Shown here piece by piece: positions 1 to 64,000 of a stretch of 64,000 nt of DNA. A model generated the notes under the pieces. The model was not told the origin of the DNA. It did not search any database and saw only the letters and a program-made list of their open reading frames with translations. Source of the stretch: Mobula hypostoma (lineage: Eukaryota); assembly GCF_963921235.1 (NCBI RefSeq), contig NC_086097.1, positions 128,218,001 through 128,282,000 of the forward strand. The letters run 5' to 3'. The number at the start of each line of letters is the position of its first letter. The stretch's first letter is position 1. Made by a program: the position numbers and the translations under genes.

Positions 1-640
1 AAATACATAGATTGATTGTATGTCCATAAAGTGACACTAGGATATACATAAGGTGACTTGTGTAGAGGTGGAGCTAGTGGGTGGAGGTGTCAATCAGACT
101 TACTGCTTGGGGAAAGTAACTGCTTTTTAGTCTGGTGATCCCAGCGTGGATGCTACATGGACTCCTCCCTGATGGGAGTGGGACAAACAGTCCATGAGCA
201 GGGTGGGTGAGAACCATCATGATGTTATGGGCCCTTTTACAGCACCTATTGTAGATAAGTCCTTGACGGGGGGCGTAGGCTGGTGCCAGTGAGGCATTGG
301 GCAGTTTTGACTATCCATTGTAGAGTCTTCCTGTTTACTGCAGTGTGTAGTTTCCATACCAAGCAGTGATACATCCTGTCAGGATGCTCTCCACCGCACA
401 TCGGTAGAATGACGTTGAATATTGATGTGCAAAGTCCAGCTCTCTGCAGCCTCCTCAAAAAGTGGAGAGATTGGTGAGATTCCTTGACTGTGTAGGATGT
501 GTTCTGGGACCATGTGTTGTGTGGTGCACTCCCAGGAGTTTGAAACTGCTTGCAGTTTCCAGTATCGTGCCGCCAAACGAAGGTGGTGTGGGTGTGTGAA
601 TGGTGCAAGTTCTCCTAGTCGATAACTATCTCTCCTTGAG
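1..640 (-). mobile_element. Rex1/Babar-type non-LTR retrotransposon relic (RT C-terminal region), runs off window start
   Basis: Minus-strand translation gives QSLHFLRRLQRAG...CLVW...NRKTLQWIVKTAQ, typical of the Rex1 ORF C-terminus; frameshifted. Confidence 0.75.
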
Positions 641-899
641 CCTGGTGGCACATGTTCTGGCTCTTTCATCTTCTGCTTGATAGGAGTGGAGGGAAGAGAG
701 AATGGTCTGGTGTGGGAGGGGTCATAGGTCACATTGGCCGCATTCTCAAGGTAGCAAAATCAATAGTGGGGAGGCTGGCTTTTGCAATGGACTGTGCTGT
801 GTTCACAGATCTCTGCAATTTCAGTTCTTAGTCAGAGCAGCTGCCTTATCAGGCCGTTATGGTTCAGAGAGGATGCTTTCTATGGTGCAACTATAAAAG

Positions 900-1892
900 A
901 ATCAGAAACAGATTCACCTTTATTATCCCTGGCATACCGTATGTCGTGAAATTTGCTGGTTTACAGCAGCAGTACAGTTTAATACATAAAAATTTACCAA
1001 AAGTTACAATAAGAAATGCATTAAAAGAAAATTGTGCAAAATGAGAAGAAGTAGTGAGGTGGAGTTCACAAACCCTTCAAAATTCTAATGACAGAAGGGA
1101 AGAAGCTGTTCTGAAAACATTGAGTGTGCACTCTTGGGCTCCTGTACCTCCTTCCTGATGGGAATAATGAGAAGAAAGCATGTTCTGAATGATGAGGGTC
1201 CTTCAAGATGGATGCCACCTCCTTAAGGCACTGTCTTTAGAAGACGTTCTCAGTAGTGGAAAGGCTGGTACCTATGATGGAGCTGGTTGATTCCACAACC
1301 CCCTGCAGCTTTTTCTTGTCCCATGCATTGGAGCCTCCATACCGGACGGTGATGCAACCAATCAGAATGCTTCATAGATCTCCGTACGTCTGTAGAAATT
1401 TGCTGGAGATATCAGCATCAGTATTTTGGGCCCAGGATAGATGCTTTGAGATGTCGACACCCAGGAACTTGAAGCTGCTCACCTCTTGTGCTGTTGACCC
1501 CCTCGGGCTTGTTCACTCACAATCCCAATGCAATCTGACAGAGCATGAGGATCTTTTGTAAAGAAGAATAAGAATGGGGAAAATTGCAGTGTCCAGATGT
1601 GCAAAGCTGATGGAGACCTATCCACACAGACTCGAGGCTGTAGTTACTGCCAAAGGTGCATCTACTAAATACTGACTTGAAAGGGGTGAGAAATTATCCA
1701 ATCAATTTTATATATTATTGTAATTAGTGAGGATTGGTGTGTACTCTCCTGACTTCCCCATCCTGAAGCCCAAGATCAATTCCTTGGTCTTTATGACAAA
1801 GAGTACAAGGTTGTTGTGACGCCTCTCAATCAGCTGATCTATCTCACTCCTGTACACCTCCTTATCACCATCAGAGATTCTGCCAACCATAG
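900..1892 (-). mobile_element. Rex1/Babar LINE relic, interrupted by a Tc1 fragment and by the CR1 at 1893; short continuation at 3966-4040
   Basis: [19 protein letters not shown]...NNLVL..KTKELI..FR peptide (ORF 1708-1890); 3' tail near 900. Confidence 0.75.
1505..1715 (+). mobile_element. Tc1/mariner transposase 3' relic
   Basis: Degenerate translation ..NLTE..KEE..WGKIAVSRCAKLMETYPHRLEAVVTAKGASTKY* (stop at 1673-1675) matches the Tc1 C-terminus. Confidence 0.75.
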
Positions 1893-3965
1893 AAGGAAGG
1901 ATTCAAAGGGGGGAAAGTGGCCACAGTGGTTGACAAAGGAAGTCAGAGATAGCAAAGCATTAAAAAGGAAGTATAACAGAGCTAAGGTGAGTGGGAAGAC
2001 GGATGACTGGGAAATTTTTAAGGGACAACAGAACTTAACTAAAAAGGCAATACGGGGAGAAAAAATGAGGTATGAATGCAAGCTAGCTAGGAATATAAAG
2101 GAGGATAGCAAAAGTTTTTTTAGGTATGTGAAGAGAAGGAAGATAGTTAAGAACAATGTTGGGCCCTTGAAGAATGAATTAGAAGAAATTGTTATGGGAA
2201 ACAGAGAAATGGCAGATGAATTTAATAAGTACTTTGGATCTGTCTTCACTAGGGAAGACACAAGCAATCTCCCAGATGTATGTATGGGCCAAGGACATAG
2301 GGTAACAGAGGAACTGAAACAGATTGACATTAGGAAGGAAACGGTGATGAGTAGACTGATGGGACTGAAGGCTAACAAATCCCCAGGTCCAGATGGTCTG
2401 CATCCTAGGGTACTAAAGGAGGTGGCTCTGGAAATTGCGGATGCATTGGTGATCATTTTCCAATGTTCCTTAGATTCAGGATCAGTTCCTGAGGATTGGC
2501 GAATGGCTAATGCTATCCCACTTTTTAAGAAAGGAGGGAGGGAGAAAACAGAGAACTATCGCCCTGTTAGCCTAACATCAGTAGTGGGGAAGATGCTAGA
2601 GTCCATTATTAAAGATGAAATAGCGGCATATCTTGATAGCAGTGATAGGATTGGGCCGAGCCAGCATGGATTTACCAAGGGCAAATCATGCTTGACTAAT
2701 CTATTGGAATTTTTCAAGGATGTAACCAGGAAGATAGACATGGGAGATCCCGTAGATGTGGTGTACATTGACTTTCAGAAGGCATTCGATAAGGTACCAC
2801 ATGGGAGATTGGTGGGTAAAATCAGAGCTCATGGCATTGGGGGGAGGATATTGATATGGATAGAAAACTGGTTGGCAGATAGAAAGCAAAGGGTAACAGT
2901 GAATGGGTGTTTCTCGGAATGGCAGGTGGTGACTAGTGGGGTGCCACAGGGCTCGGTATTGGGACAACAGCTGTTTACGATTTACGTCAATGATTTAGAG
3001 GAAGGCATTGTGAATAACATCAGCAAGTTTGCTGATGATACTAAGCTGGGTGGCAGTGTGACATGTGATGAGGATGTTAGGAGAATTCAAGGTGACTTGG
3101 AAAGGCTGGGTGAGTGGGCAGAAACTTGGCAGATGGCGTTTAATGTGAATAAGTGTGAGGTTATTCACTTTGGGAGCAAGAACAGGAAGGCAGATTATTA
3201 TCTGAACGGTGTGGCGTTAGGTAAGGGAGAAATGCAAAGAGATCTAGGAGTACTTGTTCATCAGTCTGTGAAGGTGAATGAGCAAGTGCAGCAGGCTGTG
3301 AAGAAGGCTAATGGAATGTTGGCCTTTATTACGAAGGGAATTGAGTACAAGAGCAAGGAAATCCTTTTGCATTTGTACAGGGCCCTGGTGAGACCACACC
3401 TGGAGTATTGTGTGCAGTTTTGGTCTCCAGGGTTAAGGAAGGACATCCTGGCTGTGGAGGAGGTGCAGCGTAGGTTCACTAGGTTAATTCCTGGGATGTC
3501 CGGACTGTCTTACGCAGAGAGGTTAGAGAGACTGGGCTTGTACACGCTGGAATTAAGGAGATTGAGGGGGGATCTGATTGAGACATATAAGATTATTAAG
3601 GGATTGGACAAGATAGAGGCAGGAAATATATTCCAGATGCTGGGAGAGTCCAGTACCAGAGGGCATGGTTTAAGAATAAGGGGTAGGTCATTTAGGACAG
3701 AGTTGAGGAGGAACTTCTTCTCCCAGAGAGTTGTGGAGGTGTGGAACGTGCTGCCTCAGAAGGCAGTGGAGGCCAATTCTCTGGATGCTTTCAAGAAGGA
3801 GCTGGATAGGTATCTTATGGATAGGGGAATCAAGGGTTATGAGGACAAGGCAGGAACTGGGTATTGATAGTAGATGATCAGCCATGATCTCAGAATGATG
3901 GTGCAGTCTCGAAGGGCCGAATGGTCTACTTCTGCACTTATTGTCTATTGTCTATTGTCTATTGT
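1893..3965 (+). mobile_element. CR1-clade LINE, 5'-truncated, young copy
   Basis: RT ORF, 3' UTR, (CTATTGT)n tail; CATAG repeated at 1888-1892 and 3966-3970 (TSD); flanks rejoin as Rex1 sequence. Confidence 0.95.
1894..3867 (+). CDS. CR1 ORF2 reverse transcriptase, 5'-truncated (no endonuclease domain, no native start codon)
   Basis: Uninterrupted frame with KSPGPDGLHP, NYRPVSLTS, QHGF, DFQKAFDKVPH, GVPQGSVLG, KFADDTK and LVRPHLEYCVQFWSP motifs. Confidence 0.85.
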   Translation, partial: RKDSKGGKWPQWLTKEVRDSKALKRKYNRAKVSGKTDDWEIFKGQQNLTKKAIRGEKMRYECKLARNIKEDSKSFFRYVKRRKIVKNNVGPLKNELEEIVMGNREMADEFNKYFGSVFTREDTSNLPDVCMGQGHRVTEELKQIDIRKETVMSRLMGLKANKSPGPDGLHPRVLKEVALEIADALVIIFQCSLDSGSVPEDWRMANAIPLFKKGGREKTENYRPVSLTSVVGKMLESIIKDEIAAYLDSSDRIGPSQHGFTKGKSCLTNLLEFFKDVTRKIDMGDPVDVVYIDFQKAFDKVPHGRLVGKIRAHGIGGRILIWIENWLADRKQRVTVNGCFSEWQVVTSGVPQGSVLGQQLFTIYVNDLEEGIVNNISKFADDTKLGGSVTCDEDVRRIQGDLERLGEWAETWQMAFNVNKCEVIHFGSKNRKADYYLNGVALGKGEMQRDLGVLVHQSVKVNEQVQQAVKKANGMLAFITKGIEYKSKEILLHLYRALVRPHLEYCVQFWSPGLRKDILAVEEVQRRFTRLIPGMSGLSYAERLERLGLYTLELRRLRGDLIETYKIIKGLDKIEAGNIFQMLGESSTRGHGLRIRGRSFRTELRRNFFSQRVVEVWNVLPQKAVEANSLDAFKKELDRYLMDRGIKGYEDKAGTGY

Positions 3966-5822
3966 CATAGTTGTATCATGATGAAGTTATAGAATATCAC
4001 TTGAGTTGTATTGGATCAAATCGGTGAGGGAATGTAGGCAGAAATTCTGAGTGTAACGATTGTTTCCCAAAGATCTTTCCTAAGATTTCCAGGATATTTT
4101 ACTGCAGGACTAGTTTATAAATATAAGAAAGTCAGGACAGTTCATGTGATTTATCTTGATTGCAGTGAAAAACTCTGCAACCTATGCTGATAGTTAGGTG
4201 GAGGAGCTGTGACAGTGTCTTCAGGAATTCCATCCTAAACAATAGATGTGGTGAAACCTTGAAGCTGCAACCTGTTTCTTGAAATACCATTAATGTTGGC
4301 AGTTTTACCATTATCACAGCTGCAAAATCCAGGCCAACTATTCCTGGCAACACTTTAACTATGCAGTACAATCATGTGGTAAAAATTGTTTTTCCTTCTG
4401 TAAGGGCACATCCTAACAACAGAAATCTCAGGGTGCAGTTTAAGTGCTGTTGGACTGATTTTCTTTGGAGTTTTACAGAACAGTGACAAGTTTTGTTTTG
4501 TATTTCAGATATTTGAATGCATTCTCTGACTTGGATTAAACTATGTTTGAAACAGAAGAATGAAATGATGCTTGTCTGGAAGTGATTTGAAGCCAGTAGA
4601 GTAATCCATTCGAAAAATTAATGTCACATTATAAACCTCCTGAACAAAACTTCAGCAGTTTGTAGTCAAAACTGAAACCCTGGGATTAGATTACAGTTAT
4701 TGTATTCTTTATAATTGATACCAGTTTAATTTTATGTGGATGGTTTGTCTGTTTGTGTTTATGAACTGAAATACCTTGGTGAATACCAGTTATCAGTACT
4801 CAGTTTTCAAAGACAGGATTAGCGCTATTAATCTTCCAGATAATCAAGAATTAATCTGCAACGGAGGACGAAAGTACTCCCTGTCCAGTTTATGTTAACT
4901 GTGTCGGTCTTATTACATTTGACATTTGCAGATCTGGAGGGTGTGCACAGTCATCATTCAACACAACACTAGTTACTCTGCAAGCCGAGCATCTCCACAA
5001 CAAAGTGGAAATTTCTCCTGGTAGACCCTGATTAGAAAAGCTGTACAAATCCAATCAGTCTCGTCAATCAGCATAGTGACAGCAGCTGTGATCAACAGTG
5101 TTATCAAGCGATACCTTCTCACAAATAACCTGTTAAACAATGCCTGGTTTGGGATTTACTGGGATCACTGAATTTGATATTATCATAACCTTAGTCCAAT
5201 CACAGACCAAGAAATGAGCCCTGTCCTGATGAATGAACTTGACCTGAAATGTCAACTGCCCTTTTCCTGCCATTGATGTTGCCTGATCTACTGAGTTTGT
5301 CCAGCATTTTATATCTTGTTTCAGATTGATAGCAAATTCAGTCTTTCCTGTGTCTCTACAGAGGCAAGACAGATGGCTCTTGACATCAAGGCAGTATCTG
5401 AGCAATGTGGAATTAAGGCAAACATGAACAATGGGCATCAGAGGCAAAACACTTGAGTGACTGAAGTCAGACTTTGCATAAAGGAAGATGCCTGTGGTTG
5501 TTTGAAGTCAACCCTAGTATATCATGAGACCATAAGGTCATAAGATATATGAGCAGAATTAGGCCATTTGGCCCATCGAGTCTGCTCCGCCATTTCATCA
5601 TGACTGATCCAGTTCCCTCTCAGACCCAGTCTCCTGCCTTCCCCAGCTGGTGTTCTTCAGGGCAGTGACCTACTCCCGATATCTTCAGCTGCTTCATCAT
5701 TCACCTTTCTTCCACCACAAGGTCAGCAGTGGGGATGTTTTACTAATGAATGCATGAATGTTCAATTCCTTTTACAGCTCCTTCACAATTAAAGCAGCCT
5801 ATATCAGCATGCAACAATCAGA

Positions 5823-6041
5823 CAACATACATCAAAGTTGCTGGTGAACGCAGCAGGCCAGGCAGCATCTCTACGAAGAGGTACAGTCGACGTTTCAGGC
5901 CGAGAGAGTAGTCCTGACGAAGGGTCTCGGCCTGAAACGTCGACTGTACCTCTTCGTAGAGATGCTGCCTGGCCTGCTGCGTTCACCAACAACTTTGATG
6001 TGTGTTGCTTGAATTTCCAGCATCTGCAAAATTCCTGTTGT
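5823..6041 (+). mobile_element. Penelope-like element terminal fragment in inverted-repeat (hairpin) configuration
   Basis: 83-bp arms at 5823-5905 and 5925-6007 with 2 mismatches and a 19-nt spacer; GATGCTGCCTGGCCTGCTG...CCAGCATCTGCA end motif; ATGCAACAAT on both flanks (5809-5818, 6042-6051). Confidence 0.8.
5910..5945 (+). ncRNA. Minimal type I hammerhead ribozyme motif (Penelope-type)
   Basis: AGTC-CTGACGA-AGGGTCTCGGCCT-GAAA-CG-TC|GACT: conserved CUGANGA and GAAA core, AGTC/GACT stem I, GUC cleavage triplet, palindromic ACGU stem III. Confidence 0.75.
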
Positions 6042-6051
6042 ATGCAACAAT

Positions 6052-7668
6052 ATCAGAATCAGGTTTATTATTACCGGCATATGTCATGAAATTTGTTAAC
6101 TTAACAGCAGCAATTCAATGCAATAAATGATATAGAAGAAAAAAAAACATAAATAAGTAAATCAATTATAGTATACATACTTGAATAGATTAAAAATTGT
6201 GCAAATACAGAAATAATATATATTTTTAAAAGTGAGGTAGTTTTCAAGGGCTCAATGCCCATTTAAGAATCGGATGGCAGAGGGGAAGAAGTTGTTCCTG
6301 AGTCGCTGAGTGTGTGCCTTCAGGCTTCTATACCTCCTATCTGATGGTAACAGTGAGAAAAGAGCACACTCTGGGTTCTGGGGGTCCTTAATAATGGATA
6401 CTCCCTTTCTGAGACACCGCTCCTTGAAGATGTCCTGAGTATTTTGTAGGCTAGTACCCAAGATGGAGCTGACTAAATTTACAATCCTCTGCAGTTTCTT
6501 TCAGTCCTGTGCAGTAGCCCCCCCATACCAGATGCAGCCTGTCAGAAAGCTCTCCACAGTACATCTGCAGAAGTTTTTGAGCGTATTTGTTGACATACAA
6601 AATCTCTTCAAACTCCTAATATAGTATAGTCACTGTCTTGCCTTCTTTATAACTGCATCGATATGTTGGGACCAGGTTAGATCCTCAGAGATCTTGACAT
6701 CCAGGAACTTGAAACTGCTCACTCTCTCCACTTCTGATCCCTCTATAAGGATTGGCATGTGTTCCTTTGTCTTACCCTTCCTGAAGTCCACAATCAGCTC
6801 TTTCGTCTTACTGATGTTGAGTGTCAGGTTGTTGCTGCTACACTACTCCACTAGTTGGCATATCTCGCTCCTGTACGCTCTCTCATCACCATCTGAAATT
6901 CTACCAACAATGGTTGTATCACCAGCAAATTTATAGATGGTATTTGAGCTATGCCTAACCACACAGTCATGGGTATAGAGAGAGTAAAGCAGTGGGCTAA
7001 GCACACACCCTTGAGGTGCACCAGTGTTGATCGTCAGTGAGGAGGAGATGTTATCACCAATCCACACAGATTGTGGGCTTCCAGTTAGGAAATCGAGAAT
7101 TCAATTGCAGAAGGAGGTACAGGGGCCCAGCTTCTGTAACTTCTCAGTCAGGATTGTGGGAACGATGGTATTAAATGTTGAACTATAGCCGATGAACAGC
7201 ATCCTGATGTAGGTATTTCTGTTTTCCAGGAAATCTCAAGCCGTGTGGAGATTGTGTCTGCCATTGACCTATTTTGGCAATAGGCAAATAGATAATGGGT
7301 CCAGGTTCTTGCTGAGGCAGGAGTTCAGTCTAGTCATGACCAACCTCTCAAAGCATTTCATCACTGCAGATGTGAGTGCTACTGGGTGATAGTCATTAAT
7401 GCAGCTCACATTATTCTTCTTAAGCACTAGTATAATTGTTGCCTTTTTGAAGCAAGTGGGAACTTCCACCCATAACAAGGAGAGATTGAAAATGTTCTTG
7501 AATACTTCTGGTTGGCACGTGTTTTCAGAGCCTTACCAGATACTCCATCGGGACCTCCGGCCTTGCGAGGGCTCACCCTCTTTAAAGACAGCCTAACCTC
7601 AGCCTCTGACACAGAGATCACAGGGTTATCAGGTGCAGCAGGGATCTTCACAGCTGTAGTTATATTCT
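6052..7668 (-). mobile_element. Rex1/Babar LINE, 5'-truncated, frameshifted RT
   Basis: [71 protein letters not shown] peptides; (GATTCT)n-type tail at the 6052 end. Confidence 0.9.
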
Positions 7669-7774
7669 ACCTTTCAAGACTTGAACAACATAAACATAGT
7701 CTGATAAATGGGCAAATAACAATAGTGCACTCCGGCAATGACAATGAAAGAGGAATTCTGATCAGCTGCCATTA

Positions 7775-8370
7775 ATTTTCATTGGTATGACTTTCACTAA
7801 ATTTGGTACATCATCAAAGCCTATAGCAAATTTCTGTAGATTTACAGTGGAGAGCACTCTGACTGGCTGCAATATAGAACCTCTAATGTGCAGGTTTGAA
7901 AGAAGCTGAAGAGGCTGGATTCAGCCAGCTCCATCACAGGCATTGTGCTCCTCATAAACGAGGACATCTTCAAAAGGTGGTACCTCAAGAAGGTGGCATC
8001 CATCATTAAGAACACTCACCATTCAGGATGTGCGCTCTTCTCATTACTACCAATGGTAGGAGGAGCTGGAGCCCAAAAATTGTACTTTAATTTGCTGCTC
8101 CCACTTAACAACAAATTTCACAACATAAGCCAGTGGTAGTAAACTTGATTCTGAGTCTGAGATTCACACTTAATGTTTTAGCTCTAGCTTCTTCCCCACT
8201 GCCATCAGGTTTCTGAACAGTCTATGAATCCACAAACTCTATCTCACTATTCCTCTATTGCACAATTTATTTATTTATTTGTAGCTTATAGTCATGTTTA
8301 TGACTTGCACTGTACTGTGGCTAAAATAAATTCAGAGTTACAGTATGTCAGGGCCAATTCTGATATTCTG
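7775..8370 (+). mobile_element. Rex1/Babar 3' relics
   Basis: YLKKVASIIKNTHHSGCALFSLLP peptide; GATTCTGA tails. Confidence 0.65.
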
Positions 8371-10327
8371 AGATATTCTAGGAGGTCAGCATTAACTAGA
8401 AATTCAAATGCACCAACCATTTAAATACTCTGGCTACAAGAGTACGTCAGAGGCTTCAAATTGTTCCTGTTTATTCCTCTGTGACCCTTGTGATTCATGC
8501 ACTATGACATTCCAAAAAGGGTACTGAGGCAAACATGCAGGATTTCTGGTAAAGTGTTAAACCATGAATTGTATCAGCTATCTGGAGCAGCACAGGGGTG
8601 TAGTGTGTAGATTTGCTGCTCTATAGTGCCAACAACCCACGTTCATTCCAGACGTCTGATGCTACATGACTAACTTTCGAAAAATTCAAATATACTACTC
8701 GCACAGATTAGACCTATTCATTTTTTTCAATTAAAATGTAAAAGAAAACTCTTATAGTTCTGTTAAATATAATTTCACTTCCATCATGCCCTGGATAATT
8801 TAAGTGCCAATAGCTTAACTAAAGTTATGTTCTTAAGAGTCTGTGAGAATTCCCATACATCTTGGAGCACTTATAGGATCTCCTCAGAACTTTGAACACC
8901 TCTTGTAGTTGGGCTTGCTTACATACAATAATTTCTTACATGGAACAGTCACCATAGAAACAGTCCCTTCAGAAAACCATGTCTGTGCCAATCATAATGC
9001 ATATTAAATTAATTCCATCACATGCACATGATTCCTCCATTACCTGCCTGTTCATGGGTCTGTCTAAGTATTCCTTAAGCACTGCTATTGTGTTTGTTTG
9101 CACCACAGGTGTGGAGACTGTCCATGGTGTTGTTGGCCTGACCCATGCCCCTTTACTTGGCTCAATGTTTCAAGAACCTGTACTCAGACTGCTTCAGAAC
9201 TAGAGTAACTTGACATCACCAGGGGCCTAATAGAAGCCTACAACCTTGGATTTAGCTGCTTTACCTCTGTCTCTGGCAGTTGAACAGCTTGTCCACTTAT
9301 AGGCTTGATTCAAATTGGTAACCGATTGATCTCAGACATTAAGGCAAGGAAAGGGCTAGGACCAAGCTCATTCTTTATTCATCCCCAACCTCCAATCACT
9401 GAATTTCAAATCCTTATAGCCTGTGTCTTAGTTATAGGAAACCCATGTTTTGCATCTTTCCTCCTTCATGTCTGAAGCCTTTGAATAAAATAACCTACCA
9501 GACTTTTAATGTAACAATAATAGTCTTCCAAGCGTAAAGTTGCAGCATTTCTTCTGAAACACCTTTATATTAAACAATTTTTAAGCAAGAAAGTGGGTTG
9601 TTGTATTGAGCAAAGAACAGAAGGGAATTTATGTTGGCATTGCATTTTGGAGATCAGCCTTTTTCTGTGTTTGAAATGCATGAATTTAATTATTATTTTG
9701 GCAAAACACATACAATCTTTGCAGTGTTCTTTGAACTGGCTTACATATCCAAACTGAAGCAGTAATGTGGCTAAATTTAGATTTATTTAAACTAGATACT
9801 GAAGCGTATTGCCAATGTCGTTATGGTGAGGGTGTTTCCTCTTGTGAGAGACTCAAGAACAAGGGGGTCACTGTTTAAAAACAAAGGACAAGGTGATTTT
9901 ATTTTCTCTTAGAGGCAAAGTGAATTTTTAAAACTATCCTCCTGAAAAAGTGAGGGAATCAGTGTCTGGTTATTTTCAAATAGAGGTAGATTTTTTTTAT
10001 GATAAGCAAAGGAGCAAATGATTACTTTGTGGAGTTGAGCTTACATTTAGTTCCACTATGATGTTTTTAAAATACAGCAGACTTTTGTCCTTGCATTCTT
10101 TCTCCTTAGTCTCATTACTTTGTTATACCTAATGATTCCTTTACAGTATATGTTGTATGTTGTCAGCTTTCATCTTTTTTGCTTTGTAACATCTGGGTGT
10201 CCATTGAAGACCAATGTGATCAAATTATATGGACTGTTTAATTTTAGTTGGTTAGGGCTGGTTTACTGACTATCTCTAATTTATAGGTAGCTTTATATTT
10301 TTAGCTGAACAAATTACTTAGTTAGAG

Positions 10328-10407
10328 CAGGGGTTCCCAACCTGCAGTCCATGGACCCTTTGGTTATTGGTAAGGCTCCATGGCGTAAAAAAGGCTGAGA
10401 ACCCCTG
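10328..10407. mobile_element. hAT (Charlie-like) MITE, 80 bp
   Basis: Termini CAGGGGTTCCCAACCT / AGGCTGAGAACCCCTG; perfect 8-bp TSD AGTTAGAG (10320-10327, 10408-10415). Confidence 0.85.
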
Positions 10408-10869
10408 AGTTAGAGCCCAGCCTGGCAAAGGATAGAAGCCATTGACCTAGAATTTGCAGTGTTTTTTTTTATTTTTAACTATTTTTTCCTTGCCTGCATC
10501 ACTCTCTGAATATTTGTGTTGCAAATTTGAATCACCAAGGCGGTGCTTTGAAGAATGGGACCTTGTTGAATGTCAGAGCCCGCAGTCTAACCGTTATTTC
10601 AGTTGTTCCTCCTTTGATTCAGACTGAGCCAACGTAGATCAGTGACACTGCAGGAATAGGAATATCAACTGCTGTACCAGTTATAACTCTCTGTGGCAAC
10701 TTTGATATGCATTTACAACACAAACTTAACAGTTAAAAGCTCCAGTTATCTGGAGCCAAAGAACAAAAGAGCAAAAGGTAATTCAGTTATTTGTGACACC
10801 TACAAATCACAGGGTATCTCCTCCTTCTGGAAAATGCTGGTATACTAAAATTGAGATGAGCATTAATCT

Positions 10870-11300
10870 TGGTGAGATTTCTCCAACAAATTCTTGTTCA
10901 ACTTGTTATGGCAACTGCTCTGCCCAAGACTGCCACAAATTGCAGAGAATTGTGAACTCAGCCCAGTCTATCGTGAAAATAGATTTCCTTCCACTGACTC
11001 TGTTTACATTCCTACTGCCTCAGGAAAACAGCTAACATAATCTAATATGTCCCCCAACCTATGCTGGTCACTGTCCCCTCTCCCACTGGGCAAAAGATAC
11101 AAAATCTTGAGAACACCACCAGTCTCAAGAACAGCTCTAGTCCTCTGTTAAAAGGCACTTGAATGGACCTCTTATATGATAAGGATGAACTCTGAACCTG
11201 AACTGCACTTTCTCTGTAAGTATATTTTGCATTCTTTTTTTTAAAATTCCTCTTCTACTACCTCAATGTATGGAATAATATGTATGGCATGAAAAACAAT
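10870..11300 (+). mobile_element. Rex1/Babar 3' relic
   Basis: CYGNCSAQDCHKLQRIVNSAQSI peptide and downstream Rex1-like 3' sequence. Confidence 0.65.
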
Positions 11301-11304
11301 CTCT

Positions 11305-13290
11305 TTAAGAGGGGAGGGAGGCAAAAGCAAGGAATCTATAGGCCAATTAGCCTGACTTCAGTGTGAGGAAAATGTTAGAGTTGATGTGGAAGCATTGAAA
11401 AGGGTACAGAGGAGATTTACCAGGATGCTGCCTGGTTTAGAGAGTATGCATTATGATCAGAGATTAAGGGAGCTAGGGCTTTACTCTCTGGAGAGAAGGA
11501 GGATGAGAGGAGACATGATAGAGGTATACAAGATATTAAGAGGAATAGATAGAGTGGACAGCCAGCGCCTCTTCCCCAGGGCACCACTGCTCAATACAAG
11601 AGGACATGGCTTTAAAGTAAGGGGTGGGAAGTTCAAGGAAGTTCAAGTTAGAGGGAGGTTTTTTACTCAGAGAGCGGTTGGTGCGTGGAATACACTGCCT
11701 GAGTCAGTGGTAGAGGAAGATACACTAGTGAAATTTAAGAGACTACTAGACAGGTATATGGAGGAGTTTTATGTGGGGAGTTATATGGGAGGCAGGGTTT
11801 AAGGGTCGGCACAAGATTGTGGGCTGAAGGGCCTGTACTGTGCTGTACTGTTCTATGTTCTATGTTCTATTGTTAAGGATGTGGTTTCAAGGTACTTGGA
11901 GGCACACTATAAAATGGGCCGAAGTCAGCATGGTTTCCTAAAGGGGAAATCTTCCTTGGCAAATTTTTTGGAATTCTTTGAGGAAAAGACAGGGAGGATA
12001 GACAAATGGGAGTCAGTGGGTGTTGTTTATTTGGATTTTCAGAAGAACTTTGACAAGGTGCATACGAGACTGCTAAACAAGCCCATGGTATTACAGGAAA
12101 GATACTATTATAGACAGAAGATTAGCAGACTGGCTGAAGGCAAAGATTGGGAATAAAGGGGGCCTTTTCTGGTTGGCTTCTGGTGATTGGTAGTGTGCTG
12201 CAGAACGTGGTGTTGGACCTACTGCTTTTCATGCTTTATTTAACAATCTGCATGACAGAATTGATGGTTTTGCGGCCATGTTTGTGGATGATACATAGAT
12301 AGCTGGAGCAGCAGGTACTGTTAAGGAAGTAGGGAGTTTGCAGAAGGACTTGGACAGATTAGAAGAATGGGCAAAGAGGTTGCAGATGGAATACAGAGTA
12401 TGGAAGTGCATGGTCTTGCACTTCGGTAGAAGGAATATTTTCTAAATAGGAAGTGAATTCAGAAATCAGAAGTGCAAAGGGTCTTGAGAGTCCTAGTGCA
12501 GGATTGCCTAAAGGTTAAGTTGCAGGTTCAGTCATCGTAAGGAAGACAAGTACAATGCTAGCATTCATCTTGAGAGAACTAGAATATAAAGACAGGGATG
12601 GAACGCTGAAGCTCATTAAAACTTTGCTCAGAACACATTTGGCATTTTTGGGCCCCATATCTAACGAAGGGTATGCTGATATTGGAGTAGGTCTAAATGA
12701 TGATTAGAAGAATAATCCTGGGAATGAAAGGGTTCAAGTAGAGGAGAATTTGGTGGCTCTGGGTCTATGGTCACTGGAGTTTAGAAGAATAAGGGGGATC
12801 TTGTTGGCACCTACCAAAGACTGAAAAATCTAGATAGAGATAGATAGAGTACGATTTATTGTAAATTACTATAAATTGCACATTGTACATTTAGATGGAG
12901 ACGTAACATAAAGATTTTTACTCCTCATGCATATGAAGATATAAATAATAAACTCAATTCAATTCAATAGATAGGATGTTTTCAGTTGTAGAAAAGAATA
13001 GGAGCAGAGGGCAGAGCTTCAGAATAGAGGGGCATCCCTTTAGAGGAGGAGTTTATTTTGCCAGAGGGTGGTGAATCTGTGGAATTCATTGCCGCAGATG
13101 GCTGTGGAGGCCAAGCCAATGGGTATATTTAAATCAGAGCTTGATAAGTTCTTGATTAGTAAGCACATCAAAGGCTATGGCGGGAAGGCAAAAGAATAAG
13201 GTTTAGAGGTAAAGTAAATCAGCTATGATCGAAAGATGGAGTATTCTCAATGGGCAGAATGGCCTAATTCTGCTACTATGTCTTATGGTT
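11305..13290 (+). mobile_element. Old CR1 relic with a nested younger CR1 3' end (~11385-11869) and a nested LINE tail (~12850-12967)
   Basis: Outer copy gives RPISLTS / SQHGFLKGKS / YLDFQKNFDKV with many frameshifts; inner copy has an open C-terminal frame (11386-11802) and a (TTCTATG)n tail; second insert ends in (AATTC)n. Confidence 0.85.
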
Positions 13291-13854
13291 TTCTGATCTT
13301 ACTTTCACTATATTTCAGTGTATGTGACAATAAAAAGCTAATTGCCTTGGAATAAAGAGTCATGTTAAAAAAATTCCAAATTTATACACATGCACAGTTG
13401 AATTGTCACACTATTTTAACTACAAAACTACATCTTTAATATCCTGCATATATTATATCTGTTGTTTGATTTTAGTGCCATCTGATCCTAATGACTCATT
13501 TTCCTTAGACTGGATCATTAAAAAAAAATTAAAAAGCTAAAGAATTATTTTTACCTGTCCTGTGCCAATGCACTGCTTCTCCAGGTACAGAAGACAACAT
13601 ATGGTGGAACTCTGCTGTGCTTTGACTTCTAAGTCCATGAGTTGTGTTTCCACACTCCTAACTCAGGTACCAAATAAACAGCGATACAAGAAATCGTGAA
13701 ATTGCAACAGTATTTACCTGCTTCAAGTTTCTGACCAGAGTCTTGACAAATGCCCTTAACTCTAAAGTACAACTGTGAGAATATGTACAGGATGCCTGAG
13801 TGTGAGTAGGAGACAAAACAAGTGTAGGTGTGTGAGAGAGAATAAGAACACTTG

Positions 13855-14165
13855 AGCAACAAATCTGCTGGAGGAACTCAGCAGGCTGAGCAGAATTTGT
13901 GGAAGGAAAGGAATGATTAATATTTTGGGTTGAAACCATATGTCAGGACTTGGAGTAGAGGGGGAGATGGCCAGTAAATAAAATAGGGTGTCGTAAAATA
14001 GGGGTCTGAGGTAAGGTGGACTCAGGAGAAGTATGAGATGATAAGCAGGTTGCATTAGGTAGATGAGGTGAGCAGGGATGAAGCTGGGGGATAATGGTAG
14101 GTGAATGATAAATTGAGGCTGACAAATTGATCTAGATTTCAGCATTTGCAGTCTCTTGTGTGTTC
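13855..14165 (-). mobile_element. Decayed Penelope-like terminal fragment
   Basis: GCTGGAGGAACTCAGCAGG end motif, degenerate hammerhead core near 13915-13950, purine-rich pLTR-like sequence. Confidence 0.6.
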
Positions 14166-16914
14166 TTTAGAATATTTGGGTCTGAAGAGGAGGATATGAG
14201 TGAGAGAGGGGTGAGCGGGGGAGAAAAAGATTTTGAGAATATTGGAATAGACAGAGAGAGAATGTGAATGTTTCATCTGCCTGGCCAGAATATAGATTGC
14301 GCTATGAGTGGGGACAATGTTTACCCACTTTCGCTGTTCTCATTCCAAGTGCCTTGATAGAAAAGGACTTGGATTTACTAAATCGACAAAAGGAGAAGAC
14401 ATTGAGCATTATGGTAATAATACCAGGATAAACTAAAAAAGTTTTCCAGGAACAGTTTTCCAGGAAATGTTAAGTAAAACTTGGCAGAAGAACTATTATA
14501 TGCAGATAACTCCTGGCAAACACAACGGCTCCTAAAGCTCAGTTAATGCATCACAGAATCGACCATCCTGCCAAAAGAAATAAGTTTGTTAATGAGATGA
14601 TACAAATAAATTATGTTCTTAGCTACTAGACTAAGATAATCAGCATTGCTGCCTTCCTGGAAAGATCTGGCAGTTTTAAGGGTGACGGAATGAAAAGTTG
14701 GTGTGTAATATTCTTCCATGGAGAGACCACACAAGGGCATTCAGATTGCTCATTGCTGGAATCTCTACAATGTGCCCTGAAGCAAGCTAAGATTTTCCAA
14801 AAACCTTTGTGACAATCAGCAAGCTCATGAGGTAAAGTTAAAATTTGGACTACAGCAATGAACTTGGCCATTCCTGTAGAATACTTTGGCATGGATATTG
14901 TAGGGTTTTGCTGGTAATTTTACAGGCATCTTCTGGAATTTCTCAGTGAAAGCACCAGGAGGGTTTAGGAATATCTGAATGAACTTGGAGCTTAGTTCTC
15001 CCTTCCAAGTTCTCTCTGCCTGGCTGGTGGATTTCACATGAAGACCAACAGAGCCACAGGAGCCCGCTGAGATTCCACAGCACGAGTGCTAGGCATTGTG
15101 CTCTCAGCTCCTCTAGCATATCTAACCTGGAGTAAGATCGTTGCACCCACCCATTTGAATAAGGATTGAATGTCTAATGGGCAAAAATGAAAGAAAAATG
15201 TAAGTTTAAAACTATATTTGTTTGGTCTATTTTTATAATTTAGGAGTATTTATAATGTATTCATAATTAATAACAAGAGAAAAAAAACCTAATTATTTGA
15301 TTCATTTTCAAGTGTTTGTAAATACTGTATATCTGAATATTAGAGATCTTCGTTAAGGGCCACCAATTAAGTGGCTGATATGCCCTCAATGCTGTCAAAC
15401 TTCATGAGTGGAGCTACACTTATTTCAATACTTCATCACACTTGTGCCTTGATGCAAAGGGAATGGAATGTCAAAAGAAGAGTCACTTGTGACAGGATAC
15501 CTTCCCTCAAATCCTTTAATGCAGCCACAGTACATATGCGAGGTGGGCAATGATAATGGCTTTAAATGTCACTGGTTGACAAATTGACTTCAACTTTTTT
15601 GAGAAGACCATTGCCTGTTACTTTTCAGCTGCTTGGCTAAGTATTATCAATTAGCGAACTTTCATAATAATTAAATGTGAGAGCTCCAGCAACAGAAAGA
15701 TGTAAGAATGTGTTGCATTATGGATGTGAAATTGCTTAAAGAATTGCAATGACTTTTATGCGCATTTTGGATTATAGAATTATTGGATCTGTCTGCAGAT
15801 TTTAGGCTTCCAATAAAACTAAGAAATGATGGAAACACGCAGCAATTCAAGCAATATCTGTGGTAAGATGACTTTCTTGTTGCTGACTGAAGAAACAAAG
15901 CTAGATTATCACCATATAAAAACAGAGAATACTGGAAGAATTCAGCAGATCAGGCAAACTGTTGGGCATTTCTAGTTTTATTTCAGATTTCAAGAATCTG
16001 CAACATGTTCGTTTTAACTTTCCTCCTCATTTACTACCCATGGTTTGGGGTGAGGAGGCTGCCAATTTTGAATTAAAAGCGAGTCTGCAGTTGAGGGTAA
16101 AAATATTGGACGGGTTTATATAACCCTTTTGATTTCTGTTTTTTTTTGTGGGAACGTTTTTATTTAAGACTTTGAAAGATTTAAGACATTTAATTGTTTT
16201 ATATCTACACTCAAATATCAGGGAAGTTTTACACACTACAGCTTCAATGCTAGCCTGTAAGGAAGCAAAAAATAGACTGAAGTAAAAAACATAGTTGAAT
16301 TAGAAAGTAGTTATGAAGGGAATCATGGGGTCATTCCGCTTAAGTTGTGCAGAATCTTTCATTGGCAATGGTACTTCCTAAATTTTTATTAATAGTCATT
16401 TTATAATATTGTTATCAGAGATGTTAATAACTTTATTATATTTATGTATTCAACTAAATCTAATGATGTAATTTATACTTATAATACATAATTTGCTGTA
16501 ACGTGCTTGCCTTGGGTTCTTGTAAAGAGCTTTACAGAGATATCCTCTTTCTATATCTGAATTCTAGCTGATCAGTCCTCAACATTTCCAGTCCCACTCT
16601 CTTCATGATTTGATTGCTTTCCATCACCCCAAACATTGTCTCTCGCAATCACTGATACATCAAGGCTACAGGTTGTGTCATCTACAAAATGCATGTCAGC
16701 AGCTCATCAAGGTTTCCTCAGCAGAATCTCTTTAACTCACAGCCTCCACCCCCATGAAGGGCATCAGGGGCATAGGAGTACCACCACTGCAAGTCACACA
16801 CCATCCGTTGTGAAGGAGTGCGTCACCATTCCACTGTCATGAGTCAAAATCACTTCCCAATGGCATGGTATGAGCACCTTCATCCCATTGGACTGTAGGT
16901 GTTCAAGACTGGAA

Positions 16915-17322
16915 AAAGAAGAAGCCCCAAAGCACTGGATCACAAGGGGCTGTAAAGAATTGTAGACTCAGCGAGCTACATCATGGGCATAATTTTCTCC
17001 ACCATCAAGGACGTCTTCAAGAGGTGGTGCCTTCAGAAGGTGATAACCATAACTACGCACCCTCACCATACGGGACATGACCTCCTTTCATTGCTGCCAT
17101 GGGGGAGGAGGTACAGGAGCCTGAAGACCAACATGCAATGATTCAGAAACATTTTCTTCCCCTCTGCCAAATTTCTGAATGGCCCACGGACCCATGAACA
17201 TGACCATTTACTTCTGTCATTTATATTAATTATATTAATCTTTGCACTGTACTGCCGCTGCAAAACCATAGCTTTCATGTCATATAAGTCAGTGGTAATA
17301 CATCGGATTCTGATTCTGATTC
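16915..17322 (+). mobile_element. Rex1/Babar 3' relic
   Basis: LLSLLPWGRRYRSLKTNMQ*FRNIFFPSA peptide; (GATTCT)n tail. Confidence 0.7.
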
Positions 17323-18437
17323 AGAGCCTAGGGTAATCAGGAATGGGCAGTAAACATTGCCTTTGCCAGCAACGTCCAAATCCAGTATTCGAATCTAGTA
17401 AAAGTGTGTGCGCTGCACTTCCAGTGCACTGTATCTGAAACATAGTGCATGGTGACCTTGGGGTATCCCTGGTGTAAACACACACCTTAATCATAGGAGA
17501 GTTATTGAGTTCACTCCTACTAAAGCTGCGTCAAGGTTGAGGGGATGCCCATTCCTAATTAAATATGCCAAATGTTGAAAATTTCTAGGAACTGCACACT
17601 CCTGTAGAATGAAGAACAATTCCTTGGTTCGCCTCGTGCAGAATAGAGCTCTACACATTTGCAACTGAATATAATTGGTTGCTACTGGTAACCAAGTGCC
17701 TGCATATAAATTTACTGTGAGTCATTTAACTATAAGGCTTCATTATCTCTCGTTATAATACAATGCCCACTGCATTACAGCTTCTTTAATTAATGGTTGC
17801 TCTTTCTAAAATTACCATTCACATTTCTTTATATCTTACAATTAATTTAAAGGGGCAATTATGATATTAACATAATTATGTATTATACATTATGCAGCAT
17901 GTGCAGCAAAATGGCATCAGCAAGCTGTCTTCTACATACATATATTAAACAGATAATATTCCAAACTACTAAATGTGCCAGACTATTGCTGATATGGCCA
18001 GGATTGGCCAAAGGTCCTGTTCAAGTTGCTGTAATCTTTCAAGTGATATCAAGTCATAACTGGTTACCCTGGATACACGACTCCAGTCCCACACTCAGTG
18101 TTCTCAATTATCGAGACAACTCAATCATTCATAGCATTACTTTTTTTTTCAAAACTACATTTTATGCATAATATATACAGTAAAGACAATTTGAGCATGT
18201 CTTGCACTGTGATCATTATACCATCATTTCAATTTTTCTTTTACAATACGTCAATGTCAATCCTCCATAAATGAATGCTTCTGTGAAATATCTAAATGGC
18301 TGAAACACCTAGGCCCCTCAATATCCATTTTGGCCACACCCTGACCTATGGCCCCATCTTCCTATTATGAAGTGACAAAGAATGATCTTAAAAAAAAACC
18401 ATTCTTCCTTAAATTCATCACTTTGATGAGATTATTT

Positions 18438-19200
18438 AGAACATAGAACAGCACAAGAACACGTCCTTCAGCCCTGAATGGTGTGCCGAACTATTTAGAC
18501 TAATGGCTCCTGATCCCTCCCGCTACACATAAATCACTTCCCTCTATCTTTTACATATTCATGCTCCTCCATTGTATCTAAGAGCTAGTTAAATGCCTCT
18601 ATCATACCTTCTTTCACCTTCACCCCTGGCTAGCACTGCATTCCAGGCACTCACCTCTCTCCTTGCCCTGCACATCTCCTTTGAATATCCTCCCCCTCAC
18701 CTTAAATGCATGCTCTCTAGTATCAGACGTTTCGACTTTGGGAAAAAAAAGACATACTGCAATCTACCCTATCCAAGTTTCTTATAATCTTACAAACTTC
18801 TATTAGGTCTGTCCTCAATCTACGCCACTCCAGAGAAAACAACCCTAGTTCGTCAATTTCTCCTTATCGCACACACCCTCTAATCCAGGCAGCATCCTAG
18901 TAGACCTCTTCTGAACCCTCTTCACATCCTCCACATGTCCAGGCATTCGGAGGACACGCCACAAGTGAGCAGCACACTGATGATGTTGCTTTATGTGTTG
19001 ACGAAACATTTGCAAGTGGATTGCCAAGATTGGAGAATAACTCAACTCAGCCATCAACCACCCGAGCTACACATTTTCTGAGTTATTTCCAACATCTTTC
19101 CTATAAGGGGCAACCATAACTGAATGCAAAATCCCAGATGAGGGCTAACCATAGTTTTATAAAACTGCAACATAACTTTCTAACTCTTGAGCTCTGTGCC
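18438..19200 (-). mobile_element. CR1 3' relic containing a Penelope pLTR fragment (~18935-19093)
   Basis: DVKRVQKRSTRMLPGLEG peptide; insert carries CTGATGA (18977-18983)...GAAA (19003-19006). Confidence 0.7.
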
Positions 19201-20039
19201 TTGCATAATTTTGAACTAAGCATTAACATTTCAGAACTATAGTTCAATGAGTCTTTGTTGTCAGCATCAAGGCAATGAGCACCTGAACTCTCAGACACAG
19301 GAACACCACTAAGGAGTTGGTGTGAAGGGTGGAAAGAGCTTTGACCATCCCAAACTGCCCAGAGATCCACCTCATCAAACACCACCTGGTTCATGGGACC
19401 CATTGATTACAGAACGCAGAGAACTGAAGTAGAAACAATTCCTTCTCGGGCCCAAGCCAATATAAAAATAAAGATAAATGCTTAAAGCATCACTTGTTGA
19501 AGTTGTAATACAGAATTTGAACAGTTGAGGGTACTTTAACTTACTAACTTGTTGAAAAGTGATGTGTTGCTAGTTGAGTTCAAACCTTGTTGGATGCAAA
19601 TGAAGCAGTTGTATTGTTTCCCAGACTGCCCTCTGCTACCTGGACTATTCATTACACTCTGATACAGAGCAGCATTTGAATTTCATGGAATATTTTTGCC
19701 TCGTCAAATCAGGTCCAAAAATCAGAACTCCGCAACAAAACTCTCCTCCACAGTGGAGAGTGCAGCAATTGGAATCAACTCTCAGCTCAGGTTACACATT
19801 GAGAAGAATTAGTGTTGGCTGACATGACACAGATTTGGATAAAGCCCAGATGTGTTGCCAAGACATGAGTACTACGTGGCTGATTCAGAGCGAAAAGAAG
19901 CTCTGTTTTTCGTCAAATCTACATGGACTTACTATAGCAGCTTTCTGCATGTTGAGGTCTCCTTATTGTAACTTTAAATTCCTTGTTTTATTATAACAAC
20001 ATGATATTATAGCAACTTTAAATTCCTTTGTGTTATCAT

Positions 20040-20715
20040 TTCAGAGGACGGGTCCTGGTCAAGTACTTAAGTATCATTATGGAGAAAGCACTGTAGTTCC
20101 TTCACTTTCTTAGAAGTTTGTGAAGTTTTGGCATGTCATCTTAAACTTTGACAAACTTCTATAGATATATGGTGGAGAGTATACTGAATGGTTGCATCAT
20201 GGCCTAGTGTGGAAACACCAATGCCCTTGATCAGAAAAGTAGTGGATACAGCCCAAACATTGTGGGTAAAGCCCTCCCCACCACTGAGCACATCTACATG
20301 GAGCACTGTCACAAGAAAGCAGCATTAATCATCAAGGGCCTCCACCATCAGGGTCATGCTCATCGCTGACCTTGAACCAGAGAGGAAAACTTCACTCAAC
20401 TTCACTTGCCTTGTTACTGAACTGTTCCCACAACCTATGGACCCACTTTCAATGATACTTTATCTCAAGTTCTCAACATTTATTGCTTATTTATTTATTT
20501 ACTTATTCATTTATCTATTTGTTTATCTATTTATTCATTTATTATTTTTTTTCTTTGTGTCTTTTGCACTTTGGTTGTTGTGCATCCTGCTTGGTGCAGT
20601 TTTTCATTGATTTATTATGTTTCTGCATTTACTGTGAATACCCTCAAGGATATGAATCTCAGGGTTATATATGGTGACGTATATGTAGTTTGATTATAAA
20701 CTTACTTTGGACTTT
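20040..20715 (+). mobile_element. Rex1/Babar 3' relic
   Basis: TNFYRYMVESILNGCIMA peptide and a 3' UTR shared with the 34450-35490 copy. Confidence 0.75.
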
Positions 20716-21061
20716 GTATGCTGGATGAGTAAAATGGATGGTTTAAGAGTTCAACGCTTTCACTAAAATCCATTCACTGCACCTGTCCATGAAAAAATGG
20801 AGTTGCTGGAAAAGAAGGTCTGCTTTGCTGGTCTTTAGAGAGAGGATTGGGTCATATTGCTGAAATAGATATCCCGGTGAGTGTTCTGCCATCAGTGTTG
20901 GATATCTTGGTGTAATTATAGTGCAGATCCACAATTGATAATTGGTTTATTATTGTCTGTGTCAAGATAACAGTAAAAAGTTTTGTTTTACAAGCCTCCA
21001 GACAGATCTCTTCATTACATATGTACATTAAGGTTGTAAGAAAGGAAAGAAAAATAAATAG

Positions 21062-21437
21062 CGTTGTCGTCATGGCTATCCCTCGAGGTCGAGGATGAAG
21101 GTCTTCGTTCTGTTGATCTACTTATGGGCTCTCAAGTGGCTTCTACGTCCAATCTTGGCTTTGAAAGTTCTTCCGCATTCAGGACAGGTAGTTCCAGATG
21201 GCAGATCTGGCTTTGTTTGTTGCTGCCTCTCTTTTCATTTTCTTCTCTTTTCTTCTAATTCTGTACATCTGTTGGCTTCGAAAGTTGCTGTTCCTTCTCG
21301 GATGATGGCTTACCAGAGGTTCCTGTCCTTGGCATTGGTTTCCCAATTGTTGATGTCGATGTTACATTTCTTCATGTTGACTTTTAAGACGTCTTTGAAT
21401 CTCTTCTGTTGTCCACCTCTTTTACGTTGCCTTCTGT
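21062..21437 (-). mobile_element. RTE-clade LINE 3' end with C-terminal C2H2 zinc finger
   Basis: RKRGGQQKRFKDVLKVNMKKCNIDINNWE..AKDRNLW...CPECGRTFKAKIGRRSHLRAHK*; short 3' UTR with a CCTCGA/TCGAGG hairpin and a trinucleotide-like tail; two internal stops. Confidence 0.85.
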
Positions 21438-21732
21438 AAGCTAATAGTGTAAGCATTACATAGAAAGTGCAGTGCAGGTAGACAAATGAAGCACATGATC
21501 CACGGCAAGGTAGATTGAGAGACTAAGCTGTCATCTTTATTATATAAATAGTCCGTTCAAGATTCTTATATTAGTAATTAATCTGAGTGCATTCCCAGGG
21601 CGGGAATGTCAAATACTAGAAGGCATTGCTTTAAGGTAGCTGGGCAAAAGTTTAAAGGTGATTTCTGGGGCAAATTTCCATAGCCAGGGGAGATAGTGGA
21701 AGCAGATACAATCCCATTGTTTAAGAGGCATC

Positions 21733-22050
21733 GGGCAGATTGTGTAGTGGTTAGCATAATGCTTTATAGTGCCAGCCGTAAGATCAGGGTTCAATTCCTG
21801 TTACTGCTTATAAGGAGTTGTACGTTTTCCCTGCGACTGTGTGGGCTTCCTCCTGGTGCTCTGGTTTACTCCCACATTCCAAAGACACATGGGTTATGGA
21901 TAGTAAGTTGTGGGCATGCTAAGTTGGTGTCAGAAGCATAGTGACCCATGCAGGACGCCCCAGCACGTCTTGTTGCTGATGCATCAATGCATTTCACAGC
22001 GTGTTTCGATGTTTTGATGCATGTGTGACAAATAAAGCTAACCTGTAATC
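21733..22050 (+). mobile_element. tRNA-derived SINE (HE1/V-SINE-like)
   Basis: A-box-like GTAGTGGTTAGC, B-box GGTTCAATTCC, central GTGGGCTTCCTCCTGGTGCTCTGGTTTACTCCCACA domain. Confidence 0.75.
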
Positions 22051-22384
22051 GTTATCTTTATGCATGATATATGCAGGCTGGAAATATGGACCATATGTGA
22101 ATCAGTATGACTTCACAATGTTGTCATTGCAATCCCATTGGGTCAAAGGTCTTCTGTGCTGTCCTGTTTTATTATCTATAAATCTGAACTAACCATCAAC
22201 CAGCCACCTGCACTCATCCCATTCTACTTTTCCCCACATTTTCATTCATTTCCTTGAGATCTACCAACCCACGTATCTTTGGGATGGGGTTGAAGGCAAG
22301 TGATTCAAGCAGATTGGTCATATTGCACACAGACACAGCCAAAGATGAGACAGGATAAAATCTGTGTCACTGAAGATGGTGATA

Positions 22385-22797
22385 GAATATAGAACACAGA
22401 ACATAGAACAGCCCACTATGTCATGCCAACCTTTAAACCTACTCCATGATCAATCTAAACCCCCTCTCCTACATAGCACTCCATTTGTTCATCATCCATG
22501 TGCCTATCTAAGAGCTTCCTAATGTATCCGTATCTGCAACCACCCTTGGCAGAGTGTTCCATGCATCTGCCACTCTCTTGAAAAGGACTTACCTCTGACA
22601 CCCCCCTTATACTTTCCTCCAATCACCTTAAAATTGTGTGCCCTGGTATTCGTTATTTCTACCTTGGGAAAAAGTCTCTGGCTATCCACTCTGCCCCTGC
22701 CTTTTATCATCTTGTACACCTCTGTCAGGTCTCCTCTCATCCTCCTTTTCTCCAAAGCGAAAAGCCCTAGCTCGCTCAGCCTACCTTCATAAGTCAT
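22385..22797 (-). mobile_element. CR1 3' fragment
   Basis: YEGRLSELGLFALEKRRMRGDLTEVYKMIKG peptide; (ATAGAAC)n tail as read on the + strand. Confidence 0.85.
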
Positions 22798-22853
22798 GTG
22801 GTTCACCTACAGGAGGGCTTTGATCTGTGTGTTCTCACAGCCTGGTATCATCC

Positions 22854-22973
22854 CTTACTCACTCTTCCTTCAGTTAGTCCTGACGAAGGGTCTCGGCCTG
22901 AAACGTCGACTGCGCCTCTTCCTAGAGATGCTGCCTGGCCTGCTGCGTTCACCAGCGACTTTGATGTGTGTTG
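22854..22973 (+). mobile_element. 120-bp Penelope-derived insertion containing a hammerhead ribozyme motif
   Basis: Perfect 12-bp TSD CTGGTATCATCC (22842-22853, 22974-22985); nearly identical to 5910-6007. Confidence 0.85.
22876..22911 (+). ncRNA. Minimal type I hammerhead ribozyme motif (Penelope-type)
   Basis: AGTCCTGACGAAGGGTCTCGGCCTGAAACGTCGACT, identical to 5910-5945. Confidence 0.75.
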
Positions 22974-23048
22974 CTGGTATCATCCGCTGTCTTGTGCCTG
23001 TGCTCTTCCTGATGAATTCGGCAAAAGGCTTGAACTATATTATATAGT

Positions 23049-23320
23049 GGGCGATATATTAGCGTAGCGGTTAGCACAACATTTTACAGTAACAGCGAAC
23101 TGGGTTCATTTCATGCCACTGCCTCTACATTCTCCCTGTGACTTTGTGAGTTTCCTCCAGGTGCTCTGGTTCCCCACAGTCCAAAGACATACTGGTTGGT
23201 AGGTTAATTGGTCATTATGTATTGTCTCATGATTAAGCTAGGATTAAATCGGTGTATTGCTGGACAGTGTGGCTTGAAGGGCTGGAAGAGCCTATTCCCT
23301 GCTGTATCTCGAAAAAGAAC
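23049..23320 (+). mobile_element. tRNA-derived SINE (HE1/V-SINE-like)
   Basis: TAGCGTAGCGGTTAGC A-box, degenerate B-box GGTTCATTTC, central TTTCCTCCAGGTGCTCTGGTT..CCACAGTCCAAAGAC domain. Confidence 0.75.
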
Positions 23321-25054
23321 ATAACATAACATATAGGTAAAGCAGACAAGAGTGGGCAACTTTGCTTGACTCCACATTTAATAGGGATGTCTTCCATTTT
23401 GCACTGATTAGTTTGGACTGCACTGCTGAGGTCTGTGTAAAGTAGTCTGATCTAATTTACGACTCCACTTTAAAGCTCAAATTGGAGAGCACATCCACCA
23501 CGTATTTGTGTGATATTCTTTCAGAGGTCTTCTAGCCCAAAGTGACCAGGCTCATGTACATCCCATTGTTCCACACACTGTTGATGGTTTACATTTTTTT
23601 TACATCATTTGTAAATTTACCCTATTCATGATGAATGTACAATCAGTGTGTCTTTCTTCACATTCATTGAACCAAAAGGCCGATACACATTCTAACAACA
23701 CATCAATGTCACTCACATTTCCTCTTTAGGCATTACATGGGTGAATGCCCTGTGACTAAGTGCTTAAAACAAAAGCTCATACCCAAGAAACTTGGAGTTT
23801 CTATTGGACAGAACCCCAGACAGCTCATTAAATTGATAACGACCCAGTTTAAAAATTGTGATGTCCTTTATCTTTTGACATCACTTAATGAGCTTCATAT
23901 CAAAATCAATGGGCAATACTTGCCTATATATTGGAGTTTTTATAGCTCTTTATATTGCATGGTGGTGATAGAGTTGTAAGTATCTGATATACCAATCAAC
24001 ATTTCCCAGGTTGATAATAAGGCAATGATTAGTTGCAGGATGTTTGTGATGTCACAGGAGGGGGCTCACTGACACAATTATCCACTGAACTATAAAATTC
24101 AAAACTTTATTTCTTTTCCTACTTTCCATCCATTGTTCAAAGCACATATTTTTCATCTCATTGTAGCAGGAAACCTTGAGATTTATGTTTAAGATTTATT
24201 ATTGAGTTCTGGACTCGGTTTTCATTACTTTGCACTTTACAGTGTAATAAAATGCAGGGCTCAGTTACTCTACAATTCCTATTTCTTGGAGGCTGGGAGT
24301 TCATTTTTTAATGAATAAAATTTATTTTCAGAATTAAAAAGAAGCAGATGGACACATGAAGCGTTTTTCAGGACAGAACATCTTCCGGGGCTCCAGAGAG
24401 AAGGATGTGCTGGAACCAGGAGAGAGTTTCACAAGTACCATTTGGACGAAGCATTTAGCAGAACTCAACAGAGGCATCAACATCTTATTGGACTGACCCT
24501 CTCCATCAGACGCTTCCTGCACATCGAAGCCGTACCCTTGACGCACACTTCCCTCGAGATGACTGCGATGAGGTCAAAACAATTTATGCACTGTGTATTT
24601 ACAAAGTGAGTCACCTTGTAGAAGTTCAGCCCCAGCAGCAGCATAGCAGAGGACTCTGATTTACAGCCTGTTCTTAAGGACATGACAACAGCCAAACATC
24701 AAATGCTGCTGTAAGATAATCAACTCAGTGAAAGAAGTATTTTCCCCCAATTATTTTGTCTTCTAATACAATGAGATGTCCGCAAAGGGAAAGCTGCTAG
24801 CTCACAGGTTCCAGGCTGCATGAATGGGTGCTGAAGAATTCACTGACACTTGGTGCTGACAACTTAAAGGCTTTGTGGTTAAGGACTGCTATCTAAATTG
24901 CTGCTGCCAAATAGACACTGAAGGGCTGGGACCTATACAATGGACTCACAAGAACTTGCCACATTTTTGGCACTGATGTTTTGCATATGAATGTGTTAAC
25001 TTAATGACAGTACACATACTCTTGACAACACTATGCATAGACTGGATGTACTGT

Positions 25055-25770
25055 ACATAGAACACAGAATGGTTCAGCACAGAAACAAGCCCTTAGGCCT
25101 ACAACATTGTGCCAAACCAATTAAATTAGTAAACAAATGTCCAAATTTACTAATCCCCTCTGCCTACATAATGTGTATATTCTTCCATTTCCCTCACATT
25201 CATGTGCCTTTCTAAACATCTCTTCAAAGTCTACAGTGTTTCTACCTCTACTACTACCCCAGGGAGCACATTCTAGGCACCGACCACTCTCTGTGCCCCT
25301 CACATCTCCTTTGAAATTACCCCCTCTCACCTTAAATGCATGCCCTCTGGTGTTAGGCATTTCAACTCTGGGGAGAAAGATACTCTCTGTCTACTCTATT
25401 TATGCCTCTCATGATCTTATAAGCCTCCATCAGATCTCCCCACAGCCTCTGCTGCTCCAGTGAAAACAACCCAAGTTTGTCTAACTTCTCATTATGGCAC
25501 ATTGACATCCTTCCTGTAATGGGACCATCAGAACTGTATGCAATACTCCAGGTGTAGTCTAACTAGAGTTTTATAAAGCTGCAACATCATTTCCGGACTT
25601 TTGAACTATTAAGGTGCAACACTTCACACTTCACTAGATTAAACTCCATGTGCCATTTCTCTGTCCATATCTGCAACTCATTTATATCTTGTTGTATTCT
25701 TCGCCAATCTTCTACACTATCCACAACACCACCTACCTTCGTATCACCTACAAACTTACTAACCAACCCA
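25055..25770 (-). mobile_element. CR1 3' relic
   Basis: PNTRGHAFKVRGGNFKGDVRG peptide and a CR1-type 3' UTR. Confidence 0.8.
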
Positions 25771-25886
25771 TGACTTTATGAATGTAAAAGCACTACTTTA
25801 TATTTCGTGTATACAGATTTTATGAATATAGCTCAGTTTCAACATTTTAAGAAGTGTCTTGCACTGTCAAACTTGTCTCAAGAAGC

Positions 25887-26400
25887 CCACAGTGCAGTTG
25901 AGACAATTGTCCACCTCTTCATGGACTGTGCATGTGGCAAAAAGGTTTGGAAGGGGATACTAAGGTTGTTGTTGAGGTTCACCCTGAGTAGCTGTTTAAC
26001 AGGGAACTCCACGATTTATGATCTGTTCCCATATACAGAGAATATTAGGAGGTGAACATACTGCTATTAGAAGATCAGCAACTCAGTAAAATACATACTT
26101 TGGTCTTCCTGAAATTTGTTGGTCTTCATGTGTAAGGAGAAGCTTGATGGGTATTTTGGTTGGCATGGTCCAGTTGGGCCAAAGGGACTGTTTCAATTCT
26201 GTATAATACTATGACTCAATGACATGTCCACATTGATCGGGATATTCCAGACTGCAGGAGTACTTGCCGATGGAGGCACAAAGCTCCATTTAACCACTAC
26301 CAGGTCTCTGTAGGGTCAGACCACAGTCTAGGATCCTCCTGTCACTGGGCTCTGAGGGGCTGGGTTCTGTGAAACAGTCTCTCAAACACCGATGTATCAT
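25887..26400 (+). mobile_element. Tx1/L1-clade LINE ORF2 C-terminal relic
   Basis: ETIVHLFMDC..GKKVW (zf-RVT-like) followed by NSVKYILWSS*NLLVF (decayed W..RN motif). Confidence 0.65.
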
Positions 26401-26952
26401 TTCAGAAGAAAACATGAGAGATTTTAATGCATTGTAAGAGACTGTCTTATTGCAGTCCCAACTGTATTTACTTATTATGAATAATGTATATTATTGAAGT
26501 ATACAAAATGCACAGTTTCAACTTTTCTTTTCACTTCATAAACTTTATTGGGAAACATGATTAACAGCTGATGATAGAAGGTTTGATAGCTGTATTTTAT
26601 GAAGCAGTGACATGCATTCTTGTTAATTTGTTCTAGCTACACAGCAGTTTGATGAAAACAAATCAAGTTCTTTTGTTAGAATCCTAAAATATATTTGATC
26701 TGAGTTCTAATTCAAAAGCTGTTATTACCATGTATCTTGTGCATCTATAAAAATACAATTCTTGGACAAATTAAAAATCTTTCAACATAATTTTTGTATT
26801 TGGTTGCAATCAGCAATCTGCTGGAGAAATCCAATGGTGCAGGAAAGCATTGTAGTGGACAATGATCTTCTGAGGATTAGGTATGACCATGAGGCCATAA
26901 GACACAGGAGCAGAAGAAGTTGCAGGTTCTCAATCTGAAATGCCGAATGTCT

Positions 26953-27490
26953 ATTAGATTAGATTAGATTATGAGGACATGTAGTCCTCTTTTATTGTCA
27001 TTTAATAATGCATGCATTAAGAAATGATACAGTATTCCTCCAGTGTGATATCACAGAAACACAGGACAGACCAAGACTGAAAATCTAACAAAAACCACAT
27101 AATTATAACATATAGTTACAACAGTGCAACAATACCATAACTTGATGAAGAACAGGCCATGGGCACAGTAAAAAAGTTCAAAGTCTCTCGAAAGTCCCAC
27201 ATCTCACGCAGACGGGAGATGGAAGAAAACTCTCCCTGCCATGCCCGACCAGAGTCCGACTCTGAGTCGTCCGAAAGCTTCGAGCCTCCGATCAGCCCTC
27301 TGACACCAAGTACCGAGCACCATCTCTACTGAACGCTTCGACCCCAGCCTCGGTTGCCAGCAGCAGATAAACCCGGGGATTTGGGGGCCTTCCCTTCGGA
27401 GATTCTCGATCGCACAGTAGCAGCGGCAGTGAACCGGGCATTTCAGAAGTTTTCTCCAGATGTTCCTCTGTGCTTCTCACGTCTGATTCC
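26953..27490 (-). mobile_element. Young LINE 3'-UTR or SINE-like insertion (probably Rex1-related) inside a Penelope relic
   Basis: (ATTAG)n tail at 26953; CpG-rich body; ATGTCT TSD at 26947-26952 and 27491-27496. Confidence 0.65.
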
Positions 27491-27764
27491 ATGTCTGTTT
27501 TCCAGGGATCTGCCATTCTCTGTGAAAAAAAAACTTGGCCATCACATTTCCTTTGAACTTACCAGTTCTCAAATTAAAATACATTTCCCTCCACAGATGC
27601 TTTCTGACCGCTGAGTCCTGCCAGCAGTTTGTTTATTGAACTGGAGATTCCAAATTGTTGATGAGTTGAATTTAACAAAAAGCTTTTGGAACTCATCGGA
27701 TTGGTAGCGGAGGCCAGCAATAATTACATGCAGGGTCAATTTTATCACCTCAATAAATGGACAA

Positions 27765-28290
27765 ATAAATAATACCGAGAACATGAGTTGTAGTGTCCTT
27801 GAAAGCGAATCCATAGGTGATGTTCAGTCATCACTTAAGTGTTGTTGTTAGTGAAGTTATCCTTATTGGCCCAGGAGCCGGGTGGTTGAAGGAGTTAACT
27901 GTTCCTGAACCTGGTGGTGTGGGACCTAAGGATCCTGGTAGCAGTGAAAAGAAAGCATAGCCTGGATGGTGGGGGTCCTTGATGATGACTGCTGCTTTCC
28001 TGTAGCAGCACTCCTTGTAGATGTGCCGAATCTGTGCAAACTTCAAGAAAGTAGATGCGCTACTATGCCTTCTTCGAAAAGGCACTTATGAGCTAGTCCC
28101 AGGACAGATCCTCTGATATGATAACACCCAGGAATTTAACGTTACTAACTTTCTCCACCTTGGATTCCCTAATGAGCACTAGCTCCTTGTCCCTTGATTT
28201 CTTCCTCTCGTAGTCAATAATCAGCTCTTTGGTTTTGCTGATATTGAGTGGGCAATTGTTGGTGTGGCACCATTCAACCAGATTTTCAAT
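27765..28290 (-). mobile_element. Rex1/Babar relic
   Basis: LVEWCHTNNCPLNISKTKELIIDY...VKFLGVIISEDLSW; AAVIIKDPHHPGYAFFSLLP. Confidence 0.8.
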
Positions 28291-28612
28291 CAAACTAATT
28301 AAGAACCTATTAATCTCTGCCTTAAATACATCCAATGACTTGGCCTCCACAGCTCTCTATGGGAATGAATTTCACAGATTCTCCACCCTGTGGCTGAAGA
28401 AATTCCTCCTCATCTCAGTCCGAAAGGGATGTCATTCCATTCTGAGTGTTAGCCTTTAAATTCTATACTCTCCTACTATTGGAAACACCTTCCCCATATC
28501 TGCTGTATTCAGGCCTTCCAAAATCCAATAGTTTTCAATGACATTCCCCTACCTTCCTTCTGAACTCCATCGAGTATAGGCTCAGAGACTTCAGTTGCTC
28601 CTCATATGTTAG
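28290..28612 (-). mobile_element. CR1 3' relic
   Basis: RRNFFSHRVENL*NSF...EAKSLDVFKAEINRFL peptide. Confidence 0.75.
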
Positions 28613-28992
28613 TCCTGGGCCTAAGATACAGTATGGACATAAGCTTAAATCTCATCATGATGACTGCAGAAATTTAAATCAGTAATTAAACTTATTGTGG
28701 AATAAAATATTGGCATTATTAATGAACTTTAATTAATGCTGCTTAGTAATAGCAAAAGCTCATATGGTTTACAAGCGTTCTTGAAATTAAGAGACATACC
28801 ATTCGTATTTGGACTGAATGTGACTCCAGTCCACACTATTAAAAAAGATTCTGTCTGCTAATTTCTGGGATGAGAATATTGTGCTTTCATGAGCATCTAC
28901 AGATGTCGGACCTGCAATCTGTGGAACTTAGAAGAATGAGGGCTGATCTTATTGAAACATATAAGATCATAAGGGGGAAAGCAGGGTAGATT

Positions 28993-30545
28993 CAAAGGTT
29001 CATTTGTTATCAAAGTACGTATGCAGTGTAGAACTCTGAGATAGTTCTTCTCTAGATAGCCACAAAACAAAGAAAACCATGGAAGTCAGTTCAAAGAGAA
29101 ACAGCAAAACCACCCAGTCCCACACACAAAAGAAATACAAAACAATCATCAACACCACTCCAAACACCCCTCCTCCCGCACAAAATGCAACAACAACATC
29201 AACCGTTACTCCCTCTCCCCTGCACAAAAAAAATAAAAATGCTGCAAGAGCATTGACACCCCATCCCCACTTTCCCTGCACAAATAAAACACGAAAGAAG
29301 GAGCGACAACACAGAATATAAAAATCATAAGACTGAGGCTACGTACACACTAGACCGGATAATTTTGAAAATGCCGGTTTCGAGTAAAATCGACAGGCAT
29401 CCACACTACGTGTTTTTCAAAATATCTCTGTCCACACCAAAATGGATATTTGGGCGAATCTACTCCTACTGGGCATGCGCAGACACATCTACAGAAAACA
29501 AGCAAAGAGGAAATGGTATAATATTTAAGTTTCCGCGGCGGCATTGTGCTATTTCCATAGAATAAAACTAGGGTACCAACAACAACAGCAAAAGAAAGTT
29601 TTCAACAATGTCTTCGAGGAATACAAAGAAAACCTCCGCTGGAAAAATCAGACCGGATTTCTTCGTTTAGACAGACAATGAAGTTGAGCTGTTTCTGCGA
29701 GTTACAAACGACTACAAAGTCAGCAAAGCAGTGGAGAACGTGGAGATGTTTAATTCCAAACAAACTATTAACGTAGACAATAAAGTAAACAACACACGCA
29801 TGAAGCCATCCTCCACCTAAGATCAACAAGAGATTGTAATTTCTGCCACCAGACCTGCGCAGTATTTCTGACATTAATATTTTTAAAGATAGACTCAATC
29901 AAATCAATTTAGGGGATTTGGTCAAAAAAGCTCACTTTACAATTTAACTCTCATGCCGTTCACACCGACTGCGCGTTATAACAGCCGTCCGGCAGTGCTT
30001 GCGCAGTACCAAGCAGAAGCAGAAAAAGCATTGTTGTTGTGGTGTTGTCATGATAACGTTTTTAAATCTCTCCATTTACCCCGTCCACACTGCAACACGA
30101 AACAATCGTTTTCAAATTTACACACTCTGGAGAGTGTTTTCGAAAATCTCCGTTTTTGGGGATGAAAACGTTGTTTCAGTGTGGACGGAGGGTCAAAACG
30201 AAGAGAAAAAGCTTCATTTTCAAAATTATCTGGCGTAGCGTGGACATAGCCTGAAAAAGTCCATGGTCTATAGTCCAAATCCATAAATACAGCACCTCAG
30301 TGACATCCTCTGACATCATCGAACAAGAGAGACGCCACTCAAATGCAGCAGCCTGTGGGTGCAGCAACAGGGCACACAAGCTCCTTCTCCAGCAACAGAG
30401 CAATCCCATCAAAAGGCAGGTAGTCAGGTGCTGAACCCATGCTCGCCTTCTGCATTCGCCTTGATATTTCAATCCTCCTCGTCGCATTAATCGACAAAAT
30501 GGAATTGAACACTGGCTTGCGCCTCATTTCATAGTTTCTTTGCCT
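28993..30545 (-). mobile_element. LINE 3'-UTR-derived element (Rex1-type tail) hosting the Harbinger MITE
   Basis: TACTTTGATAACAAATGAACCTTTGAA tail on the minus strand; sequence rejoins across the MITE TSD. Confidence 0.55.
29337..30251. mobile_element. PIF/Harbinger-type non-autonomous element (MITE), 915 bp
   Basis: ~35-bp imperfect TIRs (GGCTACGTACACACTAGACCGGATAATTTTGAAAA / TTTTCAAAATTATCTGGCGTAGCGTGGACATAGCC); 3-bp TSD TGA (29334-29336, 30252-30254); repeated (T)CCACAC(T) subterminal motifs; no ORF. Confidence 0.85.
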
Positions 30546-30787
30546 CGAAGCTCATGCTCGCATACTGGAATCTTCCCGATTGAGGGGTGTTGTTGTTGAT
30601 TAAATAACACCATTTAACACCGAGGTGTTTAGGTTATTCCTCTCACTGAGGGTGGTGAATCCCTGGAATTCTCTACCGCTGGTGGCCAAATCAGTGGAGG
30701 AGATTAAGGACAGAGAACAGAAACAGTTTTGAAAGATTTGGGAATTGAAGACTATGTGGAACAGGCACAGAATGGGAGAAGATGCCT

Positions 30788-32200
30788 ACCAGTGCCTAAG
30801 AAGTATAATATGGGCTGCCTTAATGACTATCGCCCAGTGCACTCACATCGACAGTGACGAAATGCTTTGAGAGGTTGGTCATGACTAGACTGATTTCCTG
30901 CCTCAGCAAGGACCTGGACCCATTGCAATGTGCCTGTTGTCACAATAGGTCATGGCAGACGCAATCTCCACACGGCTTGAGACCACCTGGACAACACAAA
31001 CACAAACACCTACATCAGGATGCTGTTCATCGACTATAGCTCAGCATTTAATACCATCATTCCCACAATCCTGATTGGGAAGTTGCAGAACCTAGGCCTC
31101 TGTACCTCTCTCTGCAATTGGATCCTCGGCTTCCCAACCAGAAGACCACAGTCTGTGCGGATTGGTGCTAACATATCCTTGCTGACGATCAACACTGATG
31201 CACCTCAGGGACGTGTGCTTAGCCCACTGCTCTAATCTCTGTATACACATGACTGTGTGACTAGGCATAGCTCAAATACCATCTATAAATTTGCTGATGA
31301 TACAACCATTGTTGGCAGAATCTCAGGTGGTGACAAGATGGCGTACAGGAGTGAGGTATGCCAACTAATGGAGTGGTGCTGTAGCAACAACCTGGCACTC
31401 AACGTCAGTAAGAGGAAAGAGCTGATTGTGGATTTCAGGAAGGGTAAGACGAAGGAGCACATACCAATCCTCATAGGAGGATCAGAAGTGGAGACAGTGA
31501 GCAGTTTCAAGTTCCTGGGTGTCAAGATCTCTGACCATCTAACCTGATCCCAACGTAATTGATCTAGCTATAAAGAAGGCAAGACAGTGGCTATACTTCA
31601 TTAGGAGTTTGAAGAGATTTGACTTGTCAACAAATACACTCAAAAACTTCTATAGATGTACCGTGGAGAGCTTTTCGATAGGCTGCATCACTGTCTGGTA
31701 TGGAGAGGCTACTGCACAGGACCGAAAGAAACTGCAGAAGGTTGTAAATCTAGTCAGCTCCATCTTGGGTACTAGCCTACAAAGTACCCAGGACATCTTT
31801 AGGGAGCGGTGTCTCAGAAAGGTAGCATCCATTATTAAGGACCTCCAGCACCCAGGGTATGCCTTTTTCTCACTATTACCATCAGGTAGGAGGTACAGAA
31901 GCCTGAAGGCACACACTCAGCGATTCAGGAACAGCTTCTTCCCCTCCGCCATCTGATTCCGAAATGGACATTAAACCTTTGGACACTACCTCACTTTTTT
32001 TTTAATATACAGTATTACTGTTTTTTGCACTTTTTAAAATCTATTCACTATACATATACTGTAATTGATTTGCTTATTTATTTATTATTGTTATTTTTTT
32101 CTCTTCTATATTATGTATTGCATTGAACTGTTGCTGCTAAGTTAACAAATTTCACGTCACATGCCAGTGATAATAATCCTGATTCCGATGCTGGTTCTGA
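30788..32200 (+). mobile_element. Rex1/Babar LINE, 5'-truncated, same subfamily as 6052-7668
   Basis: [52 protein letters not shown] peptides; stops and frameshifts; GATTC-type tail. Confidence 0.9.
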
Positions 32201-32909
32201 GATTAACCATGAGCATATCGAGGAGCAGGGCAGGCTTGAATAATGTCCTGCTCTTACTCCTTTTGCTATGTTCTTATGTTCAGTCCTAGTAGTTTTGTCT
32301 AAAGGCTGAGTCAAGCACTCTGTTTTACCAAGTATCAGTACATGGTGGGAGCACTTTGGTCAAATGAGTTCGAGTTGGTTCCTTACTACCATTTAGAGGA
32401 TAATAAGGGGTGGGTAATGAGGTTCCCATCCAATACAAACTTGTAAACTACCTCTTCAATACATGAGATGCCTCTTATTTGTACTGTATAGCAGAAACTT
32501 GTGGTCGTCTCATCAGCGTGCCAGACTCTACATTCACCCATTATACATTCACAGATTTATTATATGGATAAAGCAACACTCAATACTAAATAAAAGTGTT
32601 TACTTTGTAGGCAAGCAGTCAGTTGGCTGAGTATGGTGTGTGTTGTATTATGTTTTGTAACTTCAAAACATTGAATTAATTCAAGGGAAGACACAGAGTC
32701 TGAAATACAGGTGTAACTTCGTTTTATTTTAAGCTCATTCCTGTCTTCCCTTCCAAAGAACACATGCTTTTTGTAATTCGACCTGTTCCTCGCTGCATTT
32801 TATTTTATTTTTGAACATTTTACTGCACTTTAACAGGTCTTGGGTTCATTTTAAACAAAATACCTTGTTGCCTGTATTATGTTTTGTAACTTCAAAACAT
32901 TAATCTGTA

Positions 32910-33670
32910 AAGAATACAGTGTTGGGAAGTATATGACCATGTACTTTAGTAGAAGGAATAAAAATATCGACTATTTTCTATACAGGGAGAAAATTAAAAA
33001 CTCTGAGGTAAAAAGGGATTTGGAAGTCCTCATGCAGGATTCCTTAAACATGAACTTGCAGGTGGAGTCGGTGGTGAGGAGTGTTAGCATTCATTTTGAG
33101 AGGCTAGAATATAAAAAGAGGGATGTAATGCCAAGGCTTTATAAGACACTAATGAGGCTCACTACAAGTATAGTGAGCAGTTCTGGGACCCCTATCCTAG
33201 AAAGGACGTGCTGATATCGGAGAGGTTTCAAAAGAGGTTCACGAAAATGATTCCAGGAATGAAAGAGCAGCATTTGATGACTCTGGGCATATACTCACTG
33301 GAATTTCGAAGAACGAGGGAGGATCTTATTGAAACTTATTGGATGTTGAAAGGTCTAGAGACAGTGGCTGAGAAGAAGATGTTTTCTATTGTCAGGGAGT
33401 CTAGGACCAGAGGGCAGAATAGAGGGAAGACTACTTAGAATGGATGTGAAGAGAAATTTCTTTAGCTAGTGGGTGGTGAGTCTGTGGAAGCCAAGTCACT
33501 GGTTGTATTTAAAGCGGAGGTTAATAGGTTCTTGCTTAGTCAGGATGTGAAAGGTTAAGGGGCAAAGGCAGGAGAATGGCATTAAGAGAGAAATGGATTA
33601 ACCATGATGAAATGGCAGAGCAGACTCGATGGGCCAAATGGCCTAATTCTGCTGCCAGGTCTTACGTTCT
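32910..33670 (+). mobile_element. CR1 3' relic
   Basis: ERFQKRFTKMIPGM..LGIYSLEFRRTREDLIETY peptide and 3' UTR. Confidence 0.8.
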
Positions 33671-34449
33671 TAAGGAGATTGACATCCATGTATTCATTGA
33701 TAGAATGAAGTGGAAACTCCTCTTGCGTTAGTCTAATGGGACATAGACTGAAAAGAGCATCAGATCCATCTGCCTGAACATGCAGTTGACATTCTGTACA
33801 GCTTGCAAAACAAAACCAAACTGTACAGACGAGTTTGTAAAACAAACTTCCTTTCAAGTTTGCATCTAAAATAAAACGATGACACCATCTTGGCAAAATC
33901 GGCCAGAATCAGCATTGAGCATTCAGTATTTAAATTAATGATGTACCAGTGAAATCCTTTCACTCTCCACCTCTGGACCAACTCACAGTGGCTTTGCCAG
34001 CATTCATTATTTATCTCTAATTCCCTTTGAAGTGGGAAAAGTCTGGAACAAGTGAAAAAGGCAATTCACACCCTGGAGGATAACAGTGTTTTACAGTAAA
34101 TACTATTAGGAATATTATTTCTGGTGGCATTTTACTTTTATAAGTTCTAATTTATTTAGTAACATGTAACCATCACAGTGGCATTTGCACACATTTCATC
34201 AACTTACTGGCAAGTATCTTGGGTTACTATCTACTGACTCATCCCCTGCGTGGCCGCTTGACCTGATAAGCCAGCCCTCTGATTCCTTGTAGCCCTCTTC
34301 CATTCCTACACGTTGTGAATGACTGGCTGATCGAAAGGATCAAACCTAGGGAATTTCATGCTGATAACTATGTGTTAGTTTAAGTGAGTGAACAAAAATC
34401 AACCCTGTCATTTTTCATGTCAGGAATCCAATGCATTATATCCAATACA

Positions 34450-35490
34450 ATGCTTGGCATTCAATACCATCATCCTCTCAAAACTGATCAATCAACTTTA
34501 TGACCTTGGGTTCAACACCACATTGTGCAATTGGATCCTCGACTTCCTCACTTGCGGACCCTGGTCAATACAGATTGGCAACAACACCTCCTTCACAATC
34601 TCCATCAGCACAAGGCTGCGCACTTAGCCCCCTGCTCTATTTGCTTTATACTTATGACTGTGAGGATAAGCACAGCTCTAATGCCATACTTAAGTTTGCT
34701 GGCACCACTACTGTTGTTGGCCAAATCAAAGGTGGTGATGAATCAGCATCTGGCTGCGTGGTGCCACAACAACAACCTGTTACTCAGTGTCAGCAAGACC
34801 AAGGAGCTGATTATTGACTTCAGGAGGAGGAAACTAGAGGTCAATGAGCCAGTTCTCATCAGAGGATCAGAAGTGGAGAGGGTCAGCAACGTTAGATTCC
34901 TCGAGTTATCATTTCAGAGGATCTAGGCCCAGCACATAAATGCAATTATGAAAGAAGTACAGCACAGCCTCTATTTCCTTAGGAGTTTGTGAAGTTTCAG
35001 CATGACATCTAAAACTTGAACGAACGCCTGTAGATGTGTGGTGGAGAGTATATTGACTGGTTGCCTGGTATGGAAACACCAATAGCCTTGAATGGAAAAC
35101 TAGTGGATACAGCCCAGTGCACCCACACCACCAGGTTCAGGAAAAGTTAATACCCTTCAACCATTAGCCTTTTGAACCAGAGGCAACAACTTCACTCAAC
35201 TTCACTCGCACCATCACCGAACTGTTCTCATAACCTATGGACTCACTTTTAAGGACGCTTCATCTCACGTTCTCGATATTTATTGCTTATTTATTTATTT
35301 ATTCTGTTTTGTATTTGCACAGTTTGTTGTCTTTTGCACATTGGCTGTTTGTGTGTCCTGTTAGATGTGGTCTTTCACTGATTCTATTGCGGTTCTTGGA
35401 TTTGCGGAGTATGCCTGCAAAAAAACAAATCGCAGGGTTATATATGGTGACATATATGTATTTTGATAATAAATTTACTTTGAACTTTGA
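34450..35490 (+). mobile_element. Rex1/Babar relic
   Basis: [60 protein letters not shown]. Confidence 0.85.
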
Positions 35491-35939
35491 GCAAATCACT
35501 GGTTCGCTGCAAAGCACTGTCCAGTACTAGTGACATGGCTTCCTCAGGACATGAGGATTACTGATTGATTGGGGAAGTAGGCCTGTACTCACCTCATGGA
35601 CTGTACAGCCCACTCTTTATTAAATTTATGACTTTCTTTAACCCACCAGTGAACTCTTACTTAGAACTCCAAGTCAATCACTGACAATGAGAGTATTTCA
35701 TAGCTCTGGCCTGTGCTTGATGACGTTCAGAAGGATGATTGGGGATTTCATTGAAATCTACCTGTTACTGAAAGGCCTGGATGGAGTGGATGAGTAAAGG
35801 ATACCTTCATAGTGGGAGTGAACATCATCTGAGCACACAGTCTCAAAATAAAGGATGTCTCTTTAAAACTGAAATGAGGAGGAATTTCTTCAACCGCAGT
35901 TTGCTGAATTTGTAGCCGTGGAGTCCAAGTCATTCACCA

Positions 35940-37840
35940 TAACAGCAGAAGACGTAGGAGCAGAATTAGGCCATTTGGCCCATTTAGTCTGCTCTGCCAT
36001 TCCATCGACTGACTTGTTATCCATCTCAACTACATTCTCCTGCCTTCTCCCCCGTAACCTTCGATGCCCTTACTAATCAGGAAACCATCAACCTCCACTT
36101 TAAACATAGTCAATGACTTGGCCTCCACAGCTGTGTGTGATAATTCCACAGATTGGAAATAATTTGGAAAATGTGTGGCTCAGGTGGTTGATGGCAGGGT
36201 TGAGTTGTTCTCCGATATTGGCAATTTACTTGCCAGTGTTTTGTCACGACATGAGGAGGCATCATCAGTGTGCTATTAATTGAGATGTGCCCTCCGAATG
36301 CTTGTCCTGACCTATCATGCATAAACCAACAGCAACGTTGAGGAGAGTACTTTGCAGACCAAAAGAATGAACCAAGCCATTAGACAAGACCAATGTGGTC
36401 TACAAAATCCTATGCGGGGTCTGCATCAAATTTTACGTAAGCCAACCTGGAAAAAACAGATCCATGAAGATCATGAGGGGCACAACTTCGACAGGGCATC
36501 AGTGTAAATTGTGGCACAAGCAAACACATGGCATACGAGAGAACTTAGCCCTCGATCCTATTAATGAGCAAACCTGGACAAAATTCCACCACCACCATGC
36601 ACAAAGTTCACCACACAACCAATCAGCGACAAGATTTCCTCCCCACATCATAACTGAGTTTCTGGAAATGTGATCAGTTAGCTGATTGATAGGTATATAA
36701 AGGCCAAGCATTAACTGAGGACACACTACACCACTGATGATGTCTCCTCATATGGTGACGAAACTTTTGCAAGTAAGTTGCCAAGAGAAAAACTTAACCC
36801 AGTTCCACAAATTCACCACTTTTTGGCTAAAAAAATTCCTTCTCTATTCTTTTCTAAAGGGACGTCCCTTTATTCTGAAGCTGTGCCCTCTGATCCTAGA
36901 CTCACCCATTACAGGAAATATCCACTCTACATCAACTCTCTCTAGGCCTTTTAGTATTTGGTAGATTTCAATGAGGTCCCCCTTCATTTTCCTTAACTCC
37001 AATGAGTACAGACCCAAAGCCATCAAACACTCCTCATATGATAACCCTTTCATTTCCAGAATCATTCTTGTGAACATCCTTTGTATCCTCTCCAATGCCA
37101 GCTCATCTTTTCTTAGATAAGCTGCTCAAAACTACTCACAATATTCTTTGCATGAAGTGTGGTCTGACCAATGCCTTAAAAAGCTGCAGTAATACATCCT
37201 TGCTCATATTCTAGTCCTCTTGAAATGAATGCAAACATTGCATTTGCCTTCCTTACCTCTGACTCCACCTGCAAGTTAACCTTTAGGGAATCCTGCATAA
37301 GGATTCCCAAATCTCTTTGCATCTCTACTTTTTGAATTTTTTCGCCCTGTTTAGAAAATAGTACATGCCTTTATTCCTTTTACCAAAGTGCATGACCATT
37401 CACTTCCCTACACAATTTTCCTATACAATATTCAGTCTGTCACCTCTTTGCCCATTCATCTAATCTGTCTAAATCCATCTGCAGACTCCTTGCTTCCTCA
37501 ACACTACCTGCCCCTCCACCCAAGTTCGTATAGTCTGCAAATCTGGCCACAAAGTCATCAATTCCGTCATCCAAATCACTGACATATAATGTAAAAAGAA
37601 ACAGTCACAAATCCGACCTTTGCTAAACACCACTAGTCACTGGCAGCCATCCAGAATAGGCCTTCTTTATTCCCACTCCTTGCCTTCTGCCAGTCAGCCA
37701 ATCTTCTATCCATACAAGTATCTTCCCTGCAACAGCATGGCCTATTACTTTGTTAAGCAGCCTCATGTAAGGCACTTTGTCAAAGGCTTTCTGAAAATCT
37801 AAGAAGACAACATCCACTGACCCTCCTTGTTTATCTTGTA
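35940..37840 (-). mobile_element. CR1 relic (RT to 3' UTR) with a nested Penelope fragment
   Basis: DVVFLDFQKAFDKVP, WLPVTSGV, ERIQRMFTRMI..YSLELRKMKGDLIE peptides. Confidence 0.85.
36155..36800 (+). mobile_element. Penelope-like element relic: GIY-YIG endonuclease fragment, pLTR with hammerhead core and an inverted 5' pLTR copy
   Basis: NVVYKILCGVCIKFYVSQPGK resembles PLE VVY.IPC..C...YIGQTG; CTGATGA 36734-36740 and GAAA 36760-36763; inverted homologue at ~36160-36272. Confidence 0.75.
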
Positions 37841-38279
37841 TTTAGGACAGAGATTGATTATTTCTTGATTGGTGAGGGGATTATTGGGAGAAAGCAGGGA
37901 AATGGGATTGAAAAAATATCAATCATAATTGGAATGTAGAGCAGATTTGTAAGCCCAAGTGGCCTACTTTTGCTCCTATATCTTATGGACTGTTGAATGT
38001 GGCCCACAGATGTTGGAAGATGTTGATTGAAGTAATTCCTTTTTATAGAATTTGTTGTGGTAAAGGAAAGTCCAGGTTTGAGTTATGAGTAAATATACTG
38101 GGTTGACTTAACACCCTGGGGCGAGGAAGGACGAAGGTTATCTGGCACACTCATACATGGTGTGTTTGTGGTGTCGCTTGTTGGTAGACGTGGGCAACTG
38201 TCAAGGACACAACTGGACTGCACATTGTAGTGTTTTGTGATCAGACAGCTTGCTAATACCTACTGATGAGAATGTTTTC

Positions 38280-38602
38280 AGAATCAGAATTAGGATCAGG
38301 TTTACTGTCACTGGCACATGTCATGAAATCTATTAACTTTGTAGCAGCAGAACAATGCAATTCATCGAGAGAAAAAAAGCAAACTGTGAATTACAGTAAG
38401 TGTATATATATATGTGTAATAGTTAAATTAAACAAGTAGTGCAAAAATAGCAAATAAAGAAGTAGTGAAGTGGTGTTCACTGGTTCAATGTCCATTCAAA
38501 AATCGGATGGCAGAGGGGAAGAAACTGCTCCTGAATTGTTAAGTGTGTGCCTTCAGACTTCTGTACCTCCTTCCTGATGGTAGCAATGAGAAGAGGGCAT
38601 GA
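38280..38602 (-). mobile_element. Rex1/Babar 3' end
   Basis: HALFSLLPSGRRYRSLKAHT; (GATTCT)n tail. Confidence 0.8.
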
Positions 38603-39559
38603 GGAGAGATTTTGGAACACAAACCTACATTTACAGTTGAAAAACAAGATGCACATAGCCTTTTTTTATAAAGATGTAACACTCCAAAGAACTTAGCAAT
38701 GTCGATGTGAGGTAATTTCTGTTGTAACATGGCAGTAACCTTGAGCATCATAAGATCCTTCAACCCATATTGCAATGGTAATTAGATAATTAGTTTTTTG
38801 GTATTGGTTTGATGGATGAAGGAGAGCAAGGTAAATGTATTGGATCTCCCATTCACTTCTCAGAGAGGGGATCCATATGCCCATCTCAGCAAACAGGTAT
38901 GACTCCTGTATCAATATCTCACCAGAGAAAAACAAACTTCTGACAGGACAGAACTCCTTCGGCACTGTGCCTGAGGAACAGCCTCTTCCACTGGAGAAGA
39001 TGCTGTGCTAATTTCCAGTAGCCTGGGACAACTTGGTGTTGCAGAAAGGAATGGAAGATTCTTGAAGAAATGGTGAGAAATGTTCTAAAGGAACTCAGAA
39101 CATCTTGGAAAAAGTGAAGAGTTTATGTTCATGTGAGTGCAGGTTTAGCTCAGCAATGGAATTACACAACATTCAGGTATATTTTGCACCGGTGGGGCTG
39201 CTTGGTAAATATAAACAGTGTTTTATCTGTGACTAATTAGACAGACAGACGGTTGAGCACAATGTGAAACAGTGGTAATTAGAAGGTGTTAGAGCCTTAG
39301 TACTAACAATACATATGTCATTGTATTTGAAATAACAGTACGGAGAGCAATTGAATACCCATTTTCACTATTCCTAACCTGATCCCGTTTTATTCTTCCA
39401 CACTGCTACCTTTCCTTTGACTTTTTCCCTTTTGATACACTAGAGGCAATTTGTAGTGGTGATAATGGCTAGTATTATCTCATGGTGATTTTTCTTGTAT
39501 TTTCTCATGACGAAGTTGGCTATTCTGCCAATTATGTTTGTGCTAGCTCCCAGAGCAAA

Positions 39560-39827
39560 ATCCCATTCCCTCACTTATTTCCCTGTAGTATATTTTTCTC
39601 TCATATGCCCGTCATCGTCCTTTGATTCTTTTACTAACACCAGGGACAATTTATAATAAATCCACCTACCAACCCACATGCGGAAGAAACTAGAGATCTC
39701 AGAGGAAACTCATGGGGTCACAAGGAGAATGTGAAAACTCTACACAGACAGTACCCGAGATCGGAATTGAACCCGGGTCTTTGCAGAAGTGAGATAGTTG
39801 CAATACTTGATGCAGCAATGAGCCACA
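39560..39827 (-). mobile_element. Degenerate tRNA-derived SINE
   Basis: Reverse complement has GACCCGGGTTCAATTCC B-box and GTAGAGTTTTCACATTCTCC; a similar relic lies at ~40340-40626. Confidence 0.6.
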
Positions 39828-42800
39828 CTGGAACAGTGATTGCTTGGATCAATTGAAAAAACATCACTTATATCAGCAAATTTCTTTCAGGAATATGCTT
39901 TGCTTAGCATTTGCACAATTATAAGGGGCTTTGGGGCCCTATATTAATTAAAGGTTCCAAGGTTCAAAGATTCATTTTATTGTCAAAGTATGCATGTACA
40001 ATACAACTCTGATATTCATCTTCTCCAGAACTTTTTTTATTGTTTCTTTTAAGAGTGAGATGAAGTCATAGATTTTAATGGACAGAAAGAATGGAGCACA
40101 TTATGAATGGAATTGCAGGAGAGAGGTCTAGTTTGTTCTTATCAGAGGGAACGGTGACATTGGAGTTGATGAAAATATTTTCTGGCTCTAGCCAAATGAA
40201 AAGGAATGTCTTACGTTGTTAAGTGATCCTACCATAAGTCCAGAGTATGAGTTCAACAGTAGTAATCAGCATAAAGGTGTGACTGTTGTGGACTTGGTGC
40301 AGATGCCTTGCTGAACATGGTGAGTGTGTTGTAAATTGGAGAGAGATAACTCTGCCCCATCGTGCCAACCATCAACCTTACACATTTACATTAATCCTAC
40401 TTTGATCACAGTTCACCCGTTCCTATCAAGTCTCCCCATATTCTATCACTGGCCTATAACCTAGGGATAATTTGCAGCCTGGAACATTTTGTGAAGAGGC
40501 AGGAAGTCGGAATACTTAGGGGCAACCCGTGTGTTCTCAGGGAGAATATGCAAACTCTACACAGAAAGCACTAGAGGTCAGGATCAATTATGGGCCTCTG
40601 TAGCTGTGTAGCATCAACTCTACCATCGAAAACTGAAGTAACTTTTGAGGAGATGTTCCTTGTATTTATGAGGTCATCACAGGAGAAACCCTCTTGTCAG
40701 AACACAATGTTAATTGCACTATAAATTTGTTGTTAAAACGTTCTTCATTTCTTTAACTATAACCTACCTTTATCAATTATGAGGCGAAAAGGGGAGTGAA
40801 AGCCTCAAGGCACTAATACCCTGTCAGACACTGTATGTGGAATAGCATAAATTAATGTACAGATGAGCTCTCAATAACATAAAATAAAACAGTGAATTTT
40901 TTGCATAGCTAATTTTCCTTGAAATGGACATTACTTTTAAGGGGCTTGTCAAGACAGAGGTGGAATTGATGTTTTGGCTATCTAGAACTAGAGGTCAGAG
41001 GTCAAAATAAGTGGTCAATCAGGACAGAGCTCAAGAGTAGTTTCTGTGGAGGGTGGTGAACCTTGGAACTCACACCCTAAGAGGTCTTTTCCGTTTCAGT
41101 TACTGAATATATTCAAGATAGAGATTAATTGATTTTTAGATATTCAGGGAGCTGAGGGATGTAGCGTTAATGCTGGAATAGCAGAGTGGTCACAGGGATC
41201 AAATGACCCATTCCTGCATCTGTATCTGCCGTCCTTTTGGACCACCTTGATGAATTGAGGTTTTGTGTTATTTCTAGACAAGTTGATTATCGAATGAATG
41301 GTGTTGCTATGATTAAAAGAAATATGGCTGCTTTCTTTCCTACCACACCGGACAGACTGGGCATGCTCAAAACTCTGTGCCGTCTTAAAGAGGCAATGCA
41401 TGCAGCATTATTAAAAAGGAAATGTCTTCAATAACAGAAGTATTATCAAACATAAAAAATTTAGCAATAGTTGAAATAATTATTACCGGCATTCTCTTCA
41501 GTTGTTTTTCTCACCTGATACACTGAAGTATGGCTACTTCATTTCATGGAACTTTGCAGAGTTAAAGCTTTGATTTTTTCTTCTGTCTGTAATGTTTAAT
41601 AACTTCTGGTTTAATTCATTTTGGCTTCTCAGTGTATCTCATGTCCCTTGCAAGCATCAGTCTTTTTAATAACAGTGGGACCTTGCAAATGTCAGCTAAC
41701 AACTACTATCGTGGTGTGCTGTAACATAAAAAAACAGATTACAGTTCTGTGGCACTGTAAATACTTAGAAAAATGTAATAACCATAATTATGTTTGTGTC
41801 TGTCTGTGAGTTAGTCTCCCTTTTACAAACTACACTAATAGATTTCTGTTTCACAAATCGCAGTGATTGTGGTAATTGTATGACTTTCATAAGGCTGTGG
41901 TGGTTCATGCCTGAAGCCAACCCATCTATTAAGCTTTGATTGTTTTCTGCTGGAGTTAATCAAGCATTGCAGGCCTGACACTTTCTACCCAGAAGGTCCT
42001 AAGGTGGGTGGATATTATTTACCCACAGTTTTGCTGGCACTGATTAGAACAGCATGAAGGTTCTGCCTCTCGGGCCAAGGCTGAGAAATGTTGGACAGCC
42101 CCTTGAGATTATTTGCTGACTGCTGGCTCTTTCAAATTTGAATGGGTGTGGCAGTTTTGATGTAAGTGAAATGTCCACTTGTCCATCATCTAGTGCAGCA
42201 ACAGAGATTATGTGCAAGTGAGGTGGCACATGAATGATGGATTATTGGTGCTTCCAAGGTAAATGTTTGCTCTGTAAAATGAGGCTGTTGCATCAATGAC
42301 AGCTTGACAACTGATTTCCATCTGGGAGCCTCACAACTGCATCCTAACCTCCCAACTCAAGCATTGATTGTCCTGACTGATAGAAGCCAGCCTGTCAAAA
42401 GAGCCTTCTTCACCACTCTGTATAACAGTAGCACCACTTTCAGGAAACGTGAAAAGCATCTCAAACGTTGCTTCTTTGTTTTAATGGATATTGATGTCTT
42501 GAACGATCAAGAGCCAGACTCTTTGGAAGGAAAAGGATGTAGAAATGCTTAATGCATCAGTTGCCAGTGGACGTTTCCTCTAAGCTACAAGTCTATGCGT
42601 TCTTATCGGACTTCAGCAACATGAGCCAGAAAGTTCCAGTGATTCTCCAGTGGGCTACTGAGGAGAGCTGCACTGCTTTTCAGATGGGATGCAAAATTAC
42701 CCCTAACACCATTTCTACTGCTAAATAGGAAACGAGTGCCAGAGGAGACGGTGAAATCAGATACAATTATTACATTCAAGAGGCTTTCAGACAGACACTT

Positions 42801-42829
42801 AATGGAATTATCCTTGGTATCTCGGAGCC

Positions 42830-42975
42830 AATGTTCATTCCTCAACTGATATAACAACCGCACATTATTGCATTGCTGCTGTGGGAGACTGCAATGCACA
42901 AAACGGCAGTTGATTTCCTGCACTGTGTTACCAAATGAGTCAATTCTGAGAGCGTATTGCCAACTGGAACATTCT
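42830..42975 (+). mobile_element. DeuSINE (SacSINE1/AmnSINE-related) Deu-domain relic
   Basis: CATTGCTGCTGTGGGAGACTGCAATGCACAAAACGGCAGTTGATTTCCT resembles the recalled Deu-domain consensus. Confidence 0.5.
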
Positions 42976-43054
42976 GTATCCCTATGCTGCAAAGGGGCTG
43001 ACTGATACTAATTCATGACTTTAATTGCTATTAAAACTGAATAACAGCAGTTGA

Positions 43055-43290
43055 GCAACGCACAAATAAGTCCGGAGAAATTCAGCAGGTCAGACAGCAT
43101 CCGTAAAGGGGAATAAACGGTCAACATATTGGGCCGAGACCCTTCATCAGGACGGGAAAAGAAGAGGATAGAAGCCAGAATAAGGAAGTTGGGGGCGGCG
43201 AAGTGGTACAAGTTGATTAGTGACTGGTGATACCAGGTGCGGGTGAAGGTGGGATGAGATACAAAGCTTGGAGGTGCAGGTGGAAGAGCC
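43055..43290 (-). mobile_element. Penelope-like terminal fragment with a degenerate hammerhead
   Basis: Reverse complement GTCCTGATGAAGGGTCTCGGCCCAATATGTTGAC (GAAA lost), followed by GATGCTGTCTGACCTGCTGAA. Confidence 0.7.
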
Positions 43291-44159
43291 TTGCACCTAC
43301 ATCTGAAATTGCCTTTGCATTGTAACCAAAATAAGTTCTCTGCTGCAGCAAGATACAGAGAAATAGAAAATTTCTGTCCATGAGAAGATATACTATGGAG
43401 TTCCCCAGGTGTTAGTAGTAGGACCATGGCTTATCTTGATGAGGGACCACCCAGTGTTGGATGACTTAAAAGACGGGCCAGTTGGATTGGAAAGGTTGAG
43501 TGTCGGGACCGGAGGTGAGGGTAGGGCCGGTTTCTGCTCGCTGCTCTGTAATGTGTACTCCGCTCTCTGCGGCGCTGAGCCTGTGGGCCTGCTCTTGCTG
43601 CTCCGGGCTTTGAGCCTGTGAGCTCTGCGATCCTTTGCTCTGCTGTGTGATGAACTGAGGGTGAGGATGTTGGCCTGCTCTGCACTTCGTGTCTGTGGAC
43701 TCACTTTCATTCTGAATGCTGTTGCGTGCCTTTACTGTTTGCACCAATATCTTTTCCTCTCTCTGCACATTGGTCTTTTCTTTTAATGAGTTCTTGTTTT
43801 GTGGCTGTCTGTAAGGAGATGAATCTCAAGGTTGTATAACTCATGTATAAACTTTGTTATATATTAACGAATGGAGCATGGTGCATAGAGCACAGCTGCA
43901 CCACAGCAAAACTTGTGGTGAACAGTAAGGAGGATAATAATAGACATCAGGGATATTAAAGCTGGTGGAATAGGACAATTTAATGCTGAGTTCATTTGGT
44001 GGGACAAAAGAGAGGAGAACGCAAGACCAACAAGAGGGTGTGGGTTTAAGATGAGAGGAAAGAGTTTTAGCAGTAACTTTTTTTTTAAACACAGAGGGCG
44101 GATGACATGTGGAATGCATGCCAGAAGAGATGGTGGAATCAGATATATTTATTACATAG

Positions 44160-44328
44160 TAACACACACAAAAAGTCTGGAGGAATACAGCAGGTCAGGC
44201 AGCACCTATGGAAATGAATAAAGAATCAACATTTTGGGCCGCAATAATGCTGCCTGACTTGCTGAGTTCCTCTAGCATTTTCTGTGTGTTAGTCTTGACT
44301 TCCAGCATCTGCAGAATCTCTTGTGTTT
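44160..44328. mobile_element. Penelope-like terminal hairpin with a central deletion
   Basis: AACACAC..CAGCAGGTCAGGCAGCA / TGCTGCCTGACTTGCTG..GTGTGTT inverted arms; CCAGCATCTGCAG end. Confidence 0.7.
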
Positions 44329-44704
44329 ACAATGATTACATTCTAGAAGTCTTCAGACAGATACTTAATAAGACGAAGTTTAGAAGCATATGTTCCTAAT
44401 GCGGGTAAGTAGCATTTGTGTAACAAAGGCCAGCCTGTCCCAGCTGGTCTGAAATGCCCCTTTCTGTACTGTACAACTGCATGACTCTAAAAGGTACAAC
44501 TAACTAAAGATGCAACTCTATAAGGAGTACAAGAATAGCAAGATCTAGGGATGTGTGTTACCTGGAAGGCAGCAGAATAGGTTGAGGAAGTGGAAACAAA
44601 ATGATTTGATGCCTTTTGATCTGTACAGGCCCACTGCTGGGGGTATTTGCAGACATTGTTAACTTCTCCCTGCTTCAATGTGAGATTCACACCTGCATTA
44701 ATAA

Positions 44705-45110
44705 GACCACTATCATCCTAGTACTCAAGAAAAAAAACATACCTTAAAGACTACTATGCAATCACCCTGATATCTGCCACCATGAAGTGCTTCGAACAGT
44801 TAGTCACGGAATATATTAACTCCAGCCTCCTGGACAACCTTGATCCACTGAAATTCACCGGTTGCTAAAACAGGTCTATGGAGATGCCATCTCCCTTGCC
44901 CTATACTCATCTCTGGAGAATCTGGACAGTAAAGGTACCCACATTGAACTCTGCATTCCATACTATAATTCCAAACAAACTCATCTCCAAATTCTGAGAT
45001 TTCCCTTTGCAACTGGACCCTTAACTTTCCAACCAATATACTGCAATCATTATGGATAGGCAGCAACGCCTCCGCCATCATTATCCTCAACACTGGTGCT
45101 CCACGAGCTA
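44705..45110 (+). mobile_element. Rex1/Babar RT relic
   Basis: DYYAITLISATMKCFEQLV..INSSL.DNLDPL; LNTGAP. Confidence 0.7.
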
Positions 45111-45129
45111 TGTCCAACATCTTCAAAAT

Positions 45130-47030
45130 TTAACATGCTCCAATGAAGTGCCCCCTCCTTCTTCTAAATTCCACCAGAAACAAGTCTAATTTCTCCAATC
45201 CTCCCTCATAAGACAACACACTCAGTCCAGTTAATAGTTATGTAAACCTTGGAACTGCTTCCATTGTATTAACATTCTTCCTTAAATAAGCAGTTCAGCA
45301 CTGTACACCCCAGATGTGGTTTAACCAATGCACTAAGTAACTGAATACTTTTGTATTAGGACCCTCCAGCAATAGTTCATAACTTTATGTTATCATTGTT
45401 CTTCCTACATACTTGCTCTTCCTACTGTGATGACAAACCAAGTTATCAGAAGATTGATGCTGATGAGAGAGGTAAAGGAGACAATGGAGAAACATTCAAA
45501 ATGCTAATAAGAGAGAAGAGAGAGATTAATGAGAAAGAAACACATTTCAGATATTGACAGACCAATTGCTTTGAACCTGAACTGTTTGAAGTTTGATGGA
45601 CAGGCGATACCCCAGCAGGGGGATAAAAAGAACATGTTCGCTAAGGCACGACACACACCAAGAGATCACGAGATAATGAGACTCTGGAAGAGCGGTGCGC
45701 CCCCACAAGTTGGTGGGAGTTTGGAGGTCCGGTCGCAGGAACTGACCATAGACTCACAGGGTGAAAAGGTACGATCGGCGGGAACCTGGTGTGTGTGTCC
45801 GCCCTTACCTGGGTGCTGGGTTCACCGCGGAAGAACGGTCGTATCCGGAATGGAGGGGTCACAGTCGGTGACCACAGAAGACATTAAAAAGGGTCCGCCC
45901 GAAAGTTAACTGCGAAGAACATCAAAGGTCTGTTTGAATCAAAATTTGCATTGTCTCTCTCTCTCCAACGGCACAACAGCGATTACTGCGAACTGTACTA
46001 AGCTGAACTGAACTCTGCGTCACTTGAGACTGATCATTTTACCCCTAGACTGCGAAAGAGCTTGATTGATTCCTATTGCCCTAGTTCTGTGTACATGTGT
46101 GTTTTATCATTGCTAACCTGTTGCATTTATATCCTTACGATTAGGGTACTGTGTTACTTATTTCTTTAATAAAACTTTATTAGCTTCTGTTAAACCAGAC
46201 TCCAACTAAAGTGGTCCATTTCTTCTGGTTTGGCAACCCAGTTACAGGGTATGTAACACTACATACTACCTATTTGCAAGTCATAAAGTACTACACCTCG
46301 ATCGCTTTGCATCACAAAGCTCCACAGTTTCCACTTAGAAAATACTCTTTTTTATGTTTTCTGCCAAATGGAGAATGTCGACTGTTCATTTACCAGATCT
46401 TTTCCACTCACTGCACCTACCTATATTCCTTTGCAGCTTTCTACGTACCCTTGACAGGCTACGTATCATCATCAATTTAGCAACCATACTTTTTGTGCCT
46501 TCATCCAAGACAGTGAGATAATTTTAGAAAGTGGAGGCTGCAGCTCTGATCCTCGAAGAGGATCTTTGCATCTTACACAGCGGAGGTAGAACTATTTTTG
46601 TCTGCTCTCCATTTCTTGTCAGCCACTCTGTCTTCTGGCCTCATCAGTATGCTAACTCCTCCAATCATAATGGCTAGTCGATATTTCAGATCCAGATCCT
46701 ATAGTTGATAGTCTCTTTGCCTCCAGAGATGCATACTGCTGAGTCCCCCTGGATGGTCCTAGCGTCTGCAGTCTCTTCTATCTCCAACCATAACGATCTT
46801 TGATGCAGCATCTTATCAGATGTTTTCTGGAAATCTAAGTATAGTGCCTCCACTGGTACCCCATTATCCACAGCACTTGTTATCTCTCAAAGGACTTCAA
46901 TAAATTGTCCCAATATGATTTCCCTGTCGGAGAACCATACTAGTTTTGCCTGATTACTTAATTTTTCCATGTGGCCTGATATGGTGTTTTTAATAATAAC
47001 TTCCAACATTTTTGCAGCAACCAATGTTCC
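45130..47030 (-). mobile_element. Old CR1 relic hosting the solo LTR
   Basis: DNGVPVEALYLDFQKTSDKM peptide and degenerate RT sequence on both sides of the LTR. Confidence 0.65.
45426..46258 (+). mobile_element. Solo LTR (Gypsy- or ERV-type), 833 bp
   Basis: TGT...ACA termini; 4-bp TSD CTAC (45422-45425, 46259-46262); AATAAA at 46168-46173; CpG-rich. Confidence 0.85.
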
Positions 47031-47406
47031 AGAGGAAGCTTTTTAAGCATTTTAAAGAAAAGGAAAAGCAAGGCTGTGGGAAGAGGGTGGGTGAATGAGA
47101 TGAACTGGATTGTTCTTACTTGGACCAGGTGAGCTGAGTTCTCTGCATCCATCATCCATCCTGTAGCCACTCTATGGCACTGTTATAATTACAGTTCAGA
47201 AATACTTCATCTTTTACTAACTGCTTTGGAAGGATATAATTGGAGCTGCATAAATGTGATGATGATTCTTTTTTAATGTTTAGAATCTTAAATAACAACT
47301 TGTACTTTTAATCACCCTCACACATCCCAAATCAACTTAGAATCCATTGCTAAAAAGTAGTCAGTGTTGTAATGGAGGATATAAGCCAACAGCTCCCATA
47401 AATTAG

Positions 47407-48135
47407 GGCGCCACAAGAACACAACAGTTAGCGCAATGCTATTACAGCTCAGGTCATGGGAGTTTGGAGTTCAATTCCAGCACTGTTTGTAAGGAGTTTG
47501 TACATTCTCCCTGTGATCACATGGGTTTCCTCCATGTACTCCAGTGTCCTCCCACAGTCTAAAGACGTACCGGTTAATAAGATAATTGGACATGGTAAAT
47601 TGTCCTGTGATTAAGCTAGTGTTAAATAGATGGGTTGCTGAGTCACATGGCTTGTTGGGCTTCCATTGGTTGGAGTCGATCAAGGATGTTGCCCCCTAGC
47701 TGTCGTACACAAACCAACATGCAAGCCTGGGCAGTACGACATGGAGAGTAAGCTGTTGCCCATGCAGCAGGCTCCCCTTCTCCACACAGCTGATGAATCC
47801 AACGGAACGGCAGAGACCGACACAATGCGGCACAAGCAGTGTTGCCAGTCAGTTTTGGACGCAATGTTGGATTGCCTTAAGGACTACAGCTCTGGATTTT
47901 TGCTCATGGTTTACGCCCAAAGCCTTCCCCATAAGTGAGTATTGCCACAAGGTTTTAGATCGGAATTTTCTTTCTCCTAGATAAGCTGCCGACCGTGGCT
48001 GACAAGACCCATCTGCCCGAAGTGACTGGTTTTAAGGCACCAGTAACCTGCCTTTGCCCCTTCTCTTGTCAGTAGAAATGGTATCACTGGGCTTAGTAGC
48101 TCCATTGCCCTGCATCCCTAAATAAAATAAATTAA
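47407..48135 (+). mobile_element. tRNA-derived SINE (HE1/V-SINE-like) split by an insertion at 47669-48100
   Basis: GAGTTCAATTCC B-box, GGGTTTCCTCC..CCTCCCACAGTCTAAAGAC domain, (TAAA)n tail after the insert. Confidence 0.7.
47669..48100 (-). mobile_element. Non-coding insertion resembling an RTE-LINE 5' UTR or an RTE-derived non-autonomous element
   Basis: 7-bp TSD TCCATTG (47662-47668, 48101-48107); reverse complement has GGCAAAGGC..ACTGGTGCCTTAAAACCAG..CTTCGGGCAGATGGG..CTAGGAGAAAGAAAA, recalled from RTE 5' regions. Confidence 0.55.
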
Positions 48136-49782
48136 TTAATGAAAACGTAACGACTTCCATGCTAAATATTTCTTCATAGTGTAGAAACATAATTAATATT
48201 TCATATGAAAATATATACTTATTACATCACTGTAAATAATTCTTATTATTACATTAGAACATCCTTCCTAGATACATTAATCCTCTTCAGTTATATTTTG
48301 CTTTTCAGTTATACATTAATTCTCTTCAGTCTTGAGCAATCTTCTTGAAACTATATTGAGAAGATATAGTTTCTTCCTCGAATAGGAAGTTTCAGGATCT
48401 ATACACAGTGAAGTCAGAATATCAATTATATTTCCGAATTGCTTGAGTGGAGATTTCAAAGGCTGGGGAAGGTTTCAGAGATATTCAGGAGTGAGCCCTT
48501 GGAGAGATATGATCAGAAGGATGAAATTCCTCTGGGTGGGCCATCGCTTAACCAGGGAAACAATTCACGATAATATAGATAATTGGATGAATAAGACCTG
48601 GTTTGGAAATTGGCAGTAGTGTTTTTGACAAGTTTAAGCTATTGTATGATAAGTGATGGAAGACTGGTCAGAAGACCATAATGAAAAAAGACTATAAAGC
48701 TAATGGCGTTTTAATCTTACAGACAAAAATACTCATGTCATCATTTCATTACATTAATGTATTAAATTCTATTATATTACACTTTTCTATTACTCTGAAT
48801 GCCTTTGGAAATGTCATATTCTATGGCTACTCTTAGCTATGACACAAATGAGAATCAATAGAATTGACCTTATATAACTTCAAAATAAGGCCATTTCCCT
48901 TCGAAAATTATAATCGGAATTGTACAACTTAACCTATACATCAATATATGAAAACCCATGAAACTATTACTGTTTAACTTGGCAGAGGTTCTTAACTAAC
49001 GAACATTATTTCAAATTAATGCATTCAAATATTTTCGTAACAGTTCATAAGAATTTACGAAGAGAATATTTGATTTTATTTCACATTCAGTACTTACATT
49101 AATTTAAAAAAATTAATGATGACAATCAGAGGAGACATTGGTTCCCTTGTAATTTTTTCAGCATTCTACGCTATATTTTACATTCTTATTCTCCAAAAGA
49201 AGGTGCTCATTGTAACTCATTATTTAACCGCACTATACAGTATTTCCTGTTGGAGCTGTAAAAGATTTAAGTCTGGAAATTAATGTAATCGCTTAAATGC
49301 ATTCATTTCAAATTTCTCTCTCCTCTTCTGTACTAGGCAATAACCCATTTAAAGTAAATGAGAGAGATTTAATATGACCCTGTTAAGTGTTCATAAAGAA
49401 ACATTGTTCATCAGAACAGGTTTTATGTCATGGCATCGATGAATATTCCTGTCCTTATCAACTGAGATAAGAATTTTAAGTGCATCATTTTCTTTAAAGA
49501 AATAAACCTCTAATGCTCTCACAAGTATGCTAGATGGAAGGAGTTAAATTAGTATCATTTCAAAGAAAATGTACTACATCCTGAAGAAGTGACAGCATTA
49601 AAATCAACAGAAGGGTTCCTCGGAAAATCATTTGGAAGGATCCAAATCCTGTAGCTGTTTACACAGTGACATCTTATTAGAATCATAGAGTCATACAGCA
49701 GAGAAGCAGACCCTTTGCTCTAACTCATCCATGCCGAACAAAATATCTGAGTAAGGTAGACCCTGTGTTTGGTCCTCTAAAC

Positions 49783-49864
49783 CAGGTGTTTCCAAACTGA
49801 GGTCCATAGACCCCTTGTGTAACCGTATTGGTCCATGGCATAAAAAAAGGTTGCGAACCCCCTG
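49783..49864. mobile_element. hAT (Charlie-like) MITE, 82 bp, same family as 10328-10407
   Basis: CAGGTGTTTCCAAACT / AGGTTGCGAACCCCCTG termini; 8-bp TSD CTCTAAAC (49775-49782, 49865-49872). Confidence 0.85.
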
Positions 49865-50310
49865 CTCTAAACCCTATGTTTTCATGTACCTATCCAAGTG
49901 TCTTTTATATTTTAATCTGTTAGACAAATGAAGCAAAATAGGTTTCCCACCTGTGGGCATGGAGTGCTAGAAAACACTGAACAGGTCAGGCAGCACCCAT
50001 GGGGAGAGAAGCAGCATTAATATTTCAGGCCAGTGACCTTTCAGGTGAGTATATCCAGCACTTTCTACTTTTATTTCAGGTCACCATGATCAGCAGTGTG
50101 TTGCATTTTGGTTCCTATCTATCTTTTGGTAGGAACCAAAGTGAGTTCATGGAACCTCCAGGAATCTTCTCCTGCTGCATGTCATAGCATCCTGTCGGCG
50201 TTCCTTCCTCCCTCGGATATCTTCTGGCATCCCTTTAAATATTTCGGCAAGTTCCACATTCTAATCATTCCCTGGATGAAAAAAAATTATGCCTAAATTC
50301 CTCATCACTA

Positions 50311-50861
50311 CAGGCTGTCCGGTAGCAACCAGGTTCTGACTTTACAAGTGTCTACAAGTTAGGTACAGAGGAGATGTCAGGGGTAAGTTTTTTACACAGA
50401 GAGTGGTGAATGATTGGAATGGGCTGCTGGTGGCAGTGGTGGAGGTGGAAACGATAGGATCTTTTAAAGAACTCCTGGATGGCTACATGGAGCTTAGAAA
50501 AATAGAGAGCTATGGGTAAAGCCTAGGTAGTTCTAAGATAGGGACATGTTCGGCACAGCTTTGTGGGCTGAAGGACCTGTATTGTGCTGTAGTTTTTCTA
50601 TGTTTCTAAGTTGATTTTGTTCTTAAGTCAAAAAATACATAACATCACTCAACACTGGAACTGCATCTCTGCAATATTGTATTCAATGGCATCAAAAGCA
50701 CATAATTGGTAAGAAAGAGTAGTTACCAAAAGTGGAGAGCGTGGAAAGTAGATCTGAATGTACGTACATACATTTCACAATTGAATTTAATTTATATTAT
50801 GGGAGATTGTTCATATGTACAGCTGTCCATAGGTCAGGTGTATGTAACCCAGGGATAACCT
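50311..50861. mobile_element. Tigger/pogo-like MITE relic (last bases displaced to 53621-53626), containing a CR1 3' fragment at ~50360-50608
   Basis: TA|CAGGCTGTCC left end; right end GTATGTAACCCAGGGATAACCT(G)|TA completed after the CR1 insertion. Confidence 0.55.
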
Positions 50862-53619
50862 CCTGAATATTCAATATTCAGGAGGGAGAGACATGAAGGA
50901 AGGGGAGGTGGGGTGGTGTTGCTGGTTAAAGAAGAGATTAACGCAATAGAAAGGAAGGACATAAGCCGGGAAGATGTGGAATCGATATGGGTAGAGCTGC
51001 GTAACACCAAGGGGCAGAAGACGCTGGTGGGAGTTGTGTACAGGCCACCTAACAGTAGTAGTGAGGTCGGAGATGGTATTAAACAGGAAATTAGAAATGT
51101 GTGCAATAAAGGAACAGCAGTTATAATGGGTGACTTCAATCTACATGTAGACTGGGTGAACCAGATTGGTAAAGGTGCTGAGGAAGAGGATTTCTTGGAA
51201 TGTATGCGGGATGGTTTTTTGAACCAACATGTTGAGGAACCAACTAGAGAGCAGGCTATTCTGGACTGGGTTTTGAGCAATGAGGAAGGGTTAATTAGCG
51301 ATCTTGTCGTGAGAGGCCCCTTGGGTAAGAGTGACCATAACATGGTGGAATTCTTCATTAAGATGGAGAGTGACATAGTTAATTCAGAAACAAAGGTTCT
51401 GAGCTTAAAGAGGGGTAACTTTGAAGGTATGAGACGTGAATTAGCTAAGATAGACTGGCAAATGATACTTAAAGGATTGACGGTGGATATGCAATGGCAA
51501 GCATTTAAAGATCGCATGGATGAACTACAACAATTGTTCATCCCAGTTTGGCAAAAGAATAAATCAAGGAAGGTAGTGCACCCGTGGCTGACAAGAGAAA
51601 TTAGGGATAGTATCAATTCCAAAGAAGAAGCATACAAATTAGCCAGAGAAAGTGGCTCACCTGAGGACTGGGAGAAATTCAGAGTTCAGCAGAGGAGGAC
51701 AAAGGGCTTAATTAGGAAGGGGAAAAAAGATTATGAAAGAAAACTGGCAGGGAACATAAAAACGGACTGTAAAAGCTTTTATAGATATGTAAAAAGGAAA
51801 AGACTGGTAAAGACAAATGTAGGTCCCCTACAGACAGAAACAGGTGAATTGATTATGGGGAGCAAGGACATGGCAGACCAATTGAATAATTACTTTGGTT
51901 CTGTTTTCACTAAGGAGGACATAAATAATCTTCCAGAAATAGTAAGGGACAGAGGGTCCAGTGAGATGGAGGAACTGAGCGAAATACATGTTAGTAGGGA
52001 AGTGGTGTTAGGTAAATTGAAGGGATTGAAGGCAGATAAATCCCCAGGGCCAGATGGTCTGCATCCTAGAGTGCTTAAGGAAGTAGCCCAAGAAATAGTG
52101 GATGCATTAGTGATAATTTTTCAAAACTTTAGATTCTGGACTAGTTCCTGAGGATTGGAGGGTGGCTAATGTAACCCCACTTTTTAAAAAAGGAGGGAGA
52201 GAGAAACTGGGGAATTATAGACTGGTTAGCCTAACGTCGGTGGTGGGGAAACTGCTGGAGTCAGTTATCAAGGATGTGATAACAGCACATTTGGAAAGCG
52301 GTGAAATTTTCGGACAAAGTCAGCATGGATTTGTGAAAGGAAAATCATGTCTGACGAATCTCATAGAATTTTTTGAGGATGTAACTAGTAGAGTGGATAG
52401 GGGAGAACCAGTGGATGTGGTATATTTGGATTTTCAAAAGGCTTTTGACAAGGTCCCACACAGGAGATTAGTGTGCAAACTTAAAGCACACAGTATTGCG
52501 GGTAAGGTATTGGTGTGGGTGGAGAATTGGTTAGCAGACAGGAAGCAAAGAGTGGGAATAAACGGGACCTTTTCAGAACGGCAGGCGGTGACTAGTGGGG
52601 TACCGCAAGGCTCAGTGCTGGGACCCCAGTTGTTTACAATATATATTAATGACTTGGATGAGGGAATTAAATGCAGCATCTCCAAGTTTGCGGATGACAC
52701 GAAGCTGGGCAGCAGTGTTAGCAGTGAGGAGGATGCTAAGAGGATGCAGGGTGACTTGGATAGGTTGGGTGAGTGGGCAAATTCATGGCAGATGCAATTT
52801 AATGTGGATAAATGTGAAGTTATCCACTTTGGTGGCAAAAATAGGAAAACAGATTATTATCTGAATGGTGGCCGATTAGGAAAAGGGGAGGTGCAACAAG
52901 ACCTGGGTGTCATTATACACCAGTCATTGAAAGTGGGCATGCAGGTACAGCAGGCGGTGAAAAAGGTGAATGGTATGCTGGCATTTATAGCGAAAGGATT
53001 CGAGTACAGGAGCAGGGAGGTACTACTGCAGTTGTACAAGGCCTTGGTGAGACCACACCTGGAGTACTGTGTGCAGTTTTGGTCCCCTAATCTGAGGAAA
53101 GACATCTTTGCCATAGAGGGAGTACAAAGAAGGTTCACCAGATTGATTCCTGGGATGGCAGGACTTTCATATGAAGAAAGACTGGATGAACTGGGCTTGT
53201 ACTCGTTGGAATTTAGAAGATTGAGGGGGGATCTGATTGAATCCCAAGATCCTAAAGGGATTGGACAGGCTAGATGCAGGAAGATTGTTCCCGATGTTGG
53301 GGAAGTCCAGAACGAGGGGTCATAGTTTGAGGATAGAGGGGAAGCCTTTTAGGACCGAGATTAGGAAAAACTTCTTCACACAGAGAGTGGTGAATCTGTG
53401 GAATTCTCTGCCACAGGAAACTGTTGAGGTCAGTTCATTGGCTATATGTAAGAGGGAGTTAGATATGGCCCTTGTGGCTACGGGGGTCAGGGGGTATGGA
53501 GGGAAGGCTGGGACGGGGTTCTGAGTTGGATGATCAGCCATGATCATAATAAATGGCGGTGCAGGCTCGAAGGGCTGAATGGCCTACTCCTGCACCTATT
53601 TTCTATGTTTCTATGTTTC
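50862..53619 (+). mobile_element. CR1-clade LINE, 5'-truncated within the endonuclease domain
   Basis: APE endonuclease motifs (GVVYRPPN, MGDFN, ILDWV, SDHN), full RT, 3' UTR, (TTCTATGT)n tail, TAACCT TSD (50856-50861, 53620-53625). Confidence 0.95.
50873..53524 (+). pseudogene. CR1 ORF2 (partial endonuclease + RT) with two frameshifts
   Basis: Three consecutive ORFs 50913-52151, 52162-53325, 53237-53524; frame breaks near 52128 and 53240; KFADDTK intact. Confidence 0.9.
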
Positions 53620-53759
53620 TAACCTGTACAGCAACTATACGGATCAACACAATAAAAGTGAATTCCACTTTCTTGCCACTGATAAGAATATATACCCTTT
53701 CTCAGCCTTTTATACAGAATCCTCAAAGCTATGAGAAATTTATTTATATGTATTTTGAG

Positions 53760-54033
53760 ACGCAGCATAGAACAGGCCCCAACAGCCCAAAGAACAGCAC
53801 TGCCCAGCAACCCACCTATCTTGGCACAAGCCTAATCACAGGATCATTTACAATGACCAATTAACCTACTAACTGGTATGTCTTTGGACAGTGAGAGGAA
53901 ACTGGAGCACATGGAGTAAACCCACGCAGTTCACAGTCAGAACAAACAAACTCCTTTTAGGTGGTGCCAGAATTGCATTCTGAATGCCCCAAGCCATAAT
54001 AGCACCACTCTGATACTATGCTACCATGGCGCC
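53760..54033 (-). mobile_element. tRNA-derived SINE (HE1/V-SINE-like)
   Basis: Reverse complement has GCGTGGGTTTACTCCATGTGCTCCAGTTTCCTCTCACTGTCCAAAGAC domain. Confidence 0.7.
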
Positions 54034-54814
54034 TAAGAAAAGATAACTCTTCAAACATAAGACTTGAGCCTGGCACCTTCTGACTCAAAGATAAGGTCAC
54101 TACCCACTAAGCTAATAACAGACACTTGTGCAGATAAATTTACTCTCCAGAGGAATAAACTTGCAATGAGACATAGAAGCAGACTTAGTGCAGGTTGCCA
54201 GGCTTCAAAACCAAATTGCTTCTTCCAGCATGATCCAGGGCGGAGTCTTCACTGGGAGCCCAGCTCCCAGGACTTTGGCAAGACTCAAATTTGTGTAATG
54301 TACTGTCGGGGCTGAGTGAACAAAGTAGCCCAAAATGGCTTTGAGTTTCAGGTGCATTGACCACCGAACTTAAATACATAACAAATCAAAACATTTACAG
54401 AATTACTGAGGTCTGTCAAAAACCCAATGCCAAAAAGTATTTTGTTTTCAAAAATCAATTAACTGAACCTCATGCATACACTTACTTTAATTAAATCTAA
54501 TAAAAAACTTTGTTTATCCTTCTCCTGGTAAACATTTTCACCCAGCCATTACAAAGACACCTCTGAACTTCTGCCAGAACTAATAGGGGACCAGTAGGCA
54601 GAGTTCCCATCCAGAGAGTTGGAAGATCTTTAGTAGTTGCCCTATTAAATTCTGAGAAGACTAACCAGTAGAGTGCAGTTTTTCTGCTGAATCAAAGAGT
54701 GTCCCCCATTTACAGGCTTTTTCTGCTGGCAGATCTGGGCTGATCTCAGTGGAAGATCTGCCCCACCAGCTAACTCTGTTAAACTGTAATGTGTATTTGC
54801 TTTGAAAATCAAAA

Positions 54815-55005
54815 ACATGGATGCTGGAAGTTTGAAATAAAGCTAAATGCTTGAAACCATCTATCAGGTCAGGTAGCATATGTGGAAAGAGAAAGAGCTA
54901 ATGTTTTAGTTCCAAAACCCATCACCAGTTCTAACAAAGGGTCTTGGACCTGAAACGTTAACTCTGTTTTTCTTTCCACAGGTGCTGCCTGACCTGTGAG
55001 TATAG
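54815..55005. mobile_element. Older Penelope-like terminal hairpin with a decayed hammerhead
   Basis: Inverted arms ~54865-54920 and 54939-54996; AGTT-CTAACAA-AGGGTCTTGGACCT-GAAACGTT-AACT. Confidence 0.7.
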
Positions 55006-56925
55006 CTGTTTTTATTCAAGGCTGTTCTCTTCTTATTTTACTATGTGAATCTGATATTATGATCAGTTCTTGTCCCAGTTAAACAGTATCCCTATTTGAA
55101 AATGTATTAACATTTCTTTATTTTTGCTGGATTAAATCCAAGGAATTCTGGATGCAGTAACATTGACTTCAACATCTCATGCTCAGCATGAAAAGTGACG
55201 GAGAAATAATTTTTAGCCCTTTTCTCGGTTACATAGACTTGTTGACAGCCCCTCACAAACTTTTTCATTATAATTGTCTTGTGGGAAGATGAATACATTA
55301 CTGGATTTTCCCAGCCATTCTGCAAAGCTTTTGGTAGTTCAGTACATCTTGGAGCCGTGCCTTGCCAGTGCATTGCATGGGAACTTGATCAGAAGCTGTA
55401 CGTAAAATATCCCGTCAACATATTCGATTCCATTTTGCTGTTATGAGTTTTAATTTTAGTTCACCCAGATGCAATAGTCCTAATGATATGAAACAAAGCT
55501 TTGTTTTGGACGTATTTGCAGTAATTATAGTTGGATGTGGTGTAACGGTGGAGACATAAAATACTGCAGATGCTGGAATTCAGAGCAATAAGCAAGATGT
55601 GAAGGAAGTCTGTGGATGAGGCAGCATTTGTAAAGGAAGTGGTCCAGATGATCAGTAACTGGTAATTGTTTTGTGCATTGAGTTTGCATACAGATCATGC
55701 CATATGTAAGAACATTGTGGTAGGACAAAAGGGATTAAAAGTATCAGTAAGGAATAAATATAGTGTTACAGATGCAGAGAAGGTACAGTGCAGGAAGTGA
55801 AATAAGGTGCAAGGACCATCAGGATTCCTTATCATGCAAGAGGTCCATTCAAGAATCTTATGTCCATGGAATACAAGCTGTCCTGGTAGTGCAAGTTCCC
55901 AATCTCTTGTAACTTCCTTTCAGTGAGAGGGAGGAGGAGAGACAATGACTGATGCTGGAAGGGTCTTTGATTATGCTGGCCGTTTTCCAGAGGCAGCAGG
56001 AAGGAAGGGTCTCGACCCAAAATGTCAACTGTGGTGTATCTCTCCTCTGCTCACTCGGATCCAAGTGTGATCTGACTGATATCCACAAGAATGCATGACT
56101 GTGAAAGAGCACTGTGTCCTGGCCTGACCAGATACTTGATAGCATCATTGGTAATCCGCCAATTCTGATGCAGGGTCACCAGCTTAAACATTAATCCTGT
56201 TCCCCAGACCCTTCATTTTCTGCTCCCATTTTAGAACTCCTACATTGTCTGCAGTTTGTTTTTGTTTGACCTTTAAACGGGTCCTCAGTTCTGTAAGTGA
56301 TATGGGAATTTTGAGAGTGAACTGCACTGAGAGTCGGTGCCAGCATAGGAACTGGTGTGGGTTTCTTATTTGTTTGTTACAAGCTGAAATGTTGCTTATT
56401 TCTGAGAGGTGAGTCCAGTATTAACCCTCCCACTTTTCAGAGGTGATATGAATTCCTCACCACAGAAAGGTAAGGGTCTGTGGGCACACTGGTACCAGAA
56501 TAACTCTAAATATTGTGGCCTCTCATATTTGTGAAAATCAATAGAAATAACTGAAGATGCTGAAAGTCTAGAAAAAAATTGAAAATGGTGGAAATGCTCA
56601 TCAGGTCAGGCAACATCTGTGGGAAGAAAAGCAGAATCAATGTTGCAGGTCAGAGATCCTTCAACGGAACTTAGGAGAGAAAAGAATCTGGTAAAGCAGC
56701 AGCGAGAGTGGAGGGGTGGGTGTCTCTGATAGAACAAATCATGGGGTAACCATGGGGACTGAGTGCTCGTGAGCAGTTAGTGAGGGAGAATATTGACAAA
56801 AGAATGTAGGAGCTGCAAAATACAGAGCAGGAGGACATGTCTGGCAAGTCAGCCCGGCTGTGTCCTCCATTTCCAAAGGCAAAAAAAGAAAAAAATGAAA
56901 ACTGAGCTAACATCACAGATACAGA

Positions 56926-58750
56926 CCAAGAACTTTTACAGGTATAGTAAGAGCAAAAAGATTGTAGGGGATAAAACTGGTCCTCTTGAAGATCAGAGTG
57001 GTCGGCTATGTGCGGAACCAAAAGAAATGGGGGAGATCTTAAACGGGTTTTTTACATCTGTATTTACTAAGGAAACTGGCATGAAGTCTATGGAATTAAG
57101 GGAAACAAGTAGTGAGATCATGGAAGCTGTACAGATTGAAAAGGAGGAGGTGCTTGCTATCTTGAGGCAAATTAAAGTGGATAAATCCCCAGGACCTGAC
57201 AGGGTGTTCCCTCGGACTTTGAAGGAGACTAGTGTTGAAATTGCAGGGGTCCTGGCAGATATATTTAAAATGTCGGTGTCTACGGGTGAGGTGCCGGAGG
57301 ATTGGAGAGTGGCTCATATTGTTCCGTTGTTTAAAAAAGAATCGAAAAGTCATCCGGGAAATTATAGGCCCGTAAGTTTAACGTCAGTAGTAGGTAAGTT
57401 ATTGGAGGGAGTACTAAGAGACAGAACCTACAAGCATTTGGATAGACAGGGACTTATTAGGGAGAGTCAACATGGCTTTGTGTGTGGTAGGTCATGTTTG
57501 ACCAATCTATTGCAGTTTTTCGAGGAGGTTACTAGGAAGGTGGATGAAGGAAAGGCAGTGTATGTTGTCTACATGGGCTTCAGTAAGGCCTTTGACAAGG
57601 TCCCGCATGGGAGGTTAGTTAGGAAAATTCAGTCACTAAGTATACATGGAGCGGTGGTAAATTGGATTAGACATTGGCTCAATGGAAGAAGCCAAAGAGT
57701 GGTAGTAGAGAATTGCTTCTCAGAGTGGAAGCCTGTGACTAGTGGTGTGCCACAGGGATCAGTGCTGGGTCCGTTGTTATTTGTCAACTATATCAATGAT
57801 CTGGATGATAATGTGGTAAATTGGATCAGCAAATTTGCTGATAATACAAAGACTGGAGGTGTAGTGGACAGTGAGGAAGGTTTTCAGAGCCTGCAGAGGG
57901 ACTTGGACCAGCTGGAAAAATGGGCTGAAAAATGGCAGATGGAGTTTAATACAGACAAGTGCGAGGTATTGCACTTTGGAAGGACAAACCAAGGTAGAAC
58001 ATATAGGGTAAATGGTAAGGCACTGAGGAGTGCAGAAGAACAGAGGGATCTGGGAATACAGATACAAAATTCCCTAAAAGTGGCATCACAGGTAGATAGG
58101 GTCGTAAAGAGAGCTTTTGGTACATTGGCCTTTATTAATCAAAGTATTGAGTATAAGAGCTGGAATGTTATGATGAGGTTGTATAAGGTATTGGTGAGGC
58201 TGAATCTGGAGTATTGTGTTCAGTTCTGGTCACCAAATTACAGGAAGGATATTAATAAGGTTGAAAGAGTGCAGAGAAGGTTTACAAGGATGTTGCCGGG
58301 ACTTGAGAAACTGAGTTACAGAGAAAGATTGAATAGGTTAGGACTTTATTCCCTGGAGCGTAGAAGAATGAGGGGAGATTTGATAGAGATATATAAAATT
58401 ATGATGGGTATAGATAGAGTGAATGCAAGTAGGCTTTTTCCACTGAGGCAAGGGGAGAAAAAAACCAGAGGACATGGGTTAAGGGTGAGGAGGGAAAAGT
58501 TTAAAGGGAACATGAGGGGGGGCTTCTTCACACAGAGAGTGGTGTGAGTGTGGAATGAGCTGCCAGGCGAGGTGGTAAATGCGGGTTCTTTTTTAATATT
58601 TAAGAATAAATTGGACAGATACATGGATGGGAGGTGTATGGAGGGATATGGTCCGTGTGCAGGTCAGTGGGACTAGGCAGAAAATGGTTCGGCACAGCCA
58701 AGAAGGGCCAAAAGGCCTGTTTCTGTGCTGTAGTTTTTCTATGGTTTTCT
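56926..58750 (+). mobile_element. CR1-clade LINE (third subfamily), 5'-truncated, inserted in a Penelope relic (~56548-59125)
   Basis: Open RT frame to a premature TGA at 58545-58547, after which the frame continues to a later TAG; catalytic motifs mutated (YMGFSKAFD, KFADNTK); TTTTCTATG tail. Confidence 0.92.
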
Positions 58751-59128
58751 AACTTCCCTGAAGTTGTGGAAGTTGATATTGAGTAAAAAAGAGTGCAATG
58801 TACCCAGATGGAAAATATGGTGTTATTTCTTGAGTTGGGTCTCAATATGACAGTCAGAGTGGGAGTAGGATGGGGAATTAACGTGACTGGCACAAAAGCT
58901 TAGGGTCATCCAGTCTTTAACATAAAGGATATTATATTGTGAGCACTGATTACAGTACACTCAACTGGAAGAAGTGCAAGTAAAATGCTGCTTCACCTGA
59001 AATGATTGCTGTGGTGTCTGGATGGTGGGAAGGGAAGAAGTAAAAAGACAGGTTACAAGTGGAAGTGTCATAAAGAAGAGGGTTGGTTGGTGGGAGTAAA
59101 TTAGCAGACACAGAAGTCAAGGACACTC

Positions 59129-59190
59129 GTGTGTGTGTGTGTGTGTATGTATGTGTATATATATATATTATACACACATACACACATACA
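59129..59190. repeat. Compound (GT)n/(TA)n/(CA)n microsatellite flanking the Tc1 element
   Basis: Directly visible dinucleotide runs. Confidence 0.9.
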
Positions 59191-59418
59191 CAGTTGAAGT
59201 CAGAAGTTTACATACACCTTAGCCAAATACATTTAAACTCAGTTTTTCACAATTCCTGACATTTAATCCTGGAAAACATTCCCTGTCTTAGGTCAGTTAG
59301 GATCACTACTTTATTTTAACAATGTGAAATGTCAGAATAATAGTAGAGAGAATGATTTATTTCATCTTTTATTTCTTTCTTCACATTCCCAGTGGGTCAG
59401 AAGTTTACATACACTTTG

Positions 59419-60648
59419 TTAGTATTTGGTAGCATTGCCTCTAAGTTGTTTAACTTGGATCAAACGTTTTGGGTAGCTTTCCACAAGCTTCTCACAGTAA
59501 GTTGCTGGAATTTTGTTCCATTCCTCCAGACAGAACTGATGTAATTGAGTTAGGTTTGTAGGCCTCCTTGCTCGCACACGCTTTTTCAGTTCTGCCCACA
59601 AATTTTCTATCAGATTGAGGTCAGGGCTTTGTGATGGCCACTCCAATACCTTGACTTTGTTGTCCTTAAGCAATTTTGCCACAACTTTGGAGGTATGCTT
59701 GGGGTCATTGTCCATTTGGAAGACCCATTTGCCACCGAGCTTTAACTTCCTGGCTGATGTCTTGAGATGTTGCTTCAATATATCCACATAATTTTCCTTC
59801 CTCATGATGCCATTTATTTTGTGAAGTGCACCAGTCCCTCTTGCAGCAAAGCACCCCCACAACATGATGCTATCACCCCCATGCTTCACGGTTGGGATGG
59901 TGTTCATCAGCTTGCAAGCCTCACCCTTTTTCCACCAAACATAACGATGGTCATTATGGCCAAACAGTTCAATTTTTGTTTCATCAGACCAGAGGATATT
60001 TCTCCAAAAAGTAACATCTGTGTCCCTATGTGCATTTGCAAACTGTAGTCTGGCTTTTTTATGGCGGTTTTGGAGCAGTGGCTTCTTCCTTGCTGAGCAG
60101 CCTTTCAGGTTATGTCGATATAGGACTCGTTTTACTGTGGATATGGATACTTGTCTACCTGTTTCCTCCAGCATCTTCACAAGGTCCTTTGCTGTTGTTC
60201 TGGGATTGATTTGTACTTTTCGTGCCAAAGTACGTTCATCTATAGGAGACAGAATGTGTCTCCTTCCTGAGCGGTATTATACTTTATACTTTATCATCAC
60301 CAAACAATTGAAACTAGAATGTACAATCATCACAGTGATATTTGATTCTGCACTTTCTGCTCCCTGGATTACAAATATTCAATAATAAAATATTAAAAAT
60401 AGTAAAAATTTGTAAATATTAAAAATTTAAATTATAAATCATAAATAGAAAATTGAAAAATGGAAAGTAAGGTAATGCAGGAAAAAATTATGGCTGCGTG
60501 GTCCCATGGTGTTTATACTTGCATACTATTGTTTGTACAGATGAACATGGTACCTTCAGGCGTTTGGAAATTGCTCCCAAGGATGAACCAGACTTGTGGA
60601 GGTCCACAATTTTTGTTTCTGAGGTCTTGGCTGATTTCTTTTGATTTT
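59419..60648 (-). pseudogene. Tc1 (SB-like) transposase: start codon deleted, one frameshift, one insertion; catalytic domain frame open
   Basis: KSKEISQDLR/IVDLHKSGSSLGAISKRLKVP...HHGTTQP | insert | YRSGRRHILSPIDERTLARKVQINPRTTAK...WSDETK...QMDNDPKH...SPDLNLIENLW...GNATKY*. Confidence 0.92.
60281..60487 (-). mobile_element. AT-rich LINE 3' tail (Rex1-like) inserted into the transposase gene
   Basis: (TAAAGTA)-repeat tail; TTAT on both sides (60277-60280, 60488-60491); transposase codons rejoin across it. Confidence 0.65.
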
Positions 60649-61609
60649 GTTTGTACATTTCTGACCCACTGGAATTGTGATATAGTCAATTAAAAGTGAA
60701 ATAATCTGTTTGTAAACAATTGTTGGAAAAATTCCTCGTGTCATGCACAAGGTAGATGTCCTCAACATCTGGCCAAAACTATAGTTTGCTAATATGAAAT
60801 CTGTGGAATGGTTAAATAATGAGTTTTAATGACGTCAACCTCAGTGTATGTAAACTTCTGACGTCAACTGTGTGTATATATACAAAGGTGTATCTATATC
60901 ATGAGGGAATACAATTCTCTGGCTCTCATGTGATTGCCAGAATTTTCGTCCAAGTGTTACAAATGTCTTCAGTGAATACCATTTGTAGCTATTCAACTGC
61001 AAAGGCATTAAAGTGAGTAGAGTGGCTTCCCTTATTTGATATCCTCCAGAGTGGGAGTAGTTAGACATATACCCAGCAAGCAGTATCCACACTAACAGTA
61101 ATAACCACTGCTATATAAAGGACTGAAATCATCATACTTGGTGTATGCGTGGGATAGGGGGTGAGGAGTCAACTTTAAGAGCAATCTTTAGTGCATGAAC
61201 TGGGTCCAGACTGCCATAACCTGATAATAAACTCCCCAGGAGGAAATTTATTAGAGATGAAGAATAGGGGGTCTAAATACCTACCTTCCTGAGAAGTGTT
61301 CTCATGGCAGTGTATCTCACATGAAAACAGACCCACACAAATACTCATTGGCACTCAAACACAAACAGATATGAAGATAAGCCAACGTGCGTGTATATAT
61401 ACACACACACACACACACACATGCAAAAATACATGAAAACAAAAATCTTTTTAGCTGCCGAACACCTGTTTGGCCACAGACATGCTTTTAAACCAGGATA
61501 TACACACCCATGTGCACCACTAAGACATAAATGAAATCAAGATCTCTGTTTTTTCACAAATAGCTATCCAAAGACCACCCCTTCTCTTTCCGCGCTTTTT
61601 CTTTTTCTC

Positions 61610-61620
61610 GCACGCGCGCA

Positions 61621-61672
<52 letters not shown>
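61610..61672. repeat. (CG)n(CA)n microsatellite
   Basis: Directly visible; a shorter (TA)(CA)n run lies at ~61390-61421. Confidence 0.95.
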
Positions 61673-61676
<4 letters not shown>

Positions 61677-63589
61677 CGTTTCTCACACTCTACTGCTAAA
61701 AGATAGAAATTAATTCCAACAGTGTCTGGGACACTATCATAGCTCCTGATAACCTATGTTTTACCTGCTACATAATATCACGTTCTAACCTGGTTATTGA
61801 TTAATTTTTAACATACAACTAGAGTACATTACAAAGGCCCATGAGAAATGATTTATTTCCCACCTGTAGTACTATCCATAACTCATTTGTGACTTCATAA
61901 TTCGTAACTTGTCAAGCCAGTTCACACATGGAACATAAATCACATCCAGTGAAAACCACATTTCGTGCTTCTGTGCAATTATTTTTTGAAGGACTAAAAT
62001 ATATTTTTAAAGAAAATATTCAAATTTCCAATTAACATGTTAACTGTCACCACATTTCTTTTTTAAAATTATACTATAAACACCTACCATATTTTTTAGG
62101 AAAACATTCTAATTGACTCGTGAACAGCAGCATTTTAAAAGTACATGTTCTTAAATTTATCCAGCAACAAGAATTGAGAATGAAGATGATATTATTAAAT
62201 AAAAACAACTATTAACGTGTTTCATTGTTAAATTCATATATTTAAGGGGAGGTATACTTAAGTAATTTACTGAAAACTGAATATAATATTTACATAATGA
62301 ATATAATACTTTGACTAACTGAAAATGTTTAGCCAGACATAACTTCTTCCCAGATATTCTATTTGCAATAATTGAATCCCATGACTGGTTGATAATCTAT
62401 TAATTTTAGAGAACACTAAATAAGATGTTATAAAGATATGAATTTCTGCTGAGCTGGAAAATTACCAACTTCTGGTCGGGATTATTTTAAAGAAGTTAAA
62501 GAATGAACAATTTTCATTTCCATAACAATTTCTTTTACAATCTTAGGCCAACAACTATGGTTTTACTTTTAAAGTATAGTCTTTCTTCCAAAGAGGTTTG
62601 CATTCCACTCAAATTGTACTAATGTGTTACGACTTGTCTATCCATATCAAGCACATTATGTTTTCTTGTGAAAATCTGGAAAGTATTGAACACTGTAATA
62701 TTCCAGAAGAGTGGAGATCTGTTTATTCCATTAATATGCTGAAGTAGCTTGTACCTTCTCGAAGGGAAGTTAATATTTGGCTCAGAAGAGTGATGAATGA
62801 TAGTAGCTTAAGTACACTGTTCTCTGACACAGTGCATTTGAAATAAAGCAATGGACCTTTCGTAAAGTTTTAATTTAAAGATCATGCTGGTTAAATTCTT
62901 CAAAACTCATGACACTAAAAAACATCTTAGATTTTGGCTCTGCTGATGTGTTGAACGTATGTTTATGCTGGATGTTACGAATAGTTCTATTTAGAAAGTA
63001 GCCCAGTGCACTTCCATTGTGCCATTTAGCATTGGAATTACTTCATTAAAATTTCCCCTCAGCTGTGTGTTAAGGGCTTGCTTTGATCAAAGTCTTTTAC
63101 AACCTCAGGACAACTCTAGACTGTTAGAACAATGAAATACAATTGAAATATGATTACTAGAAAATGTGGCAGGGAAATTGCACACATTGCTCTCAATGGC
63201 TGGAAAGGTGTGTTAAATCAGTAGGGTGTGTGTGCCAATCAATTAATTTGGAGTGCCTTCCACTACAAAGTTTCATAACAAATAGAATCCAACACGTAAT
63301 GCAACATTGAACAAATCTTAGGGAATTAAAGTGAAAGGCAATGTCTTGGAGGGAAACTAAGTGCTAGTCTTGCTTAGGGTATTTTCTTGCAGGAATTGAT
63401 AACAAATATTCACTGATAAATAGATTTCTGATTCTAGATGCCCATACCTGAATGGTTAAAAGGAAAAGAATGTGATGTTACAGTTACAGAGAAAGTGCAG
63501 TGCAGGCTGACAAATAAAGTGGCCAGGAAGATAGAGAGAACAAGAATTCACCTTTATCGTAAAAGAGGTGCATTCAAATGTCTTATTAA

Positions 63590-63970
63590 GTTCAAATTCA
63601 AGTGTCAGTTCAGTTTAATGTCATTCAGCTGTACACATCTATGCTGCCAGATGAAACAACACAGTACATAGAACACAAACACGAAATACACATAAAGTAA
63701 GTAAATACATTTAAGAAAAATTGACACTTCATAATGTGATGAGACCTGGGTGGTGGTAGGGAGTTCCGTAGACTTACGGCCTGCGGGGAAGAAGATGTTT
63801 TGCATGCTGACAGTTCTTGTCCTAATGCTTCAGTACCCCCTGTCTGATGGTAGGTGGTCAAAGAGATGGTTAAATGGATGGGAGGGATCGGTGAAATTAC
63901 CAAGACCCTTACATACGGATAAATATCTCTAATGGGTGGAAGAGATCCTTTCAGCAGTCTTTGCAATCAT
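63590..63970 (-). mobile_element. Rex1/Babar 3' relic
   Basis: LPPIRDIY.., ..HLFDHLPSDRGY..IRTRTVSMQNIFFP.AV peptide pieces; (TGAAC)-type tail. Confidence 0.65.
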
Positions 63971-64000
63971 TAGTTGACTTGTGGTCATATGCCCTGCAAT

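Follow-up and report, generated by a model that had tools for sequence, protein, structure and literature searches.

How did a ray come to carry a transposon of the Sleeping Beauty (SB) clade, and in what form does the family exist there? The question is raised by a 64,000-nucleotide stretch of the Mobula hypostoma genome (NC_086097.1, positions 128,218,001 to 128,282,000; hereafter the window), in which an initial annotation, made from the letters alone, had noticed an SB-like Tc1 element and suggested that it had arrived by horizontal transfer.

Anatomy of the Window Copy

The sequence at 59191-60870 is a dead SB-clade Tc1 element. Its termini read CAGTTGA.. at 59191 and ..TCAACTG at 60870, and its transposase lies on the minus strand. 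The following features were delineated in the window:

59191..60870, minus strand: complete Tc1 element of the SB clade, type A, non-autonomous, with left and right ends but deleted for 5'UTR and ATG; 1680 bp, of which 214 bp are a nested insert
59191..59418, minus strand: right IR/DR, with outer DR core at 59199-59217 and inner DR core at 59396-59414
59419..60277, minus strand: transposase codons 56-340, open, with KKPLL linker and D153, D244 and E279 (DD34E)
60278..60491, minus strand: nested 3' tail of a host LINE, 214 bp, with terminal (TAAAGTA)n
60492..60648, minus strand: transposase codons ~3-55 (PAI region, HTH_SB), start codon missing
60640..60655, minus strand: type A junction, inner left DR joined directly to ~codon 3 of the transposase
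60648..60870, minus strand: left IR/DR, with outer DR core at 60844-60862 and inner DR core at 60647-60665, the latter degenerate and truncated by the deletion that defines type A
near 60705-60717, minus strand: half-DR-like 13-bp motif in the left IR, with one change in the window copy
59129..59190, no strand: TG/TA/CA microsatellite at the insertion site

The initial annotation had described an SB-subfamily Tc1 element with IR/DR ends and DD34E motifs, and both ends, all four DR cores (the inner left one degenerate and cut) and the motifs WSDE (59980-59991), DND (59704-59712) and IENLW (59596-59610) were indeed located. The catalytic frame, given there as 269 open codons, is open but longer, with 285 codons from stop to stop on the minus strand (59419-60276). 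The triad D153/D244/E279, with its spacing of 34, is present both in the window copy and in the majority sequence of the ray family. The frame matches the catalytic domain of SB100X (PDB 5CR4) with an E value of 2e-129, and the copy matches the SB RED domain with 7e-26. Pfam recognizes HTH_Tnp_Tc3_2 and DDE_3, HTH_SB in the piece beyond the LINE insert, and PAX as well; the bipartite paired-like HTH DNA-binding domain is present and interrupted by the LINE tail.

Other features had escaped the initial annotation. Compared with the full-length copies L081 and L083 (see below), the window copy has lost its ATG together with about 160 bp of 5'UTR; an autonomous element would have both, and an unbroken frame of 340 codons. 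Its TA target duplications now read CA and TG, within the microsatellite. The left IR is its least conserved part: the distance to the intact reference element L086 (see below) is 13% in the left IR, 4.8% in the right IR, and 5.3% in the ORF. The earlier estimate of about 30 substitutions in 269 amino acids relative to the SB transposase agrees with 30 differences from L086 over the last 269 codons.

The 214-bp insert, proposed in the initial annotation to be a nested host LINE tail, yielded 1806 first-look candidates in the ray genome, of which 40 were scored, with 89-92% identity, plus the insert itself. The copies examined (n=7) have common upstream sequence, and one upstream frame, an ORF end, matches PF09004. 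These two observations identify the insert at 60278-60491 as the 3' tail of a LINE, which we take to be of the Rex1/Babar type.

Elsewhere, the window holds long LINE frames with reverse transcriptase and endonuclease domains (1753-3864, 50859-53322, and 56784-58750), presumably of the CR1 type; a MITE-like 185-bp near-palindrome (91%) at 5823-6007, with a partial copy of 101 bp (95%) at 22875-22975; and a pair of 1.4-kb repeats in opposite orientation, 85% identical, at 6052-7432 and 30787-32189. At 1580-1672, the 31 C-terminal residues of the SB transposase are weakly matched (52%, E 5e-4), possibly by a remnant of another Tc1 family.

Structural Forms of the Ray Family

The ray family comprises about 1,000 copies, nearly all of them start-less: about 180 of type A, about 780 of type B, and 2 full-length but broken. 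Type A copies, such as that in the window, retain the left and right ends and have lost ~160 bp (5'UTR and ATG). In type B, a 434-bp duplicate of the 3' end, in inverted orientation, stands in place of the left end, resulting in two right ends; the inverted arm is followed by ~16 bases of 5'UTR and by the ORF from ~codon 20, with the joins located at 3-4-base microhomologies and a total length of ~1,637 bp, near that of the parent. The half-DR-like 13-bp motif is found in the left IR only, conserved per position in 36-40 of 40 left-ended copies and missing from type B; it may correspond to the published half-DR (HDR) enhancer. The full-length parent form of ~1,640 bp, with left IR, 5'UTR, ATG, and right IR, existed in the ray. 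The copies that bear on it are:

L081:1126-2744: full-length parent-type copy, broken (stops or frameshifts)
L083:256-1896: full-length parent-type copy, broken (stops or frameshifts)
L084:1113-1560 (G000:C1:18443162-18446214): variant with two right ends and a ~350-bp inverted arm

A short duplicated end motif lies immediately outside the left end of L081. In L084, the inverted arm is shorter and the 5'UTR remnant longer than in type B, and the jump from UTR to ORF is identical, which suggests that left-end replacement occurred twice, or stepwise.

These proportions were approached through several searches. Exact junction matches numbered 371 for type B and 79 for type A genome-wide, and correction of these counts for divergence gave the figures of ~780 and ~180. 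Independent end markers returned 844 matches for the right IR versus 82 for the left IR. The 30 best loci divided into 6 of type A, 22 of type B, and 2 unclassified. In a search with the left end, all 30 loci, including the window copy, join the inner left DR directly to ~codon 3; the start region had one exact match in the ray genome, and the three candidates obtained with the 5'UTR were L081, L083, and the variant L084.

Both derivative types have moved as units, as indicated by the TA dinucleotides that flank them. Among 20 junction-picked copies of each type, a 5' TA was found in 19/20 of type B, with TA/TA in all 12 traceable at both ends, and in type A at 17/17 traced 5' ends and 8/9 traced 3' ends. 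At the family level, TA precedes 55 of 66 end matches.

A consensus and a search for intact copies had been proposed in the initial annotation. The majority sequence of 71 distinct copies is stop-free; no intact copy was found among the 119 protein matches scored of 58,801 candidates: none begins at residue 1-2, and 17 are stop-free. Five of 63 copies, all of type B, are free of stops and deletions from codon 21 to codon 340, a number explicable by chance together with the way the copies were sampled. A new start created by type B was considered and rejected: its 350-aa open frame gains ~28 antisense-derived codons and has no in-frame ATG before codon 90. A separate curiosity is the NCBI model "endoribonuclease LACTB2 isoform X2" of M. 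hypostoma (P0058), which consists mostly of SB transposase sequence and is likely an annotation artefact or an exonised copy; it groups with the ray copies and, since it may come from the same species, was not counted as a second host.

Divergence from the Salmon-Type Element and Mode of Inheritance

The host was placed by RAG1, which gave a single match in the 3.48-Gb ray genome. Among the 120 of 228 matches listed, the RAG1 core was 97% identical to that of a Hemitrygon akajei cluster; identities of 84-87% were obtained with other sharks and rays, 81% with chimaera, and 68-70% with teleosts. By these identities the host is a myliobatiform ray, in line with the cartilaginous-fish host suspected from the window.

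For comparison, a metagenome scan (3 loci from 130 pattern hits) provided L086, an intact 1,639-bp SB-type element on a metagenome contig. Its protein is 99% identical to a cluster with Oncorhynchus and Hucho members, and public runs carry identical alleles, both pointing to a bony-fish (salmon-type) origin. The flank of the element (L086:1-1110) resembles another Tc1-type element.

The majority of the 71 ray copies differs from L086 at 68/1630 nucleotides (4.2%; ~96% identity). By region, the differences amount to 18/230 in the left IR (7.8%), 27/1023 in the ORF, 8/228 in the right IR (3.5%), and 15/149 in the 5'UTR, the last derived from only 2-3 decayed copies. Coding divergence is low, with dS 0.043, dN 0.022, and 16/340 amino acid differences; these 16 fixed differences are clustered at residues 303-317. 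CDS identity is 97.4%, above the >80% criterion for the SB clade (Jia et al. 2022), and identity to the pT2 vector transposase is 94.4%. There are 27 coding sites at which most ray copies differ from L086, the weakest being supported by 43/66 copies. On these figures, ray and salmon type differ less in their transposase than two rays do in RAG1.

The initial annotation had called for a comparison of element dS with that of host genes; here, the host side was a literature-based minimum rather than host-gene dS. Whale shark and zebra shark differ by dS 0.061-0.111 over ~50 My (PMC13100897, cited in part), and a divergence of 381 My per branch was used (PMC10787021, likewise in part). The lowest shark rate over 2 x 381 My leads to an expected dS of at least ~0.46 under vertical descent. 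The observed 0.043 is at least tenfold lower, so that vertical descent fails and horizontal transfer of the family into the ray, as the initial annotation had surmised, is very likely on the strength of the sequence comparison.

Vertical inheritance from a gnathostome ancestor would require unusual conservation of the element, for which one could invoke slow elasmobranch evolution and a between-lineage dN/dS of 0.52, a sign of some constraint. Synonymous sites and the non-coding right IR, however, are just as close between ray and salmon type as the protein; the copies have 1.7 stops each and have themselves drifted by 3-4.6% since the burst, and RAG1, a gene under selection, is only 68-70% identical to teleosts among the matches listed. 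We consider such inheritance very improbable. Even less credible is contamination of the ray assembly with teleost DNA. The best public holders of the element are high-copy, salmon-type runs, as contamination would have it, but hundreds of the ~1,000 dispersed ray copies are spread over many chromosome-scale contigs, most ray copies carry their own alleles at the 27 coding sites, the nested ray LINE tail and the ray LINE flanks are uncovered by the eight public runs examined, and structures A and B are ray-only. Contamination had been deemed unlikely from the window as well, and horizontal transfer is retained as the preferred reading.

Age and Mode of Amplification

The copies lie 3.1-3.7% from their majority in a score-ranked set. 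In the junction-picked set, the distance is 3.9% for type B (20/20 copies) and 4.6% for type A (18/20 measurable), or 3.1% and 3.5% without CpG sites; the difference between 4.6% and 3.9% has p = 0.025, with the value for type A partly inflated by B-type majority sites. Copies differ from one another about twice as much as from the majority, and no more than three non-CpG columns divide them; together these observations indicate one star-like burst. At the borrowed shark rate, the burst is perhaps ~30-75 My old, and the per-generation rate of 7e-10 given for the epaulette shark (PMC10587355, cited in part) would make it much older.

Within the genome, dN/dS is 0.80 and falls to 0.64 when CpG codons are excluded; the copies carry 1.7 stops each, the sample being enriched for well-preserved frames. 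Evolution within the genome is relaxed, with dN/dS below 1.

Relatives and Probable Donor Lineage

In a quick tree of 30 protein rows, the ray rows (the window copy, two type B copies, and P0058) form a clade with support 99, within a larger clade (support 100) to which the SB vector protein also belongs. The tree shows a three-way fork between the ray clade, a salmonid/SB-vector clade (96), and a Sparus/Prochilodus/Coilia clade (99). At the 16 residues that distinguish the ray from the salmon type, salmonid-type proteins have 0-2 ray-state residues, and the Sparus/Prochilodus/Coilia clade has 4-7; this suggests that the ray form did not descend from the salmonid element but is its sister. With their separate 99 clade and the 0-2/16 of the salmonid-type proteins, the ray rows fall outside the salmonid Tss1 subfamily.

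Closer relatives were sought in the supplement of Jia et al., where single decayed copies were scored by eye at the 7 sites that separate the ray from L086 within the first 400 coding bases. In the supplement entries covered, the ray state was found at 7 sites in SB-Hetnil, 6 in SB-Panhyp, 3 each in SB-Angros and SB-Megatl (the eel and tarpon entries), 2 each in SB-Berspl and SB-Thuori, and 0 in SB-Salsal; for three of these seven sites, CpG decay is a possible origin. At codons 96-97, where the ray state involves two transversions, the corresponding 11-mer occurs three times (once in Hetnil, twice in Panhyp) versus 35 instances of the other state over approximately the first 400 letters of the supplement entries. 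From the six-letter labels, Hetnil is likely Heterotis niloticus, a bonytongue (Osteoglossiformes), and Panhyp Pangasianodon hypophthalmus, a pangasiid catfish. These entries, not the salmonid one, are likely the nearest relatives seen of the ray family, which refines the comparison with salmonid-type copies made in the initial annotation. A protein search of 50% clusters returned no closer named relative, the plasmid collection contained no SB match, and none of 62 hits in a pattern search of genome contigs was a relative.

Public sequencing runs with 39-48% of the words of L083 numbered 24, under 9 organism labels and from 14 studies. Eight runs, representing 8 of the 9 labels, have deep cover of the element and none over the ray flanks or the nested LINE. 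In four runs, all 40 of the sites listed (39 more rows lie beyond the listing) carry the L086 allele, and 20 of those sites differ from the ray majority. The examined salmon-type runs also retain the 5'UTR. The eight runs come from salmon-type hosts and are uninformative on spread among sharks and rays; by the alleles compared, the ray family is different from the common public holders of the element.

The direction of transfer could also have been from ray to teleost, or an unsampled third host or vector, such as a parasite, could have passed the element to both. At 6-7 of the 16 residues that separate it from the salmon type, the ray form has retained the Sparus/Prochilodus state, and so was not derived from the salmonid element; moreover, its nearest listed kin are probably freshwater fishes on different continents. 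Set against such a route are the diversity of the SB clade in 107 ray-finned species (PMC9777934, in the text available) and the single star-like burst of the ray family, which suits a recipient. We regard these alternative routes as possible but unlikely. The reading we favor, and hold with high confidence, is that the window contains a dead, start-less SB-clade copy in a ray whose family came by transfer, likely from the bonytongue/pangasiid-catfish sub-lineage and not from salmonids.

A Model for the Rise of Two-Right-End Copies

Based on these structures, a simple model would have the invading full-length element provide transposase in trans. Types A and B would arise when gap repair switches template at short microhomologies, a mechanism named for mariner deletions (PMC5490172, in part), and these derivatives would then out-multiply the parent in one burst ~30-75 My ago. 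The family would subsequently decay, its death brought about by loss of transposase sources, and the LINE tail would insert into the window copy afterwards.

The model has to accommodate what is known of SB ends. In the portions of the SB literature covered (PMC7827188, PMC5224488, PMC8151067, PMC4505599), all four DRs are required, the left end is bound first, its half-DR acts as an enhancer that is not essential, and strongly deleted substrates move poorly. In laboratory SB systems the left end is preferred, and duplicating it raises activity 2-3 fold (PMC8151067, PMC7827188, PMC5224488, same portions). Type B obeys the length rule and keeps four DRs, yet it duplicates the non-preferred end and is ~4 times commoner than type A. 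This excess could reflect a changed end preference of the ray enzyme, a lower host cost, or an early founder effect. In a salmon consensus study, the genomic success of IR variants did not track activity in cell assays (PMC6362248, cited in part).

The closest engineered counterpart is pT3, a symmetric SB vector with a duplicated left TIR. Both pT3 and type B have two copies of one end; however, pT3 duplicates the left end with its half-DR enhancer, whereas type B duplicates the right end, without the half-DR-like motif.

Type B may also have shut the family down, in that read-through transcripts would form a ~430-bp hairpin including ~200 bases of transposase coding sequence. By analogy, such a hairpin would act like maize Mu killer, reportedly a single silencing locus in which the 5' end of the element is duplicated and whose transcripts form a long hairpin. 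The arms of type B were identical at origin, with no majority differences between them, and one type B copy folds 416 of its first 439 nt onto the 3' end, compared to 107 in a full-length copy; a single arm alone has no special fold (z 0.06). On the other hand, type B reached ~780 copies, so silencing was not prompt, and types A and B are of similar age (4.6% versus 3.9%). The parallel with Mu killer likewise extends to two copies of one end but not to which end or how many loci, with the 5' end at a single locus there and the 3' end in ~780 copies here. This silencing role appears rather improbable, and loss of transposase sources is preferred as the cause of death.

Taken together, these considerations allow a bolder proposal, which we put forward tentatively and think less likely to be right than wrong: that a natural SB sub-lineage of African bonytongue, Asian catfish, and ray crossed into cartilaginous fishes and reversed its end preference there, such that an enhancer-less, parent-length form with two right ends came out roughly fourfold ahead of the left-right form, its hairpin perhaps silencing the family. 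If end preference was reversed, the ray family would constitute a natural test of the IR/DR rules and a source of a transposase variant with different end specificity.

Comparison with Known Systems

Tc1 transfer between teleosts and lamprey is reportedly on record. More generally, Tc1/mariner is the commonest transferred group in vertebrates, with purifying selection during transfer and relaxed evolution within genomes, and ray-finned fishes are involved in 93.7% of transfer events; cartilaginous fishes are unnamed in the part of the text covered (Zhang et al. 2020, PMC7070016). Measured against that part, the ray family represents the same kind of event with a cartilaginous host instead. An expansion of TcMar in skates and rays has been described, with transfer not named in the text available (bioRxiv 10.1101/2024.05.27.594570). 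A literature search, with Repbase, Dfam, and subscription journals outside its scope, retrieved no description of SB transfer into rays. That Tc1 elements pass between fishes is well established; what is new here is the host group and a structural variant of a known family.

In the covered part of the survey by Jia et al. 2022 (PMC9777934), SB hosts comprise 107 ray-finned fishes and one mollusc, with none among Chondrichthyes; only a ZB-like element is given, for one chondrichthyan. The ray family extends the known host range of the SB clade to cartilaginous fishes, absent from that survey list, and suggests that the donor lineage was not salmonid. For the SB group only, the same pages report TIRs that reach 415 bp and an ORF overlapped by the 3' TIR (PMC9777934), and such long-TIR entries in teleosts may be unrecognised two-right-end forms akin to type B.

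The closest known systems are Sleeping Beauty (SB100X, PDB 5CR4/5UNK; pT2/Gene-Trap transposase AFR53956.1) and salmonid Tss1 (L086-type). They share with the ray family the same 340-aa DD34E transposase, ~230-bp IR/DR ends with four DRs, a 5'UTR, TA targets, and a length of ~1,640 bp, at 94-95% amino acid and 96% nucleotide identity at the family level. A ray-type transposase with its 16 natural substitutions and a two-right-end donor are directly assayable in standard SB cell systems. Unlike Sleeping Beauty and Tss1, the ray family has a cartilaginous host, its copies almost all lack the 5'UTR and the ATG, and the majority carry a right end on both sides. Here, derivatives of nearly full length but devoid of a promoter have taken over an IR/DR family, in contrast to the published view that deleted copies are not favored and that the left end is preferred.
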